64,000 nucleotides of DNA, from the NCBI GenBank assembly GCA_963758635.1, contig CAVWWD010000007.1, positions 192,001 through 256,000 of the forward strand, in the 5' to 3' direction. Below, in pieces: positions 1 to 64,000 of the stretch. The translations under genes were made by a program, and so were the position numbers. A model generated the notes under the pieces. That model had not been told where the DNA came from, made no database searches, and saw nothing but the letters and a program-made list of their open reading frames with translations. Within the stretch, counting starts at the first letter, position 1. Each line of letters begins with the position of its first letter. This DNA comes from an uncultured Candidatus Rokubacteria bacterium (lineage in GTDB: Bacteria > Methylomirabilota > Methylomirabilia > Rokubacteriales > CSP1-6).

Positions 1-557
1 TGGCCCGGCGCCGTGCCCGGCTCGCCCCACGACGTGACGTGCGTGCCGTCGGCGGCGAACTTGTGCACGCGGGCGTTGCCGTAGCCGTCGGTCACGAACA
101 TCTCGCCGGACGGGGTCAACGCGATGTCGGTGGGCAGGTTGAACGGGGGGCCGCCGCGGGTCACCTTCGTCCACGCCGTCGAGCTCGAGTCCGACGGGTC
201 CACGCCGGTGTCGGAGCGATGCCCGCGGGCGCCGAGGCTGCGAAGGAGGGTGCCGCCCGCCGTGAAGTAGAGCATCTGCCCGAGGGCGCGATCCACCAGC
301 CAGAGGTTGCCCTGCTCGTCGGCGCGGATGGTGTGGGGGAACTCGAAGAGCCCGGCGCCCCACGACCCGAGGACGTTGCCGTCACGGTCGAAGACCACGA
401 CGGGGTGCTCGGGCGACCGGTTGAAGCAGTACACGCGGTCCTCCCGATCCACGGTCACGGCGGCGGCCGGCATCACCCAGCCCTCGGGGAGCTTCGCCCA
501 GTCGTCGTTCACCTCGTACGTGTACGTGCCGCTCCCGACCGCCGTCGCCGTCGCCAT
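1..557 (-). CDS. NHL-repeat beta-propeller protein (peptidyl-alpha-hydroxyglycine alpha-amidating lyase-like); runs off the window start
   Basis: Manual translation MATATAVGSGTYTYEVNDDWAKLPEGW...DRVYCFNR..HPVVVFDRDG...FEFPHTI...FNLPTDIA...FVTDGYGNARVHKF; GAGGAG RBS upstream. Confidence 0.85.
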   Translation of the reverse strand, partial: MATATAVGSGTYTYEVNDDWAKLPEGWVMPAAAVTVDREDRVYCFNRSPEHPVVVFDRDGNVLGSWGAGLFEFPHTIRADEQGNLWLVDRALGQMLYFTAGGTLLRSLGARGHRSDTGVDPSDSSSTAWTKVTRGGPPFNLPTDIALTPSGEMFVTDGYGNARVHKFAADGTHVTSWGEPGTAPG

Positions 558-570
558 GGTCTGTCTCCTC

Positions 571-2217
571 TCAGAAGGCTCGCCGGTGGGAGAAGGCGAT
601 CTCCTCGCTGGTGATGAACTCGAGCAGCACCGACGTTCCCTCCCCGTTCAGCTGGCGGGCACGCTCCAGCGCGCCGGCGATCTCCGCCGGCTTCTCGATG
701 CGCTCGGCGTGGCCGCCCATCGCCCGGCCCATGTCCGCGTAGTTCCCGCCGATGTCCCGCGTGCGGTACTTGTCGTGCGAGACGACGAGGGCGTGCCGCT
801 CGATGGCCATCGCGGAGTTGTTGAGGACGATGGTCGTGATGGGGATGCCGCACCGGACCGCGGTCTCGAAGTCGAGCCCGGTCATGCCGAAGGCGGCGTC
901 GCCCATGAAATTCACGCAGAACTTGTCGGGCGCGGCGAGCTTGGCCCCGATGACGAGGCCGAGCCCGGTGCCGAGCGCGTGCGACTTGCCCCAGCCCATG
1001 TACCCGCGCGGCGCGGTGGCGGTGTAGAAGGGGACCATCTGGTTGCGCGGGCTCCCCGAGTCGTGCGTCACGATGGCCCCGGCGGGGTCGATCGCCTGCA
1101 TGAACTCCCAGATCACGCGGTAGGGCGTGATCGGCACCTCGTCCGAGGTGAGCTTCGGCATCCACTCCTCGAGCCACGCCGTCTTCGCCGCCTGGACCTC
1201 CGCGGCCGCGGCGCCGGGCGCCCGCCGCCGGGACCCGAGCAGGTCGGTGACCGCGTCGATGAACTGGCGGAGGACGAGCTTCGCGTCGCCCAGGATGGGG
1301 TGATCGGCCGGGTAGTTCTTGTTGAGGTCGCGCTCGTCGTTGGTGGCGTGGATGATGATCTTCCCGCCCGGGATGTTCGTCGCCATCCCGTGACGCGTGA
1401 AGCTGCAGCCGATCCCGAGGAGGACGTCCGCGCGCGGGAGGAACACGCGCACGGGCCCGGACATGACGCCGCCGCCCCCCGTGCCGAGGGCGAGGGGATG
1501 GTTCTCCGGGAACGCGCTCTTGCCCTCGAGCGTGGTCATGACGGGGGCCTGGAGCAGGTCGGCGAGCTCGCGAAGCTCGTCGCACGCCTCGGCGTAGAGC
1601 ACGCCCTGGCCGGCATGGATGACCGGCCGATGGGCCTCCACGAGGGCGCGGGCGGCCAGGGCGATGTCGCGGGGGTTGCCCGCCGGACACGTGGCCTTCA
1701 CCGGCGTGTAGTGGAGCGCCGCCTCCGGCACGTCGGCGCCCGCGACGTCGGCGGGGATCTCGACCATCACCGGGCCGGGGCGGCCCATCCGGAGCAGGTT
1801 GAACGCCCGCCGCATGACCTCCCCGACCTGATCCGGCTGGTTCAGGGTCTCCACCGACTTCGTCACCGAGGCGTAGGCCTTGGCCGAGCTGAAGAGCGGG
1901 AACACCTGCGCGCGGTCGCGCGGGTGGCCCAGCGGCAGCACGAGCATCGGCGTGGAGTCCGAGAAGGCGGTGGCCACGCCGGAGAACGCGTTCTCCGCCC
2001 CGGGCCCGTACTGCATCGCGAACACGCCGAGCTTCCGGCCGTTGGCGGTGCGGCTGTAGCCGTCGGCGATGCCCACGCCGACCCGCTCCTGGCGGCAGAG
2101 CACGGGGCGGATGCCCGCGGCGGCGGCGGCATCGATCAAGGACGTGGTGGGGTAGGCGCTCAGGAACTCCACGCCTTCGCGCATCATGATGACGGCGATC
2201 GCGTCGACGACGTTCAC
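571..2217 (-). CDS. Thiamine pyrophosphate-dependent enzyme (acetolactate synthase-like family)
   Basis: RQERVGVGIADGYSR, GPGAEN, GRPGPV, and the TPP motif GDAAF...LNN; GTG start overlaps the upstream TGA. Confidence 0.9.
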   Translation of the reverse strand: MNVVDAIAVIMMREGVEFLSAYPTTSLIDAAAAAGIRPVLCRQERVGVGIADGYSRTANGRKLGVFAMQYGPGAENAFSGVATAFSDSTPMLVLPLGHPRDRAQVFPLFSSAKAYASVTKSVETLNQPDQVGEVMRRAFNLLRMGRPGPVMVEIPADVAGADVPEAALHYTPVKATCPAGNPRDIALAARALVEAHRPVIHAGQGVLYAEACDELRELADLLQAPVMTTLEGKSAFPENHPLALGTGGGGVMSGPVRVFLPRADVLLGIGCSFTRHGMATNIPGGKIIIHATNDERDLNKNYPADHPILGDAKLVLRQFIDAVTDLLGSRRRAPGAAAAEVQAAKTAWLEEWMPKLTSDEVPITPYRVIWEFMQAIDPAGAIVTHDSGSPRNQMVPFYTATAPRGYMGWGKSHALGTGLGLVIGAKLAAPDKFCVNFMGDAAFGMTGLDFETAVRCGIPITTIVLNNSAMAIERHALVVSHDKYRTRDIGGNYADMGRAMGGHAERIEKPAEIAGALERARQLNGEGTSVLLEFITSEEIAFSHRRAF

Positions 2218-3149
2218 GGCGGTCCTCCCTGGGCCTCGCGGCAATGCGGAATGACTCGCTCGGCGATGTCCACCATGAGCGAGGAGATGCGCGCCATCTC
2301 GCCCGAGTTCAGGGCGAGCACGACGTGCTCGACGCCCGCGCGCTGGTACGCGCGGATGCCTGCCACCATCTGCTCGGGGCTGTCGCCGGGCAGCCGCGCC
2401 CGCCCCGCGGCGCGCGCGCTCGACGGCCGGCCGCCCACCTCCACCTCGACGCGCAGGGACATGACGAGGGCGTCCGGGTCGCGGCCCGCCTCCGTCGCAA
2501 GCTTCCGGACCTGCTCCCGGCCGGCGCGGAACTCCTCGGGGGTCATGCCGGTGGGGTGCCAGCCGTCGCCGAGCGTGGCGGCGCGGCGCATGGCGCCGGG
2601 GCTCTGGCCGCCCACCCAGAGCGGGATGCCCGGCTCCTGCCGCGGCTTCGGCGCGAACTTGAACCCGGTCAGCCGCCAGCGCTCGTTCATGTAGTGCGGG
2701 TCGGCCTTCGTCCACAGCTCGCGCATGATCGCCATGGACTCGTTGGTCAGCGCGCCGCGCTGCGACATCGGCACGCCGAGCGCGGCGAACTCCTCGGTCA
2801 TCGCGCCCGCGCCCACGCCGAGGATCACGCGCCCGCCCGACATCTGGTCGAGGCTCGCCGCGTACTTGGCCAGCTCCACGGGGTTGTGGTACGGCAGCAC
2901 GAGCACCGACGTGCCCAGCGCCACGCGCTTGGTGGTGGCGGCCAGGTACGAGAGCGTGGCCATCGGGTGGTAGTACGGCTTGTCGTCGAGCCGGTCACGG
3001 ATGTAGCCGCAGTTGAGCAGGTGGTCCATGACCCAGATGGAGTCGTAGCCGAGCGACTCGGCGAGCGGCCCCATGGCGAGGACCTGACCGGGATCGGCGA
3101 TGCCCCAGTTGTTCGGGATCGTCACGCCGAAGCGCGCGGGCCCGCCCAC
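2214..3149 (-). CDS. LLM-class (luciferase-like) flavin/F420-dependent oxidoreductase
   Basis: AESLGYDSIWVMDH, LGTSVLVLPY, LDQMSGGRVILGVGAG, PLWVGG, GDGWHP; start codon uncertain. Confidence 0.88.
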   Translation of the reverse strand: MGGPARFGVTIPNNWGIADPGQVLAMGPLAESLGYDSIWVMDHLLNCGYIRDRLDDKPYYHPMATLSYLAATTKRVALGTSVLVLPYHNPVELAKYAASLDQMSGGRVILGVGAGAMTEEFAALGVPMSQRGALTNESMAIMRELWTKADPHYMNERWRLTGFKFAPKPRQEPGIPLWVGGQSPGAMRRAATLGDGWHPTGMTPEEFRAGREQVRKLATEAGRDPDALVMSLRVEVEVGGRPSSARAAGRARLPGDSPEQMVAGIRAYQRAGVEHVVLALNSGEMARISSLMVDIAERVIPHCREAQGGPP

Positions 3150-3364
3150 TAGCGAGCCCTCGCGCGACGTCGGCACGTCGTGCGGACGGGGTCCGGGGAG
3201 ACACGGACTCTTCGTTCCATGGCGCATCCTCCTCGCGCGTGGCTGACGGGGTGCATCGTAGCCGATTTCGCGCGCCTTGACACCGCGCCCGCTTCGCGGG
3301 TAGCTAGCGGATGACGGCAGGCAGCGAGACTGTCTCCCACACATCGACCGGCGAGGAGGATTCC

Positions 3365-3991
3365 ATGATCTACGAGGTGCGGACGTACACGCTCAAGACG
3401 GGCGCGGTGGCCGAGTTCGAGGAGCGCTTCGCCAAGCGCAAGCCCCTGCGCGAGAAGCATTCCAAGCTGGGGGCGTTCTGGCACACCGAGTTCGGGCCGC
3501 TCAACCAGGTGATCCACGCCTGGCCCTACGACGACCTGCAGCATCGCACCGCGGTGCGAGACGCGATGGCGAAGGACACCGAGCTGGCGAAGCTTGCCGG
3601 CGGGCGCGACCTGATCGTGGCCCAGGAGGCGGACATCATGATCCCCGCGCCCTTCATGCAGCCGCTGGGCAGCCGGGACTTCGGCTCGGGCAACGTCTAC
3701 GAGATGCGCACCTACACCTACGCGCCCGGCGAGCTGTCGGCGGTGCTGGACGCGTGGGGGAAGGCGGTGCCCGGGCGCGAGAAGCTCTCGCCGCTCGCCG
3801 CGTGCTGGACGAGCGAGCTCGGCGGCCTCAACAAGTTCGTCCACGTGTGGGTCTACAAGGACGTGAACGAGCGCACGCGCATCCGCGAGGAGTCGCGCAA
3901 GGGCGGGCAGTGGCCGCCCCAGGCCGGCGTGCGCCCCATGCGCCAGGAGAACAAGCTCCTCGTCCCCGCCGCGTTTTCGCCAATAAGGTAG
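3365..3991 (+). CDS. NIPSNAP family protein (tandem domains)
   Basis: Two YE(V/M)RTYT repeats, GPLNQVIHAWPY / GGLNKFVHVWVY, C-terminal FSPIR; GAGGAGG RBS. Confidence 0.9.
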   Translation: MIYEVRTYTLKTGAVAEFEERFAKRKPLREKHSKLGAFWHTEFGPLNQVIHAWPYDDLQHRTAVRDAMAKDTELAKLAGGRDLIVAQEADIMIPAPFMQPLGSRDFGSGNVYEMRTYTYAPGELSAVLDAWGKAVPGREKLSPLAACWTSELGGLNKFVHVWVYKDVNERTRIREESRKGGQWPPQAGVRPMRQENKLLVPAAFSPIR

Positions 3992-4006
3992 GGTCTCTCA
4001 CCATTT

Positions 4007-4042
4007 CCCCTCTCCCCTCCGGGGAGAGGGCAGGGTGAGGGG
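4007..4042. repeat. REP-like palindrome (CCCTCTCCC-loop-GGGAGAGGG-CAGGGTGAGGG), intact copy
   Basis: Hairpin read directly from sequence; inverted relative to a second copy starting at 4103. Confidence 0.8.
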
Positions 4043-4102
4043 CGGTCGTACCACCGCGCCGGGTCGCCCGCCGAGGGTCGATCGTCGAGGTGGCGCCACC
4101 GA

Positions 4103-4124
4103 CCCTCACCCCGGCCCTCTCCCT
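4103..4124. repeat. Left half of a second REP-like palindrome interrupted by IS110 (right half at 5575-5589)
   Basis: CCCTCACCCCGGCCCTCTCCCT joined to GGAAGGGAGAGGGGG rebuilds the hairpin. Confidence 0.8.
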
Positions 4125-4157
4125 GCTCAGAAAATGACGGGTGAACACGGGCTCCTG

Positions 4158-5355
4158 TTAGGCAGCGGGTTCGAGCATTACGCGATAGCCCTGACGTTGG
4201 AGCAGCTCGACGGCGCGACGGGTGATGCGGTGAGATGGCGACGGTCGTAGTAGTCGGGGCCGGGGTCGCAGGAGCGACGCTAGCGAGGATGGATAGACCG
4301 CTGGGAGCATGGCATGGGCGACGGCGACGACAGCCTTTGTGCCCGATGGCGCTGATGCGGCGGTACGCGCCGCCAGGGCGCATTTGGTGCGGATGGCGGG
4401 CAGGGCCGCTTCGATGAGGGCATGCGCGACAGCGGTTGCCCTTCGAATCTTGCTGAGTGTGCTGACCACGCTCTGCCGATTGCCGGGGCAGAACCGACCA
4501 GCGGCGAGATGCCGGCACTGGGAAAGGGGCGCTGTCCAGCCCGATCCGCGAGGAGGACCTCCGCCGTGCGGCGAGCGATCCCCGGCACCGTGTCCAGCTG
4601 GTGCAGCTGGCGCGCGAAAGGGGCCAGGGCGTGTCGACCTCCGCGCTGACCGCGGCGATCGCCTCGTCCAGGTACTCCAGATGGGCTAACAGTTGCCCGA
4701 CAAGAAAGGCGTGGTGGGGCCGGAACCGCCCCGCGAGCGCTTGGCGCAGGGCAGCCAGCTTCTGCGCAACCGGCCCCGCGCCAGGTCGGCCAGCACCTCG
4801 GGATCGGTCGTGCCCTGCACCAACGCCTCCAGCATGGCGCGGCCGAGACCCCCAGGATGTCGGTGGCCACCGAGGCCAGCTAGATGCCGGCGTCCTGCAA
4901 CAGCTTGTGCAGGCGATTGGCCGCCCGCTGGCGCTCCTGGATCACCACCTTGCGGTGCCGCGTCAGATCGCGCAGCTCTCGAATCGCGGCGGGAGGCACG
5001 AAGCTGCCCCGCAGCAGCCCGTGCTCCAGCAGTTGCGCGATGCAGATGCAATCCAGCCGTCGGTCTACCGGCCGGGGACTTGCTTGATGTGGGCGGGATT
5101 GACCAGCAGGCACGTGCCGATCTCTTCGAGGACGTAGAACACGGGCTTCCAATACACGCCGGTGCTCTCCATCGCCACATCCGTGACGCCGTGCGCCTGC
5201 AGCCAGTCCCGCAACAACAACAACTCGGCCGCCATCGTCCCGAACGTGCGCACATGTTGCTCCCGCTCGCCCCGCGGGCCGGGCACGCGTACGCACGCGG
5301 CCACACTGTGCCGGTGCACGTCCAGCCCTGCGCAACGCTCGATCTGTCGCTCCAT
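4158..5355 (-). pseudogene. IS110 DEDD transposase/recombinase with multiple frameshifts and stops
   Basis: MERQIERCAGLDVH, VAMESTGVYWKP, LVNPAHIKQVPGR, GSFVPPAAIRELRDLTR, LDTVPGI, KAVVAVAH, LQRQGYRVMLEPAA spread over several frames. Confidence 0.9.
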
Positions 5356-5394
5356 CCCGCGCCTCCCCCCGGTCATAGTCGCCGCGGCCGGAGG

Positions 5395-5530
5395 AGCCTC
5401 CCTTTGCACGACTCTGCTCGGCGTGCTCAGACACGCAACAATGCGGGGTGCCGAAAGCTCCCACGTCAGACTGGAACCAGACTTGCCCCCGTACCATGGA
5501 GAGGGCGACGTTGCCCGGCCCGCGGCTGGC
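5395..5530 (-). ncRNA. Putative IS110 bridge RNA (target- and donor-binding loops); limits approximate
   Basis: Four ordered segments match the target flanks (5498-5506, 5471-5476) and the element ends (5449-5454, 5424-5431), with flanking short stems. Confidence 0.65.
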
Positions 5531-5590
5531 GCGATGGTAGCCCTTTTCATGCTGCAGGGTGCGCCTCGGCAGCTGGAAGGGAGAGGGGGT

Positions 5591-6781
5591 GTAGAACAGC
5601 GGGCTGTTCGAGGGGAGGCCGAGGACGGTGCGGCCGACCGCCTCGTAGTTCACGAACTGGAGCTGGTTGTGGCGCGTGACGACCTCGGCGTCGCGCGCGT
5701 AGCGCTCGAGCGGGCTCGACGTGAAGATCGACGTGGTGCCGGCGGTCGCGCACACCATGTGGGTGGCGGCGGCCGCGCTCTGCGCGGCGTGGGTCATGGC
5801 CAGGCGCAGGTCGGCGCGCTGGCGCTCCGTGACGGGCTGCGCGGCGAGCACGGTCTGCCACATGTCCGCGACCACGTCGAAGAGGAGCGCCCGCCCCGAG
5901 CGCAGGATGGCCTCGGCCTCGCCGATCTTCGCCTGCACGATCGCGCGATCGCGCAGCAGCTCCGAGGACGAGCGCGGCACCTTCACCTGCGCCAGCTCGA
6001 CGAACGCGTCGATGGCCGCGCGCGCCACGCCCAGGCCCACGCAGCAGAAGCCGCAGCCGGCGAGGTCGAAGCCGTGCATGCGGTTCATCGGCCCGGTGAT
6101 CCGCGCGCGACGGTCGAGCGCCGAGAACGTCCGCTCCTCGGGCACGAACAGGTCCTCGACCTCGATGTCGTGGCTGCCCGTGCCGCGAAGCCCGCTCACG
6201 TTCCACGTGTCGATGATCCGCGCCTGGGCCTTCGGGTAGAAGTAGGCGATCCGCACCTCCTGCTCGCCGTGCGGGGTGAGCCGCGGCGTGTCGCCGTCGA
6301 ACACCTTGCACGCCCCGTGGAGCGCGGACGAGTGCATGCACCCGCTCGCGAAGAACCAGTGCCCGGTGACCCGGTAGCCGCCGGACACCGCCACCGCGCG
6401 GCCGCGCGGGTTCGCGGACCCGGCGGAGATGCCCACCGGGTCGCTGAAGAAGATCTCGCGCCGCACGTCCGGAGCGAACTGCGCGCTCTGCCGCAGCGTG
6501 TTGATCCCCATGGCGAGGCACCAGCCCGCGGACCCGTCGGCCCGCGCGATCTCCTCGATGACCTGGAGCGTGGTGACGACGTCGGCGCCGAGCCCGCCCT
6601 CGCTCTCGGGCAGGGCCACGCGGAAGAGCCGCGCCCGCGCGATCTCGGCGACGAGGGCGGGGGGAAGCTGGCGCGTCGCCTCGATCTCCTCGGCCGCCTC
6701 GCGGACGCGGGGCGCGAGGGCTCGCGCCACCTCGAGCGGCCGGGCGGAGGCGGGGATACGCGCGCCGATCTCGGTCACCAT
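5591..6781 (-). CDS. Acyl-CoA dehydrogenase-fold flavin-dependent monooxygenase (HsaA/indole oxygenase-like); expected stop reads TAC
   Basis: ARADGSAGW, GYRVTGHWFFASG, DTWNVSGLRGTGSHD, SPLERYARD; family-like sequence ends at SPLF. Confidence 0.85.
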
Positions 6782-6803
6782 GGGCGGCTCCTGTGCGCGG
6801 CCG

Positions 6804-7646
6804 TCACGCGGCGAGCCCCGGCCGGAGGGCGGCGTCCGGCGTGCCGTCCTTCCACGGCACCGGCACCTCGTACTCCCGGAGCAGGCAGTCGTCGGGCAGG
6901 CACTCGATGGGGGTGAAGTCGCGGTGCGCGATGTACTCCGGCCGCTTGAAGCGCCGGATGTGGTTCGAGACCGCGCAGAGGCTCAGGTACACGCTGACCC
7001 GGTTCCACGGCGACAGGTTCGAGGTCGACGCGTGCACCAGGCAGGAGTGGAACAGGATCATCGAGCCCGCCGGGCCCTTGGGGGCCACGAGCCCGCCGCG
7101 CCCCACGAGCCGGCTGATCGTCGCGTGATCGATCGTCCAGAGCGGGTAGCTGGTGGTCGTGGTGTCGTGCCCGGCGTCCAGCACGCCGCTCCGGTGGCTG
7201 CCCGGGATGAACATCAGCGGCCCGTTGAACTCGTTCACGTCGTCCAGGAAGATCGCCACGTTCATCGCGCGCGGCTCGGGCATCTGGTCGTCGTTCTTCC
7301 ACGTCCCGTAGTCCTGGTGCCACTGCCAAACGTCGCCGTCGAACGCCATCTTGCCGTTGATCTTGAACTGGTGCATGTAGACGGGCTCGCCGAAGATCTG
7401 CATCACCGGCCGCACCATGCGCGGGTGGCGGGCGAGCCGGGCGAAGGGCGCGCTGTACATGTGGGCGGCGAAGTTCGTGCGCACCACGTCGCCCGTCTTC
7501 TCGCGGACGTTCTCCGGCCGCCGCTGGGCGTAGAGCGCGGGCACCTCGTCGGCGAGCGTCCGCATCTCGGGACTCGTGAACAGGCTCGGGAAGAACAGGT
7601 ACCCGTCGCGATCGAACCGCTCGAGCTGCGCCGGCGTGAGCTTCAT
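6804..7646 (-). CDS. Phytanoyl-CoA dioxygenase family Fe(II)/2OG enzyme (ectoine hydroxylase-like)
   Basis: FDRDGY, YMHQFKINGK, WQWHQDY (HxD), NGPLMFIPGSH, LVHAS. Confidence 0.88.
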   Translation of the reverse strand: MKLTPAQLERFDRDGYLFFPSLFTSPEMRTLADEVPALYAQRRPENVREKTGDVVRTNFAAHMYSAPFARLARHPRMVRPVMQIFGEPVYMHQFKINGKMAFDGDVWQWHQDYGTWKNDDQMPEPRAMNVAIFLDDVNEFNGPLMFIPGSHRSGVLDAGHDTTTTSYPLWTIDHATISRLVGRGGLVAPKGPAGSMILFHSCLVHASTSNLSPWNRVSVYLSLCAVSNHIRRFKRPEYIAHRDFTPIECLPDDCLLREYEVPVPWKDGTPDAALRPGLAA

Positions 7647-7809
7647 CTCGTCGTCCCTCCGCGTCCGATGATGAGGATGGCCCCGATTCTAGCGCGGGAC
7701 GGCGCTCCACGGTGTGCTAGGCTTCGAGCCCCGCAACGATGTGAACTTGCAGCGAGAGGTCGCCCGTTTCTGGCGACCTCTTCGCATTTGTGGCGGCCGA
7801 CAGCATTGC

Positions 7810-8005
7810 CGCGAGATTCTCGTGTTTGCGTTCAACTCGTCCCTGACCTCACTGGCCGGGACGCCGTCCATGATCGACTCGACAAGCTTCTTCCGCCGGC
7901 CTTCGATCCGCTCGATCTCCCTTTCGGCGGCTGACAGGCCGGCGGGGTGCTCCATGCGGAGCCGGTTCATCTCGCGGGTGAACTCGTCGCAGAACTCTCC
8001 GAACC
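7810..8005 (-). pseudogene. C-terminal remnant of a large serine recombinase
   Basis: FCDEFTREMNRLRME...AEREIERIEGRRKKLVESIMDGVPASEVRDELNAN resembles a recombinase coiled-coil tail; no N-terminus. Confidence 0.55.
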
Positions 8006-8009
8006 ACGT

Positions 8010-8100
8010 CCGACGCGGGGAGCCGGTAACGTCCTGGGCCGACCTTCTCCAGCGTGCCGGCCTTGGCCAGCGGGATCACGCGTACCGGTGTGGATTCCAT
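8010..8100 (-). pseudogene. Fragment resembling a type IV TA AbiEi antitoxin N-terminal wHTH
   Basis: LAKAGTLEKVGPGRYRL motif. Confidence 0.4.
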
Positions 8101-8297
8101 GAGCGGCCACGTCCCGGGCACGGAGCACGGGCCGCTTTGGGCCAGAGCAAGAGGACGATCCGAGTCCGGTTGACGGGCGCGGCATGTTGTGTTCGGGCAT
8201 CGTTAAATGTATGCATTTTACCGCACAGTCACGCTACGCGGAGCACAGCACGTAAAGCTGTGCTGCACGCGGCTATCGTGCTAGTCTTGGTCCAGTC

Positions 8298-8531
8298 ATG
8301 AAAACCAACGTCACGCTCAAGCTCGATGCCGATCTTCTGCGCGAAGCGCGTGTGGTGGCGGCGGAGGAAGGGCGGTCGATCAGCGCCCTTCTGACCGACC
8401 GGCTCGAAGCGATCGTGCGCGAACGAAAAGCCTTCGACAAGGCCCGGCGTCGGGCGCTCGCCAGGCTCCGCGAAGGCATGGACCTGCAGTGGACACCACC
8501 CAAGTCGCGCGACGAACTCCATGAGCGATAG
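8298..8531 (+). CDS. Ribbon-helix-helix antitoxin (CopG/VapB-like)
   Basis: MKTNVTLKLDADLLREARVVAAEEGRSISALL...SRDELHER; overlaps a PIN gene. Confidence 0.85.
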   Translation: MKTNVTLKLDADLLREARVVAAEEGRSISALLTDRLEAIVRERKAFDKARRRALARLREGMDLQWTPPKSRDELHER

Positions 8532-8739
8532 GTGTTTCGTCGACACGAACATCCTCATGTACGCGCACGACTCGGCCGCAGGCGAGAAGCACGAGCGCGC
8601 CAAGGCCCTCGTGGAGGAGCTGTGGCAGGCCAGATCGGGTGTCGTGAGCACTCAGGTCCTACAGGAACTGGCCGTCAACCTGCGCCGGAATGACGAGGGC
8701 TCATTCAGGGCACCGACCCGGCTGATAGACAAGTCGTAA
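8521..8739 (+). pseudogene. PIN-domain (VapC-like) toxin, 3'-truncated
   Basis: FVDTNILMYAHD...VSTQVLQE, then diverges; 72 aa, about half a PIN domain. Confidence 0.8.
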
Positions 8740-8814
8740 CGCCGCCCCGCTCCACAGCCGCAGGTACCGGTGGCTGCGCGCCCGGGACACCAACCGCACC
8801 CAGGGGAGCTCGCC

Positions 8815-9658
8815 ATGCCGACCATCGACGCCCAGGTGCACGCCTACGAGAGGAACCACCCCGGCCGTCCCTGGGCGGCCGTGCTGCACGGGCCGCCCGA
8901 GGTCACCGGCGACGACATGGTGGCGGCGATGGACGCCGTGGGCGTGGACGGCGCGCTGCTCGTCTCGCCGTTCACCATGTACCGCGTACGACGCGAGCTA
9001 CGCCGTCGAGGTGCACGCCCGGCATCCTGGCCGGTTCGGGCTGATCAAGCCCGTCGATCCGTCCGATCCTGGCGTGGCCGACACCGTCGCGGACTGGGCG
9101 GCGACCCCGGGCGCCGTCGGCATCCGCATCATGATGAACCGCGGCGTGTCCGAGGACCCCGCCGATCCTGGCATCAACCGGGTCCTCGCCGCGGGCGCGC
9201 GGCACGGGCTGCCGGTGAACGTGCTGTGCTGGGGCCGCCTGGAGCAGGCGCGGGAGATGGCGGTGCGCAACCCCGACACCTCCATGGTGATCGACCACCT
9301 CGGCCTCCAGCAGCCGTTCGAGCCGCCGCCGCCCGCCGAGCCCTTCGCGGACCTGCCGGGCGTGCTGAAGCTGGCGGCGTGCCCGAACGTCGCCATCAAG
9401 ATCACCGGCGCGTGCACGCTCTCGCACGAGACCTTCCCCTATCGCGACATCTGGGGCCCGCTGGGGCGCATCTTCGACGCCTTCGGCATCGGGCGCTGCA
9501 TGTGGGGCACGGACTGGACCCGCGCCGTCGGGCTGCTCACGTACCAGCAAGGGGTCGACGCGTTCCGCGTGACCGATCGCCTGAGCGAGAGCGACAAGGC
9601 CACGCTGATGGGCGGAACGCTCGAGCGCCTGTACCGGTGGTCGCCCGGGAAGGCGTGA
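8815..9658 (+). CDS. Amidohydrolase_2 family protein (apparent frameshift near 8985)
   Basis: IDAQVH, MDAVGVDGALLVS, VIDHLG, CMWGTDW split over two frames. Confidence 0.85.
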
Positions 9659-9733
9659 CCCTGGAGCGGATGGGCGCCGGGCGCCGGCTGCGCCGCGCCG
9701 TGGTATAGAAGGGCGCATGGACAGGTGCCTGCG

Positions 9734-10636
9734 ATGACCCCCGAGCGTGTGCGACGACACCGGCCCACCGTCCTCGACGAGCGACAGCGCGAGCGCTACT
9801 TCGAGGAGGGCTTCCTCGTGGTCCCCGGCGCCGTGAGCGCGCCATGGCTCGCGCGCCTGCGCGCGGTGGTCGCGGCGAAGATCGAGGAGTCCCGCGGCAT
9901 CACCGTCTCCGACGATCAGTTCGACCTCGCGCCCGACCACAGCGCCGAGAAGCCGAACATCCGGCGGCTCCGCAAGGCGGTGGACCAGCACCCGGACCTC
10001 TGGGCCTTCGCGCAGGACGCGTCGGTGGTGGACCTGGTCGCCGACGTGCTCGGCCCCGACCTGCGCTTCCACAGCTCGAAGCTCAACTTCAAGTGGTCGG
10101 CGGGCGGCGACGCCGTGCGCTGGCACCAGGACATCCAGGCGTGGCCGCACACGAACTGCGCGGTGCTCACCTTCGGGGTCTACCTCGAGGACACCGGCAC
10201 CGAGCAGGGCCCGCTCACCGCGCTGCCCGGCACGCACCGCGGTCCGCTGTTCGAGCAGTTCGACGACGCGGGTGGCTGGACCGGCGCGCTCGCCGCGCGC
10301 GACGTGGCGACGCTCCGCACCGACGCCGCCGTGGAGCTCTCGGGCCCCGCGGGGACGGTGGTCCTGCTCGACTGCCGCGTGGTCCACGGGTCGGCGGCGA
10401 ACTACTCGGATCGGATGCGCCCGCTCCTGCTGAACGTGTACGCCGCCGCCGACGCCCTGCCCATGACCCCGGCGCCCGCGCCCACGTCGCGGACGGGCGT
10501 GCTCGTGCGCGGCGCCGAGCCGGCCCACGTGCACATGGAGCCCTATCCCGCGCGCCTGCCACCCCGCTGGGACCGCGTCGGCTACCGCTCGATCTTCGCG
10601 GCCCAGAACGCCGCCGCTCCGTACGCCGACTCGTGA
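9734..10636 (+). CDS. Phytanoyl-CoA dioxygenase family protein
   Basis: YFEEGFLV, SKLNFK, VRWHQD, GPLTALPGTH, VHGS. Confidence 0.88.
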   Translation: MTPERVRRHRPTVLDERQRERYFEEGFLVVPGAVSAPWLARLRAVVAAKIEESRGITVSDDQFDLAPDHSAEKPNIRRLRKAVDQHPDLWAFAQDASVVDLVADVLGPDLRFHSSKLNFKWSAGGDAVRWHQDIQAWPHTNCAVLTFGVYLEDTGTEQGPLTALPGTHRGPLFEQFDDAGGWTGALAARDVATLRTDAAVELSGPAGTVVLLDCRVVHGSAANYSDRMRPLLLNVYAAADALPMTPAPAPTSRTGVLVRGAEPAHVHMEPYPARLPPRWDRVGYRSIFAAQNAAAPYADS

Positions 10637-10755
10637 GCCCCGCGCATCAGACCAATGCCGAGCGGTAGGACTGTAGAGGCCCGTGGCGGTTACCGAATTC
10701 TGCGAGGGTGATTAGCCCGATTGCGGCGCCGCGCACGCGCGACAAGCGAGGACAC

Positions 10756-11952
10756 ATGACCGAGAACGGACGCCCCGGACCGCTGGATGGCCTCAGAGTC
10801 CTGGACCTGACCGAGCACATGGCCGGCCCCTTCTGCTCGATGATCCTCGCCGACATGGGGGCGGACGTGATCAAGCTCGAGCGGCCAGGCAAGGGCGACT
10901 CGTCGCGCGCGATGGGCGACGGCGCCGAGCGGAACCCGTACTTCCGCTACATCAACCGCAACAAGCGGAGCCTCACCCTCGACTACAAGCAGCCGGCCGG
11001 CCGCGAGGCGTTCCTCAAGCTGGTGGCGCGCGTGGACGTGCTCGTGGAGAACTACCGGCCCACCGTGATGGACCGGGCCGGCCTCGGCTACGAGGCGCTC
11101 CGGCCGCTCAACCCGCGGCTGATCTACGCGCAGCTCTCGGGCTACGGCTACGACGGCCCCTACCGCGACAAGGGCGGGTTCGACCTGATCGCCCAGGGCA
11201 TGGGCGGCATCATGACCGTGACCGGCGAGCCGGACGGCCCGCCCGTCTCGGTGGGCTTGCCGCTCTGCGACCTCGGCACCGGCATGTGGGGCGTGCAGGG
11301 CATCCTCGCCGCGCTCTACGAGCGCCAGCGCACCGGGCAGGGCCAGCGCGTCGAGTGCTCGCTGCTCGAGACGGCGATCGGCTTCAGCTCGTGGACGAGC
11401 GCGGGCTGGCTCGCCGACCAGCAGGAGCCCACGCGGCAGGGCTCGCGCCACCGCCAGAACGCGCCCTACCAGCGCTTCGCCACCGGCGACGGCTTCATCA
11501 TGATCGGCGCCGCCGGCCAGCACATCTGGGAGCGCTGCGCGCGCGCCCTCGGCCATCCGGAGTGGATCGAGGATCCGCGCTTCCGCGCCGGGCGCGACCG
11601 GATGAAGAACCGGCCCGCGCTCGAGCGCGCGCTGGAGACGCTGCTGGTCACCCAGCCCACCGCGCACTGGGTGAAGGTGCTGGACGACGCCGGTGTCCCG
11701 TGCGGGCCCGTGTACACCTACGCGCAGCTCTTCGCCGATCCCCAGGTGGTGCACCGCGAGCTGGTCGTGCACGCCGACGATCCCGAGCTGGGCCGCGTGC
11801 CCCACATCCGCACGCCGATCAAGATGACGTCGGGCGCGGTGGCGGTGCGCGCGGTCGCGCCGAAGCTGGGCGAGCACACCGATCAGATCCTCGCCGAGGT
11901 CGGCTACTCGACCGCCGAGATCGACTCGCTCCGCCGCGCCCGCATCGTCTGA
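10756..11952 (+). CDS. Class III CoA-transferase (CaiB/BaiF family)
   Basis: PLDGLRVLDL, AGPFC, LADMGADVIKLE, NRNKRS, VENYRP, PKLGEHT. Confidence 0.92.
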   Translation: MTENGRPGPLDGLRVLDLTEHMAGPFCSMILADMGADVIKLERPGKGDSSRAMGDGAERNPYFRYINRNKRSLTLDYKQPAGREAFLKLVARVDVLVENYRPTVMDRAGLGYEALRPLNPRLIYAQLSGYGYDGPYRDKGGFDLIAQGMGGIMTVTGEPDGPPVSVGLPLCDLGTGMWGVQGILAALYERQRTGQGQRVECSLLETAIGFSSWTSAGWLADQQEPTRQGSRHRQNAPYQRFATGDGFIMIGAAGQHIWERCARALGHPEWIEDPRFRAGRDRMKNRPALERALETLLVTQPTAHWVKVLDDAGVPCGPVYTYAQLFADPQVVHRELVVHADDPELGRVPHIRTPIKMTSGAVAVRAVAPKLGEHTDQILAEVGYSTAEIDSLRRARIV

Positions 11953-12075
11953 GGCCGGACGCGGCGGCTCGCCGCGCCCGCGCGTCGGAGCGCGCGGCGG
12001 CCGCGTGCTATCATTCCGCCACCCTCGAGTTTCGCGAGAGTCCGTCGGCGCGGGACCGCCTCGCGGGGGGCGGAG

Positions 12076-12810
12076 ATGTCACGCATGCCCGACCCGCCGC
12101 GGAGACCGCAAGACCTCACCCCGGAGCAGCTCGCCTTCTACGCCCAGGTCAGCGCCGACCAGGGCCATCGCACGCGCGTCTACGAGCACTACATCCCCAG
12201 GGAGACCGGCCACGCCTTTCCCGTGGACGCCGGGCAGGTGCTCCGGATCACGTGCACGGACGGCGGCCAGGTCGCGGACTTCAACGCGTTCTCGCGGACG
12301 GATCCCGCCGAGCACTTCTGGTCGGGACGGACGCGCACGCTCCAGGGCGCGCACCTGCGGGTGGGACAGCGTCTCTGGGGCACCGAGCCGCGGATGCGCC
12401 CGATGTTCACGTTCATCACCGACACCGTCCCGCACACCGCGCAGCCGTTCAACGCCGCGTCGCACGACCTCATCTACGCGCGGTGCAGCGAGCGGGCGCG
12501 GGCGATCCAGACGGGACTGCCCGACCAGCCGAACTGCAACACGAACCTGACGCGCGCGCTGAACGCGATCGGCTTTCCGGCCACCCACGTCCACGACGCC
12601 TTCAACGTCTTCATGACCACGGGCATCGACGAGCACCAGCGCCTCTTCTTCGTCCCGCCCGAGGCCCGGCAGGGCGACCACGTCGAGCTCTACGCGGAGA
12701 TCGACACGATCGTGGCGATCTCCTGCTGCCCGGGGGCGTGTAACGGCGAGCGCACGAAGGGGCTCGGCGTGGAGGTGTTCGCGCATCCCCACCGGCCGCG
12801 CCAGCCCTGA
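12076..12810 (+). CDS. Urea carboxylase-associated family protein (DUF1989)
   Basis: GQVLRI..GGQVADFNAF, HDLIYARC, NCNTNL, FNVFM, GDHVEL, AISCCP. Confidence 0.85.
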   Translation: MSRMPDPPRRPQDLTPEQLAFYAQVSADQGHRTRVYEHYIPRETGHAFPVDAGQVLRITCTDGGQVADFNAFSRTDPAEHFWSGRTRTLQGAHLRVGQRLWGTEPRMRPMFTFITDTVPHTAQPFNAASHDLIYARCSERARAIQTGLPDQPNCNTNLTRALNAIGFPATHVHDAFNVFMTTGIDEHQRLFFVPPEARQGDHVELYAEIDTIVAISCCPGACNGERTKGLGVEVFAHPHRPRQP

Positions 12811-13646
12811 TGGAGCGCGATCGCGCCGCCGGCGCCGACGCCAAGCTCGCCCTCCGCGAGATCACCCACGTCTTCGACGGGGCGGGCGGGCCGGTCACCG
12901 CCGTGGACGGCATCGACATCGACATCCCCGCCGGGAGCCTCGTCAGCCTGATCGGCCGATCGGGCTGCGGGAAGACGACGCTGTTCAACATCGTGGCCGG
13001 CCTGCTCCGGCCGACCCGGGGCCGCGTGCTCCTGGACGGCGAGGACATCAGCGGCCGCGCCGGGCTCGTCTCCTACATGCTCCAGAAGGACCTGCTGCTG
13101 CCGTGGCGCACCGTGCTCGACAACGTCGTGCTCGGCCTCGAGCTCGGAGGCATGCGGATCGCCGAGGCCCGGGAGCAGGCGCTGCCGCTGATCCGGCGGT
13201 ACGGGCTCGGGGGCTTCGAGCGCCAGTACCCCGCGGCCCTGTCCGGCGGCATGCGCCAGCGCGCGGCCCTGCTCCGCACCCTTCTGTGCGACCGCGACGT
13301 GATCCTGCTCGACGAGCCGTTCGGCGCCCTCGACGCGCAGACGCGCTTCAGCATGCAGGAGTGGCTGCTCGGCCTCTGGCAGGACTTCGGGCGCACCGTG
13401 GTGCTGGTGACCCACGACGTGGACGAGGCGGTGTTCCTCTCCGACGAGATCTTCGTGCTCTCGCCCCGCCCGGGCCGCGTGCGGGCCCGGCTGCCGGTGC
13501 CGCTGGCGCGCCCCCGGCCGCGCGGCATCGTGACCTCGCCGGAGTTCGCCCGGACGAAGGAGCGGTGCCTCGATCTCCTCTTCGAGGAGGAGCCGGCGGG
13601 CGCACCCGGGGGGACCGGCGCCCCGGAGCCGGCGGGCGCGCGATGA
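12810..13646 (+). CDS. ABC transporter ATP-binding protein (NitT/TauT family)
   Basis: GRSGCGKTT, LSGGMRQR, LLDEPFGALD, VTHD. Confidence 0.93.
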   Translation: MERDRAAGADAKLALREITHVFDGAGGPVTAVDGIDIDIPAGSLVSLIGRSGCGKTTLFNIVAGLLRPTRGRVLLDGEDISGRAGLVSYMLQKDLLLPWRTVLDNVVLGLELGGMRIAEAREQALPLIRRYGLGGFERQYPAALSGGMRQRAALLRTLLCDRDVILLDEPFGALDAQTRFSMQEWLLGLWQDFGRTVVLVTHDVDEAVFLSDEIFVLSPRPGRVRARLPVPLARPRPRGIVTSPEFARTKERCLDLLFEEEPAGAPGGTGAPEPAGAR

Positions 13647-14521
13647 GCGAGGCGAACACCATCGCGCCGGGCGAGGCGGCGCCGGACGCGCGAGCGCCGG
13701 CGCGGCCGCGGCTGGCGCCGCCGCGCGGCATCGTGGTCCGGACGGAGCGCCGCTGGTCGACCCCGCGCGTCGTCGCCACCCAGCTCGCGATCCTCGTCCT
13801 CACGCTGGGGCTCTGGGAGCTGGGCGTGCGCGCCGGCCGGATCGATCCGTTCTTCTGGTCGCAGCCATCCGCCATCTGGCGGACGGCCATCGTCTTCGTG
13901 ACCCAGGGCAGCGCGCTCTACGACACGTGGTTCACGGTGAGCGCCACCCTGGTCGGCTTCCTGGTCGGCACCGTGGCGGGCGCGGCCATCGGGCTCTCCT
14001 TCTGGTGGTCGAGGAACGTCTCCGCCGTGCTCGAGCCGTTCGTCATCGTGTTCCACGCGGTGCCGAAGCTCGCCTTCGCCCCGCTGATCATCCTGCTCTT
14101 CGGCATCGGGATCAGCTCGAAGATCGCGCTGGCCATCGCGCTCACCATGGTCATCTCCATCCTCGCCGCCCACGGCGGCGTCAAGGCGCTGGACGACGAC
14201 CTCGTCCGGCTCATGTACACGCTGGGCGCGTCCCGGTGGCAGGTGTTCACCAAGGTCGTGATCCCGTCGTCGATGCCGTGGATCATCTCGTCCATGCGCA
14301 TCAACATCGGCATGGCGCTGGCCGGGACCATCGTGGGCGAGTTCGTCTCCTCGCAGCACGGCCTCGGCAAGCTCATCCTGTACGCGGGCTCCACCTACGA
14401 GATGGCGCTGATCTGGGTCGGCATCATCGTGCTGTCCGCGGTCGCCGTCGGCATGTACGCGGCGGTCATCCGGCTCGAGCGGGTGCTGCTCCGCGGCGTG
14501 CGCGCCCAGGTGAGCGAGTAG
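13643..14521 (+). CDS. ABC transporter permease (NitT/TauT family)
   Basis: Multiple TM segments, PKLAFAPL, LGASRWQVF, VGEF..S..GLG; ATGA overlap. Confidence 0.92.
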   Translation: MSEANTIAPGEAAPDARAPARPRLAPPRGIVVRTERRWSTPRVVATQLAILVLTLGLWELGVRAGRIDPFFWSQPSAIWRTAIVFVTQGSALYDTWFTVSATLVGFLVGTVAGAAIGLSFWWSRNVSAVLEPFVIVFHAVPKLAFAPLIILLFGIGISSKIALAIALTMVISILAAHGGVKALDDDLVRLMYTLGASRWQVFTKVVIPSSMPWIISSMRINIGMALAGTIVGEFVSSQHGLGKLILYAGSTYEMALIWVGIIVLSAVAVGMYAAVIRLERVLLRGVRAQVSE

Positions 14522-14525
14522 CGCC

Positions 14526-16112
14526 GTGGCCGCGGGTCCTCCGGGCGTGACGCCGGCGGCCACGGGCGAGCAGATCGTCCGGGGCCGGCACGTGGTCTCG
14601 CGGGTCGCGCCGGACGGCCGCCCGGTGATCGTCGACGCGGGCGGCGTGCTGGTCCGCGACGGCGTGGTCGCGGAGGTGGCGGCGTTCGACGACCTGGCGC
14701 GCCGCCACCCGCGGGCCGCCGTGGTGGGCGCCGGGCGTGACGTGGTCGTGCCGGGCCTCGTGAACGCGCACCATCACACCGGCCTCACGCCCACCCAGCA
14801 CGGCATCCCCGACGCGCCGCTCGAGCTGTGGCTGCCGTCGTTCATGGGCATGCGCGCCGTCGATCCGTACCTGGACACGCTCCACTCGGCCATCGAGATG
14901 CTGGAGTCCGGCGTGACCACCGTCCAGCACATCCAGGGCGGCCCCATCGGGCCGCGCGGCGGCTGGATGTCCACCGCGGAGCGGATCGTGCGCGCCTACG
15001 AGGACGCCGGCATGCGCGTGAGCTACTGCTTCATGCTCCGCGACCGGAACCGCTTCGTGTACGGCGACGACGCCGCGTTCCTGGCCTCGCTGCCGCCCGC
15101 GCTCGCCGCCGAGCTGCGCGGCCTGCTCGCCGACCGCACCGCGCCCCTCGAGGAGTACGTGGGCTTCTTCGAGGAGCTGGCGGCCCGGTGGCACGACCCG
15201 CGCGGGCGCGTGTGCGTGCAGCTGGCGCCGGCCAACCTCCAGTGGTGCACCGACCGGGCGCTCGAGCTGCAGCGGGACGCCGCGCTCCGCCACGGCGTGG
15301 GGCTGCACATGCACCTGCTCGAGACCGCCTACCAGCGCGCGTTCTCCGGCAAGCACGACGGCCACTCCGCCGTCCGGCACCTCGAGCGTCTGGGGCTCCT
15401 CGGCCCGTCCATGACGATCGGCCACGGCATCTGGATGACCGCGGACGACGCGGACCTCGTGGCGGCCACCGGAACGATGGTGTGTCACAACGCGAGCTCG
15501 GGGCTCAGGCTCCAGAGCGGCATCGCTCCCGTCGCGGCGCTCCTCGACCGCGGGGTCAAGGTGGCGCTCGGGATCGACCAGGCGGGCATCAACGACGACC
15601 GCGACATGCTCCAGGAGATGCGGGTGGCCTGGTGCCTGCAGCGGGGGCCGGGGCACGACGCCGAGCCGCCCAGCGCGGCGACGGTGTTCCGCATGGCCAC
15701 CGAGTTCGGCGCCGCCACCACGGGCTTCGCCGATCGCATCGGCGTCCTCGAGCCCGGCCGCGCCGCCGACCTCGTGCTTCTCGACTGGGACGCCGTCGCC
15801 ACGCCGTACCTGGACGCGGAGACGCCGGTCCTCGACGCGCTCCTGCATCGGGCCAAGGCCTCCGCGGTGCGCACGTCCATGGTGGGCGGCCGCGTCGTGC
15901 TCCGCGACGGCCGGCCCGTCGGCGTGGACGCGGACGCGGTGAGGGGAGAGATCGCGCGCCAGCTCGCCGGCGGCCCCACCGCGGCCGAGCAGCGCCGGCG
16001 GGAGCTCGCGCGGAGCCTCGCCCCGCACGTGCGGGACTTCTACCGCGGCTGGCCGGTGCCCACCGCCACGCGCGGCTATCCGCGGTTCAACGACCCCGAG
16101 GACCGGCCATGA
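14526..16112 (+). CDS. Metal-dependent amidohydrolase (MTA/SAH deaminase, AtzA/TriA-like class)
   Basis: PGLVNAHHH, HMHLLET, GHGIW, ALGID, GRAADLV. Confidence 0.88.
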   Translation: MAAGPPGVTPAATGEQIVRGRHVVSRVAPDGRPVIVDAGGVLVRDGVVAEVAAFDDLARRHPRAAVVGAGRDVVVPGLVNAHHHTGLTPTQHGIPDAPLELWLPSFMGMRAVDPYLDTLHSAIEMLESGVTTVQHIQGGPIGPRGGWMSTAERIVRAYEDAGMRVSYCFMLRDRNRFVYGDDAAFLASLPPALAAELRGLLADRTAPLEEYVGFFEELAARWHDPRGRVCVQLAPANLQWCTDRALELQRDAALRHGVGLHMHLLETAYQRAFSGKHDGHSAVRHLERLGLLGPSMTIGHGIWMTADDADLVAATGTMVCHNASSGLRLQSGIAPVAALLDRGVKVALGIDQAGINDDRDMLQEMRVAWCLQRGPGHDAEPPSAATVFRMATEFGAATTGFADRIGVLEPGRAADLVLLDWDAVATPYLDAETPVLDALLHRAKASAVRTSMVGGRVVLRDGRPVGVDADAVRGEIARQLAGGPTAAEQRRRELARSLAPHVRDFYRGWPVPTATRGYPRFNDPEDRP

Positions 16113-17356
16113 GCGACATCGCCGACCTCGTCCTCGCCGACGCCACGTTGCCGGACGGCACGCGGGGGTACGTGGCCGTCGCGGGCGAGCGCATCGCGAG
16201 CCTGGGCGCGGGCGCAATGCCCCCGGCGCGGCGGCGCATCGACCTCGGCGGGCGGCTCCTGATCCCGGCGCTCATCGACGGGCACCTCCACCTGGACAAG
16301 ACGCTGCTGGGCTTGCCGTGGCGACCCCACGCGGCCGCGGGCGACTCGACCCGCGACCGCATCGACGGCGAGAAGAAGATGCGGGCCGCGCTCGCCGGGC
16401 CCGTGGACGCCCGCGCCGGGGCGCTCCTGGCCCAGGCGCAGGGCCACGGCACGCTGGCGCTGCGCACCCACGTGGACATCGACGACGTGACGCGCGTGGC
16501 GAACCTCGAGCGGATCCTGGCCCTCAGGGAGAAGTGGGCCGGCGACGTGACCATCCAGGTGGTGGCGTTCCCGCAGAGCGGCATCCTGACGTGCCCCGGC
16601 GTCCGCGACCTCCTCGAGGAGTCGCTGCGGCTCGGCGCGGACCTGGTGGGCGGCCTCGACCCGCTCGGGATCGACGGGAACCTGGACGGCCACCTCGACG
16701 TGGTGTTCGGTCTCGCCACGCGCTTCGGGCGCGGAGTGGACATCCATCTGCACGACGGCGGCGAGGCCGGGCTCGGCGAGATCCTCGCCATCGCGGAGCG
16801 CACCCGGCAGAGCGGGCTCGGCGGCCGTGTCACGGTCAGCCACGCCTTCGCCCTGGGCTCGGTGCCCCCGGACGCGGCGGCGCGGGCCGCCGAGCGGCTG
16901 GCCGCCGCCGGCGTGTCGATCCTCACGAGCGCGCCGGGCAGCGCCGCCATGCCGCCGGTGCGGGTGCTGCGGAGCGCGGGCGTCACCGTCTTCGCGGGAT
17001 CGGACAACGTGCGCGACGCCTGGTCGCCCTTCGGCAACGCGAACATGCTCGAGCGCTGCATGCTGGTCGCCTATCGCTCCGGGTTCCGGACCGATCCCGA
17101 CCTGGCCTCGACCCTGGACCTGGCCACCAGCGCCGCCGCCTCGGTGCTCGGCCTCGCCGACCATGGCCTCCGGCCCGGGGCGCACGCCGATCTGCTCGTG
17201 CTCGGCGCCTCGTCGCTGCCCCAGGCCATCGTCGAGCGGCCGTCGCCCGACATCGTGATGCGCCGCGGGCGCATCGTGCGCGAACAGGCGGTCGGCCTCG
17301 CCGGCGCGGCGACCGCCCCTATCCGCAGCCCCTCACCCTCGGGAGGCACTCCATGA
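16109..17356 (+). CDS. Amidohydrolase, cytosine deaminase/AtzC-like
   Basis: DGHLHLDK, RTHVD, QVVAFPQSG, DIHLHD, SHAF, GSDNVRDAWSPFG. Confidence 0.88.
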   Translation: MSDIADLVLADATLPDGTRGYVAVAGERIASLGAGAMPPARRRIDLGGRLLIPALIDGHLHLDKTLLGLPWRPHAAAGDSTRDRIDGEKKMRAALAGPVDARAGALLAQAQGHGTLALRTHVDIDDVTRVANLERILALREKWAGDVTIQVVAFPQSGILTCPGVRDLLEESLRLGADLVGGLDPLGIDGNLDGHLDVVFGLATRFGRGVDIHLHDGGEAGLGEILAIAERTRQSGLGGRVTVSHAFALGSVPPDAAARAAERLAAAGVSILTSAPGSAAMPPVRVLRSAGVTVFAGSDNVRDAWSPFGNANMLERCMLVAYRSGFRTDPDLASTLDLATSAAASVLGLADHGLRPGAHADLLVLGASSLPQAIVERPSPDIVMRRGRIVREQAVGLAGAATAPIRSPSPSGGTP

Positions 17357-18351
17357 AGCGCAGCATCGCCCTCGCCGTGCTGGTCGCCACCGTCGTGCTC
17401 GCGTTCGCCGGGACCGTGCCCGCGCCGGCGCCGGCCCAGCAACTGCGGCCGTTCGTGGTCACGGAGCCCGTCCACTCGCTCGACAGCGTCCCGTTCTACC
17501 TGGCCGTCCGGAAGGGCTTCTTCAAGGAGCTCGGGCTCGACGTCAAGCTCGTGACCTCGGAAGGCGGCGGGCGGCACATCGCCGCGGTCATCTCGGGGGA
17601 CGCCAACGCCTTCATCGGCGGGCCCGAGCACATCGCCTTCGCGCGGGTGAAGGGCGGCAAGGAGCTGCGCGCGGTGGTGAGCATGTCCAACCGCGCCAGC
17701 CAGTACTTCGTGGCCGGCAAGTCGGTGACGATCAACGACAAGGCCTCGGCGGGCGAGAAGCTCCGCGGCAAGCGCATCGCCATCGGGACGCGAGGCGGCA
17801 CCGGCTACTCGATCGTGCGCTTCCTCCTGGCCCAGGACGGGATCGACCCGACCAAGGACGTGGTGCTGGTCGAGATCCCGACCGCGGCGGGCCGCATGGC
17901 CGCCATCCGCGCCGGGCAGGCCGACGTGGCGATGATCAACGAGCCGCTGATCTCCCAGGGCATGAAGGCCGGCCTCTGGAACCAGCCGTTCATGAGCATG
18001 CCCGCCGAGCTCGGGCCCTTCGTCTACACGACCATCAACCTGCCGCTGGACCTCATCCAGAAGGATCCGGCCATGGTGGCGGGGATGGTCAAGGCCATGG
18101 TGAAGGCCCTCGACTACACGTTCGCCCACCCCGAGGAGGCCGAGGCGGTGGCCCGCGCCGAGTTCCCCACGCTGCCCGTGGAGGACGTGAAGGCCGTCCT
18201 CAAGCGCGCGCTGGACGACAAGCTGTGGGAGCGGAACGGGTCGATGCCGAAGGAGGCGTGGGCCCGCCTGCACGAGATCGTCCGCAAGGGCGGGCTCCTC
18301 GAGCGCGACGTGGCGTACGAGGAGGTCTTCGAGCCGAAGTTCCTGCGGTAG
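17353..18351 (+). CDS. ABC transporter substrate-binding protein (NMT1/THI5/SsuA-like)
   Basis: Signal peptide MKRSIALAVLV..., PFYLAVRKGFFKELGLDV, LRGKRIAI. Confidence 0.88.
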   Translation: MKRSIALAVLVATVVLAFAGTVPAPAPAQQLRPFVVTEPVHSLDSVPFYLAVRKGFFKELGLDVKLVTSEGGGRHIAAVISGDANAFIGGPEHIAFARVKGGKELRAVVSMSNRASQYFVAGKSVTINDKASAGEKLRGKRIAIGTRGGTGYSIVRFLLAQDGIDPTKDVVLVEIPTAAGRMAAIRAGQADVAMINEPLISQGMKAGLWNQPFMSMPAELGPFVYTTINLPLDLIQKDPAMVAGMVKAMVKALDYTFAHPEEAEAVARAEFPTLPVEDVKAVLKRALDDKLWERNGSMPKEAWARLHEIVRKGGLLERDVAYEEVFEPKFLR

Positions 18352-18367
18352 CCTCCGATGAGCGCTG

Positions 18368-19802
18368 ATGGACCCCGGGCCCGGCCCGCCCGCGCGGGCC
18401 GACGTGATCGTGACCGGTCACGTGATCACGATGGATCCGCGCCGCACCGTCCGGCCCGACGGCGCCGTCGTCGTCCGCGACGGTGACATCGTGGACGTCG
18501 GCGATCGCGCCGCGATGCTCGCGCGTCACCGGCCGGACCGGCTGATCGACCGGCCCGGCGCCATCGTGCTGCCCGGCCTGATCGACGCGCACACGCACAT
18601 GACGCAGGCCCTCGTGCGCGGCCTCATCGCCGAGGAGCTGCCGATGATCCTGCGGCTCTACGTCCCCGCGTCGCGCGCGATGACGCCGGCGGAGGCGGGC
18701 ACCGCCACCACGCTGTGCTCGGCCCAGCTCCTGAGCTCGGGCGTGACCACGGCGTGTGAAGGCGCGGGGGCCAGCAACCCCGAGCAGCTCGCCGCGCAGC
18801 TCGAGGCCATCGAGGCGGTGGGCATCCGGGTGAACGTCGTGCGCGGCGCGCCCGACCAGGACTTCCACCACGCGGCGCTCTACTCGCAGGTGAACGGAGA
18901 CCTCCTGGCGGAAGGTCCGCGAAGGGGACGCCGAGCGGGACCTGGCCGTCACCGAAGACCTCCTGCGGCGCTATCCGCCGAAGGGACGCGGCCGGATCAC
19001 CGCGGGCATCAACGCTTCCGCGCTCACCGGCTACTCACCGCGCTACTTCGAGCTGTCCCGGGCGCTCGCGGCGCGCCACGCGGCCAAGGTGCACGTGCAC
19101 GCCGCGCGCGACCGCGAGGAGGTGGAGTTCTGCCTGGCCGTGGCGGGCCGGCGGCCCATCGAGTGGCTCGAAGACCTCGGCATGCTCGGGCCGGACCTCG
19201 TGCTGGCGCACGCCATGCTCGCGACCGAGGGCGAGATCCGCGCGATCGGCCAGACGCGGACCGGCGTCGCCCACTCCGCCGTCGAGTGCGTGAACATCCT
19301 GAGCGCCGTTCCGAACGTGAAGATGATGCGCGCGCTCGGCGCCACCGTCGCCCTCGGCTGCGACAACGCCGTCAACGACATGTTCGTCGTCATGCACACG
19401 GCGTGGGTGCTGCACGCGGCCACCCGCGGCATCGCCGCCTACGATCCCGAGATCCTCGACGCCGAGACGATCCTGGCCATGGCCACCATCGACGGCGCGC
19501 GGCTGCTCGGGCTCGACCACGTGGTCGGCTCGCTGGAGCCCGGCAAGGCCGCGGACCTGACGGTCCTGGACGGGCGGAGCCTCTTCCTCCACCCGCCCCA
19601 GCACCTCGTGAGCGAGATCGTCCGCTACGGGTCACGGGCGGACGTCCGCCTGGTGATGGTCGGCGGCCGGACCGTCGTGGAGGACGGCGTGGTCACCACG
19701 ATCGACCGCGCGCGCCTCGGCGAGGACGCCGAGCGCGGGGCCCGCCGCCTCCGCGCGATCGTCGAGCCCCGCCGCTACCGGCCCCTCCATCCTCCGGCCT
19801 GA
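18368..19802 (+). CDS. Amidohydrolase, MTA/SAH deaminase-like (apparent frameshift near 18895)
   Basis: PGLIDAHTH in the first frame; HVHAA, LAHA, ALGCD, GSLEPGKAADL in the second frame. Confidence 0.82.
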
Positions 19803-19822
19803 CTCCCCCAGCGAGCCCGGGG

Positions 19823-19879
19823 TTGACAGTGCGGGTCCCGGTTTAGTATCAGTTAACTCACGTTAAGCCATCACTTAAC
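19823..19879 (+). promoter_or_regulatory. Candidate sigma70 promoter and palindromic operator upstream of the hcr-box operon
   Basis: TTGACA at 19823, TAGTAT at 19844 (short 15-nt spacer), perfect GTTAAG-N6-CTTAAC at 19862-19879 in an AT-rich patch. Confidence 0.55.
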
Positions 19880-19944
19880 CGTGACGAGCCATCGTCGCGG
19901 GATGGCCTCGACGACCCGGCGGCCTCCAGGAGGGTGATCGGAAC

Positions 19945-20460
19945 GTGAAGGCGCGGTTCACCTTGTCGGTCAACGGCGAAGGGCGCGAGCTGGTGGTCGC
20001 CGTGCACAAGACCCTGCTCGAGGTCCTCCGCGAGGATCTCGACCTCACCGGCACCAAGCACGGCTGCGAGCTCGGCGAGTGCGGCACCTGCACGGTGCTC
20101 CTGGACGGCGAGCCCGCGCTCTCGTGCCTCGTGCTTCCCGTCGAGTGCCAGGGCCGCGAGGTGACCACGATCGAGGGGATGGCGGTGGACGGGCGCCTGC
20201 ACCCCCTCCAGCAGGCGTTCGCGGAGCTCGGCGCCGCCCAGTGCGGATACTGCATCCCGGGCATCCTGCTGACCGCCCGCGCGCTGCTCGCCGAGAACCC
20301 CACGCCCACCCGCGACGAGGTGCGCCACGCGCTGGCCGGCAACCTGTGCCGGTGCACCGGCTACACGAAGATCCTCGAGGCCGTCGAGCTCGCGGCGCTG
20401 CGGATGCAGGCCGGTGATGGCGCGGCGGCCGCGGCGTCCACCCGGGAGGCGCGGGCGTGA
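19945..20460 (+). CDS. hcrC: (2Fe-2S) subunit, 4-hydroxybenzoyl-CoA reductase gamma-like
   Basis: GTKHGCELGECGTCTV, QCGYC, GNLCRCTGY. Confidence 0.82.
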   Translation: MKARFTLSVNGEGRELVVAVHKTLLEVLREDLDLTGTKHGCELGECGTCTVLLDGEPALSCLVLPVECQGREVTTIEGMAVDGRLHPLQQAFAELGAAQCGYCIPGILLTARALLAENPTPTRDEVRHALAGNLCRCTGYTKILEAVELAALRMQAGDGAAAAASTREARA

Positions 20461-22868
20461 GCGAGAAGGAGCGGTTCTCCGTCGTCGGCAAGAGCCTGCC
20501 GAAGATCGACGCGTGGGCCAAGGTCACGGGCCAGACGCGCTTCGCGGACGACATGACGCTGCCCCGCATGGCCCACGGCAAGCTCCTCCGGAGCCCGCAC
20601 GCGCACGCCCGCATCGTCAGGATCGACACGACGCGCGCCCGGAGCCTGCCCGGCGTGTACGCCGTGATCACCGGCCGCGACCTGCCGCCGGTCAAGTTCG
20701 GCATCCTGCCCGTCTCCCAGGACGAGGAGGCGCTCTGCGTCGAGAAGGTGCGGATGGTCGGTGACGCGGTGGCCGCGGTGGCCGCGGTGGACGAGGAGAC
20801 GGCGGAGCGCGCCGCCGAGATGATCGAGGTGGAGTACGAGCCGCTGCGCGCGCTCATGTCCATCGAGGACTCGCTGGCCCATCCCGAGGTGCGAATCCAC
20901 GAGTACGGCGACGGGCCGAACGTGCACAAGGCGGTCTCGCTCCAGTTCGGCGACGTGGAGGCCGCCCTCGCCGGCGCCCACCTCGTGCGCGAGGACGTGT
21001 TCTTCTTCGAGGGGAACACGCACCTGCCGATGGAGCAGCATTCCGCGGTGGCCCACTGGGGGCCGGACGACAAGCTGACGCTCTGGTCCTCCACGCAGAC
21101 GCCGCACTACGTGCACCGCCTGCTCGGCAAGATCCTGGACGTGCCGCAGGCGCACATCCGGGTGATCGCGGCGCCGGTGGGCGGCGGCTTCGGCGGGAAG
21201 CTGGACCCGTTCTCCCACGAGATCGCCGCGTGCAAGCTCTCCCAGCTCACCGGCCGCCCGGTGAAGATCACGCTGACCCGCGAGGAGGTGTTCTACGTCC
21301 ACCGCGGCCGGCACCCCGTGCTGATGTGGATCCGCACGGGCTTCGCGCGGGACGGCGCCATCACCGGGATGCACTTCCGCTCCTGGCTCGACGGCGGCGC
21401 CTACGGCTCGTACGGCGTGGCCTCCACCTTCTACACGGGCGCGCTCCAGACGGTGACGTACAAGATCCCCGCCTACAAGTTCGAGGGCGCCCGCGTGTTC
21501 ACGAACAAGCCGCCGTGCGGTCCCAAGCGCGGCCACGGCACGCCCCAGCCCCGCTTCGCCATGGAGTGCCAGATCGACAAGGCCGCCGAGCAGCTCGGGC
21601 TCGACCCCGCGGACATGCGGCGGCGGAACCTCGCCGAGCCCTTCACCAAGACGGCCAACCACCTCACCGTGACCACGATCGGGCTCGGCGAGTGCATCGA
21701 CCGCGTGGTGGAGGCGAGCGGCTGGCGCGAGAAGCGCGCGTCGCTGCCGCCCGGGCGGGGGATCGGCATCGCGTGCTCGTCGTACCTCACCGGCGCGGGC
21801 ACCGCGATCTACTGGAACGACATGCCGCACTCCGGCGTGGTGGTGCGCGCGGACCGGAGCGGCGGCGTGTCCGTGCTGTGCGGGGCCACCGACATCGGCC
21901 AGGGCTCGGACTCGATCCTGGCGTACCTCGCGGCCGAGGTGCTCGGCATCGAGCCCAAGGACATCCGCGTGCACGCGGCGGACACCGACCTCACCCCGGT
22001 GGACCTCGGCTCCTACTCCTCCCGGGTCACGCTCATGGCGGGCCAGGCCGTCATCCAGGCCGCGGAGCGGCTGCGCGCGCGGATCTTCGAGGCGGTGGCC
22101 CGGAAGCTCGAGGCGCCGGCGAGCGCGCTCGTCGCCCGCGACCGGCGCGTGTTCGTGGCCGACGACCCGGAGCGCGGCGTGTCCTTCCCGGACGCCGTCG
22201 TCCTGGGCGAGAGCATGCACGGCGTGCTCGCCGTCCCGGGCTCCTACGCGCCGCCGAAGCGGGCGGGCAAGTACAAGGGCGGCGGGGTCGGCCCGTCGCC
22301 GTGCTATTCGTACACCGCGTGCGTGGTCGAGGTGAACGTGGACCGGGAGACCGGCGAGGTCCGGCCCACCGAGGTGTGGATCGCCCACGACGTGGGCCGC
22401 GCGCTGAATCCGCTGCTCGTCGAGGGACAGGTCGAGGGATCGGTCTACATGGGCCTGGGCGAGGTGCTGATGGAGGAGCAGGTGTTCAGGAAGGGCGTCC
22501 ACAAGATCCCCTCGCTCCTCGAGTACAAGAGCCCGACCACGCTCGAGACGCCGGAGATCCACACGATCCTCGTCGAGACCGACGACCCCGAGGGCCCGTT
22601 CGGCGCGAAGGAGGCGGGCCAGGGGCCGCTCCTTCCGATCATTCCCGCGGTCGTCAACGCCGTCTACGACGCGGTGGGGGTGCGCATGGACGAGATCCCG
22701 GTCTCGCCCGACAAGGTGCTGAAGGGCCTCGAGCTGGCCCGCCAGGGCAAGCCGGCGCGCGTGGGGCCGGAGCGCCTGCCGCTCCTCACGTTCCCCGCGC
22801 CGCGCGCCGTCGAGTCGGCGTTCGGCCAGCCCGCCGAGAACATCGCGGAGAGGCCGTTTTCGACATGA
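20457..22868 (+). CDS. hcrA: Molybdopterin subunit, xanthine oxidase family, 4-hydroxybenzoyl-CoA reductase alpha-like
   Basis: LRSPHAHARI, STQTPHY, VGGGFGGK, RGHG, DIGQGS, SYSSR, GQVEG, GPFGAKE. Confidence 0.78.
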   Translation: MSEKERFSVVGKSLPKIDAWAKVTGQTRFADDMTLPRMAHGKLLRSPHAHARIVRIDTTRARSLPGVYAVITGRDLPPVKFGILPVSQDEEALCVEKVRMVGDAVAAVAAVDEETAERAAEMIEVEYEPLRALMSIEDSLAHPEVRIHEYGDGPNVHKAVSLQFGDVEAALAGAHLVREDVFFFEGNTHLPMEQHSAVAHWGPDDKLTLWSSTQTPHYVHRLLGKILDVPQAHIRVIAAPVGGGFGGKLDPFSHEIAACKLSQLTGRPVKITLTREEVFYVHRGRHPVLMWIRTGFARDGAITGMHFRSWLDGGAYGSYGVASTFYTGALQTVTYKIPAYKFEGARVFTNKPPCGPKRGHGTPQPRFAMECQIDKAAEQLGLDPADMRRRNLAEPFTKTANHLTVTTIGLGECIDRVVEASGWREKRASLPPGRGIGIACSSYLTGAGTAIYWNDMPHSGVVVRADRSGGVSVLCGATDIGQGSDSILAYLAAEVLGIEPKDIRVHAADTDLTPVDLGSYSSRVTLMAGQAVIQAAERLRARIFEAVARKLEAPASALVARDRRVFVADDPERGVSFPDAVVLGESMHGVLAVPGSYAPPKRAGKYKGGGVGPSPCYSYTACVVEVNVDRETGEVRPTEVWIAHDVGRALNPLLVEGQVEGSVYMGLGEVLMEEQVFRKGVHKIPSLLEYKSPTTLETPEIHTILVETDDPEGPFGAKEAGQGPLLPIIPAVVNAVYDAVGVRMDEIPVSPDKVLKGLELARQGKPARVGPERLPLLTFPAPRAVESAFGQPAENIAERPFST

Positions 22869-23899
22869 TGCGCCTGCCGCCCTTCGAGTACCTGGCGCCG
22901 GTGTCGGTGGCCGACGCCGCCAAGCTCATGGCCGAGCGCGGCCCCGCGGCCATGCTGGTGGCGGGCGGCACCGACCTCTATCCGAACATGAAGCGCCGGC
23001 AGTTCGAGCCCGAGGCGCTGGTCGGGCTCCGCGGCATCCGCGAGCTCGCCGGCGTGCGCGGCACCGCGGCTTCCGGCCTCACGATCGGCTCGGGCGCCAC
23101 GCTCACCGCGGTGGCGCGCCACGCGGAGGTCGCCGGCGGATACCCGGCGCTGGCCACCGCGGCGGGGCTGGTGTCCACGCCGCAGCTTCGCAACTCGGGC
23201 ACGATCGGCGGGAACGTCTGCGTCGACACGCGGTGCAACTACTACAACCAGTCCTACCAGTGGCGGAAGGCCGTGAACTTCTGCATGAAGAAGGACGGCG
23301 AGATCTGCCTGGTCGCCCCGGGGAGCCCGCGCTGCTGGGCGGTGTCGTCGTCGGACACCGCGCCCGTGCTGTGGAGCCTGGGGGCGACGGTGACGCTGGT
23401 GGGGCCCGCCGGCGAGCGCGAGATCCCGATCGCCGCGCTCTATCGCGACGACGGCATCGCGTACCTGGCCAAGCGGCCCGACGAGATCCTCACCGAGATC
23501 GCGCTGCCGCCCGCCGACGGACTCCGGTCGGCCTACCTGAAGCTCCGGCGCCGCGGCTCGTTCGACTTCCCCGTGCTGGGCGTGGCGGTGGCGCTGACGA
23601 TGGACGGCGCCACGGTCGCGCGCGGGCGCATCGTGCTGGGCGCGGTGGCCTCGCTGCCGCGCGAAGCCTCCGACGCGGCCGAGATGCTGGCCGGCCAGCG
23701 GCTCACCCCCGACCTGATCGACCGCGTGGCGGCCCGCGCGGCGCGCCCGTCGAAGCCGCTCGACAACACCGACCTCACGCATCCGTACCGGAAGAAGATG
23801 ACGCGCGTGTTCGTGGCCCGCGCGCTGCGCCGCCTCGCCGGGCTGTCCGAGCAGGCGTCCGGCTTCGGCGTGGAGCCCACGGGGCAGGAGCTCGCGTGA
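22865..23899 (+). CDS. hcrB: FAD subunit with extra Cys-rich [4Fe-4S] insert, HcrB-like
   Basis: AGGTDL, RNSGTIGGN, then TRCNYYNQ...FCMKKDGEIC...RCWA insert characteristic of HcrB. Confidence 0.82.
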   Translation: MMRLPPFEYLAPVSVADAAKLMAERGPAAMLVAGGTDLYPNMKRRQFEPEALVGLRGIRELAGVRGTAASGLTIGSGATLTAVARHAEVAGGYPALATAAGLVSTPQLRNSGTIGGNVCVDTRCNYYNQSYQWRKAVNFCMKKDGEICLVAPGSPRCWAVSSSDTAPVLWSLGATVTLVGPAGEREIPIAALYRDDGIAYLAKRPDEILTEIALPPADGLRSAYLKLRRRGSFDFPVLGVAVALTMDGATVARGRIVLGAVASLPREASDAAEMLAGQRLTPDLIDRVAARAARPSKPLDNTDLTHPYRKKMTRVFVARALRRLAGLSEQASGFGVEPTGQELA

Positions 23900-24444
23900 T
23901 CACGCTGGGCCAGCGGATCAAGACCCTCCGCGCCGAGCGCGCGCTCCAGCAGCGGCAGCTCGCCGAGAAGGCCGGGCTCACGCCGAGCATGCTGTCCCAG
24001 ATCGAGTCCGGCCGGCTCACGCCCTCGCTCCACACGCTGGGAAAGCTCGCCGGCGCGCTCGGCATCTCGATCGGCTCGCTCTTCGAGGCGACGCCCAACG
24101 GCCGGCTCCACGTCACCCGCAAGGCGGACTACCCGGTGGTGTCCTTCGACGGGAGCCCCGAGCGGTGGGCCGTGCTGGGGGCCGGCCTCTTCCAGGGCAA
24201 GATCCGCGCGGTGGTCTCGACCCTCCCCGCGCACACGCGAGGGGTGAAGACCGAGAAGGTCGTCATCGAGCCCGGGCAGATGAAGCTCTTCTACGTGATC
24301 GAGGGTAAGGTGGGCCTGCACTACAACGGCGAGGTCCACACGCTCGCGGCGGGGGACAGCGCCTACCTGGACGGCGGGGCCACGCACAACTGGGAGAACC
24401 TCGGCGCCCGGCCGGCGAAGGCTCTCTGGGTCATCCTCGGCTAA
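23896..24444 (+). CDS. XRE-family HTH / cupin transcriptional regulator
   Basis: LGQRIKTLR..QLAEKAGLTPSMLSQIESG..PSL; C-terminal cupin GDSAY..H.WEN. Confidence 0.9.
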   Translation: MITLGQRIKTLRAERALQQRQLAEKAGLTPSMLSQIESGRLTPSLHTLGKLAGALGISIGSLFEATPNGRLHVTRKADYPVVSFDGSPERWAVLGAGLFQGKIRAVVSTLPAHTRGVKTEKVVIEPGQMKLFYVIEGKVGLHYNGEVHTLAAGDSAYLDGGATHNWENLGARPAKALWVILG

Positions 24445-24477
24445 CCCGCGCTGCACCCAGGAGCGGCAGGAGAGGAC

Positions 24478-26154
24478 ATGGCTGAGACCGGCGGCGACGC
24501 AGACGATCGTGGACTTCCGGACCGAGCCGTCGCGCTACCGTCACTGGAAGCTCTCGGTCGACGGGCGCGTGGCCACCCTGGCCATGGACGTGCGCGAGGA
24601 CGGGGGTCTCCGCCCCGGGTACGAGCTCAAGCTCAACTCGTACGACCTGGGCGTGGACATCGAGCTGCACGACGCCTTGCTGCGTCTTCGCTTCGAGCAT
24701 CCCGAGGTGGGCGCGGTCGTGATCTCCTCGGGCAAGGACCGCGTGTTCTGCGCGGGCGCGAACATCCGGATGCTGAACCAGTCCGCCCACGGCTTCAAGG
24801 TGAACTTCTGCAAGTTCACCAACGAGACGCGGAACGCCCTCGAGGAGGCCACCGCCGAGTCGCGCCAGGCCTACATCTGCGCGGTCAACGGGCCGTGCGC
24901 GGGAGGCGGGTACGAGCTGGCGCTGGCCTGCGACTGGATCGTGATGGCCGACGACGGCAACACGTCGGTGTCGCTGCCCGAGGTGCCGCTCCTCGCCGTG
25001 CTGCCCGGCACCGGCGGGCTCACCCGCCTGGTGGACAAGCGCCGGGTCCGGCGCGACCGCGCCGACGTGTTCTGCACGCTGGAGGAGGGGATCAAGGGCA
25101 AGCGCGCGGTCGAGTGGGGCCTGGTGGACGAGGTGGTGCCGCGATCCCGCCTGGAGGAGACGGTGAAGCGCCGGGCCGCGGAGCGCGTGGCGCAGAGCGA
25201 CCGGCCGGCCGCCGGACCGGGCGTGGCCCTCACGCCGCTCGCCCGCGACATCCAGGGCGACCGCATCGCGTACCGACACGTGACGTGCGCGATCCAGCGC
25301 GAGCGCGGCGTGGCCGAGATCACCGTGAGCGGGCCCACCGACGCGCCGCCCGCCGATCCGGCCGCGGCGCAGGCGATCGGCGACGCGTTCTGGCCGCTCG
25401 CCCTGGCCCGCGAGCTGGACGATCTCGTGCTCCACCTCCGGACCAACGAGGTGGAGGTCGGCCTCTGGGTGCTCCGGACGACCGGCCGGGCCGACCTCGT
25501 CGAGGCCCACGACCGCTTCCTGGCCGCCCACGAGTCGCACTGGCTCGCGCGCGAGATCCGGCTCTACCTCAAGCGTGTGCTCAAGCGCGTGGACGTGTCG
25601 TCCCGCACGGTGTTCGCGCTGATCGAGCCCGGCTCGTGCTTCGTGGGCACGCTGCTCGAGCTGGCCCTCGCCGCCGACCGTTCCTACATGCTCGACGGCA
25701 CGCGCCCGGAGGACGAGGCGCCCGCGGCCACCGTGCGCCTCACCGACGCGAACTTCGGCGCGTACCCCATGGTGAACGGGCTCACGCGTCTGGCGAGCCG
25801 CTTCCTGGGCGAGCCGGGACGGGTCGACGACCTGAAGGGCCGCCTCGGCCGCGACCTCGACGCCGCGGCGGCCGCCGAGGCGGGCCTCGTCACGTTCACG
25901 CCCGACGACATCGACTGGGAGGACGAGGTGCGCATCGCCATCGAGGAGCGGGCGGCGTTCTCCCCGGACGCGCTGACCGGCATGGAGGCGTCGCTCCGGT
26001 TCGCGGGGCCGGAGACCGTGGAGAGCAAGATCTTCGCCCGCCTCACCGCGTGGCAGAACTGGATCTTCCAGCGTCCCAACGCGGTGGGCCCGAAGGGCGC
26101 GCTCGCCGTGTACGGGACGGGCCAGCGCACCGAGTTCGACCGGAGGAGAGTGTG

Positions 26155-26155
<1 letters not shown>
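24478..26155 (+). CDS. boxC: 2,3-epoxybenzoyl-CoA dihydrolase (1-nt frameshift near 24490; main frame 24509-26155)
   Basis: LKLNSYDLGVDIEL, RFEHPEV, KVNFCKFTNETR, LPEVPLL.VLPGTGG, WQNWIFQRPNA. Confidence 0.93.
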
Positions 26156-27573
<1,418 letters not shown>

Positions 27574-27615
27574 GGCCGCGCCGGCGGCGCGCGCCGGGAA
27601 GAGGAGGGGCCGACG

Positions 27616-29169
27616 ATGACGGGATCGCCGTTCGTGGCGCCGCAAGACTTCAACGTCGCCTCGTTCTTCGTGGACCGGCCCGTGGCCGAGGGGCGCGGCG
27701 GGCGCCCGGCATTCCTCTACGAGGACACGGCGCTGACGTATGGGCAGCTGCAGGAGCTGGTGAATCGAACCGGCAACGCGCTGCGCGAGCTCGGCGTCGA
27801 GCGGGAGCAGCGCGTGCTCCTCCTCCTCCTCGACACGCCCGAGTTCCTCGGCGCGTTCTGGGGCGCCATCAAGATCGGCGCCATCCCGGTTCCCCTCAAC
27901 ACGATGCTGCGCCCGCCGGACTACCTCTACTTCATGAACGACAGCCGGGCCGGCGTGCTCGTGGTGTCGGAGGCCTTGCTGCCGTCGGTGGAGCCGGTGC
28001 TGGGACAGGCGCGCCATCTCCGGCGGGTCGTCGTGGCGGGCAAGGCGCCCGCGCCCCACATGGCCTTCGACGCCGTCGTGGGGCGCGCGTCCTCGCGGCT
28101 CGATGCCGTCGACACCTCGAAGGACGACGCCGCGTTCTGGCTCTACTCGTCGGGATCGACCGGCTTCCCGAAGGGCGCCGTGCACCTGCACCACGACATG
28201 GTGGTGTGCACGGACAGCTACGCCCTCCAGGTGCTGGGCATGACCGAGGCCGATCGCACGCTCTCCGCGGCCAAGCTCTACTTCGCGTACGGGATGGGCA
28301 ACACCATGTACTTCCCCATGCGCGTGGGCGGGCAGGGCGTGCTCCATCCGCACCGGCCGCTGCCCGAGACCATGTTCGAGCTGATCCACCGGCACCGGCC
28401 CACGATCTTCTTCGGCGTGCCCACGCTCTACGCGTCGATGCTCCAGGTGAAGGAGGCCGAGAAGCGCTACGACCTGTCCTCGCTGCGCCTGTGCGTGTCG
28501 GCGGGCGAGGCGCTGCCGGAGGAGCTCTACCGGCGGTGGCGCGAGCGCTTCGGCGTCGAGGTGCTGGACGGGATCGGGACCACGGAGATCCTCCACATCT
28601 TCCTCTCGAACCGTCCCGGGCGCGTCCGGGCCGGCGCCTCCGGCGAGGTGGTGCCGGGCTACGAGGCGGTCGTGGTCGACGACGCGGGCGGCCCGATGCC
28701 GCACGGGGAGATCGGCAACCTGCGCGTGAAGGGCGACTCGATCATGGCCTACTACTGGAACCAGCACGAGAAGACCAAGAACACGCTGCACGGCCACTGG
28801 ATCGAGACCGGCGACAAGTACTACCAGGACGCCGACGGCTACTTCTTCTACTGCGGGCGCGGGGACGACATGCTGAAGGTGGGCGGCATCTGGGTATCGC
28901 CCGTCGAGGTCGAGGCCGCCCTGGTCGCGCATCCCGCCGTGCTCGAGGCGGCGGTGGTCGGGCGCGAGGACGAGGAGCGCCTGGTCAAGCCCCAGGCCTT
29001 CGTGGTCCTGAAGGACGGCTACACCGGCTCGCCGGCGCTGGACGCGGAGATCAAGGGCTTCGTGAAGGACCGCATCGCGCCCTACAAGTATCCTCGCTGG
29101 ATCGAGTTCGTGGCCGACCTGCCGAAGACCGCCACCGGGAAGATCCAGCGCTTCAAGCTCCGAGCATGA
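27616..29169 (+). CDS. Benzoate-CoA ligase family protein
   Basis: FWLYSSGSTGFPKGAVH, AKLYFAYGMGN, SAGEALP, DGIGTTE, PKTATGKIQR. Confidence 0.92.
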   Translation: MTGSPFVAPQDFNVASFFVDRPVAEGRGGRPAFLYEDTALTYGQLQELVNRTGNALRELGVEREQRVLLLLLDTPEFLGAFWGAIKIGAIPVPLNTMLRPPDYLYFMNDSRAGVLVVSEALLPSVEPVLGQARHLRRVVVAGKAPAPHMAFDAVVGRASSRLDAVDTSKDDAAFWLYSSGSTGFPKGAVHLHHDMVVCTDSYALQVLGMTEADRTLSAAKLYFAYGMGNTMYFPMRVGGQGVLHPHRPLPETMFELIHRHRPTIFFGVPTLYASMLQVKEAEKRYDLSSLRLCVSAGEALPEELYRRWRERFGVEVLDGIGTTEILHIFLSNRPGRVRAGASGEVVPGYEAVVVDDAGGPMPHGEIGNLRVKGDSIMAYYWNQHEKTKNTLHGHWIETGDKYYQDADGYFFYCGRGDDMLKVGGIWVSPVEVEAALVAHPAVLEAAVVGREDEERLVKPQAFVVLKDGYTGSPALDAEIKGFVKDRIAPYKYPRWIEFVADLPKTATGKIQRFKLRA

Positions 29170-30458
29170 CCCCGGCGGATCCGAGCGCGCTCGAGACGCT
29201 CGACCGGGAGGCGCTGCGCGCGCATCAATGGGCGCGGGTCGCCGCGCTCGCCGCCGCGGTGATGCCCGCGAACCCGTTCCTCGCCTCCCGGTGGCGGGCG
29301 GCGGGGCTGGCGGCGGCGGGCGACCTCGCGGGCTGGGACGACTTCCAGCGCCTGCCGTTCATGCTGAAGGCCGATCTCGTGGAGGACCAGGCCGTCCATC
29401 CGCCGTTCGGCTCCGACCTCACGTATCCGCTCGACCGCTACGTGCGCGTGCACCAAACGTCGGGGACGTCGGGCGCGCCGCTCCGCTGGCTCGACACCGC
29501 GGAGTCGTGGGAGTGGTGGCTCCGGTGCTGGGGCGCGGTGTGGCGGGGGGCCGGCGTCGGTCCCGGGCAGCGCGTGTTCTTTCCGTTCTCGTTCGGGCTC
29601 TTCGTTGGCTTCTGGGCCGGCTTCGAGAGCGCCCGCGCCCTCGGCGCCCTCGCCATTCCCGGCGGCGGCCAGGACTCCGTGCAGCGGCTGGCCACCATCC
29701 AGGCGCTCGGCGTCACCGCGGTGGCCTGCACGCCGTCCTATGCGCTCCACCTGGCCGAGGTCGCGCGCGAGCGCGGCATGGACCTCACGAAGCTCGGCGT
29801 CACCACCACCGTGCACGCCGGCGAGCCCGGCGCGGGCATCCCCGCGGTGCGGGCGCGCATCGAGGAGGCGTGGGGCGCCCGCGCCTACGACCACGCGGGC
29901 ATGACGGAGATGGGCGCCTACGGGTTCGAGTGCGCGGCCCGGGAGGGTCTGCACGTCAACGAGGCCGAGTTCGTGGCCGAGATCGTCGATCCGGCCACGG
30001 GTGCCGCCGCGCGCGAAGGCGAGCTGGTGCTGACGAACCTGGGCCGGCTGGGCTCGCCGGCGGCGCGCTACCGCACCGGCGATCGGGTCCGAGCGGCGGA
30101 CGGGCGGTGCGGGTGCGGCCGCACGTTCATGCGGCTCGAGGGCGGCATTCTCGGCCGCGTCGACGACATGCTGGTCGTGCGCGGCGTGAACGTCTTCCCG
30201 TCGGCGCTCGAGGGCATCGTCCGGCGCTTCCCCGGCGTGGACGAGTTCCAGATCGAGGTGCACCGGCCGCAGGCCATGGACGAGCTTCGCCTCCTCGTCG
30301 AGGTCGGCGCCGGCGAGCCCGCGCCCGTCGTCCACGCCATCCGGGAGGCGCTCAAGGTCGAGCTCGGCATCCGCGTGGACGTGGTCGCGGCGCCCATCCG
30401 GAGCCTCCCGCGCTACGAGCTGAAGGCGCGGCGCGTCGTCCGCCGCGCTCGCGCCTGA
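29166..30458 (+). CDS. Phenylacetate-CoA ligase (PaaK) family protein
   Basis: HQTSGTSG, CTPSYALHL, AGEPG, RYRTGD, GRVDDML.VRGVNVFPS. Confidence 0.88.
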   Translation: MTPADPSALETLDREALRAHQWARVAALAAAVMPANPFLASRWRAAGLAAAGDLAGWDDFQRLPFMLKADLVEDQAVHPPFGSDLTYPLDRYVRVHQTSGTSGAPLRWLDTAESWEWWLRCWGAVWRGAGVGPGQRVFFPFSFGLFVGFWAGFESARALGALAIPGGGQDSVQRLATIQALGVTAVACTPSYALHLAEVARERGMDLTKLGVTTTVHAGEPGAGIPAVRARIEEAWGARAYDHAGMTEMGAYGFECAAREGLHVNEAEFVAEIVDPATGAAAREGELVLTNLGRLGSPAARYRTGDRVRAADGRCGCGRTFMRLEGGILGRVDDMLVVRGVNVFPSALEGIVRRFPGVDEFQIEVHRPQAMDELRLLVEVGAGEPAPVVHAIREALKVELGIRVDVVAAPIRSLPRYELKARRVVRRARA

Positions 30459-30525
30459 GTCGCCCGACTCCGCCTCCCGCCGCCCCGCGCGCGCTCGCCG
30501 CGCGCTGCTCGGTTCGCTCGCCGGG

Positions 30526-30964
30526 CTACTGTCCGACGATGTCGCGCTTCATCCCGCCGAGCGCGGCCAGGAGCTCGCTCTTCTCCTGCGCGGGCACCTT
30601 GAACTTGTCCAGGCTCTTCACGAGGTCCTCGACGAGCGCGCCGAACTCCGCGTCGGTGATCTTCATGCCCGCGTGGGCGCTCTTCATGTTCTGGCCGGTG
30701 TACTTGCACGGGCCCGCCCGACGCCTCGCAGATCTGGTCCACGAGCATCGTCTTGAGCCGCGGGACGTTGGCGCTCGCGAAGCGCTGGTTGATGCGCGTG
30801 TCCGCGGCCACGTTGCCGATGAAGTCGTCGACCACCGCCTGGATGGCCGGCTTGCCGCCGAGCCGGTCGTAGAGCGGCTTCTTCTCGGCCATCCCGCCGC
30901 CCGCGCATCCCGCCGCGAGCCATCCCACTGCCATCACCGTCGCCACCGCCTTGCGCCAGCCCAT
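30526..30964 (-). CDS. Group I truncated haemoglobin with lipoprotein signal (apparent frameshift near 30712)
   Basis: LAAGC lipobox; [46 protein letters not shown] after frame correction. Confidence 0.88.
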
Positions 30965-31041
30965 GATCCGCCTCCTGGTGAGAGATCGCCGCTCCGCCGC
31001 AGGGGGCCGCGCGCGGGCCGCGGCCTCCCGTCACCTTGCTC

Positions 31042-31068
31042 TACGGACGGGTCAGGGCGTCCGGATTC
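31042..31068 (-). promoter_or_regulatory. ECF (SigK-type) promoter upstream of the globin
   Basis: GAATCC-N16-CCGTA on the minus strand, divergent from the ECF gene. Confidence 0.55.
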
Positions 31069-31116
31069 GCCGCTCTCCGGTTGTCAGGCGGGCGGGCATC
31101 TGATACTCGTGATCGC

Positions 31117-31698
31117 ATGTCCCCGCCGCGCGCGCTCGTGCCCGCCGCCGACCTCGTCGGGAGAGTCGCGCGCGGCGACGAGGACGCGTTCGGCCAGCTC
31201 TACGATGCCTACGCCGGGCTCGCGTTCGGCCTCATCCGCCGGGTCCTCCGCGAGAAGGAAGCGGCGGAGGAGGTGCTCCAGGAGGTCTTCTGGCAGGTGT
31301 GGCGCGAGGCGGGCACGTTCGACCCCGCGCGGGGGAGCGCGGAGGCCTGGCTCCTGATGCGGGCGAAGACCCGGGCAATCGACAAGCTGCGGTCCATGCG
31401 TAGAAGAGAGCAGACGTTCGTGGCCCCGGTCGACGAGGCCACGGCGCGTCCCGCGGAGCCGCGGCGCGACGAGGACCCGGCGCTGACGGCGGAGGATCGG
31501 ACGCTGGTGGGCGGCGCCCTGGACGGGCTGCCCGCGGCGCAGAGGCGGGTCATCGAGCTGGCGTTCTACGAGGGCCTGACGCAGGCGGAGATCGCGACCC
31601 GGCTGGGCGAGCCCCTCGGGACGGTCAAGACCAGGGCCAGGCTCGGGCTGGAGCGGCTGCGCACCCTCGTGAGTGGCAAGGGAGATCCGGGGACATGA
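31117..31698 (+). CDS. ECF sigma factor (SigK-like)
   Basis: AEEVLQEVF.QVW, AWL, RAIDKLR, LAFYEGLTQAEIA, LGTVKTR. Confidence 0.92.
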   Translation: MSPPRALVPAADLVGRVARGDEDAFGQLYDAYAGLAFGLIRRVLREKEAAEEVLQEVFWQVWREAGTFDPARGSAEAWLLMRAKTRAIDKLRSMRRREQTFVAPVDEATARPAEPRRDEDPALTAEDRTLVGGALDGLPAAQRRVIELAFYEGLTQAEIATRLGEPLGTVKTRARLGLERLRTLVSGKGDPGT

Positions 31699-32466
31699 AC
31701 CGGGAGCAGATCGACGAGCTGGCCGCCGGCTACGCCCTCGGCTGCCTCGACGTCGAGGACCGCGGGCGCTTCGAGGCCCTGCTGCGGTCCGGCGACCCGG
31801 AAGCCGTCGCGAGCCTGCAGGAGTTCCAGGCCGCCGTCGTCGACCTGTCCGCCGCGCACGCGGAGACGCCGCCCCCGCGCGTGCGGGAGACCCTCATGGC
31901 GCGTATCGCCGAGGAGCGACGGGCCGCGCCGCCCGTCGTGACGGCGCCGCCCCGGCCGCGACGGCGCTTCTGGCCGGTCGTCGTGGGCGGGCGCGATGGC
32001 GGCGGGCATCGCGGCCATCGCGGTGGGGCTCGCGGTGTCGACGAGCTACGAGCGGCGGGTCGCCGAGCTCTCGCGCGAGGCGACGGCGCTGCGCGACGAG
32101 CTCGAGCGACAGCAGGGGCTGGTGGCGATCCTGCGCGATCCGACCACGCAGGTGGTGACGCTGGCCGGCCAGGCGGCGAGCCCGGAGGCCCGCGGCCGCA
32201 TGCTCTGGCACGTCAAGGCCGGCGGCCTCCTCGTCAGCGCGGGACTGCCCGCGCCGCCCGCGGGCAAGACGTACCAGCTCTGGGCCATCGCGGACGCCAA
32301 GCCGATCCCGGCCGGCGTGTTCTCCGTGGACGCCGCGGGCACGGCGAGCCTCCGCGTGGCGCCGCTGCCGGGCGTGTCGCGCGTGGATGCCTTCGCCGTC
32401 ACGCTCGAGCCCGCCGGCGGCCTTCCCGCGCCGTCGGGGCCGATGTACCTGATCGGGAAGTCCTGA
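31695..32466 (+). CDS. Anti-sigma factor, RskA family (apparent frameshift near 31985)
   Basis: LAAGYALG, PPPRVR, TM helix, TYQLWAI, PAGVF, FAVTLEPAGG..P. Confidence 0.88.
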
Positions 32467-32508
32467 GCCTCACCCAGCCACGCGGCGGCCGGCGCCGCCG
32501 GGAAGCAC

Positions 32509-34437
32509 CTAGCCCCTTCGGCCGTCCTCGCCTTCGAGCGAGGTGAGAAGGCGGTTGCGCGCCTCGGGCGCCATCGACTCGAGGAGGTGCGCCACGACGA
32601 CCGCGGCCTGGTCGGCGACGCATGGAGCCTCGAGCAGAGCGCGCATGGGGATCTCGACGCGGAGGCGCTCGCACACCCTTGCGGCGATGCGCCCGGCGAC
32701 CAGCAACGTCCCGCCGAGGTCGAGGAACCCGTCGTTGATCCCCACCTCGTCGGGGTCGAGGTCGAGGGTCTCCGCCCAGATGCCGGCCACCGTCTCCTCC
32801 ACCGGCGTGCGGGGCGCGACCCTCCGGCCGGCAAGCGGTGGGCGCGCTCGGCCTGGAGCGGGCAGAGCCCGCCGATCGACCTTTCCGTTCGGGGTGCGCG
32901 GGAACGCCGGCATGAACACGAAGGCCGACGGCACGTTGGCCCCGCCCAGGGTTCGCTGCAGGAACTCGCGGAGGTCGCTCACCGGGGGTGGGCCCGGCAT
33001 CCGCGGCACGACGTGCGCGACGAGCCGCTGATCGCCCGGCCGGTCCTCGCGCACGCTGACCACGGCTCCCGAGATGGCGGGATGCTGGAGCAGCGTCATC
33101 TCGACCTCCCGCGTGTCCACGAAGCTACCGCGAAGCTTCACGCGTGCGTCCTTCCGTCCGAGGTGCACGAGGCACCCGTCGGGGAGGAGCTGACCGAGGT
33201 CCCGCGTGAGGCAGATGCGGCGGGCACCGCCGTCAGGGTCGGGCAGGAACACCTGCGCCTCGTGATCGGGGCGGCGCCAGTAGCCCAGAGCGAGGAACTC
33301 GCTGCGGACGGCGATCTCGCCGACCTCGCCGGGCGCCACCGGGCGACGATCCTCGTCGAGCAGCAGGATCTCCTTGTCCGGCAGCGGGTAGCCCACGGGC
33401 GCGGACGACGGCCCGAGCGGTGTCGCCTCGTCGAGGACCACCTCCACCAGGGACCCCGCCTCGCTGGTGCTGAGCCCCGTCACGACCTCCGCCGATGGGA
33501 AGAGCGCACGGCATGCCTGCACGTCGCTCGAGAGGACAGTCTCGCTCTGGAGCCAGACACGGCGGAGCCTGGGAAAGCTCTCCGGCCCGGCCGGCGACGC
33601 CGCGAAGTGACGGAGCACCGACGCCGCGAACCCGCACAAGGTGATGCCCTCGCGCGCGAGCCATGGGAGGAGCGCGTCCACTCGCTCGCCGCGGACGTCG
33701 AACGGAAAGACCGCCCCGCCGGTCAGGAGGGCACCGAAGATCCGACGGAAGGACGCGCCGACCGCCACCGACTGGAGCAGGGCGACACGATCCGCGGGAG
33801 TCATGCGTGCGCGGTTGACGACCAGCCACACCCGGTGCAGGAGTCCCCGGTGGTCCCACATGACGCCTCGAGGCTGGCCGGTGGACCCCGAGGTGTAGGA
33901 GATGCTCGCGAGCGCCCGCGCCGACACATCGACGCCTGGCGACGGCCGCGGATCCGCGAGGTGCAGGACGCCCGCGTCGAGCACCTCGCAGTCCGCGGGG
34001 GCCACTGCCCGTGCGCGCCCGACCTCGGTGCCGTCGGCGACGACGGCGCGGGCGCCCGCGTCCCCCAGGATCGCGGCGAGGCGCTCCGGGGCATGGTGCG
34101 GATCCAGGGCGACGTACGCCTTACCAGCCTTGAGCACCCCGAGGATCGCCCCCAGCACGAGGGCGTCGTGGGGGAAGAGGAGGGCGATGGGCTCCAGGCC
34201 GGGGCCGCGGCTCGCCAGAACGGCGTGGGCCACCGCGTTGGCCAGTCGGTCCATGTCCGCGTAGGTCAGCGAATGGCGCGGCCCCTGCGCGGCGACGCGG
34301 TGGGGGAAGCGCGCGGCCTGTCGCTCGAACAGCGCGCCGATGGGCTCGTCGAGGGCGCTCCTCGGGAACTCCGCGAACGCCACCTCGCCCTCGAGAGCCC
34401 CCGCCGTTCCTCGGTGCGCGCCCCCCTCGGTCGTCAT
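32509..34437 (-). CDS. Stand-alone NRPS-like adenylation plus carrier (A-PCP) protein
   Basis: YTSGSTGQPRG, GRKD..VKLRG, PRTPNGKVDR, PRTPVE...FLDLGG. Confidence 0.85.
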   Translation of the reverse strand: MTTEGGAHRGTAGALEGEVAFAEFPRSALDEPIGALFERQAARFPHRVAAQGPRHSLTYADMDRLANAVAHAVLASRGPGLEPIALLFPHDALVLGAILGVLKAGKAYVALDPHHAPERLAAILGDAGARAVVADGTEVGRARAVAPADCEVLDAGVLHLADPRPSPGVDVSARALASISYTSGSTGQPRGVMWDHRGLLHRVWLVVNRARMTPADRVALLQSVAVGASFRRIFGALLTGGAVFPFDVRGERVDALLPWLAREGITLCGFAASVLRHFAASPAGPESFPRLRRVWLQSETVLSSDVQACRALFPSAEVVTGLSTSEAGSLVEVVLDEATPLGPSSAPVGYPLPDKEILLLDEDRRPVAPGEVGEIAVRSEFLALGYWRRPDHEAQVFLPDPDGGARRICLTRDLGQLLPDGCLVHLGRKDARVKLRGSFVDTREVEMTLLQHPAISGAVVSVREDRPGDQRLVAHVVPRMPGPPPVSDLREFLQRTLGGANVPSAFVFMPAFPRTPNGKVDRRALPAPGRARPPLAGRRVAPRTPVEETVAGIWAETLDLDPDEVGINDGFLDLGGTLLVAGRIAARVCERLRVEIPMRALLEAPCVADQAAVVVAHLLESMAPEARNRLLTSLEGEDGRRG

Positions 34438-34994
34438 CGCGCGCGCCGGCGCGCGGCGTGCAGCACGGCGATCACCGTCATCGAGTCCTTGATCTCGCCC
34501 TGCTCGACCATGCGGAGGACGTCGGCGAACGGGAAGGCGCGGACCTCGATGAACTCGGTGGCGTCGGGCGGCCGCGCCGCGGGGCGCAGGTCCTCCGCGA
34601 CGTACAGGTGGGCGATCTCGTGCAGGATGCTCTTGGACGTGTGGAAGTCGCAGAGCTTGACGAGCCGGCCCGCCTCGTGACCCGTCTCCTCGGCGAGCTC
34701 GCGCTGGGCCGCCGCCTCGAGCGTCTCGTCGCCGTGCTGGGCGCCGGTGGGCATCTCCCACAGGAAGTCGCGGAAGACGTAGCGGTACTGCCCCACGAGG
34801 AGCACGGTGTCGGCGTCCACGAAGGGCAGCACGCCCACGCAGCCCGCGCACTGGACGACGCCGTAGATGGTGGTCCGGCCGTCGGGGAGCTCCGCGATGT
34901 CCTCGCGCACCTTGATCCAGGCGTTCTCGTACACGGGGCGGCTGGACGTCGTCTTCCACGGCGTGCGGGCCCAGGCGCTCGTGCGCTCGGTCAT
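34434..34994 (-). CDS. NUDIX hydrolase (ADP-ribose pyrophosphatase-like)
   Basis: QYRY, EMPTG...AAQRELAEETG Nudix box. Confidence 0.9.
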   Translation of the reverse strand: MTERTSAWARTPWKTTSSRPVYENAWIKVREDIAELPDGRTTIYGVVQCAGCVGVLPFVDADTVLLVGQYRYVFRDFLWEMPTGAQHGDETLEAAAQRELAEETGHEAGRLVKLCDFHTSKSILHEIAHLYVAEDLRPAARPPDATEFIEVRAFPFADVLRMVEQGEIKDSMTVIAVLHAARRRAR

Positions 34995-35135
34995 GCGGTC
35001 TCCTTGTACCATGCGCCGGGTCCGTCACGAGCGATTGTGCCCCTCGCCCGCCGCGCTATAATCGCTGAACATTCCGATGCGCGAGGTCATGTCCATGTCG
35101 TGGTCCGCCGTGCTCGACCCCTCCGAGGCCTCCCG

Positions 35136-35357
35136 GTGAAGGTCATCCTGCGCTATCCCAAGCGTGAGGTCGACGTGCCCGGGCGGCGTCGCGTGAAGGA
35201 GCTCCTCAAGGAGCTCGACGTGCTGCCCGAGACCGTGCTCGTGATCCGCGGCTCCGAGCTGCTCACCTCCGACTCCGTGGTGGGGGGCGACGACGTCATC
35301 GAGCTGCGCCCCGTGATCTCGGGCGGCGCGCCGGAGCGCGGAGCGGGCCGGCCGTGA
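35136..35357 (+). CDS. ttuB: MoaD/ThiS-family sulfur carrier (TtuB-like)
   Basis: VKELLKELDV.PETVLVIRG.ELLT.D...IELRPVISGG; overlaps ttuA. Confidence 0.75.
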   Translation: MKVILRYPKREVDVPGRRRVKELLKELDVLPETVLVIRGSELLTSDSVVGGDDVIELRPVISGGAPERGAGRP

Positions 35358-36289
35358 AGTGCCGCAAGTGCGGTGACACCGCGGCGCTCGAGCTCCGGCG
35401 CCACAACGCCGCCTTCTGCACGCCGCACTTCGTCGAGTTCTTCCGCAAGCAGGTGCGCGAGGCGATCCGCCAGCACCGCATGTTCGGCCCCGACGAGCGG
35501 ATCCTGGTCGCGGTGTCGGGCGGCAAGGACTCGCTCGCCCTGTGGGACGTGCTCCTCGAGGAGGGCTACGCCACGGCGGGCCTCTACCTCGACCTCGGCA
35601 TCTTCGACTACTCGGTGGAGTCGCGCGCCCGGTGCGAGGAGTTCGCGGCGGCGCGCGGCCAGAAGCTGATCGTGGAGCGTGTGGAGGAGGCGGTGGGAGC
35701 GCCCATCCCGATCGTGCAGAAGGTGACGCGGCGGCCGACGTGCTCCGCCTGCGGGCTGAGCAAGCGCTACCTGATGAACCGCGCCGCGCTCACCCACGGC
35801 TACGCGGTCGTGGCCACCGGCCACAACCTGGACGACGAGGCGGCCACGCTCTTCGGCTCGGTCATGCACTGGCAGACCGACGCGCTGCCCCGCCAGTCGC
35901 CCATGCTGCCGTCCACCCATCCCAAGCTGGTCCGGCGGGTGAAGCCGCTCTACCGGCTGTCGGAGCGGGAGACCGCGGCCTACGCGTTCCTGCGCGGCAT
36001 CGACTACATCGTGGAGGAGTGCCCGTTCGCGGCGGGGGCCACGTCCATCGCGCACAAGGAAGTGCTGAACCGCCTGGAGGAGGCCTCGCCAGGCGCCAAG
36101 CACAACTTCCTCTTCGGCTTCCTCGAGAAGGCGCGGCCGGCCTTCGAGCGGATGGAATCGGTCACGCTCGTCGAGTGCTCCTCGTGCGGGCAGGTGACCA
36201 CGGGGGAGCTGTGCGCCTTCTGCAAGCTCGCCGACCACGTCCGGCGCTCCACGGCCGGCGTTCCACGTCCTGAACGTCCCAGCGCCTGA
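35354..36289 (+). CDS. ttuA: tRNA 2-thiolation sulfurtransferase (TtuA/Ncs6 family)
   Basis: N- and C-terminal Zn fingers, SGGKDS PP-loop, CSAC, TGHNLDD, ECP. Confidence 0.85.
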   Translation: MKCRKCGDTAALELRRHNAAFCTPHFVEFFRKQVREAIRQHRMFGPDERILVAVSGGKDSLALWDVLLEEGYATAGLYLDLGIFDYSVESRARCEEFAAARGQKLIVERVEEAVGAPIPIVQKVTRRPTCSACGLSKRYLMNRAALTHGYAVVATGHNLDDEAATLFGSVMHWQTDALPRQSPMLPSTHPKLVRRVKPLYRLSERETAAYAFLRGIDYIVEECPFAAGATSIAHKEVLNRLEEASPGAKHNFLFGFLEKARPAFERMESVTLVECSSCGQVTTGELCAFCKLADHVRRSTAGVPRPERPSA

Positions 36290-36328
36290 CCGTTTCCTGG
36301 GCGAGACGCATCCAGCGGGAGGAGAGCG

Positions 36329-37479
36329 ATGCACAACGCGGTGATCGTGGGAGCGGTCCGGACGGCGGTGGGACGGAGGAACGGCGCGCTCGCGGGGGTC
36401 CGCCCCGACGACCTGCTGGCCGACACGCTCAAGGCGCTCGTGGAGCGCGTGAAGATCGATCCCGCCGAGGTCGAGGACGTGGTGATCGGCTGCGTGGACC
36501 AGGTGGGCGAGCAGGGGATGAACATCGCGCGCAACGCCGCCCTCATCGCGGGGTTCCCGCTCGAACGTCTGCGGGACCACCCTCGATCGGATGTGCGGGT
36601 CCGGCCAGCAGGCGGCGAACTTCGCGGCGATGGGCGTGATGGCCGGGCAGTACGACTGCGTGATCGCCGGCGGGGTCGAGAGCATGACGCGCGTGCCCAT
36701 GGGCGCCAACGCGCATGGGCCCCGGCGAAGGGCCGCTGTCGCCGCGGCTGCAGGCTCTGTACGACATCGTGCCCCAGGGGCTGTCCGCGGAGCTGATCGC
36801 GGAGCGGTGGGGCCTCAAGCGTGAGGAGCTCGACGAGCTTTCCGCGCAGAGCCACGAGAAGGCCGGCCGGGCCATCGCCGAGGGACGGTTCACGCGGGAG
36901 ATCGTCCCCGTCGCCCTGCCCGCCGGCTCCGTGTTCGACACCGACGAGGGCGTGCGCGTGCCCGTGAACCGGGAGAAGATGGCGGCCCTCGCCCCGTCGT
37001 TCAAGACGGACGGCGTCATCACCGCCGCGAACTCCTCCCAGATCTCGGACGGCGCGGCCGCGCTCCTGATCATGTCCGAGGAGCGCGCGAAGGCGCTCGG
37101 GCTCACGCCGCGGGCGCGGATCGTCGCCACCGCGCTGGCCGGCGTGGATCCCACGATCATGCTCACCGGGCCGATCCCGTCCACGCAGCGCGTGCTCCGG
37201 AAGGCCGGACTCACCCTGGACAAGATGGACCGCGTCGAGATCAACGAGGCCTTCGCGTCCGTCGTCCTGGCCTGGGAGCGAGAGCTCCATCCGGACATGG
37301 CGCGGGTCAACGTCAACGGTGGGGCCATCGCGCTCGGCCATCCGCTCGGGTGCTCGGGCGCGAAGCTGATGACCTCGCTCCTCCACGAGCTCGAGCGGAG
37401 CCGCGGCCGCTACGGGCTCCAGACGATGTGCATCGGCTTCGGGCAGGGCATCGCCACCATCATCGAGCGGCTGGGCTAG
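36329..37479 (+). CDS. Thiolase (acetyl-CoA C-acyltransferase), apparent frameshifts near 36565 and 36715
   Basis: [43 protein letters not shown]. Confidence 0.88.
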
Positions 37480-39045
37480 GCGACCGGGGTCTCGAGCGCG
37501 GCCGTCGCCATGCCGGCTCCTGGCAGCGTGATCGAGAAGCTCACCTCGCTCCGGCTGTGGCGGACCTCCAGACGCCCGCCCTGCGCCTCGACGATGCGCT
37601 GGCTCACGCACGGCCCCACGTCGATCAGGTTCTCCTGCACCACCTGGATCGGATCGAAGATTGCGCGCAGCTCGTCGGCGCGTACGTCCGCCGTCCGGGA
37701 CGCCACCGTGATGCGCACGCGGTCCTCCTTCTCCAGCCGGGCGATGGAGACGGCCAGCTTGGCGTCCTGCTCCGGCGTCCTCCGCAGCAGGTAAAAGATC
37801 AGATAGGACACCGCCCGCGCGAGCATCGTGCGGTCGCCCCGGACGATGAACGACGTCCCCTCGGCGGAGAACGTGGCGGAGACCTGCTTCTGCGTGGACT
37901 CGTCGGAGAACGCGAGGAGATACGCGTCCTCCCGCGCCCCGAGGGCGGGCTGGGCGCCCAGCTCGGCAAGGCAGTCCTCCACGACCGTGCGGGCGTTGAC
38001 CGACTCGACCTTGTACGGCCCCTCGTTCGCGAGCGCGGTCAGCGTCTCGAACATCTGCACGAGGCGCCGGACGTCCCGGCCCACCACCGACGCGAAGTGA
38101 TGCCGGAACGCGGTGTCGTCGTAGCGCTCCTCGAGGAGCTCCATGAACGTGCGGATCGACACCAGGGGGTTCTTGATCTCGTCGGCGATGCGCGCGACGA
38201 CGCGGGTGAGGAGCTGGAGCTGCTCGGCCTCCCGGCGCTCGCGGGCGACCTGCCGCTGGCTGGTGAGGTCCTCGAAGAGGAGGACGGCGCCGATGGGCGC
38301 CAAGCCGTCGCCGAGCACGGGATAGGTCGAGACCTCGAGCGGCAGGCGGCGCAGGGCGAGATGCACCTCTTCCCGGTTCACCGCGCGGCGCCGGCTGAGG
38401 GCCTCGAAGAGCATGTCCCCGAGCGGCGAGGGGAGCGTGCGGAGGTCCCGATGGAGCACGTCGCGCGCGGCGAGCCCCAGGATCTCCTCGGCGCGGCGGT
38501 TCGCCGTCGGCGGCGAGGCTCACGGACTTCACCACGTGGGGCGCGAGGCCCCGATTCGCCGCCACGACGCGCCACCTGCAGGCCGTGTTGCGGCAAGCGG
38601 CGGAGCAAACTCCACCTGCTTCGGGAGGTGGTGGCGCTGCGCGGCTCACACGCGGCCCTCGGCAGCGGGCGCGTCTTCGCGGAGAGCGCCACGCCTGACG
38701 ACGCCGGCGCCGACAGCCCTGGGCCCCTGGGCCACCTCGTGAAGGAGTTCGCCAAGGCGCTGTCGGCGGGCTTCGACCTCCCTCGCCTCCTCGACCTTTC
38801 CATCGCGGTCTCGCGGCGGCTGTAGGCCCCGCCGGTCACACGCCGCCCCAGCGTGAGGATCGCCACCAGCTCGCCGTGCGACATGAGCGGAACGCCGATC
38901 ACGGCCTGGAGCAGGGCGAGATCGCCCGCCACCTCGCGGGCGCACTCTCGTCGGTGTCCGCCGAGAAGATGGAGCTGCCGTCGAGGCTTCGTGCGAGGCG
39001 GGCCCGCAGCGCCTCGTCGTTGCCGACGAGGAGGACCGTCCTCAC
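37476..39045 (-). pseudogene. Rearranged receiver-like/GAF/PAS/histidine-kinase-like gene with degenerate kinase motifs
   Basis: GTG start at 39045 (MRTVLLVGND), GAF piece 38805-38940, inverted piece ~38600-38800, intact C-terminal frame 37476-38459 with ADEIKNP. Confidence 0.65.
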
Positions 39046-41477
39046 GCGAAGGTCGACGCCGAGGACGTCACGATCACCGGAAACTCCAGGGTGAACGTGC
39101 TGCCCGGGCGCCCGATGTGGTTCCTGGCCACCAGCGTGGCGCGGTGCGCGTCGGCGATGCTCCGGCAGATGGCGAGGCCGAGACCGGAGCCGCGGGCCTT
39201 GGTCGTCACGAACGGGTTGAAGATGTTAGGCAGGAGGTCTTCCGCGATCCCGGTTCCCGTGTCGGAGACCTCCACGAGCAGTGTGGTTCCCCCTGCGGCG
39301 CAGAGGTCGGCCAGCCGGATGGTGAGCTCGCCCCCGGTTTCCATGGCCTCGAGCGCATTCAAGCACACGTTCAAGAAAAGCTGTTCCAACTGAGATGCAT
39401 CGCCCAGCACGGGCCGAGTCGGCCCGTCCGCGACGTACCGCAGACGCATCTGCCGTTGTTCCATCTGCCCGCGGAGGAGCTCGATGGTGGCCCGAAGCGG
39501 CTCGGCCACATTTACCTCCACGAGCGACCGCGAAGGCGGGGCGGCGAGCGTCCGGAGCCGTCCGAGCAGGTCCTCGATTCGCGAGACCTCACGGTCGGTG
39601 ACGCGCGCCACGTCCTGGCCGAAGCTCGGGTCGCCGACGCGGGAGGGCAGGAGCTGCGTGAACGTCTTGATGGCGACAAGCGGATTGCGGATCTCGTGCA
39701 CGAGACCAGACGCGAGCGCTTCCAGCGCGGCGAGCCGCTCGACACGCCGCTTCTCCCGCTCGAGCTCCTTGAGACGGGAGAGGTCGCTCACGACGGCAAC
39801 CGCGCCCGTGAGGGTGCCGTCCGAGGTCCGGAGCGGCGCCGTCGAGCACATGAGCGGCACGACCTGGCCAGCCGCGTCAGGCAGCGCCATCTCGATCTGC
39901 GAGCGCGACTGCCCGTCGGCGAGGGTGTCCTCGAGCAGCTGCGCCAGCGGTCCGCGCAGGTGGCCGATCGGCTGGCCCCGCAGGCCGTCGGCCGGCGTCC
40001 CCGTCATCACCTCCGCGGCCCGATTGAACAGCCGGATCCGGCCGCGCGCGCTAACTGAGATCACCCCGCTCTCGATCGTGGCGAGGATCTTCTGGATATA
40101 CTCGTTGGCCTCGAGGACCTGCTGGTGCGTCTGCGCATTTCGGATGGCCACCGCCGACTGATTCGCGAGCGTGGTCAACAGGTCCGCGTCGTCGCTGTAG
40201 TACGGATCGCCCGACCGCTTCGGGCCGATGGCAAGCAGCCCGAATACGCGTTCCTCGGCCAGGAGCGCGATCACGACCTCACTGCCCAGCTGTTGCATCT
40301 CGGCAAGGGCAGGCTCGCCTGTCCCGAGCTCGTCGCGGAAGACCGGCTTGCCCTCCCGCGCCGTCGCGGTGACGAGCGCCGTGTCCACCGGCAGGGGGTC
40401 GCGCCACCCGATCGATCTCGCCACGAACGCGCGCCGGAACTCCCCGTCTTCCTCGTCCAGCAGGTAGATGGCATACCCTTCCGGCCGCAGCGTCGTGTCC
40501 ACGACGTGGCCAAGCCGTTCCAGCAGAGCAGGCAGCGCGATCGTCGTGCTCAGCGCTCGGCTCGCCTGGCTGATGGTCTGCTTGTAGTCGTAAGGTTCGC
40601 GGTAGAGGTACCGATCGAACGCACGCTGGATGCGGTCCTTGAGGGGTTGAAACAATAGTGCGACTAGCAATGCCAACAAAATCTCCCGTAGAGAAACCTG
40701 CTGCGTCTCTGATCCGAGGGTATTGGACAGCGCTAGAAGTGCTAGAAGTACTCCCCCAGCAACTACGCAGGCGGCGAGATAGACTGCACCTCGTTTCACT
40801 ACCACGCGCACATCCATGAGGCGATGTCTGATGATCGAATGTGCGACGATGCCTACCATCACGATCGTGAAGCAAGGCCCGTAGTGTCCCAGCGCATAGA
40901 TCTGAAAGAAGAGCGGGAGGAGGAGATTCGTCGTGGTCCCCACAACGATGGGAATACCAAGAGCCCAAAGAAGACGTTTCAGATGGGAGCGGTGCGGCCC
41001 ATCGGCGACACGATATCTCGAATAGAGCAGGCCTATCGCATACGCGAAGCACAACAACACATGAAGTGCGAAGGCCACATAGATTGGGCCTTGTGTGATG
41101 CGCGAACTACCGGTGCTCCGGTCGAGTGACGCGACGACAAGAGGTGTAAGGGAAAGACCAGAGAGAAGGAAGGACACCGGAGTAAGGAGGGCAAGAGATC
41201 GCTGCCCGTGTTCTGAAGGCGAAAATCTGTTCACGAAGAGGACACTGGTCAAAGGGATCAGACCGCCGATCGCCATCGACAGCCGCGCGCCCTCTAGGTG
41301 GAACGGACCATATCGAGACATCGCGACTACAATGGCCCACAGCCCCGTGGTGGTGGCCATCAATGCGAAGGCGAGCGTGCCCTTGCCTTGGGGCCTCTGC
41401 AGAAAGACATAGATTCCTATTGCTAGATTTAGGATTCCAACGCTTACGAGTGATGTAGCGACCGGTCCGAGCTCCAT
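39042..41477 (-). CDS. Sensor histidine kinase: N-terminal 7TM domain, GAF, PAS, HisKA, HATPase
   Basis: Many TM helices, YSII/HSIIRHRLMD-type junction, GPKRSGDPY, HEIRNPL, LNALEA, DTGTG, FNPFVTTK, GSGLGL. Confidence 0.92.
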   Translation of the reverse strand: MELGPVATSLVSVGILNLAIGIYVFLQRPQGKGTLAFALMATTTGLWAIVVAMSRYGPFHLEGARLSMAIGGLIPLTSVLFVNRFSPSEHGQRSLALLTPVSFLLSGLSLTPLVVASLDRSTGSSRITQGPIYVAFALHVLLCFAYAIGLLYSRYRVADGPHRSHLKRLLWALGIPIVVGTTTNLLLPLFFQIYALGHYGPCFTIVMVGIVAHSIIRHRLMDVRVVVKRGAVYLAACVVAGGVLLALLALSNTLGSETQQVSLREILLALLVALLFQPLKDRIQRAFDRYLYREPYDYKQTISQASRALSTTIALPALLERLGHVVDTTLRPEGYAIYLLDEEDGEFRRAFVARSIGWRDPLPVDTALVTATAREGKPVFRDELGTGEPALAEMQQLGSEVVIALLAEERVFGLLAIGPKRSGDPYYSDDADLLTTLANQSAVAIRNAQTHQQVLEANEYIQKILATIESGVISVSARGRIRLFNRAAEVMTGTPADGLRGQPIGHLRGPLAQLLEDTLADGQSRSQIEMALPDAAGQVVPLMCSTAPLRTSDGTLTGAVAVVSDLSRLKELEREKRRVERLAALEALASGLVHEIRNPLVAIKTFTQLLPSRVGDPSFGQDVARVTDREVSRIEDLLGRLRTLAAPPSRSLVEVNVAEPLRATIELLRGQMEQRQMRLRYVADGPTRPVLGDASQLEQLFLNVCLNALEAMETGGELTIRLADLCAAGGTTLLVEVSDTGTGIAEDLLPNIFNPFVTTKARGSGLGLAICRSIADAHRATLVARNHIGRPGSTFTLEFPVIVTSSASTFA

Positions 41478-41549
41478 AGTTCACCCCGCAGAAAGACGTG
41501 GAGACCCCTTCGGGTCTAGTGTTGCGTAACGTAGATCGAGTTAACACTA

Positions 41550-43016
41550 CTGTGTCACAAAAGTTAGGTCCGTCGGGGAAGCCCATGCCAGGGTCGAAGC
41601 ATGGCACCCAAGACCCGCGACCCTCGCGAGCAGCGGTTCGGCGCGTACGTGGCCCGGTTGGCGCAGGCACTGGGGCATCGGGATCGGCACGAGCCGTTGG
41701 GGGCCTACCTCACCGGGCTGTGCCTGCCTGGCGAGCGGAAGAGCATCGAGCCCATGGCCGCGCGAGTCGACCCGCGACACGTGCGGGCGCGGCACCAGTC
41801 GATGCATCACTTGGTCGCCAACGCCCCGTGGGAGGACCGCGCGATGCTCCGCATCGCGCGGGACGTGGTGCTGAGGGAGATGGACCGTCATGGCCCGGTG
41901 GCCGCGTGGCTTGTGGATGACACCGCGTTCCCCAAGAAGGGCCAGCACTCGGTGGGCGTGGCCCATCAGTATTGCGGCGCGTTGGGCAAGCAAGCGAACT
42001 GTCAGGTCGCCGTGACCGTCACGCTGGCGAACGAGGCGGTGAGTGTTCCGGCGGCCTATCAGTTGTACCTGCCGGAGAGCTGGACGCGCGACGGGAAGCG
42101 GCGGCGCGCCGCCAAGATTCCCAAGACAGTGAGCTTCCGTCCCAAATGGCAGATCGCGTTGCAGCAGATCCTCGCCCTGCACGCCGAGGGCGTGCCCCGG
42201 GCGCCCGTGGTGGCCGATGCGGGCTATGGGGTCGGCACCGAGTTCCGGGACGCGCTCACGGCGCGCGGGATTCCGTATCTGGTCGGCGTGCGCGAGGACA
42301 CGAAGGTATGGCCGCCCGGAGTGACCCCACGGCCGGCCCGGCGCCGCCGCTTCCGTGGCCGCCCGCCGCGCCGCCTGCAAGGCCCCACCCGCCAGCCTGC
42401 CGTCGGCCTGTCGACGCTCGTCGGGCGGCTGCCCCTCTCGACGTGGTCCAGGGTGACCTGGCGTGAAGGCACCCGGGGGAGCATGCGTTCGCGATTTGTC
42501 GCCCTGCGAATTCGGCCCGCGCATGATCGATCCCGAACCGAACCCCGCCCCGTCGAGTGGATCCTGGGCGAGTGGCCGTTGGGCGAGCCGACGCCGACAA
42601 AGTACTACCTCTCGACTCTGCCCGGGTCGACCCCGCTGGCCACCCTCGTCCGTCTGGCTCATCTGCGCTGGCGGATCGAGCGGGACTACCAAGAGCTCAA
42701 GGACGAATTCGGTCTCGATCATTTCGAAGGTCGCGGCTGGCGGGGGTTCCATCATCATGGGTCCTTATGCATCGCTGCCTATGCCTTCCTGGCGGCCGAG
42801 CGCGCCAGGCTTTCCCCCCCTGAGCCTCTGTCCTTCCTCCGAGCCGCTCGACTACCCCGAGGTTTCACGCCGCGGGGGACTCCCGGTGCGGCCTGAACGC
42901 CATGTCCCCACCTCTATCGCGACGCTGTACCGGCTCCATGGCCGCGCCCTCCTCGCCGACACCCCATGCCTCGCGTGTGGGAGCGAACCAAAAGTGGTCG
43001 GACTTTTGTGACACAG
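41550..43016 (+). mobile_element. IS701-family element
   Basis: Perfect 15-bp IRs CTGTGTCACAAAAGT; TA on both sides; single transposase. Confidence 0.9.
41601..42896 (+). CDS. IS701-family transposase
   Basis: RKSIEPMA, VDDTAFPKKGQHSVGV.HQYCG..GK.ANCQ, ADAGYG, RWRIERDYQELK.E.GLDHFEGR. Confidence 0.93.
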   Translation: MAPKTRDPREQRFGAYVARLAQALGHRDRHEPLGAYLTGLCLPGERKSIEPMAARVDPRHVRARHQSMHHLVANAPWEDRAMLRIARDVVLREMDRHGPVAAWLVDDTAFPKKGQHSVGVAHQYCGALGKQANCQVAVTVTLANEAVSVPAAYQLYLPESWTRDGKRRRAAKIPKTVSFRPKWQIALQQILALHAEGVPRAPVVADAGYGVGTEFRDALTARGIPYLVGVREDTKVWPPGVTPRPARRRRFRGRPPRRLQGPTRQPAVGLSTLVGRLPLSTWSRVTWREGTRGSMRSRFVALRIRPAHDRSRTEPRPVEWILGEWPLGEPTPTKYYLSTLPGSTPLATLVRLAHLRWRIERDYQELKDEFGLDHFEGRGWRGFHHHGSLCIAAYAFLAAERARLSPPEPLSFLRAARLPRGFTPRGTPGAA

Positions 43017-43057
43017 TAGTGTTATTATAGGCCATGGCATGCTCCGGGAGGGCATTC

Positions 43058-44119
43058 ATGGCGAACCACGTCCGCCCGATCGAGGTGAGCGCCGCCGATC
43101 ACGCGGAGTTGCTGCGCCTGCAACGAGCGTCGTCGACGCCGGCGGGCTTCAGTCGTCGGGTGCGGGCCGTAGTGCTGATGCTGCAAGGGCTGTCGCACGT
43201 GGAGATCGCCGAGCGGAGCGGCTACACCGTCGTGCAGGTGAGCCGCATTCGGCGCCGGTTTGCCGAGGGCGGGGTGGCCGGCTTGCGCGAGCGGCCCAAA
43301 TCGGGCCGGCCGGCCACGATCACCGCTCGCCAGCGGGCGCAGATTGTGGCGCTGACGTTGAAGCCGCCCGGTCCGGGGCTGACGCATTGGACCACGCGCG
43401 ACCTGGCCCGCAGCGCCGGGGTCTCGCACACCACCGTGCATCGGATCTGGCAGGCGCATGCGCTGCAGCCGCATCGGGTGACGACGTTCAAATTCACGAC
43501 CGATCCCGACGCCGAAGCCAAGATTCACGACGTGGTGGGGCTGTACCTCAATCCGCCGACCAACGCGGTCGTGTTGAGTCTGGACGAGAAGACCCAGATT
43601 CAAGCGCTGAGTCGGACCCAGCCGCTGCTGCCCCTGCGGCCCGGCCTGCCGGCGCGGCAGACCCACGACTACCGGCGCAACGGGCTGACCAGCTTGTATG
43701 CGGCCTTGGAAGTGGCCAGCGGCAAGGTCGTGGGCGAGTGCCGCGACCGGCACACGGGCGCCGACTTTCTGGCCTTTCTCAAACGGGTGAGCCGCGGCTA
43801 TCGGGGGCACGAGCTGCACGTCATCCTGGACAATTCCTCCACGCACACCACGCCCGCAGTGCAAGCGTGGCTGACCGCTCATCCGCGGGTGCACTTTCAT
43901 TTCACCCCGACGGGCGCCTCGTGGCTCAATCTGGTCGAAGCGTGGTTCAGCATCCTCACCCGCAAGTCGGTGCGCCGCGGGTCCTTCGACACGATTCGGG
44001 CGCTGATCCGCCACATCGAGCGCTACCTGGCGGAGTGGAACACTCACCCGACGCCCTTCGTGTGGACCAAGGATCCCGCCGCCATCATCAAGAAGGCCTT
44101 GCGGCGCCCACGTCGTTAA
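43058..44119 (+). CDS. IS630-family transposase
   Basis: HTH, DVVGLYLNPP, LDEKTQIQA, HDYRRNG, ILDN, SWLNLVE. Confidence 0.93.
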   Translation: MANHVRPIEVSAADHAELLRLQRASSTPAGFSRRVRAVVLMLQGLSHVEIAERSGYTVVQVSRIRRRFAEGGVAGLRERPKSGRPATITARQRAQIVALTLKPPGPGLTHWTTRDLARSAGVSHTTVHRIWQAHALQPHRVTTFKFTTDPDAEAKIHDVVGLYLNPPTNAVVLSLDEKTQIQALSRTQPLLPLRPGLPARQTHDYRRNGLTSLYAALEVASGKVVGECRDRHTGADFLAFLKRVSRGYRGHELHVILDNSSTHTTPAVQAWLTAHPRVHFHFTPTGASWLNLVEAWFSILTRKSVRRGSFDTIRALIRHIERYLAEWNTHPTPFVWTKDPAAIIKKALRRPRR

Positions 44120-44141
44120 CATGACTTCCCGGACGGAACAC

Positions 44142-44243
44142 TAGCCTAGGCCCAGACCAGAGCCACGGGACTTTGTCGTAAAGAACGGATTGAAGAGTAT
44201 TCCCGAGCGCAGCCGCGGCGATGAGGCTAAGGTGGCTGTTCAC
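44142..44243 (-). CDS. 5' part of a putative small peptide ORF interrupted by IS630 (3' part at 41481-41516)
   Basis: GTG start; MNSHLSLIAAAALGNTLQSVLYDKVPWLWSGPRL continues as DPKGSPRLSAG* in the reconstructed empty site. Confidence 0.4.
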
Positions 44244-45094
44244 ACTTCAACTCGCTGGACAAGACTGCCCGGGCAGAACGACACACCGTCACGTGGATTC
44301 GCCTAACGGGTTGTATGTTGTGGTGCCAACGGGGGCATGACGACAATGGCGGTTTTCGTGGGGCGCCGAGTCTTGATCCATGGTCCCTGTCGCATTCTTG
44401 AGTGCCAGTTTGGGGACGATCAACTCTAGGCGGCGGACGTAGCGGGCATCGTCAGCAAGTTCGCTCCGGAATTCAAGTCTTGAGAAGTAGGGCCCGGTTG
44501 AATCAGGGATTCACCTGACTTCTCGAGCGGGACGATTCGACGAGTAACGGGGGCAGTGATCGGACAGCATTCGGGACCAGCATCCTCGGAGCGCCATCTG
44601 GACACCGAGGACGCCGAGGCCTGTTCACTCCCGCCTGGAGCGGTCCTGCCTCCCACGGTCAGTCGACTCCTGACACCTCCGGGGATCCCCTTGACACGGC
44701 CGTTGTCCGCGCCGTACCTGGAGGGGGGGCGCGAGAGACCCTCCGACGCGGGGAGGAGAGCGACGAGTTCCGCCAATGGCCGTTTAGGTCTCCTTTGACT
44801 CGGTGCCGCGATGGGGGGACGCATGACGTGGAAGGTGTTCGAGTGTCCGCTATGTCACGAGGGCTTTTCGGGCTTGCTGACCCTCTAAGAGGCTTGCTGA
44901 ACGGACCATGTGGCGTCTCACGAAGCTCCCGGGTCATTCGTGATCGGTGACCCGAACGTTCGCGCGGCACCCGCGCTTTTCGATGCGCATGTCCCACGGG
45001 CTTCCCGACGCTGCCTCCCCCGCCTCAGAGATCGCCTCAGAGACACTCCCAGCCCGCGTCGCCAAGCTTGCTGCCAATAGGGCCGTGCGCTCGA

Positions 45095-45250
45095 TCAGGT
45101 CGGGTGGCACGTCAGCCGCTCGGATGCGCCCAAGGATCTAATGAAAGAGACTCCCGGTCAAGGACTCTTTCAGCCGACTGGAGCACGAAGTACCACGCAT
45201 GTCGGATGAGGTGCCCGCCGATCTTGAACAACCGTTGCTGGCGAGGTAGT
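45095..45250 (-). pseudogene. IS1380-like transposase C-terminal remnant
   Basis: QQRLFKIGGHLIRHAWYFVLQ.AE...ILGRI with frameshifts. Confidence 0.55.
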
Positions 45251-45309
45251 CACCCTGAACGCCCCTCCGGCGGCGGTCGCCGCGTTCGGGAGCCCCGTCG
45301 GAGAAGCTG

Positions 45310-45545
45310 AGGAAGGTCAGCAGCTCTGGGCCCCGCCCTCCTGTAGAGCTCTTGATCACGCCGGGGCAGCGCTTGGCCCACCCGCGCTCGAAGCGGGTCC
45401 ACGCCGCCCGCGCCGGCCTCGGCGCTCGCGCCGTAGACGATCCGGTGGAAGTCCGCGCGCCAGCTCGGCCAGGACGTGCTTGGGCGCCTGGCACTCGAGG
45501 TTCCAGGAGCCTGTGCACGCAGCAGCGCTGGACGGCCGCCCCGGG
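45310..45545 (-). pseudogene. IS256-like transposase remnant
   Basis: WPGAAVQRCCVHRL, ADFHRIVY, ARAAWTRFE..W.KRCPGV, ELLTF. Confidence 0.6.
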
Positions 45546-45919
45546 GCCAGACCTCGCTACTGTCGATGAACATTCGGGGCTCTTCCGGGACATTGTGTGG
45601 GTGACCCCAAGGGGTAGCGATCTACGGTTCTGCGTGTCCGGGGCAGGCAAGACGGTCAGCCGTCGCGGCGGTCGCCGACGGCCCCGGGCCTCGTACTGAC
45701 GCGAGGGAAACCAGCGCGACGACACGCCCGCGAGTGCGACGGCGCCAAGCTACCGCCCCCGGATGATACCTTCAGCACGAGAGAAGACAGGCACTCGGGT
45801 CGGTGAGCCCGACCACAACCTGTAGGACCGACCCACACAGAAGCCGGAAGAGCCCCTAATTCAAAGCTTTGCAGATCGGTCGTGACGGTTGAGGTCAGGT
45901 AAAATAGCGACAGTCCCTG

Positions 45920-46714
45920 ATGGACTCGCGAGTTTCCCGCCGCCAGTTCCTCCTCCTCCCCCTCGCCCTTCTCGCCGCACCCCGCGCCGGGGCGGAGGCG
46001 GCGCGTCAAGAGGGCACGTACCGCGTGGATGTCGGTGTCCTGTATGGGCTTCTGTCGCTGTCCATGACCGGGGTGGTCGTCGCGGAGATCGATGCGGCGG
46101 CCCGACGGTACCGGGTGCGGATCGACGGGCAGGGGCCGGGGGCGGAGCTCCATACCGACACGTCGGGAATCATCCGCGACGGGCGATTCCTGCCCACGGA
46201 GTCGAAGGGGCGCCAGACGCTGCGTGGGCGGGAGAGCACCGCGTCCATCAGCTACCGGCACGATGCGGGCGTGGTCGAGTATCACTCGGTGGGCTACACG
46301 CTCCTGCTCGGACGTCGCCGGCAGGTGGACGACGTGGTCCGGATTCCGCCGGGGCAGCACGTGGACGACCTCGTGTCGGCTTATCTGAACTTCGCGGCGA
46401 ACAAGCTGGAGACCGACGCGGACGGGAGCTATCAGACCCTGATCGTGCGGCGGGCCTGGAAGGACGACGAGGGGCCGGACGACGTCTCCGCGGCGGGCTA
46501 CCGCGCTCAGTTGACGCCGTTGCGCTTCCGGGTGACTCCGGATGCGCAGACCGGGCGCCTCAGCGGCGAGCTCGACATGAAGGGGCTCTCGTCCTGGGCG
46601 CTCGCGGGTCAGCCCGCGCGGATGACCTTCGACTCCAGCCGGCACCTCGAGTCCGTGCACACCTCGCTCATCCTCGGCACCACCGTCGCGGTCAGGCTCA
46701 ACCTCGGGGCCTGA
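45920..46714 (+). CDS. Hypothetical exported beta-rich protein with Tat-like signal (DUF3108-like)
   Basis: SRRQFLL twin-arginine motif, hydrophobic stretch, AEA cleavage-like site. Confidence 0.65.
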   Translation: MDSRVSRRQFLLLPLALLAAPRAGAEAARQEGTYRVDVGVLYGLLSLSMTGVVVAEIDAAARRYRVRIDGQGPGAELHTDTSGIIRDGRFLPTESKGRQTLRGRESTASISYRHDAGVVEYHSVGYTLLLGRRRQVDDVVRIPPGQHVDDLVSAYLNFAANKLETDADGSYQTLIVRRAWKDDEGPDDVSAAGYRAQLTPLRFRVTPDAQTGRLSGELDMKGLSSWALAGQPARMTFDSSRHLESVHTSLILGTTVAVRLNLGA

Positions 46715-46760
46715 CCGGGCGTCGAGGACACCACAGGGCGTCCAGGGTCACCTACACGCG

Positions 46761-47726
46761 ATGAGCCACGACCTCGTTGGCCTGGGCGAGGTGATGCTGC
46801 GACTCGCCGCGCTGCCGCCGACGAGACTCGAGCAATCCACCGCCCTCAACGTCCAGATCGGCGGCTCGGAGGCCAACGTGGCCGCCGCGTGCGCGAGGCT
46901 GGGGCTGCGCACGGCCGTGCTCTCGGCGGTCCCCGGGGATCACGTCTGGGGCGACCGGATCGTGCGGGAGCTCTCCGGGCACGGCGTCGACACGCGTGGC
47001 GTTCTCCGGCCGCTCGGGGCCCGCCTCGGCCTGTACTTCCTCGAGTACGGACGGGCCCCGCGCCCGGTCCGGGTGATCTACGACCGTCGCGATTCCGCCT
47101 TCAGCCGGCTCGGTCCAGACGATCTCGACTGGTCTCTCGTCAGGGCGTCGCGCTGCTTTCACGTGTCGGGAGTGACGGCGGCGCTGGGAGAGAACCTGCG
47201 CGCGGTGACCCGGCGCGGCGTGCAGGAGGCCCAGGCCGCGGCCGTCCCCGTTTCCCTCGACGTGAACTACCGCTCGCGCCTGTGGACGCCGAAGGAGGCC
47301 CGGGACTTCTTCGCCGGCGTGCTGCCTGCGGCGCGCTACCTCTTCGTGGGCAGCGACGACGCGCGCACGGTGTTCCAGCTCGACGGCGAGCCCGAGCGGG
47401 TGCTCGCCGACCTCGCGCGTCTCGCCCCTGCCGCTACCATCTCGCTGACCCTCGGAGAGGCCGGCGCGGCCGTCCTCGCCGACGGGCGCGTCTGGCGACC
47501 CTCGCGGCTCTACACCGTCTCCATCGTGGACCTGGTTGGCGCCGGCGATGCCTACGCCGCGGGTTTCCTGTGGGCGGCGCTCGGTGGCCGGCCCGTGCAG
47601 GAATCGGTCGACGTCGGCACCGCGCTCGCCGCCCTCAAGTGCACGATCTGGGGAGACGTGGCCCTGGTGACGCGCGCCGAGCTGGAGGAGCTGCTCGCCT
47701 CCGACCGTCAAGACATCCGCCGCTGA
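46761..47726 (+). CDS. PfkB-family sugar kinase (2-dehydro-3-deoxygluconokinase-like)
   Basis: GEVMLRL, GGSEANVA, YDR..SA, DVNYRSRLW, DLVGAGDAY. Confidence 0.9.
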   Translation: MSHDLVGLGEVMLRLAALPPTRLEQSTALNVQIGGSEANVAAACARLGLRTAVLSAVPGDHVWGDRIVRELSGHGVDTRGVLRPLGARLGLYFLEYGRAPRPVRVIYDRRDSAFSRLGPDDLDWSLVRASRCFHVSGVTAALGENLRAVTRRGVQEAQAAAVPVSLDVNYRSRLWTPKEARDFFAGVLPAARYLFVGSDDARTVFQLDGEPERVLADLARLAPAATISLTLGEAGAAVLADGRVWRPSRLYTVSIVDLVGAGDAYAAGFLWAALGGRPVQESVDVGTALAALKCTIWGDVALVTRAELEELLASDRQDIRR

Positions 47727-47835
47727 GGCCCGGGATCTCGACCGCCGAGGCCCGGGACCACCACCGCGCCGGGTTCGCACCACCGCGGAGGTCCGCGGCG
47801 GCCACGGGAACACAAGCAGTGGTATAGTTCGTGTC

Positions 47836-50754
47836 GTGGAGCCTACCCGTGGTGTCGAACGGATCCTCGAGGGCCTCGACGCCGCCCAGGTCGCCGCCGT
47901 CATCCACACCACCGGTCCCCTGCTGATCATCGCGGGCGCGGGGACGGGGAAGACCACCGTCATCACCCGGCGCATCGCGCACCTCATCGCCAGCCGCCGG
48001 GCCCGTCCCTCCGAGATCCTCGCCCTGACCTTCACCGACAAGGCCGCCGCGGGGATGGAAGAGCGCGTCGACACGCTCGTGCCGTACGGCTACGCGGACG
48101 TGCAGATCTCCACCTTTCACGCCTTCGGCGACGCGCTCATCCGGGAGAACGCGCTCGAGATCGGCCTCACGCCGGACTTCCGCGTCCTCACGCGGGCGGA
48201 GCAGGTCATCTTCCTCCGCGACCACCTCTTCGACCTCCCGCTTCGCCACTACCGGCCGCTCGCCGATCCCACCCGGCACCTGCACGCGATCATCAGCCTG
48301 ATCAGCCGCCTCAAGGACGAGGACGTGGGCCCGGACGAATATCTCGCGCACGCCGAGCGCCTTCTCGCGGAGGCGGCGGGCGACGAGGACCGCGTGCAGG
48401 CCGAGCAGCACGTGGAGCTGGCCCGGACCTACGCGCAGTACCAGCGCCTGATGGCCCAGCTGGGGCAGGTGGACTTCGGCGATCAGATCGTGGAGACGCT
48501 GCGTCTCCTGCGGACACGCCCTCACGTGCTCCGGCGCTACCAGCAGCGCTTCAAGTACATCCTCGTCGACGAGTTCCAGGACACCAACTACGCGCAGTTC
48601 GAGGTCGTCAAGCTGCTCGCGGCCCGGCACCGGAGCCTCGCCGTGGTGGGCGACGACGACCAGGCCATCTTCCGTTTCCGCGGCGCGTCGATGAGCAACA
48701 TCCTGGACTTCGACCGCACGTACCCGGACGCCGCGAAGGTGGTGCTGCGCGAGAACCGCCGGTCGCCTCAGGCCGTGCTCGACGCGGCGTACCGGCTCAT
48801 CCGGTACAACGACCCCGACCGGCTGGAGATCGCCCAGAAGATCGACAAGCGCCTGATCGCCCGCGAGCCCGACGGGCGTCCCCGCGTCGGCTGGCCGCCC
48901 GAGCACCGGGCGTTCGACACCATCTCCTCGGAGTCGGACTGGGTGGCGGCCCGCATCGCCGACGAGCGCGCCGCCGGCCGGCCGTACAAGGACATCGCGA
49001 TCCTCGTGCGGGCCAACCAGGACGCGGATCCGTTCCTGCGCGCGCTCAACCTGCGCGGGATCCCGTGGACGTTCTCGGGCAACGCCGGGCTGTACGGCCG
49101 GCCCGAGGTGCGGCTGCTCATCGCCTTCCTGCGCGCGGTGGCCCATCCGGACGACTCCGTGAGCCTCCACTACCTGGCGTCGTCGGCCGTCTACCAGGTG
49201 CCGATCGTGGACCTCACCAAGTGCGCGACCTACGCCGACCGGCGCCACCGGTGGCTGTTCGACGTGCTGCGCGCGGTGCCCGCGGAGGTCGAGCTCGGCG
49301 AGGAGGGGCGCGAGACCATCGGCCGTCTCGTCGCCGACCTCGAGCGCTACATGGAGCTGGCCCGCGAGACCCCGACCGGCGAGCTCCTGTACCAGTTCCT
49401 CGTCGACTCCGGCCTCATGACCCGGTACGCGAAGGCGCCCGCGGAGCTGGAGCAGGAGGTGCAGAACGTCAGCAAGTTCTTCAACCGGGTCCGCGACACC
49501 TCGCGCGTGCTCAAGTACGACAACGTGCGCGAGTTCGTGATCCATCTGGACGCGCTGATCGACGCCGGCGACGACCCCGCGGTGGCCGAGGCCGAGGCCG
49601 ACACGCCGGCCGTCCACGTCCTCACCGTGCACAAGGCCAAGGGGCTCGAGTGGCCCGTGGTCTTCATCGTCAACTGCGTGCAGAACAAGTTTCCGTCCAC
49701 GCGCCGGTCCGAGCCGATCGAGATGCCGGCCGGGCTGATCAAGGACGCGCTGCCCGGCGGTGACTTTCACGAGCAGGAGGAGCGCCGGCTCTTCTACGTC
49801 GCCATGACGCGGCCGCGCGAGACGCTCATCCTCACCAGCGCGGAGGACATGGGAGGGCGGCGGAAGTGGAAGGTGAGCCAGTTCGTCCTCGAGGCGCTCG
49901 ACCTGCCGAAGGACGCCGCGCGTCCGTTCCGGGCCAGCGCGCTCGAGGAGCTCCAGCGCCACGCGCCCGCCGCGGACGCCGCGGCCTCGGACGCGCCGGC
50001 CCTGGCCCCGGATGCCGAGCTCACGGTCAGCCATCGCCAGATCGACGACTACGAGACGTGTCCGCTCAAGTACCAGTACATCCACGTCAAGCGGATCCCG
50101 CTGCGGCAGCATCACGCCGTGGTCTACGGCAGCGCGCTGCACGCCGCGGTCGAGTTCTATCTGCGCCGCCGGGCCGCCGGCGCCTTCACGCCCCTCGAGG
50201 ACTTCCTGCGCGCCTACGACGACGCCTGGCGCAACGAGGGCTTCCTCACGCGCGAGCACGAGGAGCAGCGCAAGCGCGCGGGCGTGGACGCCTTGACGCG
50301 CTTCTACCACGAGGAGGAGGCGGCGGGGGACAAGCCGGGCGCGGTGGAGCGCGAGTTCAGCTTCGCGCTGGGCCCGACGCGGGTGCGCGGCCGCTTCGAT
50401 CGGGTGGACGAGCGCCCGGAGGGCACGGTCGTGATCGACTACAAGTCGAGCGACGTGACCGAGCAGAAGGCGGCGGACAAGCGCGCGCGCGAGAGCCTCC
50501 AGCTCAAGGTGTATGCCCTGGCCGTCGAGGCGGCCACCGGGCGCCTCCCCGCGCGCGTCGAGCTGCGGTTCCTGGAGTCCGGCCTCAGCGGCCGGTATCG
50601 CCCCGTGGCCGCGGACCTGCTCGAGGCGCGCGAGGCGATCCTGGCCGCGGCCGCGGGCATCCGGGCCCGACGCTTCGAGGCGACGCCCAGCTACCAGGTC
50701 TGCCGCTACTGCCCGTACAACCAGATCTGCCCGAGCACCGCCACGCGCGAGTGA
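47836..50754 (+). CDS. UvrD/PcrA-type helicase fused to a PD-(D/E)XK nuclease (AdnAB/AddAB-like)
   Basis: AGAGTGKT, LTFT.KAA, VDEFQDTN, VGDDDQAIF.FRGA, TVHKAKGLE, EERRLFYVAMTR; RGRFDRVD..IDYK, QL.VY, CRYCPY..IC. Confidence 0.92.
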   Translation: MEPTRGVERILEGLDAAQVAAVIHTTGPLLIIAGAGTGKTTVITRRIAHLIASRRARPSEILALTFTDKAAAGMEERVDTLVPYGYADVQISTFHAFGDALIRENALEIGLTPDFRVLTRAEQVIFLRDHLFDLPLRHYRPLADPTRHLHAIISLISRLKDEDVGPDEYLAHAERLLAEAAGDEDRVQAEQHVELARTYAQYQRLMAQLGQVDFGDQIVETLRLLRTRPHVLRRYQQRFKYILVDEFQDTNYAQFEVVKLLAARHRSLAVVGDDDQAIFRFRGASMSNILDFDRTYPDAAKVVLRENRRSPQAVLDAAYRLIRYNDPDRLEIAQKIDKRLIAREPDGRPRVGWPPEHRAFDTISSESDWVAARIADERAAGRPYKDIAILVRANQDADPFLRALNLRGIPWTFSGNAGLYGRPEVRLLIAFLRAVAHPDDSVSLHYLASSAVYQVPIVDLTKCATYADRRHRWLFDVLRAVPAEVELGEEGRETIGRLVADLERYMELARETPTGELLYQFLVDSGLMTRYAKAPAELEQEVQNVSKFFNRVRDTSRVLKYDNVREFVIHLDALIDAGDDPAVAEAEADTPAVHVLTVHKAKGLEWPVVFIVNCVQNKFPSTRRSEPIEMPAGLIKDALPGGDFHEQEERRLFYVAMTRPRETLILTSAEDMGGRRKWKVSQFVLEALDLPKDAARPFRASALEELQRHAPAADAAASDAPALAPDAELTVSHRQIDDYETCPLKYQYIHVKRIPLRQHHAVVYGSALHAAVEFYLRRRAAGAFTPLEDFLRAYDDAWRNEGFLTREHEEQRKRAGVDALTRFYHEEEAAGDKPGAVEREFSFALGPTRVRGRFDRVDERPEGTVVIDYKSSDVTEQKAADKRARESLQLKVYALAVEAATGRLPARVELRFLESGLSGRYRPVAADLLEAREAILAAAAGIRARRFEATPSYQVCRYCPYNQICPSTATRE

Positions 50755-50902
50755 CGCGCCCGGGGATCGCCGCTCCGGGAGCGATGTAGTACGCTCCCGT
50801 CCAGGGGCCGCCGATCCCGGCGGCGCTCTCCGGGAGCCCGGCGCCCCGATTCTCACCGTTCCCGTTCGTGCGGCGCCCCGAACGGCGTCGAGCGGAGGCA
50901 CC

Positions 50903-51703
50903 ATGAAGGTCAAGGCCAACGGCATCGAGATCAACTACGAGATCGAGGGCGAGGGGCCGGTCGTCACGTTCAGCCACTCGCTCGCGTGCAACCTGTCCAT
51001 GTGGGACGAGGAGGCGCGCCGGCTGCGTGACCGGTTCCGGGTGCTCCGATACGACACGCGCGGGCACGGCGGCACCAGCGCCCCGTCGGGCGCCTACACG
51101 CTCGATCAGCTCGCCGACGATGCCAGCGCGCTGCTCGACGCGCTCGGGATCGCGCAGACGCACTGGGTCGGCCTCTCCATGGGCGGCATGATCGGTCAGG
51201 TCCTCACGCTCAAGCACCCCGAGAAGATCCTGAGCCTCGTGCTCTGCGACACGACCAGCCGCTACCCGGCCGCGGCGGCCCAGGTGTGGGCCGACCGGAT
51301 CCGCACCGTGGAGGCGCAGGGCATGGAGCCGATGGTGGAGCCCACCCTCGGCCGCTGGCTCACCGCGCCCTTCCGCGCGCGGCGCAAGGACGTGACCGCG
51401 CGGGTCGCGGGCTGGATCCGCAGCACGCCGCCCCAGGGGTACGTGGGCTGCTGCCACGCGCTGCCGAAGATCAACGTGACCGATCGGCTGTCCACCGTGA
51501 CGTGCCCCGCGCTCGTCCTGGTGGGCGACGAGGACCAGGGCACGCCGGTCGACATGCATCGTGACATCCACGCGGCGCTGCCCACGGCGGAGCTGACCAT
51601 CCTGCGCCAGGCCGCCCACATCTCGAACCTGGAGCAGCCCGAGGAGTTCAACCGGACCGTCGGCGCGTTCCTCGACAAGGCGGCGGGGCGGAAGAGCCTC
51701 TAG
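50903..51703 (+). CDS. pcaD: 3-oxoadipate enol-lactonase (alpha/beta hydrolase)
   Basis: SHSL, MWD, RYDTRGHG, GLSMGG, AHISNLEQP. Confidence 0.78.
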   Translation: MKVKANGIEINYEIEGEGPVVTFSHSLACNLSMWDEEARRLRDRFRVLRYDTRGHGGTSAPSGAYTLDQLADDASALLDALGIAQTHWVGLSMGGMIGQVLTLKHPEKILSLVLCDTTSRYPAAAAQVWADRIRTVEAQGMEPMVEPTLGRWLTAPFRARRKDVTARVAGWIRSTPPQGYVGCCHALPKINVTDRLSTVTCPALVLVGDEDQGTPVDMHRDIHAALPTAELTILRQAAHISNLEQPEEFNRTVGAFLDKAAGRKSL

Positions 51704-51767
51704 CAGCCGATGCGGGCGGAGAGACGCCGCCGCGCGCGGCGGCGGCGTCACGCAGAGGCGCACGGGT

Positions 51768-52271
51768 ATGAGCGATGCGGCCGAGCCGGGTCCCCGGGCA
51801 CGGGAGCCCGGCCACGCCGAGCGCGCCCGGACGGTGGTCGAGCACGAGAGCGCCGGCACCCTCGCGACGCTGTCACGCCGTCATCCCGGCCATCCGTTCG
51901 CCTCGCTCATGCCCTACGCCCTCGACGGCGCGGGCCGGCCGCTGATGCTGGTCAGCGCGCTCGCCGTGCACACGCAGAACCTCGAGGCCGACCCGCGCGC
52001 CAGCCTCCTCGTGACCGCGCGCCACGACGGCGGCGAGCCGCTCGCCGGAGCGCGCGTCACGTTGCTGGGGTCGGCGGTCCGTCTCGGGCCCGGCGAGGCG
52101 GCGGACGCCCGTCCGCGCTACCTCGCCCGCCATCCGGCCGCCGAGGGCTGGATCGACTTCGGGGACTTCGCGTTCTGGCGCCTCGACGTCGAGGAGCTGT
52201 ACTTCGTCGGAGGGTTCGGAGCGATGAGCTGGGTGACCGCCGCCGCGTACGTGGCGGCGCGCCCGGCCTGA
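51768..52271 (+). CDS. HugZ / pyridoxamine 5'-phosphate oxidase-like protein
   Basis: GTLATLS, PFASL, S.LAVHTQNL..DPRASLL, YLARHP, DF, FVGGFG. Confidence 0.88.
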   Translation: MSDAAEPGPRAREPGHAERARTVVEHESAGTLATLSRRHPGHPFASLMPYALDGAGRPLMLVSALAVHTQNLEADPRASLLVTARHDGGEPLAGARVTLLGSAVRLGPGEAADARPRYLARHPAAEGWIDFGDFAFWRLDVEELYFVGGFGAMSWVTAAAYVAARPA

Positions 52272-52310
52272 GCGGCCGCTCGCCCGCGGCCGCGCCGGGA
52301 GAGGAACGAC

Positions 52311-52466
52311 ATGACCGATCCAGCACCCCGAGCCGCCGACGCGGCCCACATGGCCGCGGGCATCGAGCGCGCCGCCGTCGACCTGGCGCTGGCCGAGGAG
52401 CCGTCGCGCTTCGCCGCCGCGCTCGAGGAGGCGGCGCCGGCGCCGCCGAGCTCCGACCGTGGCTGA
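52311..52466 (+). CDS. Small 51-aa protein preceding the amidase (GatC/AtzG-like partner candidate)
   Basis: GAGGA RBS, ATG; MTDPAPRAADAAHMAAGIERAAVDLALAEEPSRFAAALEEAAPAPPSSDRG; overlaps the amidase start. Confidence 0.6.
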   Translation: MTDPAPRAADAAHMAAGIERAAVDLALAEEPSRFAAALEEAAPAPPSSDRG

Positions 52467-53871
52467 CATGACCGCCTCCGCGCTCGCCGCCGACGTCCGC
52501 GCCGGGCGGCGCTCGCCCGTCGAGCTGGCGCGCGAGTGCCTGGATCGGATCGACAAGCTCGACGGCCGCCTCCGCGCCTTCATCACCGTGGACGCCGACG
52601 GGGCGATGCGGACGGCGCGCGCGCTCGAGGCCGACGCGCGGGCGGGACGATGGCGAGGGCCGCTCCACGGCGTCCCCGTCGCCTTCAAGGACCTGTGCCA
52701 CCTGCCGGGGCTGCCCACGTCCTGCGGCACCAAGACGTTGGAGTACTTCCGGGCCGAGCACGAGTGCGAGGCGGCGCGGCGGATGCTCGCGGCCGGCGCG
52801 GTCGGGCTGGGCAAGCTCAACATGTCGGAGCTCGCGATGGGGCCCTTCGGCGACAACGCGCACCACGGAGACGCGCAGAACCCGTGGCGGCCGGGCCACT
52901 GCACCGGCGGCTCCTCCAGCGGCTCCGGCGGCGCCGTCGCCGCGGGATTCGCCGCGGCCACCGTGGGCACGGACACCGGCGGCTCGATCCGGCTGCCCGC
53001 GGCGTGCTGCGGCGTGGTCGGGCTCAAGCCCACCTACGGTCGTGTCAGCCGCGCCGGGGCCATGCCGCTGTCGTGGTCGCTGGACCACATCGGGCCGCTG
53101 GCGTGGACGGTGCGCGACGCCGCGCTCCTCCTGGGCGTGATGGCCGGACACGATCCCCACGACGCCACGTCGAGCCGGCTGCCCGTCCCCGACTACGTGG
53201 CCGCGCTCGACTCGCCGATCCGCGGCCTTCGCGTGGGCGTGCCACGGACTCTCTTCTTCGAGGGCCTGCACCCCGAGGTCGATGCCGCGGTCCGCGGCGC
53301 CCTGCGGGCGATGGAAGGGCTGGGCGCTCACGTGGTGGACGTAGAGCTTCCCGACCTCACGGTGGCCGCGGACGTCGCCAACGTCATCGCGCGCGCGGAG
53401 GCGGTGGCGGTCCACGTGCGTCTGCTCACGGAGCGCCCGCACGAGCTCCAGCCCGCGGTGCGGGCCCGCCTCGAGGTCGGCCTGCGGATCCCCGCGCTCG
53501 ACTACCTGCAGGGCCTCCGGCTCCGCTCGCGTCTCGCGCGGCGCTTCATCGACGAGGTCTTCGGGTCGGTGGACGTGCTGGTCGTGCCCAGCATTCCCGA
53601 GCCGGCGCCGTCGCTCGACGACGTCAAGGCCGGCTCCACCGAGGACGTGGTCGCGCGCATGGGCCGCTTCTCACGCCTCACGCGCCCGTTCAACGCGCTC
53701 GGGCTGCCCGCGCTCGCCGTCCCCTGCGGCTTCTCGAGCGCCGGATTGCCGCTGAGCCTGCAGGTGGTGGGCCGCCCCTTCGACGAGGCGACGGTGCTGC
53801 GGGTCGGGCACGCCTACGAGCAGGGCACCGAGTGGCACCGCCGCCGTCCGGCGCTCTGGGCCGCGGCGTGA
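52459..53871 (+). CDS. Amidase signature family protein (GatA/AtzE-like)
   Basis: GPLHGVPVAFKD, GKLNM.E, GGSSSGS, GTDTGGSIRLPA. Confidence 0.92.
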   Translation: MADMTASALAADVRAGRRSPVELARECLDRIDKLDGRLRAFITVDADGAMRTARALEADARAGRWRGPLHGVPVAFKDLCHLPGLPTSCGTKTLEYFRAEHECEAARRMLAAGAVGLGKLNMSELAMGPFGDNAHHGDAQNPWRPGHCTGGSSSGSGGAVAAGFAAATVGTDTGGSIRLPAACCGVVGLKPTYGRVSRAGAMPLSWSLDHIGPLAWTVRDAALLLGVMAGHDPHDATSSRLPVPDYVAALDSPIRGLRVGVPRTLFFEGLHPEVDAAVRGALRAMEGLGAHVVDVELPDLTVAADVANVIARAEAVAVHVRLLTERPHELQPAVRARLEVGLRIPALDYLQGLRLRSRLARRFIDEVFGSVDVLVVPSIPEPAPSLDDVKAGSTEDVVARMGRFSRLTRPFNALGLPALAVPCGFSSAGLPLSLQVVGRPFDEATVLRVGHAYEQGTEWHRRRPALWAAA

Positions 53872-53884
53872 GCCGCGCGGCGCG

Positions 53885-54569
53885 CTACCGGTCCAGGCAG
53901 TAGGCGAGGCGGTACAGCGCCAGCGTTCGCTCGGGCGCCGCGCCGTGCGCGGTGAGCGCCTCGGCCCCCAGGGGCTCCGTGAAGGCGTCGGCGGCCACGT
54001 CCGCCGTGACGGCCTCGACCATCAGCACCCACCGGGCCATCACGTCGGTGCGGTCCTGCAGCTTGCCCTCCGCGGTCCGGGACTTTGCCCCCGTCGTGGC
54101 CGCGTCCGCCTCGCAGAGGTGCACGCCCACGACACCGGCGCGCTTCGTGGCGGCGGGCATGGCGGACCCGATGAGCCACGCGCGAAGGTCGGTCTCGCGC
54201 CCCGGGGCCGGGCCGAAGTCGAGCGTGGCGAGCGCCCCGCCGACGCCGGCCCCCAGCGTGAGGGTCGTGCGGCACGCCGTCCGCTTCGAGTTCCGGAACA
54301 GCGGCAGCGCGCGCTGCGTCCACGGCGTGGGGTTCTGCAGTCGCTCCAGATAGCGCGGCGCCGTCGAGGACCGCCAGGCTTTCCGTCTCGTAGAGCACGA
54401 AGTAGCGGGGGCCCTCGCCGGCCGCCTCGTATCGGCGCCCGCGCAGGAAACCCTCGATGCCGACGCGCTCGGGGATGTGCTCCAGGTTGTGCCACTGGAC
54501 GAACTCCGGCTCGCCGCCGGGAGCCAGGTCATGCCAGAAGGCGAGGACGGCGCCGCCACGGAGTGTCAT
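53885..54569 (-). CDS. Hypothetical protein, DUF4286/EthD-like (apparent frameshift near 54355)
   Basis: EF..WH..EHIPERVGIEGFLRGRRY, YF.LYE, then YLERLQNPTPWT in another frame. Confidence 0.7.
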
Positions 54570-54824
54570 GGCGCGACGCTAGCCGGCAGGGGCCGCCGCC
54601 GTCAAGTGCCCGGGTAGGTTACCCAAGGGGAGCCTCGGCAGCAGTCGGCTGGAGTGTCGGTTCACGTGGTGAATCGTCGCAGGCGCGCGCTCGCCGCCGA
54701 CCGCTTCCGACCCCTTCCCCCAACAGCAACGCGGACAATCCGCGGACAACGTCCGAGCCCGCGTGCCGGCCGCCGCGCCTCGCAGGGGCGCCCTTCCGTG
54801 TGCGCCGCCATCGCAGAGGATAGG

Positions 54825-54849
54825 TGTCCACGAAACCGGGGCAAGTCCA
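54825..54849 (+). mobile_element. Orphan IS3-family-like terminal repeat
   Basis: TGTCCACGAAACCGGGGCAAGTCCA resembles IS3-type right ends; no transposase adjacent. Confidence 0.5.
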
Positions 54850-54895
54850 AGCCACCCCTCGCGGTAAAGCGTGAGCGGTGCTAGGCTACCCTCAA

Positions 54896-55255
54896 ATGCA
54901 ACGCAAAGGATTGCTTCACTTCCTCGTCACGGAGCGCCGTGAGGGCTGGCTTGCGCGGTGCCTAGACCACGACTTCGTCACGCAAGCCGACACCCTCGAG
55001 GCCCTCTCTTGCGAGATTCAGCGCGCAATTGCTGTCCATGTCTTTGTTGCCATCCGGGAGGGGCGTGAGCCGTTTGCTGGCATGCCGGCAGCTAGCCAGA
55101 AGTACTGGGACATCTACGAGCGATCGGGCGTCGTCATAACGCCGAGGACGGGCAGACTGACGCTTCACGCCGATCCGCCGGTGGTGGAGGTGCTGGAGGA
55201 ACAGATCGACACGCCAGCCCCTGAGCTGAGGCTGGAACCAGCCGGAGTAGGTTAA
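54896..55255 (+). CDS. HicB-like protein
   Basis: GWLARCLDHDFVTQADTLEAL..EI resembles the HicB N-terminal fold; lower GC. Confidence 0.6.
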   Translation: MQRKGLLHFLVTERREGWLARCLDHDFVTQADTLEALSCEIQRAIAVHVFVAIREGREPFAGMPAASQKYWDIYERSGVVITPRTGRLTLHADPPVVEVLEEQIDTPAPELRLEPAGVG

Positions 55256-55742
55256 GAAAGCCTCGGTTCTGACGCAGCACGGTTTCACCGGGCCGCCCAC
55301 TCTCCAGCAGTTCCTCAACATCGCCGCGCAGCACGGAATCTCTCTTCGCCGCACCGCGCCGATGTCGGAAGGGCCGCATGGGCCTGTACGTTTCTACTAT
55401 CTTCAGCGCGGCGAGGCGATCGTTCCGATTCCAACGACAATCCCGCCAGAGCGCCTCCTGCTCTGGGAAACCGTGGAGGACTGGGCCGCCCGTCCGCGTG
55501 CGCCGCCAGCGCACCATTACCTGGTGCGCCAGAACGTATGAGCCAGAGCCTCGACGACCGCAGCCGGCGACTGGAGTGGCTGGGCGGGGGGAACGCCAAC
55601 GCGGGCCGCTGGGCGGTCGAGCTCGAGCGCCGAAAGGATCGTGTGCGGGAGCGAGGGGTGCAGGTGTGTCAAGGCCGGCAGGCTCCATGGGCCCTACACA
55701 TACTTAAGGCTCGGCCGACGGCGCGGACCGCGGCCCCGGATC

Positions 55743-56819
55743 TATTGAGAGTTCGAGAAATAATGCATACGCTGCCCATGTGCACCACTACAGTGGGCTC
55801 CATGAGACCATCAGGGACCGCCGAGCAGTTGGAAAAGCGTCGTCGCCGGGCGATCGCCCTCCTGCAGGCCGGGACACCGTATCGCGAGGTTGCGCGGCGG
55901 CTCGCGGCATCGTTGAGTTCGGTAGTCCGGTGGGAACAAGCGTATCGCCGGGACAAGCGGAAAGGGCTGCGCGCTCGTCCGATTCCAGGACGTCCATGTC
56001 GCTTGTCGGTTCGGCAGCAGGAGCAGCTGAAGGTGGTGCTGCTCCGGGGCGCCGGCGCGGCCGGGTACGCCACCGAGCTGTGGACGCTCCGGCGCATCAG
56101 TGAGGTCATCCGCAAGCGATTTGGCGTTCGCTACAGCCCGGTCGGCGTCTGGGCGCTGTTGCGGCACGGTCTGCAGTGGAGTTGGCAGAAGCCGGAACGG
56201 CGCGCCCTCCAGCGCGACGAGGCGGCCATCGCCCGGTGGAAGCGGAGCGAATGGCCGCGGTTAAAAAAACGCCGCGCGCCTGGGCGCCCATCTCGCATTC
56301 CTCGACGAAAGCGGCTTTCTCCTGATTCCCAACGTGCGCAAGACCTGGGCGCCCGTCGGACACACTCCGTACCTGCGGCATAGTTATCGGCGTGACAAGG
56401 TCTCCGTCATCTCGGCGCTCACCGTGGCCCCGCGTCGCCACCGGCTCGGGTTGTACTTCGATCTCCACGTGCGCAACATCACCGGTGCCGAGGTCATCAC
56501 GTTCCTCCGCCAGCTGCTCCGCCACTTGCGGGGACCACTCGTCCTGCTGTGGGATGGCGGGCAGATTCATCGGCGTCGGGACGTGCGGGCCTTTCTCCAA
56601 CGACATCCCCGCGTCAACGTGCACCGCTTTCCCGGGTACGCGCCAGAGCTCAACCCTGATGAGTTCGTCTGGACGCAGGCCAAGCGCGAGCTGTCCAATA
56701 TCGATCACGATGGGCTCGTCACGCTCACGCTGCACGTCGTGCGATCCCTTCAGCGTATCGGCCGATCCCAAGCTCTGCTCCGCTCGTGCCTCGACGCGTC
56801 CGATCTCCCGTGGCCGTAG
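55743..56819 (+). mobile_element. IS630-family element, two-ORF transposase (55802-56819) with probable programmed -1 frameshift
   Basis: wHTH ORF (WT..I..RFGV.Y, WQKP.RRA.RDE), slippery TTAAAAAAAC at 56261, then DESGF, WDG, YAPELNP.E; AT-rich left end, right IR not seen. Confidence 0.85.
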
Positions 56820-57039
56820 CCCGTCAGCCTGGTGTCATTCTCAGACGACTGGACCGATATCGGCGGGATTGGGACGTGATATGCTGCGGCGCCTCGCTGT
56901 AGCACGGTGTGCGCGCCGGACCTTGCTCGGTAACCAGCCGAAAACTCAACCAACCCTCACGGGACCCCAAGCGGAGGCGATCTTTGATATACAGCTCAGC
57001 GTTATCGGATAACCCAGTGCTCGCGGTGGAGGGGGAGAT

Positions 57040-57210
57040 GATACCCCGCTGCGGCGCGCGGCGGATGGCGGAGACCTCGCCGCTATTGGTTGACGAAGTC
57101 GCTGCCGCGTAGGCCGCTGCGGCGGGTGCTGTCGCTGCCGTTCGCGCCGCGGTTTCTGCTCGCGACAGAGCCTCAGGCGCTGACGCCGGTGCTCGCGATG
57201 TTTATCGAAC
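57040..57210 (+). pseudogene. IS91-like transposase fragment
   Basis: CGARRMAETS.LLVDEV, VLSLPF..RFLLATEPQALT with frameshifts. Confidence 0.55.
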
Positions 57211-57303
57211 TCTCGGGCACATGGGGTGGCGGGCAACAGACCGGACCACGGATCTCGATCGCCCGCTGCTCCGGCGTCTCGGCTCCTGGCGCGCTCACAT
57301 CAT

Positions 57304-58155
57304 TCATCCCAGGGCCTGCGCGGCGATGGCGCTGACGGAGATGCCGGGATCGGGGTTGGGGCTTCGGCCACGGACCATTGTTTTGACGGAGTCCACCCGA
57401 GGTAGGCCGATTTCCTCCAGCCATTCCGACAGACCGCTGTCCCCGGTCACATCGAGGCGACATAAGGTGCCGGCATGGGTATGCAGCCCGTTGAGGATGA
57501 GGGCCTTGGCCCCGCCCGGGTCAGGCGCCACCACCGGGCCGACCAGCCAGCCTCGTCCGAAACGGCGAACCTGCGCGAATCCGACCGTCTGATGGTCACG
57601 GGTCAGGACCACGGTGTGGGCGTTGGCCGCCAGCCTCTCGAACAAGGCGGTGCGGTCCATGCCGCTCGCGCGGCTGTAGAGGTCGCCCAGGCCGTTATCC
57701 GACTGGCCCATCGTTCTCACCCGACCGCCCGGGATCCCCTCGGCCACGGCAACGCCGGGGGCGATGGCCTGGTGCTGATGAATGACGCCGGTCTCGACGA
57801 AGCCCAGCTTCTCGTACAGCGGCAAGCCCGCGGCGGTTGCGTTGAGCACTACGGTTCGTCCGGCGAGGCGATCGAGCATGGCCTCCATCAGCTTGCGGCC
57901 GAGGCCTTGGCCTTGCACGTCGCTGGCCACGATGACCATGCCAACGGTCGCAAAGTCTTCGCCGTAACGCCAGGCCATGACGGTGCCGAGGACGCGCCCC
58001 GCTTGTTCCGCCACGATGCCTTCGCCGGCCTCGAGGAAGAGTGCCCAGTCCTCCTCGCGATGCGGCCAGGCCTGCTCGCGCGAGAGCGCGGTCGCGGTGC
58101 CGATGTCCGGGCTGGTCATTGGACGCAGCGTCAGCGAGCCTGCTCGCGTAGCCAT
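57304..58155 (-). CDS. GNAT N-acetyltransferase (two-domain, YitH-like)
   Basis: WPHREEDW, QGQGLGRKL, AT.AG.PLYEKLGF, RRFGRG..GPVVA; AGGAGG RBS. Confidence 0.88.
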   Translation of the reverse strand: MATRAGSLTLRPMTSPDIGTATALSREQAWPHREEDWALFLEAGEGIVAEQAGRVLGTVMAWRYGEDFATVGMVIVASDVQGQGLGRKLMEAMLDRLAGRTVVLNATAAGLPLYEKLGFVETGVIHQHQAIAPGVAVAEGIPGGRVRTMGQSDNGLGDLYSRASGMDRTALFERLAANAHTVVLTRDHQTVGFAQVRRFGRGWLVGPVVAPDPGGAKALILNGLHTHAGTLCRLDVTGDSGLSEWLEEIGLPRVDSVKTMVRGRSPNPDPGISVSAIAAQALG

Positions 58156-58426
58156 GAGATCCCTCCTGATTCGTGCAGGGCCCGACGCCCGTGAATTCCC
58201 CCCTCGTCCCGCGGTGCGCCACATACGGAGTCGCTAGCTCAAAGATGCCAGTACCGCCGGCGACCAGCCACGGCGCGGCGCCTCCTCCGAGGCCGACCGG
58301 GTGACGCCACCCCGTGGGGCAAGCGAGGTCCGCTGATGGTTGAGCCCTCGCGCCGCGTGAAGGGAGGCGATGGCGACCAGTCCGTTGATCGCGGGCCGGG
58401 CGCTGCTTACAATTCCCACGCGCACG

Positions 58427-59620
58427 ATGGATACGATCTACGACGTGGTCGTAGTGGGCAACGGCATGTTCGGGGCGGCGGCCACGCGCCACCTGAGTGC
58501 CCGCGGCTCGCGGGTCGTCGCCGTGGGTCCTGACGAGCCGGCCGACTGGAAGACCCACGATGGCGTGTTTTCCAGCCACTACGACCAGGGCCGCATCACC
58601 CGGGTCATCGACGCCGATCCCATCTGGGCTCAGCTGGCGCAGCGTTCGATCGCGGTCTACCCGGAGCTCGAGGCGCAGAGCGGCATCACGTTTCACCATC
58701 GCTCCGGAGGAGTCTGGATCTACCCGCAGATTCCGGCGGCGCTGGCTCGCCTCCAGCAGGCCGATGCAGTCGGACGGACCTTCGGTGCCGAGTTCGAGCG
58801 GCTCACGGACAAGGAGGCGATGGCCCGGTTTCCCTTCCTTCAGGTGCCCTCGAACGCCATCACGTTGTGGGAACGCGGCCCGGCCGGGCACATCGATCCA
58901 CGCTCGATGGTGCGAGCCCAGCTTGCCGTCGCCTGCAAGCAAGGGGCGACTGTCCTGCGCCAGACGGTGACGAGCTACACGCGACGGAACGACGTTTTCG
59001 AGGTGACCACCGACGGGGGAACTCGCGTACGGGCCGCGAAGCTCCTGATCGCGGCCGGCGCCTACACCAACCACTTGCTGGCTCGCCCCCTGGCCATGCA
59101 GTTCAAGGCCCGGACGGTCTTGTTGGCGGAGATCGACGAGACGGAGGCCCGACGCCTGCAGGCCCTCACGTCCACGATCCTGTGGCTGGCCGACGACCCC
59201 GTACTGGACTCCGTCTACTCGACGCCCGCCGTGCGCTATCCGGACGGAAAGCTGTGCATCAAGATCGGCGGCTCCCGGCACACCCCATACCTCCTGGAAA
59301 CTCCCCAACAGTTCCGCCAGTGGTTCCAGGGGTCCGGCGACGCCGAGGAGCTCGCCGCTCTGCGCAGCGTGCTGCTGGCGTTGCTGCCCGGCCTGAGGGT
59401 CATCTCCTACGGCGCCAAGACCTGCGTGGTCGCCTACACGGCTCACAACCGTCCTTACATCGATCGCTTGGACGTCGACCAGGGGTTCGTGGTGGCCGGC
59501 GGCTGCGGGGCCGGGGCCAAGTCGTGTGACGAGATCGGCCGCGTCGCCGCGGGCCTGGTGGAGGCCGGCGCCTGGAGCTATGACCTGCCGGCCGAGACGT
59601 TCGCCGCGCGATGGCAATGA
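58427..59620 (+). CDS. FAD-dependent oxidoreductase (DAO / sarcosine oxidase-like)
   Basis: DVVVVGNGMFGAAA, SSHYDQGRI, AAGAY, GGCGAGAK. Confidence 0.87.
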   Translation: MDTIYDVVVVGNGMFGAAATRHLSARGSRVVAVGPDEPADWKTHDGVFSSHYDQGRITRVIDADPIWAQLAQRSIAVYPELEAQSGITFHHRSGGVWIYPQIPAALARLQQADAVGRTFGAEFERLTDKEAMARFPFLQVPSNAITLWERGPAGHIDPRSMVRAQLAVACKQGATVLRQTVTSYTRRNDVFEVTTDGGTRVRAAKLLIAAGAYTNHLLARPLAMQFKARTVLLAEIDETEARRLQALTSTILWLADDPVLDSVYSTPAVRYPDGKLCIKIGGSRHTPYLLETPQQFRQWFQGSGDAEELAALRSVLLALLPGLRVISYGAKTCVVAYTAHNRPYIDRLDVDQGFVVAGGCGAGAKSCDEIGRVAAGLVEAGAWSYDLPAETFAARWQ

Positions 59621-60285
59621 CGTTTCGTCCCAGATACATCACCTTCGACTGTTACGGAACGCTGATCGACTTTCAGATCCACAGCCTGACGAGAACGCTC
59701 CTGGCCGACCGTCTCGACCTCGCTCGGATGCCCCTGTTCCTCACCGACTTCAGCGCCTACCGCTTCGACGAGGCCCTGGGCTCCTGGAAACCCTACGCCG
59801 AGGTGATCAAGACGGCTTTGCGCCGATGCTGCCAGCGCTGGAGCGTGCCCTACCGCGACGCCGACGGCCAGCAGCTCTACGAAGCGGTGCCCACCTGGGG
59901 CCCGCACCCAGATGTCCCGGCCGCGCTGGCGACGCTGGCTCGGGAGCTTCCGCTCGTCATCCTGTCGAACGCCTCGGACAGCCAGATTGGTCACAACGTG
60001 GCCCGGCTGGGCGCGCCCTTCCACGCTGTCTACACCGCCGAACAAGCCCAGGCGTACAAGCCGCGGCTCCGGGCCTTCGAGTACATGATCGATGGCCTGC
60101 GCTGCGACCCCGGGGACCTGCTCCATGTGTCCTCCAGCCTTCGGTACGATCTAATGTCGGCTCACGACGTGGGTATCCGGCATTGCGCCTACATCGAACG
60201 CGGCCACGGCCCCTCGACCAGCTACTACGGACATCCCACCCTGAAGGACCTGAGTGAGCTGCCCGCTCTGGTCGGACTGAAATAG
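59617..60285 (+). CDS. Haloacid dehalogenase type II (HAD family)
   Basis: TFDCYGTL, LSN, YKP, HVSSS.RYD. Confidence 0.88.
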   Translation: MTFRPRYITFDCYGTLIDFQIHSLTRTLLADRLDLARMPLFLTDFSAYRFDEALGSWKPYAEVIKTALRRCCQRWSVPYRDADGQQLYEAVPTWGPHPDVPAALATLARELPLVILSNASDSQIGHNVARLGAPFHAVYTAEQAQAYKPRLRAFEYMIDGLRCDPGDLLHVSSSLRYDLMSAHDVGIRHCAYIERGHGPSTSYYGHPTLKDLSELPALVGLK

Positions 60286-60864
60286 GGACGGCCCCGCGGC
60301 GCCCGTCAGCGAGGCCGGCTGCGTAAGGTTCATCGACGAGTCCGGCGAGGACTACCTCGACCCGGGGGACCACTTCGTGTTCGTCGAACTGCCCCAGAGG
60401 CGGCTCGCGCCGGCCGCTGAGCGCTAGCATTGAGGCGATCAGGTCGGTGCTTCGTGGGTCGACACGCGCCTCTTTCCGGTGGCTGCGTGTATCCGCGGCG
60501 TGTATCCATTACTTAGCGAATTCCCAATAATGCCGCGGCACCACGTGCGAACGGTGCGGCGGTGGCTCCGCGAGTTCCGCCAGCGAGGTCGAACATGAAG
60601 CTGGCCATGCGCCTCGTCGCCGAAATCTGTACCTCGACGAGGTGACGCCCGATGAACGACCGCCTGGCATCCGCCCTGGTCCCAGAGGCCTTCAACTCCG
60701 CCGATTGTTGCGCATGCTGCGTACCGACCGCCGCCCCGCTGACCTGGAAGCTGCGCCCGCGCGCGCCCGACGAGCCGGAGCCGCCCAGCGACCGAAGGCG
60801 TCCGACAAGGACGAGGTGACGGAGTGATGAGCCTTCCGGGGCGGCCGTGCGGACCTACGGCGTC

Positions 60865-62013
60865 TCAGTAGCGGAAGAGCGCGGCGACCCCGCTGTCGCC
60901 GCACGGGACGTCTTCTCGCGCGACGGCGTGCACCGCGCCCGCACGCTGGATCGTGTAGATCACTGCCAGGTTCAGCAGATCCTCAACGCCGGGCCCCGGC
61001 GAATCCGCGCGCCCGAGCGAGCCCGTTTCCGGATCAAACGACCCCCACACCTCAACGTCGGTTGCCACGAACAGGTCCACAACCCGCCCCTGTGCCGCGG
61101 CCGTCAACACCGCAGGGAGATCGGTCGCAGTGAGGCGCGGTCCGGCTTCCTCGTACCGCGCTCGCGCGGCGTGGCGCGGAGTTTCCAGTCGGGGTCGCAC
61201 GATCTCCCACGCCCGCGCCGCGAGCACCTCGTTCGCCATCCCGTCCGGGCTGCCGAGCACGGCCTCCGGGACAGTCCCCGGATGTGTGCTGATCTCCCGG
61301 TAGATGGCGTGCAGGTACTCCACGGCCGTCACGACCAGCGGCACCCGCGGGTCGGGCAGGAGCCGTGAGAGCGCACGGTCCACGAGGTGGAAGCAGTGAC
61401 GGCTCAGCTCCTTCGTCCGATCCAAGCCCGGCAGGTGACCGTGCACCGCGGTACCGAGCTGGCCTCCGGCGCGGGTGACGACGTGTCTCTGGAGGTTCTG
61501 GCCGGGCGGCTCATAGGCCAGCGCCTCCCGCATCTTCGCGGGGAGGTCTCCGAGGTCGACTTCCCGCGCGGTGGCGGCCGTGGCCTCGATGAGCCGGACA
61601 TCGTGCTGGCTCAGCGCGAGCACGTAGAACGTCTCCTCGGCGAGGAGCGCGGGCAGGAGTGGCTTCAGCCAGAAACGCGGCCCCGTCACGACCGCCTCCC
61701 GCAGCGGCCATGCAAGCCCGTGCTCGCGGAAGAAGTTCGGGGCGATGAAGAACGCGAGCCCGCCGGCGTGCCGCCGCCAGAACGCCGCGTCGTCGACGCG
61801 GTCGAGCAAAGGGGCCAGGACGCGCTCGGCGAAGGCCTTTTCGAGCCCATGCTCCGCGAGCTGGCGCCGCGCCTCACGTGTGAGCGTCTTCAGCCGGATC
61901 GAGTCCTGCGACATCTTGACGTCGGTCGGTCGGCGCGGCATCAACACGGAGACGGCCGGGTGGAGGTCCAGCTCGATCAGGTCGCGGAGAGCCGAGCGGG
62001 TGAAAGCTGTCAC
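60865..62013 (-). CDS. Bacterial archaeo-eukaryotic release factor family protein (baeRF3/7-like)
   Basis: AVSV.MP, IRLK.L, GLA.F, LKPLL, FYVLALSQ..VRL, GRV..LF, DL...A...G.V, AALFRY. Confidence 0.78.
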   Translation of the reverse strand: MTAFTRSALRDLIELDLHPAVSVLMPRRPTDVKMSQDSIRLKTLTREARRQLAEHGLEKAFAERVLAPLLDRVDDAAFWRRHAGGLAFFIAPNFFREHGLAWPLREAVVTGPRFWLKPLLPALLAEETFYVLALSQHDVRLIEATAATAREVDLGDLPAKMREALAYEPPGQNLQRHVVTRAGGQLGTAVHGHLPGLDRTKELSRHCFHLVDRALSRLLPDPRVPLVVTAVEYLHAIYREISTHPGTVPEAVLGSPDGMANEVLAARAWEIVRPRLETPRHAARARYEEAGPRLTATDLPAVLTAAAQGRVVDLFVATDVEVWGSFDPETGSLGRADSPGPGVEDLLNLAVIYTIQRAGAVHAVAREDVPCGDSGVAALFRY

Positions 62014-62028
62014 GCCCGGGCTCCGCGG

Positions 62029-62679
62029 TTACTGCGGCGGGCGCCTCGGGGCGGCACGGCAGTGCCCTGGCCACGCGGCAGATCCACCGCCGCGGGTCCG
62101 GACGGGGCCGCCCGCACACCTCGGCTTGCCGACGACCTGGACCGTGCTAGCCTGCGGCCCCTCCTCTCCTTCTTCCTCCTCGAATCGGACCTCCGTGCCC
62201 ACCGTGAGCCGATCGTAGTCCTCGTGGAGGACGCTGTTCCGGTGGAAGTAGAGCTCGCGCCCGTCGGGCGCGCGGAGGAACCCGTAGGCCGCTTCGCCGC
62301 CGGGGAACAGGCGAACGATCAGAGCCCGTTCCTCGCCGGCAGTCTTCGTGTCGCCCCGGCGGCGTTCGTTCAGCTCCTGGACCTGCCGGCGAGCCGCCCG
62401 GAATACCCCCAGCACGATGGTGCGCAGGCTCTCGTGCATCTCGCTGTCGCTTGGCTCCCGCTTGACGACGATCGGGCGACGCAGGCCCGCGCCGATCGTC
62501 AGCCGCACGCGGAACCGGCTGCCGTCCCTCTGCGACCGCTGCGGCTGCTCGATGGCGAGGCGGCAGGAGACTAGGCGCGTGCCGTAGCCCTCCAGCCGGG
62601 CAACCTCACGCCGCACCAAGGCCTCGATGTCGGCGTCGGCGACGGTGTTGCGAAACGTGGTCTCGACCTGAGTTTCCAT
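62029..62679 (-). CDS. HPF/RaiA-family ribosome-associated protein fused to a cold-shock domain
   Basis: Q.ETTFRN, CR..IE.P, F.AARRQ, then YGFL...DGRELYFHRNSV..GTEVRF.EEEGEEGPQASTV. Confidence 0.88.
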   Translation of the reverse strand: METQVETTFRNTVADADIEALVRREVARLEGYGTRLVSCRLAIEQPQRSQRDGSRFRVRLTIGAGLRRPIVVKREPSDSEMHESLRTIVLGVFRAARRQVQELNERRRGDTKTAGEERALIVRLFPGGEAAYGFLRAPDGRELYFHRNSVLHEDYDRLTVGTEVRFEEEEGEEGPQASTVQVVGKPRCAGGPVRTRGGGSAAWPGHCRAAPRRPPQ

Positions 62680-62692
62680 GTGAGCCGACGGC

Positions 62693-62709
62693 AGCATCCC
62701 CCATGCCAA
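62693..62709 (-). promoter_or_regulatory. Sigma54 -24/-12 promoter for the HPF-CSD gene
   Basis: TTGGCATGGGGGATGCT (GG-N10-GC). Confidence 0.6.
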
Positions 62710-62882
62710 TGGCGTGAGCGTTCCCATGGAGGCTCGGAAGCACACCCAACGGCCGGAGGCGGGAGTGAAAAGTGAGCCCGTCGGGTAGCGAGCACCCGGC
62801 AATCGCTACGCAGGCTGGCCCGACGGCGATTCGCGCTCACATCGGTCCCCGCCGCGGCACGGCGCGCACGACAACGTCCTAG

Positions 62883-62898
62883 TGGCACACCGTTTGCT
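62883..62898 (+). promoter_or_regulatory. Sigma54 -24/-12 promoter
   Basis: TGGCACACCGTTTGCT, a full consensus match. Confidence 0.75.
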
Positions 62899-62911
62899 CC
62901 GGGGCGTGTCC

Positions 62912-63355
62912 ATGGACAAGCGGAAATCGGACGAGAGCAATGGGAAGCGTCGCACTCAGGACACGCGTGGCGTACCACGTCGGCAAGTCTCCGTGACACG
63001 TCTTGCGCGCGCCCGCACGACGGGGCCCGCCGGCATCTCGAACCATCCCCTCGACGAGGAGATCGAGCGTCAGGATCGACTGCCCGCACGCGGGCGGCGC
63101 AGGGCCGCTCGTGGCACGGTGCGGCCACTCGAGCCGCTGCCGTCGCGGCGCCGTGGCCGCGAAGGCAATCCTGACGCGGCGGCGGCCTCGTCGAGGGCGG
63201 ATCGGACGCCGGGCGCGGGATCGCCGAGCGCCGGCTACGGGCGCGAGGCGGGGGCCTCTTCCGCCGATCCGGAGTACACGAAGTCGACTGCGGCTCCGGG
63301 CGCGCAAGCGCCATCGCGAAAGGTCAATCGACGGCGAACCTCCCCTTCACGCTGA
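62912..63355 (+). CDS. Hypothetical Arg-rich, probably disordered protein
   Basis: ORF directly behind a sigma54 promoter; GISNHPLDEEIERQDRLP core. Confidence 0.5.
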   Translation: MDKRKSDESNGKRRTQDTRGVPRRQVSVTRLARARTTGPAGISNHPLDEEIERQDRLPARGRRRAARGTVRPLEPLPSRRRGREGNPDAAAASSRADRTPGAGSPSAGYGREAGASSADPEYTKSTAAPGAQAPSRKVNRRRTSPSR

Positions 63356-63409
63356 TCGCCCGTGTTGAACAGGGGCCTCCAGGACGGGCCGGACCCAAGA
63401 GGGTGACCG

Positions 63410-63799
63410 ATGGCGCCGAAAGAGCTTGCTGGCGTGCATGTCCTGGTCGTTGAAGACACCGACGACTCACGCGAACTGCTTCGGGTCACGCTGGAATATT
63501 GCGGGGCGCTTGTGACGACGGCCGCGTCCGCCGAGGAAGCCAAACGAGTTCTCTCGACGCTTCGCCCGCATGTCGTGGTGAGCGACATTTCGATGCCCGA
63601 TGACGGGGTGGAATTGATTCGTGAAGTGAAGACGGTGACGGAGACGAGGGGGCTTCGGATTCCTGCCATTGCTATCACCGCCCACCATGGCCTTCGTGAG
63701 CAGCTTCTCAGCGAGGGATTCGTGGAGCTGGTGGAGAAGCCTCTGGACCCGATTGCACTCTGTGGGACCATCCGCCGAGACGTGAACATCCAGGTGTAG
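63410..63799 (+). CDS. Single-domain response regulator (receiver)
   Basis: VLVVED, VVSDISMP.DG, AIAITA, KP. Confidence 0.9.
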   Translation: MAPKELAGVHVLVVEDTDDSRELLRVTLEYCGALVTTAASAEEAKRVLSTLRPHVVVSDISMPDDGVELIREVKTVTETRGLRIPAIAITAHHGLREQLLSEGFVELVEKPLDPIALCGTIRRDVNIQV

Positions 63800-64000
63800 C
63801 CGAAGCCGGCGCCCATGTCTGCGCGGTTTACGGCCGATTCGCGATCCCGACGTAGCCGTCTCTCCAGGGGATGGGCCCGCCAGGCCTATGGCAAGAACGT
63901 GGGCGTGCCGCCCCCGAAGGGATCAGTGCGGCGCCAGGGAGCGCGGCCACTCGACGGTAGCCTGCAACGCCCGGCGACCAATGAACGAGCGCCGGGTCGT

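Follow-up and report, generated by a model that had tools for sequence, protein, structure and literature searches.

IS621 and ISCro4 (PMC11208160, PMC11208158; PDB 8wt6, 9t56) are described, in the available text of these reports, as having a recombinase with a DEDD and a serine domain, a two-loop RNA in the 5' end, a CT core, a handshake of the target loop to donor positions 6-7, a right donor arm of 5 nt and a REP as target. We found the same traits in an IS110 element at positions 4125-5574 of the window (the whole 64,000-nucleotide stretch of DNA analysed, from an uncultured Candidatus Rokubacteria bacterium), which lies inside a CT-type REP and has its transposase on the minus strand. 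It differs from IS621 and ISCro4 in that the CT strand is antisense to the gene, the left-donor guide is not directed at the adjacent bottom strand, asymmetric repeats of 6-7 bp are found instead of 2-3 bp ones, no signal of a donor-loop handshake with the target was seen, and about 60 more residues lie between the two domains. With the IS1111 seekRNA elements, as described in the accessible part of PMC11187229, it shares sub-terminal inverted repeats, as well as target guides in reverse strand order to ISEc21. In contrast to those elements, the RNA is located upstream of the gene, a distance of about 33 nt and not 7 separates the left repeat from the core, and the long non-coding end is not downstream of the gene (the non-coding ends are of about 220 nt on the left and about 33 nt on the right).

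The likeness to ISPpu9 of Pseudomonas putida KT2440 includes an AG core on the transposase strand, a REP/BIME target and an internal promoter, for which the present element has a candidate; the REP and the host are different, and ISPpu9 has the extra Asr9/Ssr9 RNAs. REP targeting and the AG core on the transposase strand have already been published for ISPpu9 (PMC12288879). By our count on Table S2 of that paper, ISPpu9 also has a palindrome from +7 to +22, starting 7 nt inside the left end, and a repeat of 6 bp that lies 5 nt from the right core and has a mirror copy at +36, and the recombinase of its cluster showed the same motifs by eye. The ISPpu9 start site was placed near +84, the element ending about 80 nt upstream of the mapped start (PMC8450116, available text), so that there the palindrome is present as DNA and not as RNA. 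Its authors call the palindrome 'intriguing', in a group without end repeats, and no fold-back model is found in the available text (PMC12288879).

ISArsp3 (the ISfinder name on NZ_CP059854; our locus L177) has a 46% identical recombinase and the same layout of ends and guides. Elsewhere, in the published material available, it appears only as a leaf of a tree, among table rows. We know of no mechanism proposed for it. The element belongs to this group of IS110 recombinases of 400-450 aa (ISArsp3/ISPpu9-like), with a bridge RNA aimed at one REP subtype.

Insertion in a REP and condition of the window copy

Excision of the element in silico produced a site with six exact copies elsewhere in the genome, which correspond to empty sites, showing that the element inserts without a scar into a specific target, at a short core. 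This agreed with the first-pass annotation, which had placed CT at both junctions (4123-4124 and 5573-5574, plus strand) and had proposed that removal of the element rebuilds the target. The left half of the REP (the left target in IS621 naming; 4101-4122), matched by the guide at 5496-5506, and the right half (5575-5589) are both on the plus strand, and the core reads AG on the transposase strand. Since the target is palindromic, the right arm on the CT strand could pair with the left-target guide as well (4113-4122 and 5575-5587), so that reading from a single strand would be possible for the target, too; most targets of the homologs were non-palindromic.

The palindromic repeat was present in 116 genome copies, and a stricter REP pattern separated 32 CT-type from 78 CC/CA-type copies. 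Two of the 32 CT-type REPs were occupied, as against none of the other 78, both genome copies of the element being in CT-type REPs. The neighbouring unoccupied REP (4007-4042, minus strand), with CC at the core position, was found as annotated and is the inverted partner of the target REP in a BIME/REPIN-like pair; 23 of the 32 CT-type copies had an inverted CC-type partner within 120 nt. Genome-wide, the two REP subtypes (4007-4124 in the window) occurred as inverted pairs about 90 nt apart, resembling BIMEs or REPINs. No orthologous empty locus was found, the NIPSNAP neighbour being missing in the 13 examined orthologs of the flanking gene.

The recombinase gene (4158-5355, minus strand) is broken, with 14 frameshifts, all of them deletions, and two stops, as counted against relative P0003. 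Its pieces matched Pfam PF01548 (IS110 recombinase). The closest full-length relatives, intact and of 409 aa, two of them named from Methylomirabilota/Rokubacteria, were 89-90% identical over the N-terminal 96 aa; they contained PF01548 and PF02371, scored 288-292 bits with NCBIfam NF033542 (cut-off, 140) and had both the DEDD RuvC domain and the Tnp domain with the catalytic serine of IS110 enzymes. The second genome copy (L001, G000:C12:228386-229480; 95% identical), also in a CT-type REP, had two frameshifts and one stop, at places other than those of the window copy, and had lost the left end and the start of the gene. In this copy the left target flank abuts codon 62, the left end and the bridge RNA being deleted.

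The damage was compared with contigs of four short-read runs from three studies, each covering part of the element. These contigs had extra letters at at least seven places in the gene, and both stops were absent from them. Two contigs from two studies (X1 record 6 and X3 record 23) spanned the left junction and continued in the same REP, being 10 letters longer there than the window; once those listed for X3 are put in, the left end starts core-TC and the family palindrome is rebuilt. Near-identical short-read contigs thus restored, as predicted, the handshake bases and the palindrome that are missing in the window. The circle junction of the first-pass annotation had been built on a left end without these 10 bases and does not hold; a circle-junction motif was not found in the genome assembly, nor was a joint of this kind listed for the short-read material compared, which consisted of assembled contigs only. 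Assembly error, the likelier cause for much of the damage, is probably responsible at least in part, and decay of the window copy may be the alternative, because the contigs derive from other samples. The window copy itself is ordinary apart from its easy readability.

At 5591-5593 (minus strand), where all 13 examined orthologs have a stop, the flanking gene, which is acyl-CoA dehydrogenase-like, carries a sense codon and therefore reads on into the element. The difference is a G for a C, the same type as the commonest differences between the window and the contigs. An amidohydrolase-like ORF at 8770-9708 was seemingly split over two frames, possibly by an assembly indel.

Bridge RNA fold and guides

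Homologous insertions were collected from 167 loci. After three from unpublished genomes and 62 without both ends were discarded, 102 remained, of which 83 were parsed; removal of six with unmatched cores gave 68 unique insertions, and 66 when the window and L035 (from an unpublished genome) were set aside. All 24 plasmid loci (13 + 11; L189 was left out) were parsed. The homologs were named from Methylomirabilota, Nitrospirota, Actinomycetota, Bacillota, Chloroflexota, Pseudomonadota and Cyanobacteriota; no relative of the element was found in the viral contigs searched.

RNAalifold analysis of 46 left ends (including L035, from the unpublished genome G254) predicted two loops, each with an outer closing stem and capped by an inner hairpin, in agreement with the two-loop bridge RNA that had been proposed for the 5' end. 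The consensus contained 17 pairs, with 98% of cells paired and seven pairs with changes on both sides, and none of 500 shuffles scored as high. The putative bridge RNA extends over 5381-5526 (minus strand), its limits being set by a closing stem between 5520-5526 and 5381-5387. A search for RNA evidence yielded nothing usable, one RNA run sharing a fraction of 0.05 of the words. An ACGTC/GACGT stem noted in the window proved to be real (helix 1; 96% of cells paired, both-side changes in four of six pairs), and a CGCA/TGCG internal stem was missing from the 46-sequence consensus. In the donor loop, the 5' arm of the outer stem (5451-5454) pairs with 5409-5412 (helix 3; 97.8% of cells paired, both-side changes in two of three pairs) and the inner hairpin occupies 5423-5439 (helix 4; 100% of cells paired), all on the minus strand. 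The single-sequence fold of the window end was uninformative (z 1.34), and a search of Rfam gave two chance-level matches only.

Guides were scored as matches at a fixed register against a null from permutation among distinct guides. The left-target guide (5496-5506, minus strand) matches the REP at 10 of 11 positions, the mismatch being the first core base, and scored 3.56/6 in the family against 2.13 (48 distinct guides). The right-target guide with the core and a 2-nt handshake guide (5469-5477, minus strand) scored 4.17/5 against 1.40 (42 distinct guides), and the two bases that follow it matched the first two left-end bases (1.86/2 against 1.07), for which the handshake of IS621 is the comparison (PMC11208158, available text). 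In the 66 homologous insertions the left and right target guides paired with opposite target strands, and the core on the transposase strand was AG in 53, AA in 12 and AT in one, in keeping with a CT core opposite to the transposase strand. A CA core, considered from the CATG/GAGCA shared by the homologs, was dropped when the second guide showed flank, AG and 2 nt. The right-donor guide was located by covariation at 5414-5421 (minus strand, core included), and the 5-nt right donor arm that it reads at 4125-4129 (plus strand; 5.07/6 against a null of 2.88, 30 distinct guides). A handshake of the donor loop with the target gave no signal in the homolog permutation test (0.67 against 0.61). At the level of sequence covariation, the target loop was shown to read both target arms and, through the 2-nt handshake, the first two left-end bases, and the 3' donor guide to read the right end. 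The element is almost certainly an RNA-guided, REP-targeted IS110.

The first-pass annotation had named four guides in the window, and all four segments were present where it placed them; when the bases of the 218-nt end were shuffled 20,000 times, the segments arose with frequencies of, in order, 0.0015, 0.03, 0.08 and 0.002. Its expectation that they would covary with the flanks was borne out for the two target guides, the left-target segment at 5498-5506 and TTCCAG (5471-5476, core plus right target), both of which lie in guides that follow the flanks of the homologs, so that the programming of the REP target by the target loop stands. It failed for the two donor guides. TCGGCA (5449-5454) consists of the 5' arm of the donor-loop outer stem and two guide bases, and TCTGAGCA (5424-5431), most of which falls in the inner hairpin, holds the 3' arm of the inner stem of that loop; both motifs were unchanged in homologs whose donor ends differ.

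The left-donor guide and the left end

More interesting is the left-donor guide, which in this clade departs from the rule of IS621 and is directed at an internal site, contrary to the left donor arm and the IS621 donor geometry that had been proposed. This guide (5441-5450, minus strand) is same-sense with 5552-5561 (minus strand) and not with the bases beside the core, so that the plus strand of the internal segment is complementary to it, at 8 of 10 positions in the window. The match to the bases beside the core, as in IS621, was 2.29/8 against a null of 2.83 in the first set (n=21) and 2.37 against 2.76 in plasmids of cultured bacteria (n=19 distinct guides), and on independent pairs that rule had four for and five against. 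The match to the internal segment was 7.52/10 against 5.82 in the first set (n=21), 7.56 against 5.36 in a cultured-plasmid set of 43-54% identity (n=9) and 6.0 against 4.34 in a second plasmid set reaching 33% identity (n=10); the pooled plasmid sets gave 6.74/10 against 4.63 (n=19 distinct guides, cultured bacteria), the register rule having been fixed from the first set and the plasmid elements inspected by eye before their parser was written. Registers shifted by 3-6 nt gave p values of 0.05-0.49. When 21 phylogenetically independent pairs from the recombinase tree were compared, 10 were for the match, one was against it and 10 were ties (p 0.006). The match reached 10/10 with one looped base in Alicyclobacillus (L169) and 9/10 in Chlorohelix (L176). 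A column-wise search for partners was swamped by relatedness; position 8 of the guide was the one position for which the expected column ranked first.

The matched segment is located inside the left end, about 20-30 nt from the core. Because the 5' donor guide matches this segment, both donor guides are complementary to one and the same strand, the CT strand, as the covariation of the homologs showed. The right guide gave no pairing signal at the internal site (1.92/5 against 2.17, n=12; 2.56 against 2.42, n=25), and the internal site is therefore not a full second donor site.

Between the core and the segment there is a palindrome, whose start is at +7 or +8 in 42 of the 57 ends compared (L035 included) and whose arms form 31 distinct pairs in these 57; in the window its remains and a 6-nt spacer are at 5560-5572 (minus strand), with eight letters fewer than in the near-identical short-read contig. 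Sub-terminal inverted repeats of 6-7 bp follow, the left copy 31-42 nt inside the end (5544-5548, minus strand, one base short in the window) and the right copy 5 nt from the core (4130-4136, plus strand). The two copies covaried (5.07/6 against a null of 4.04, 15 distinct repeats), and the left one was placed 6-7 nt after guide position 8 in 55 of 57 ends (L035 included). When the left end was folded about the centre of the palindrome, the distance between guide position 8 and the core was 0-2 nt in 51 of the 66 ends, as compared with a mean of 5 and a maximum of 10 in 60 shuffles, and this mirror register was kept where the hairpin grows to 23 nt (L178 and L181). The first automatic hairpin caller was noisy, and the counts were taken from its replacement. 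By inspection, most modelled circle junctions fold into a long hairpin.

A proposed folded donor strand and its alternatives

The comparison with relatives points to a branch in which the element's own end is read as a folded-back single strand and not as ordinary double-stranded DNA. We give about an even chance to a donor consisting of one strand folded into a pseudo-duplex, with which both donor guides would pair. The CT strand with its ends joined, as a single-stranded circle or as an arm extruded from a duplex circle, would fold back; the terminal palindrome would form the left duplex arm and the two sub-terminal repeats would pair to give the right arm, leaving a bubble of roughly 13 x 12 nt between the arms with the core on one side and the partner of the left guide on the other. 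Such a bubble would imitate the 14-nt opened duplex of IS621 and would match the 7+2+5 donor window. The recombinase would cut after CT and exchange only the CT strand with the target, and the second strand would be completed by replication (copy-out/paste-in), because a cut in the stand-in 'bottom strand' would sever the element. In integron attC sites and in the ends of IS200/IS605, one strand folds into the substrate and replication completes the second strand; these depend on recognition by protein only, by unrelated enzymes, whereas in the fold proposed here recognition of both sides would fall to RNA guides. That a broad IS110 branch is hard-wired for single-strand transposition, its bridge RNA reading both sides of the folded strand, has in our estimate slightly less than an even chance. 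As assembled, the window copy cannot carry out the proposed fold-back mechanism.

The IS621-type partner was at or below the null in every set, as expected if the bubble must stay open, and two preprints describe, in their available text, single-strand excision and top-strand integration in other IS110s. Several observations count against the folded strand. The match of guide and segment is imperfect, often with one looped-out DNA base, and weak (4-6/10) in a distant proteobacterial group of 33-35% identity; non-Watson-Crick pairs in the stems showed no strand bias (four G.T, five A.C, six others); and the junction energies of the two strands barely differ, being lower for the CT strand in 35 and for the other strand in 21 of 58. 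With a length of 5-8 bp, the arms of the fold may not suffice for the tetramer. As far as the available text goes, CazIS110-1, an element of this or another clade, used a duplex donor about 20-fold better at one junction, and a point mutant of the left-end palindrome of ISPpu9 gave correct minicircles by PCR, a readout of circles and not of integration (PMC12288879). ISPpu9 probably belongs to the proposed fold-back branch, as judged by end geometry and by motifs compared by eye.

The left-donor guide may instead serve self-regulation, the RNP binding the internal segment as duplex and repressing or unwinding it where it overlaps the -35 of an internal promoter, and the donor being read as duplex DNA by half-match (right guide, core and handshake). 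This would fit all the guide covariation, because the base pairing is the same as in the folded strand, and a TANNNT hexamer, the candidate -10 (5534-5539, minus strand in the window), stands 9-11 nt after the G of the repeat in 39 of 55 ends, a constant distance which places the -35 in the segment; a sigma-70 promoter scan gave no site. In the available texts, the left end of ISPpu9 has a native promoter and the palindrome mutation was tolerated in excision, and half-match activity is reported for IS621. We nevertheless consider self-regulation unlikely, since it leaves unexplained both the mirror register of palindrome, segment and sub-terminal repeat (51/66) and the below-null IS621-type partner; the right guide does not pair at the internal site, which is therefore not a full second donor site. 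A mostly duplex donor, in which only the short palindrome is extruded as a cruciform, protein binds the repeats at two places, as in IS1111, and the internal segment, held by the left guide, is a remote anchor that aids the opening of the left arm, agrees with palindromes that are nearly perfect and have no strand bias, as for a cruciform, and with sub-terminal repeats as a known duplex feature of IS1111 (PMC11208160, available text). However, with the palindrome alone extruded, the left repeat would still be about 19 nt from the core, as opposed to 5 nt on the right, and the one-to-one mirror of repeat and segment would be a coincidence, which makes this arrangement improbable.

That the likeness of guide and segment is a relic of an old duplication or conversion, the left-donor guide having no present function, is in our view very unlikely: the matches are imperfect and 10 of the 21 independent pairs are ties, but guide and segment vary in step over at least five phyla, with proteins 43-54% identical, and 10 of the 11 informative pairs agree. 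Least credible is an IS621-like element with four guides reading the target and the donor arms directly beside the core. Its target half is correct, and TCTGAGCA matches the right end at 8/8 positions with the shuffle frequency of 0.002 given above, but both named donor guides are paired scaffold that does not follow the ends in homologs, its left arm is absent from the near-identical contigs, and the canonical left-guide match is below the null.

Pairing of a left-donor guide to a fold-back was not found in the available text of the IS110 literature (PMC11208160, PMC11208158, PMC11187229, PMC12288879, PMC8450116 and PMC13626964) or of the preprints 10.1101/2025.05.14.653916, 10.64898/2026.08.14.744561, 10.1101/2025.10.25.684509, 10.64898/2026.03.19.712850, 10.64898/2026.08.31.748434, 10.64898/2026.10.21.760802 and 10.1101/2025.01.17.633520; the search was made without figures, preprint supplements and subscription journals, and priority is not assured. 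In the last of these preprints, circles were lost in the mutants AbB1 and AbB2, which concern matches of the 5' region to the left end (available text). If the donor strand is indeed folded, these elements would be integrases that are programmable, guided by RNA and suited to single-stranded donors, comparable to integron cassettes but with RNA as the guide, and this would matter for the way in which such genome-editing enzymes make copies of themselves; a donor of this kind would suit delivery by oligonucleotides or ssDNA vectors. It would also offer an explanation for the unexplained palindrome of ISPpu9. A 2026 preprint, in its available text, treats the strandedness of IS110 circles (single or double) as an open question, and the left-donor guide of this clade, pairing only with the cleaved strand, would give a direct genetic handle on it. 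Pipelines for tool mining look for donor guides next to the core (donor windows of 25 nt are mentioned in the text available), and would under-call or mis-program this group.

Some of the homologous insertions had features of their own. By eye from the flanks, the targets of L005, L006 and L008 are the last codons of a repeated gene, and those of L192, L195 and L197 lie inside the frameshift A-runs of other IS elements. Intact genes with the left end replaced by unrelated DNA were seen in L004/L038 and L047, the whole non-coding end being gone in L004 and its terminal part in L047. The right ends of L070, L073 and L170 had a few extra bases that repeat the right-end/core motif before the guide-matched flank, which suggests offset or repeated joining. 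Finally, L175 (NZ_CP138516) contained copies of the element in tandem, with a short spacer resembling the target at their joint.
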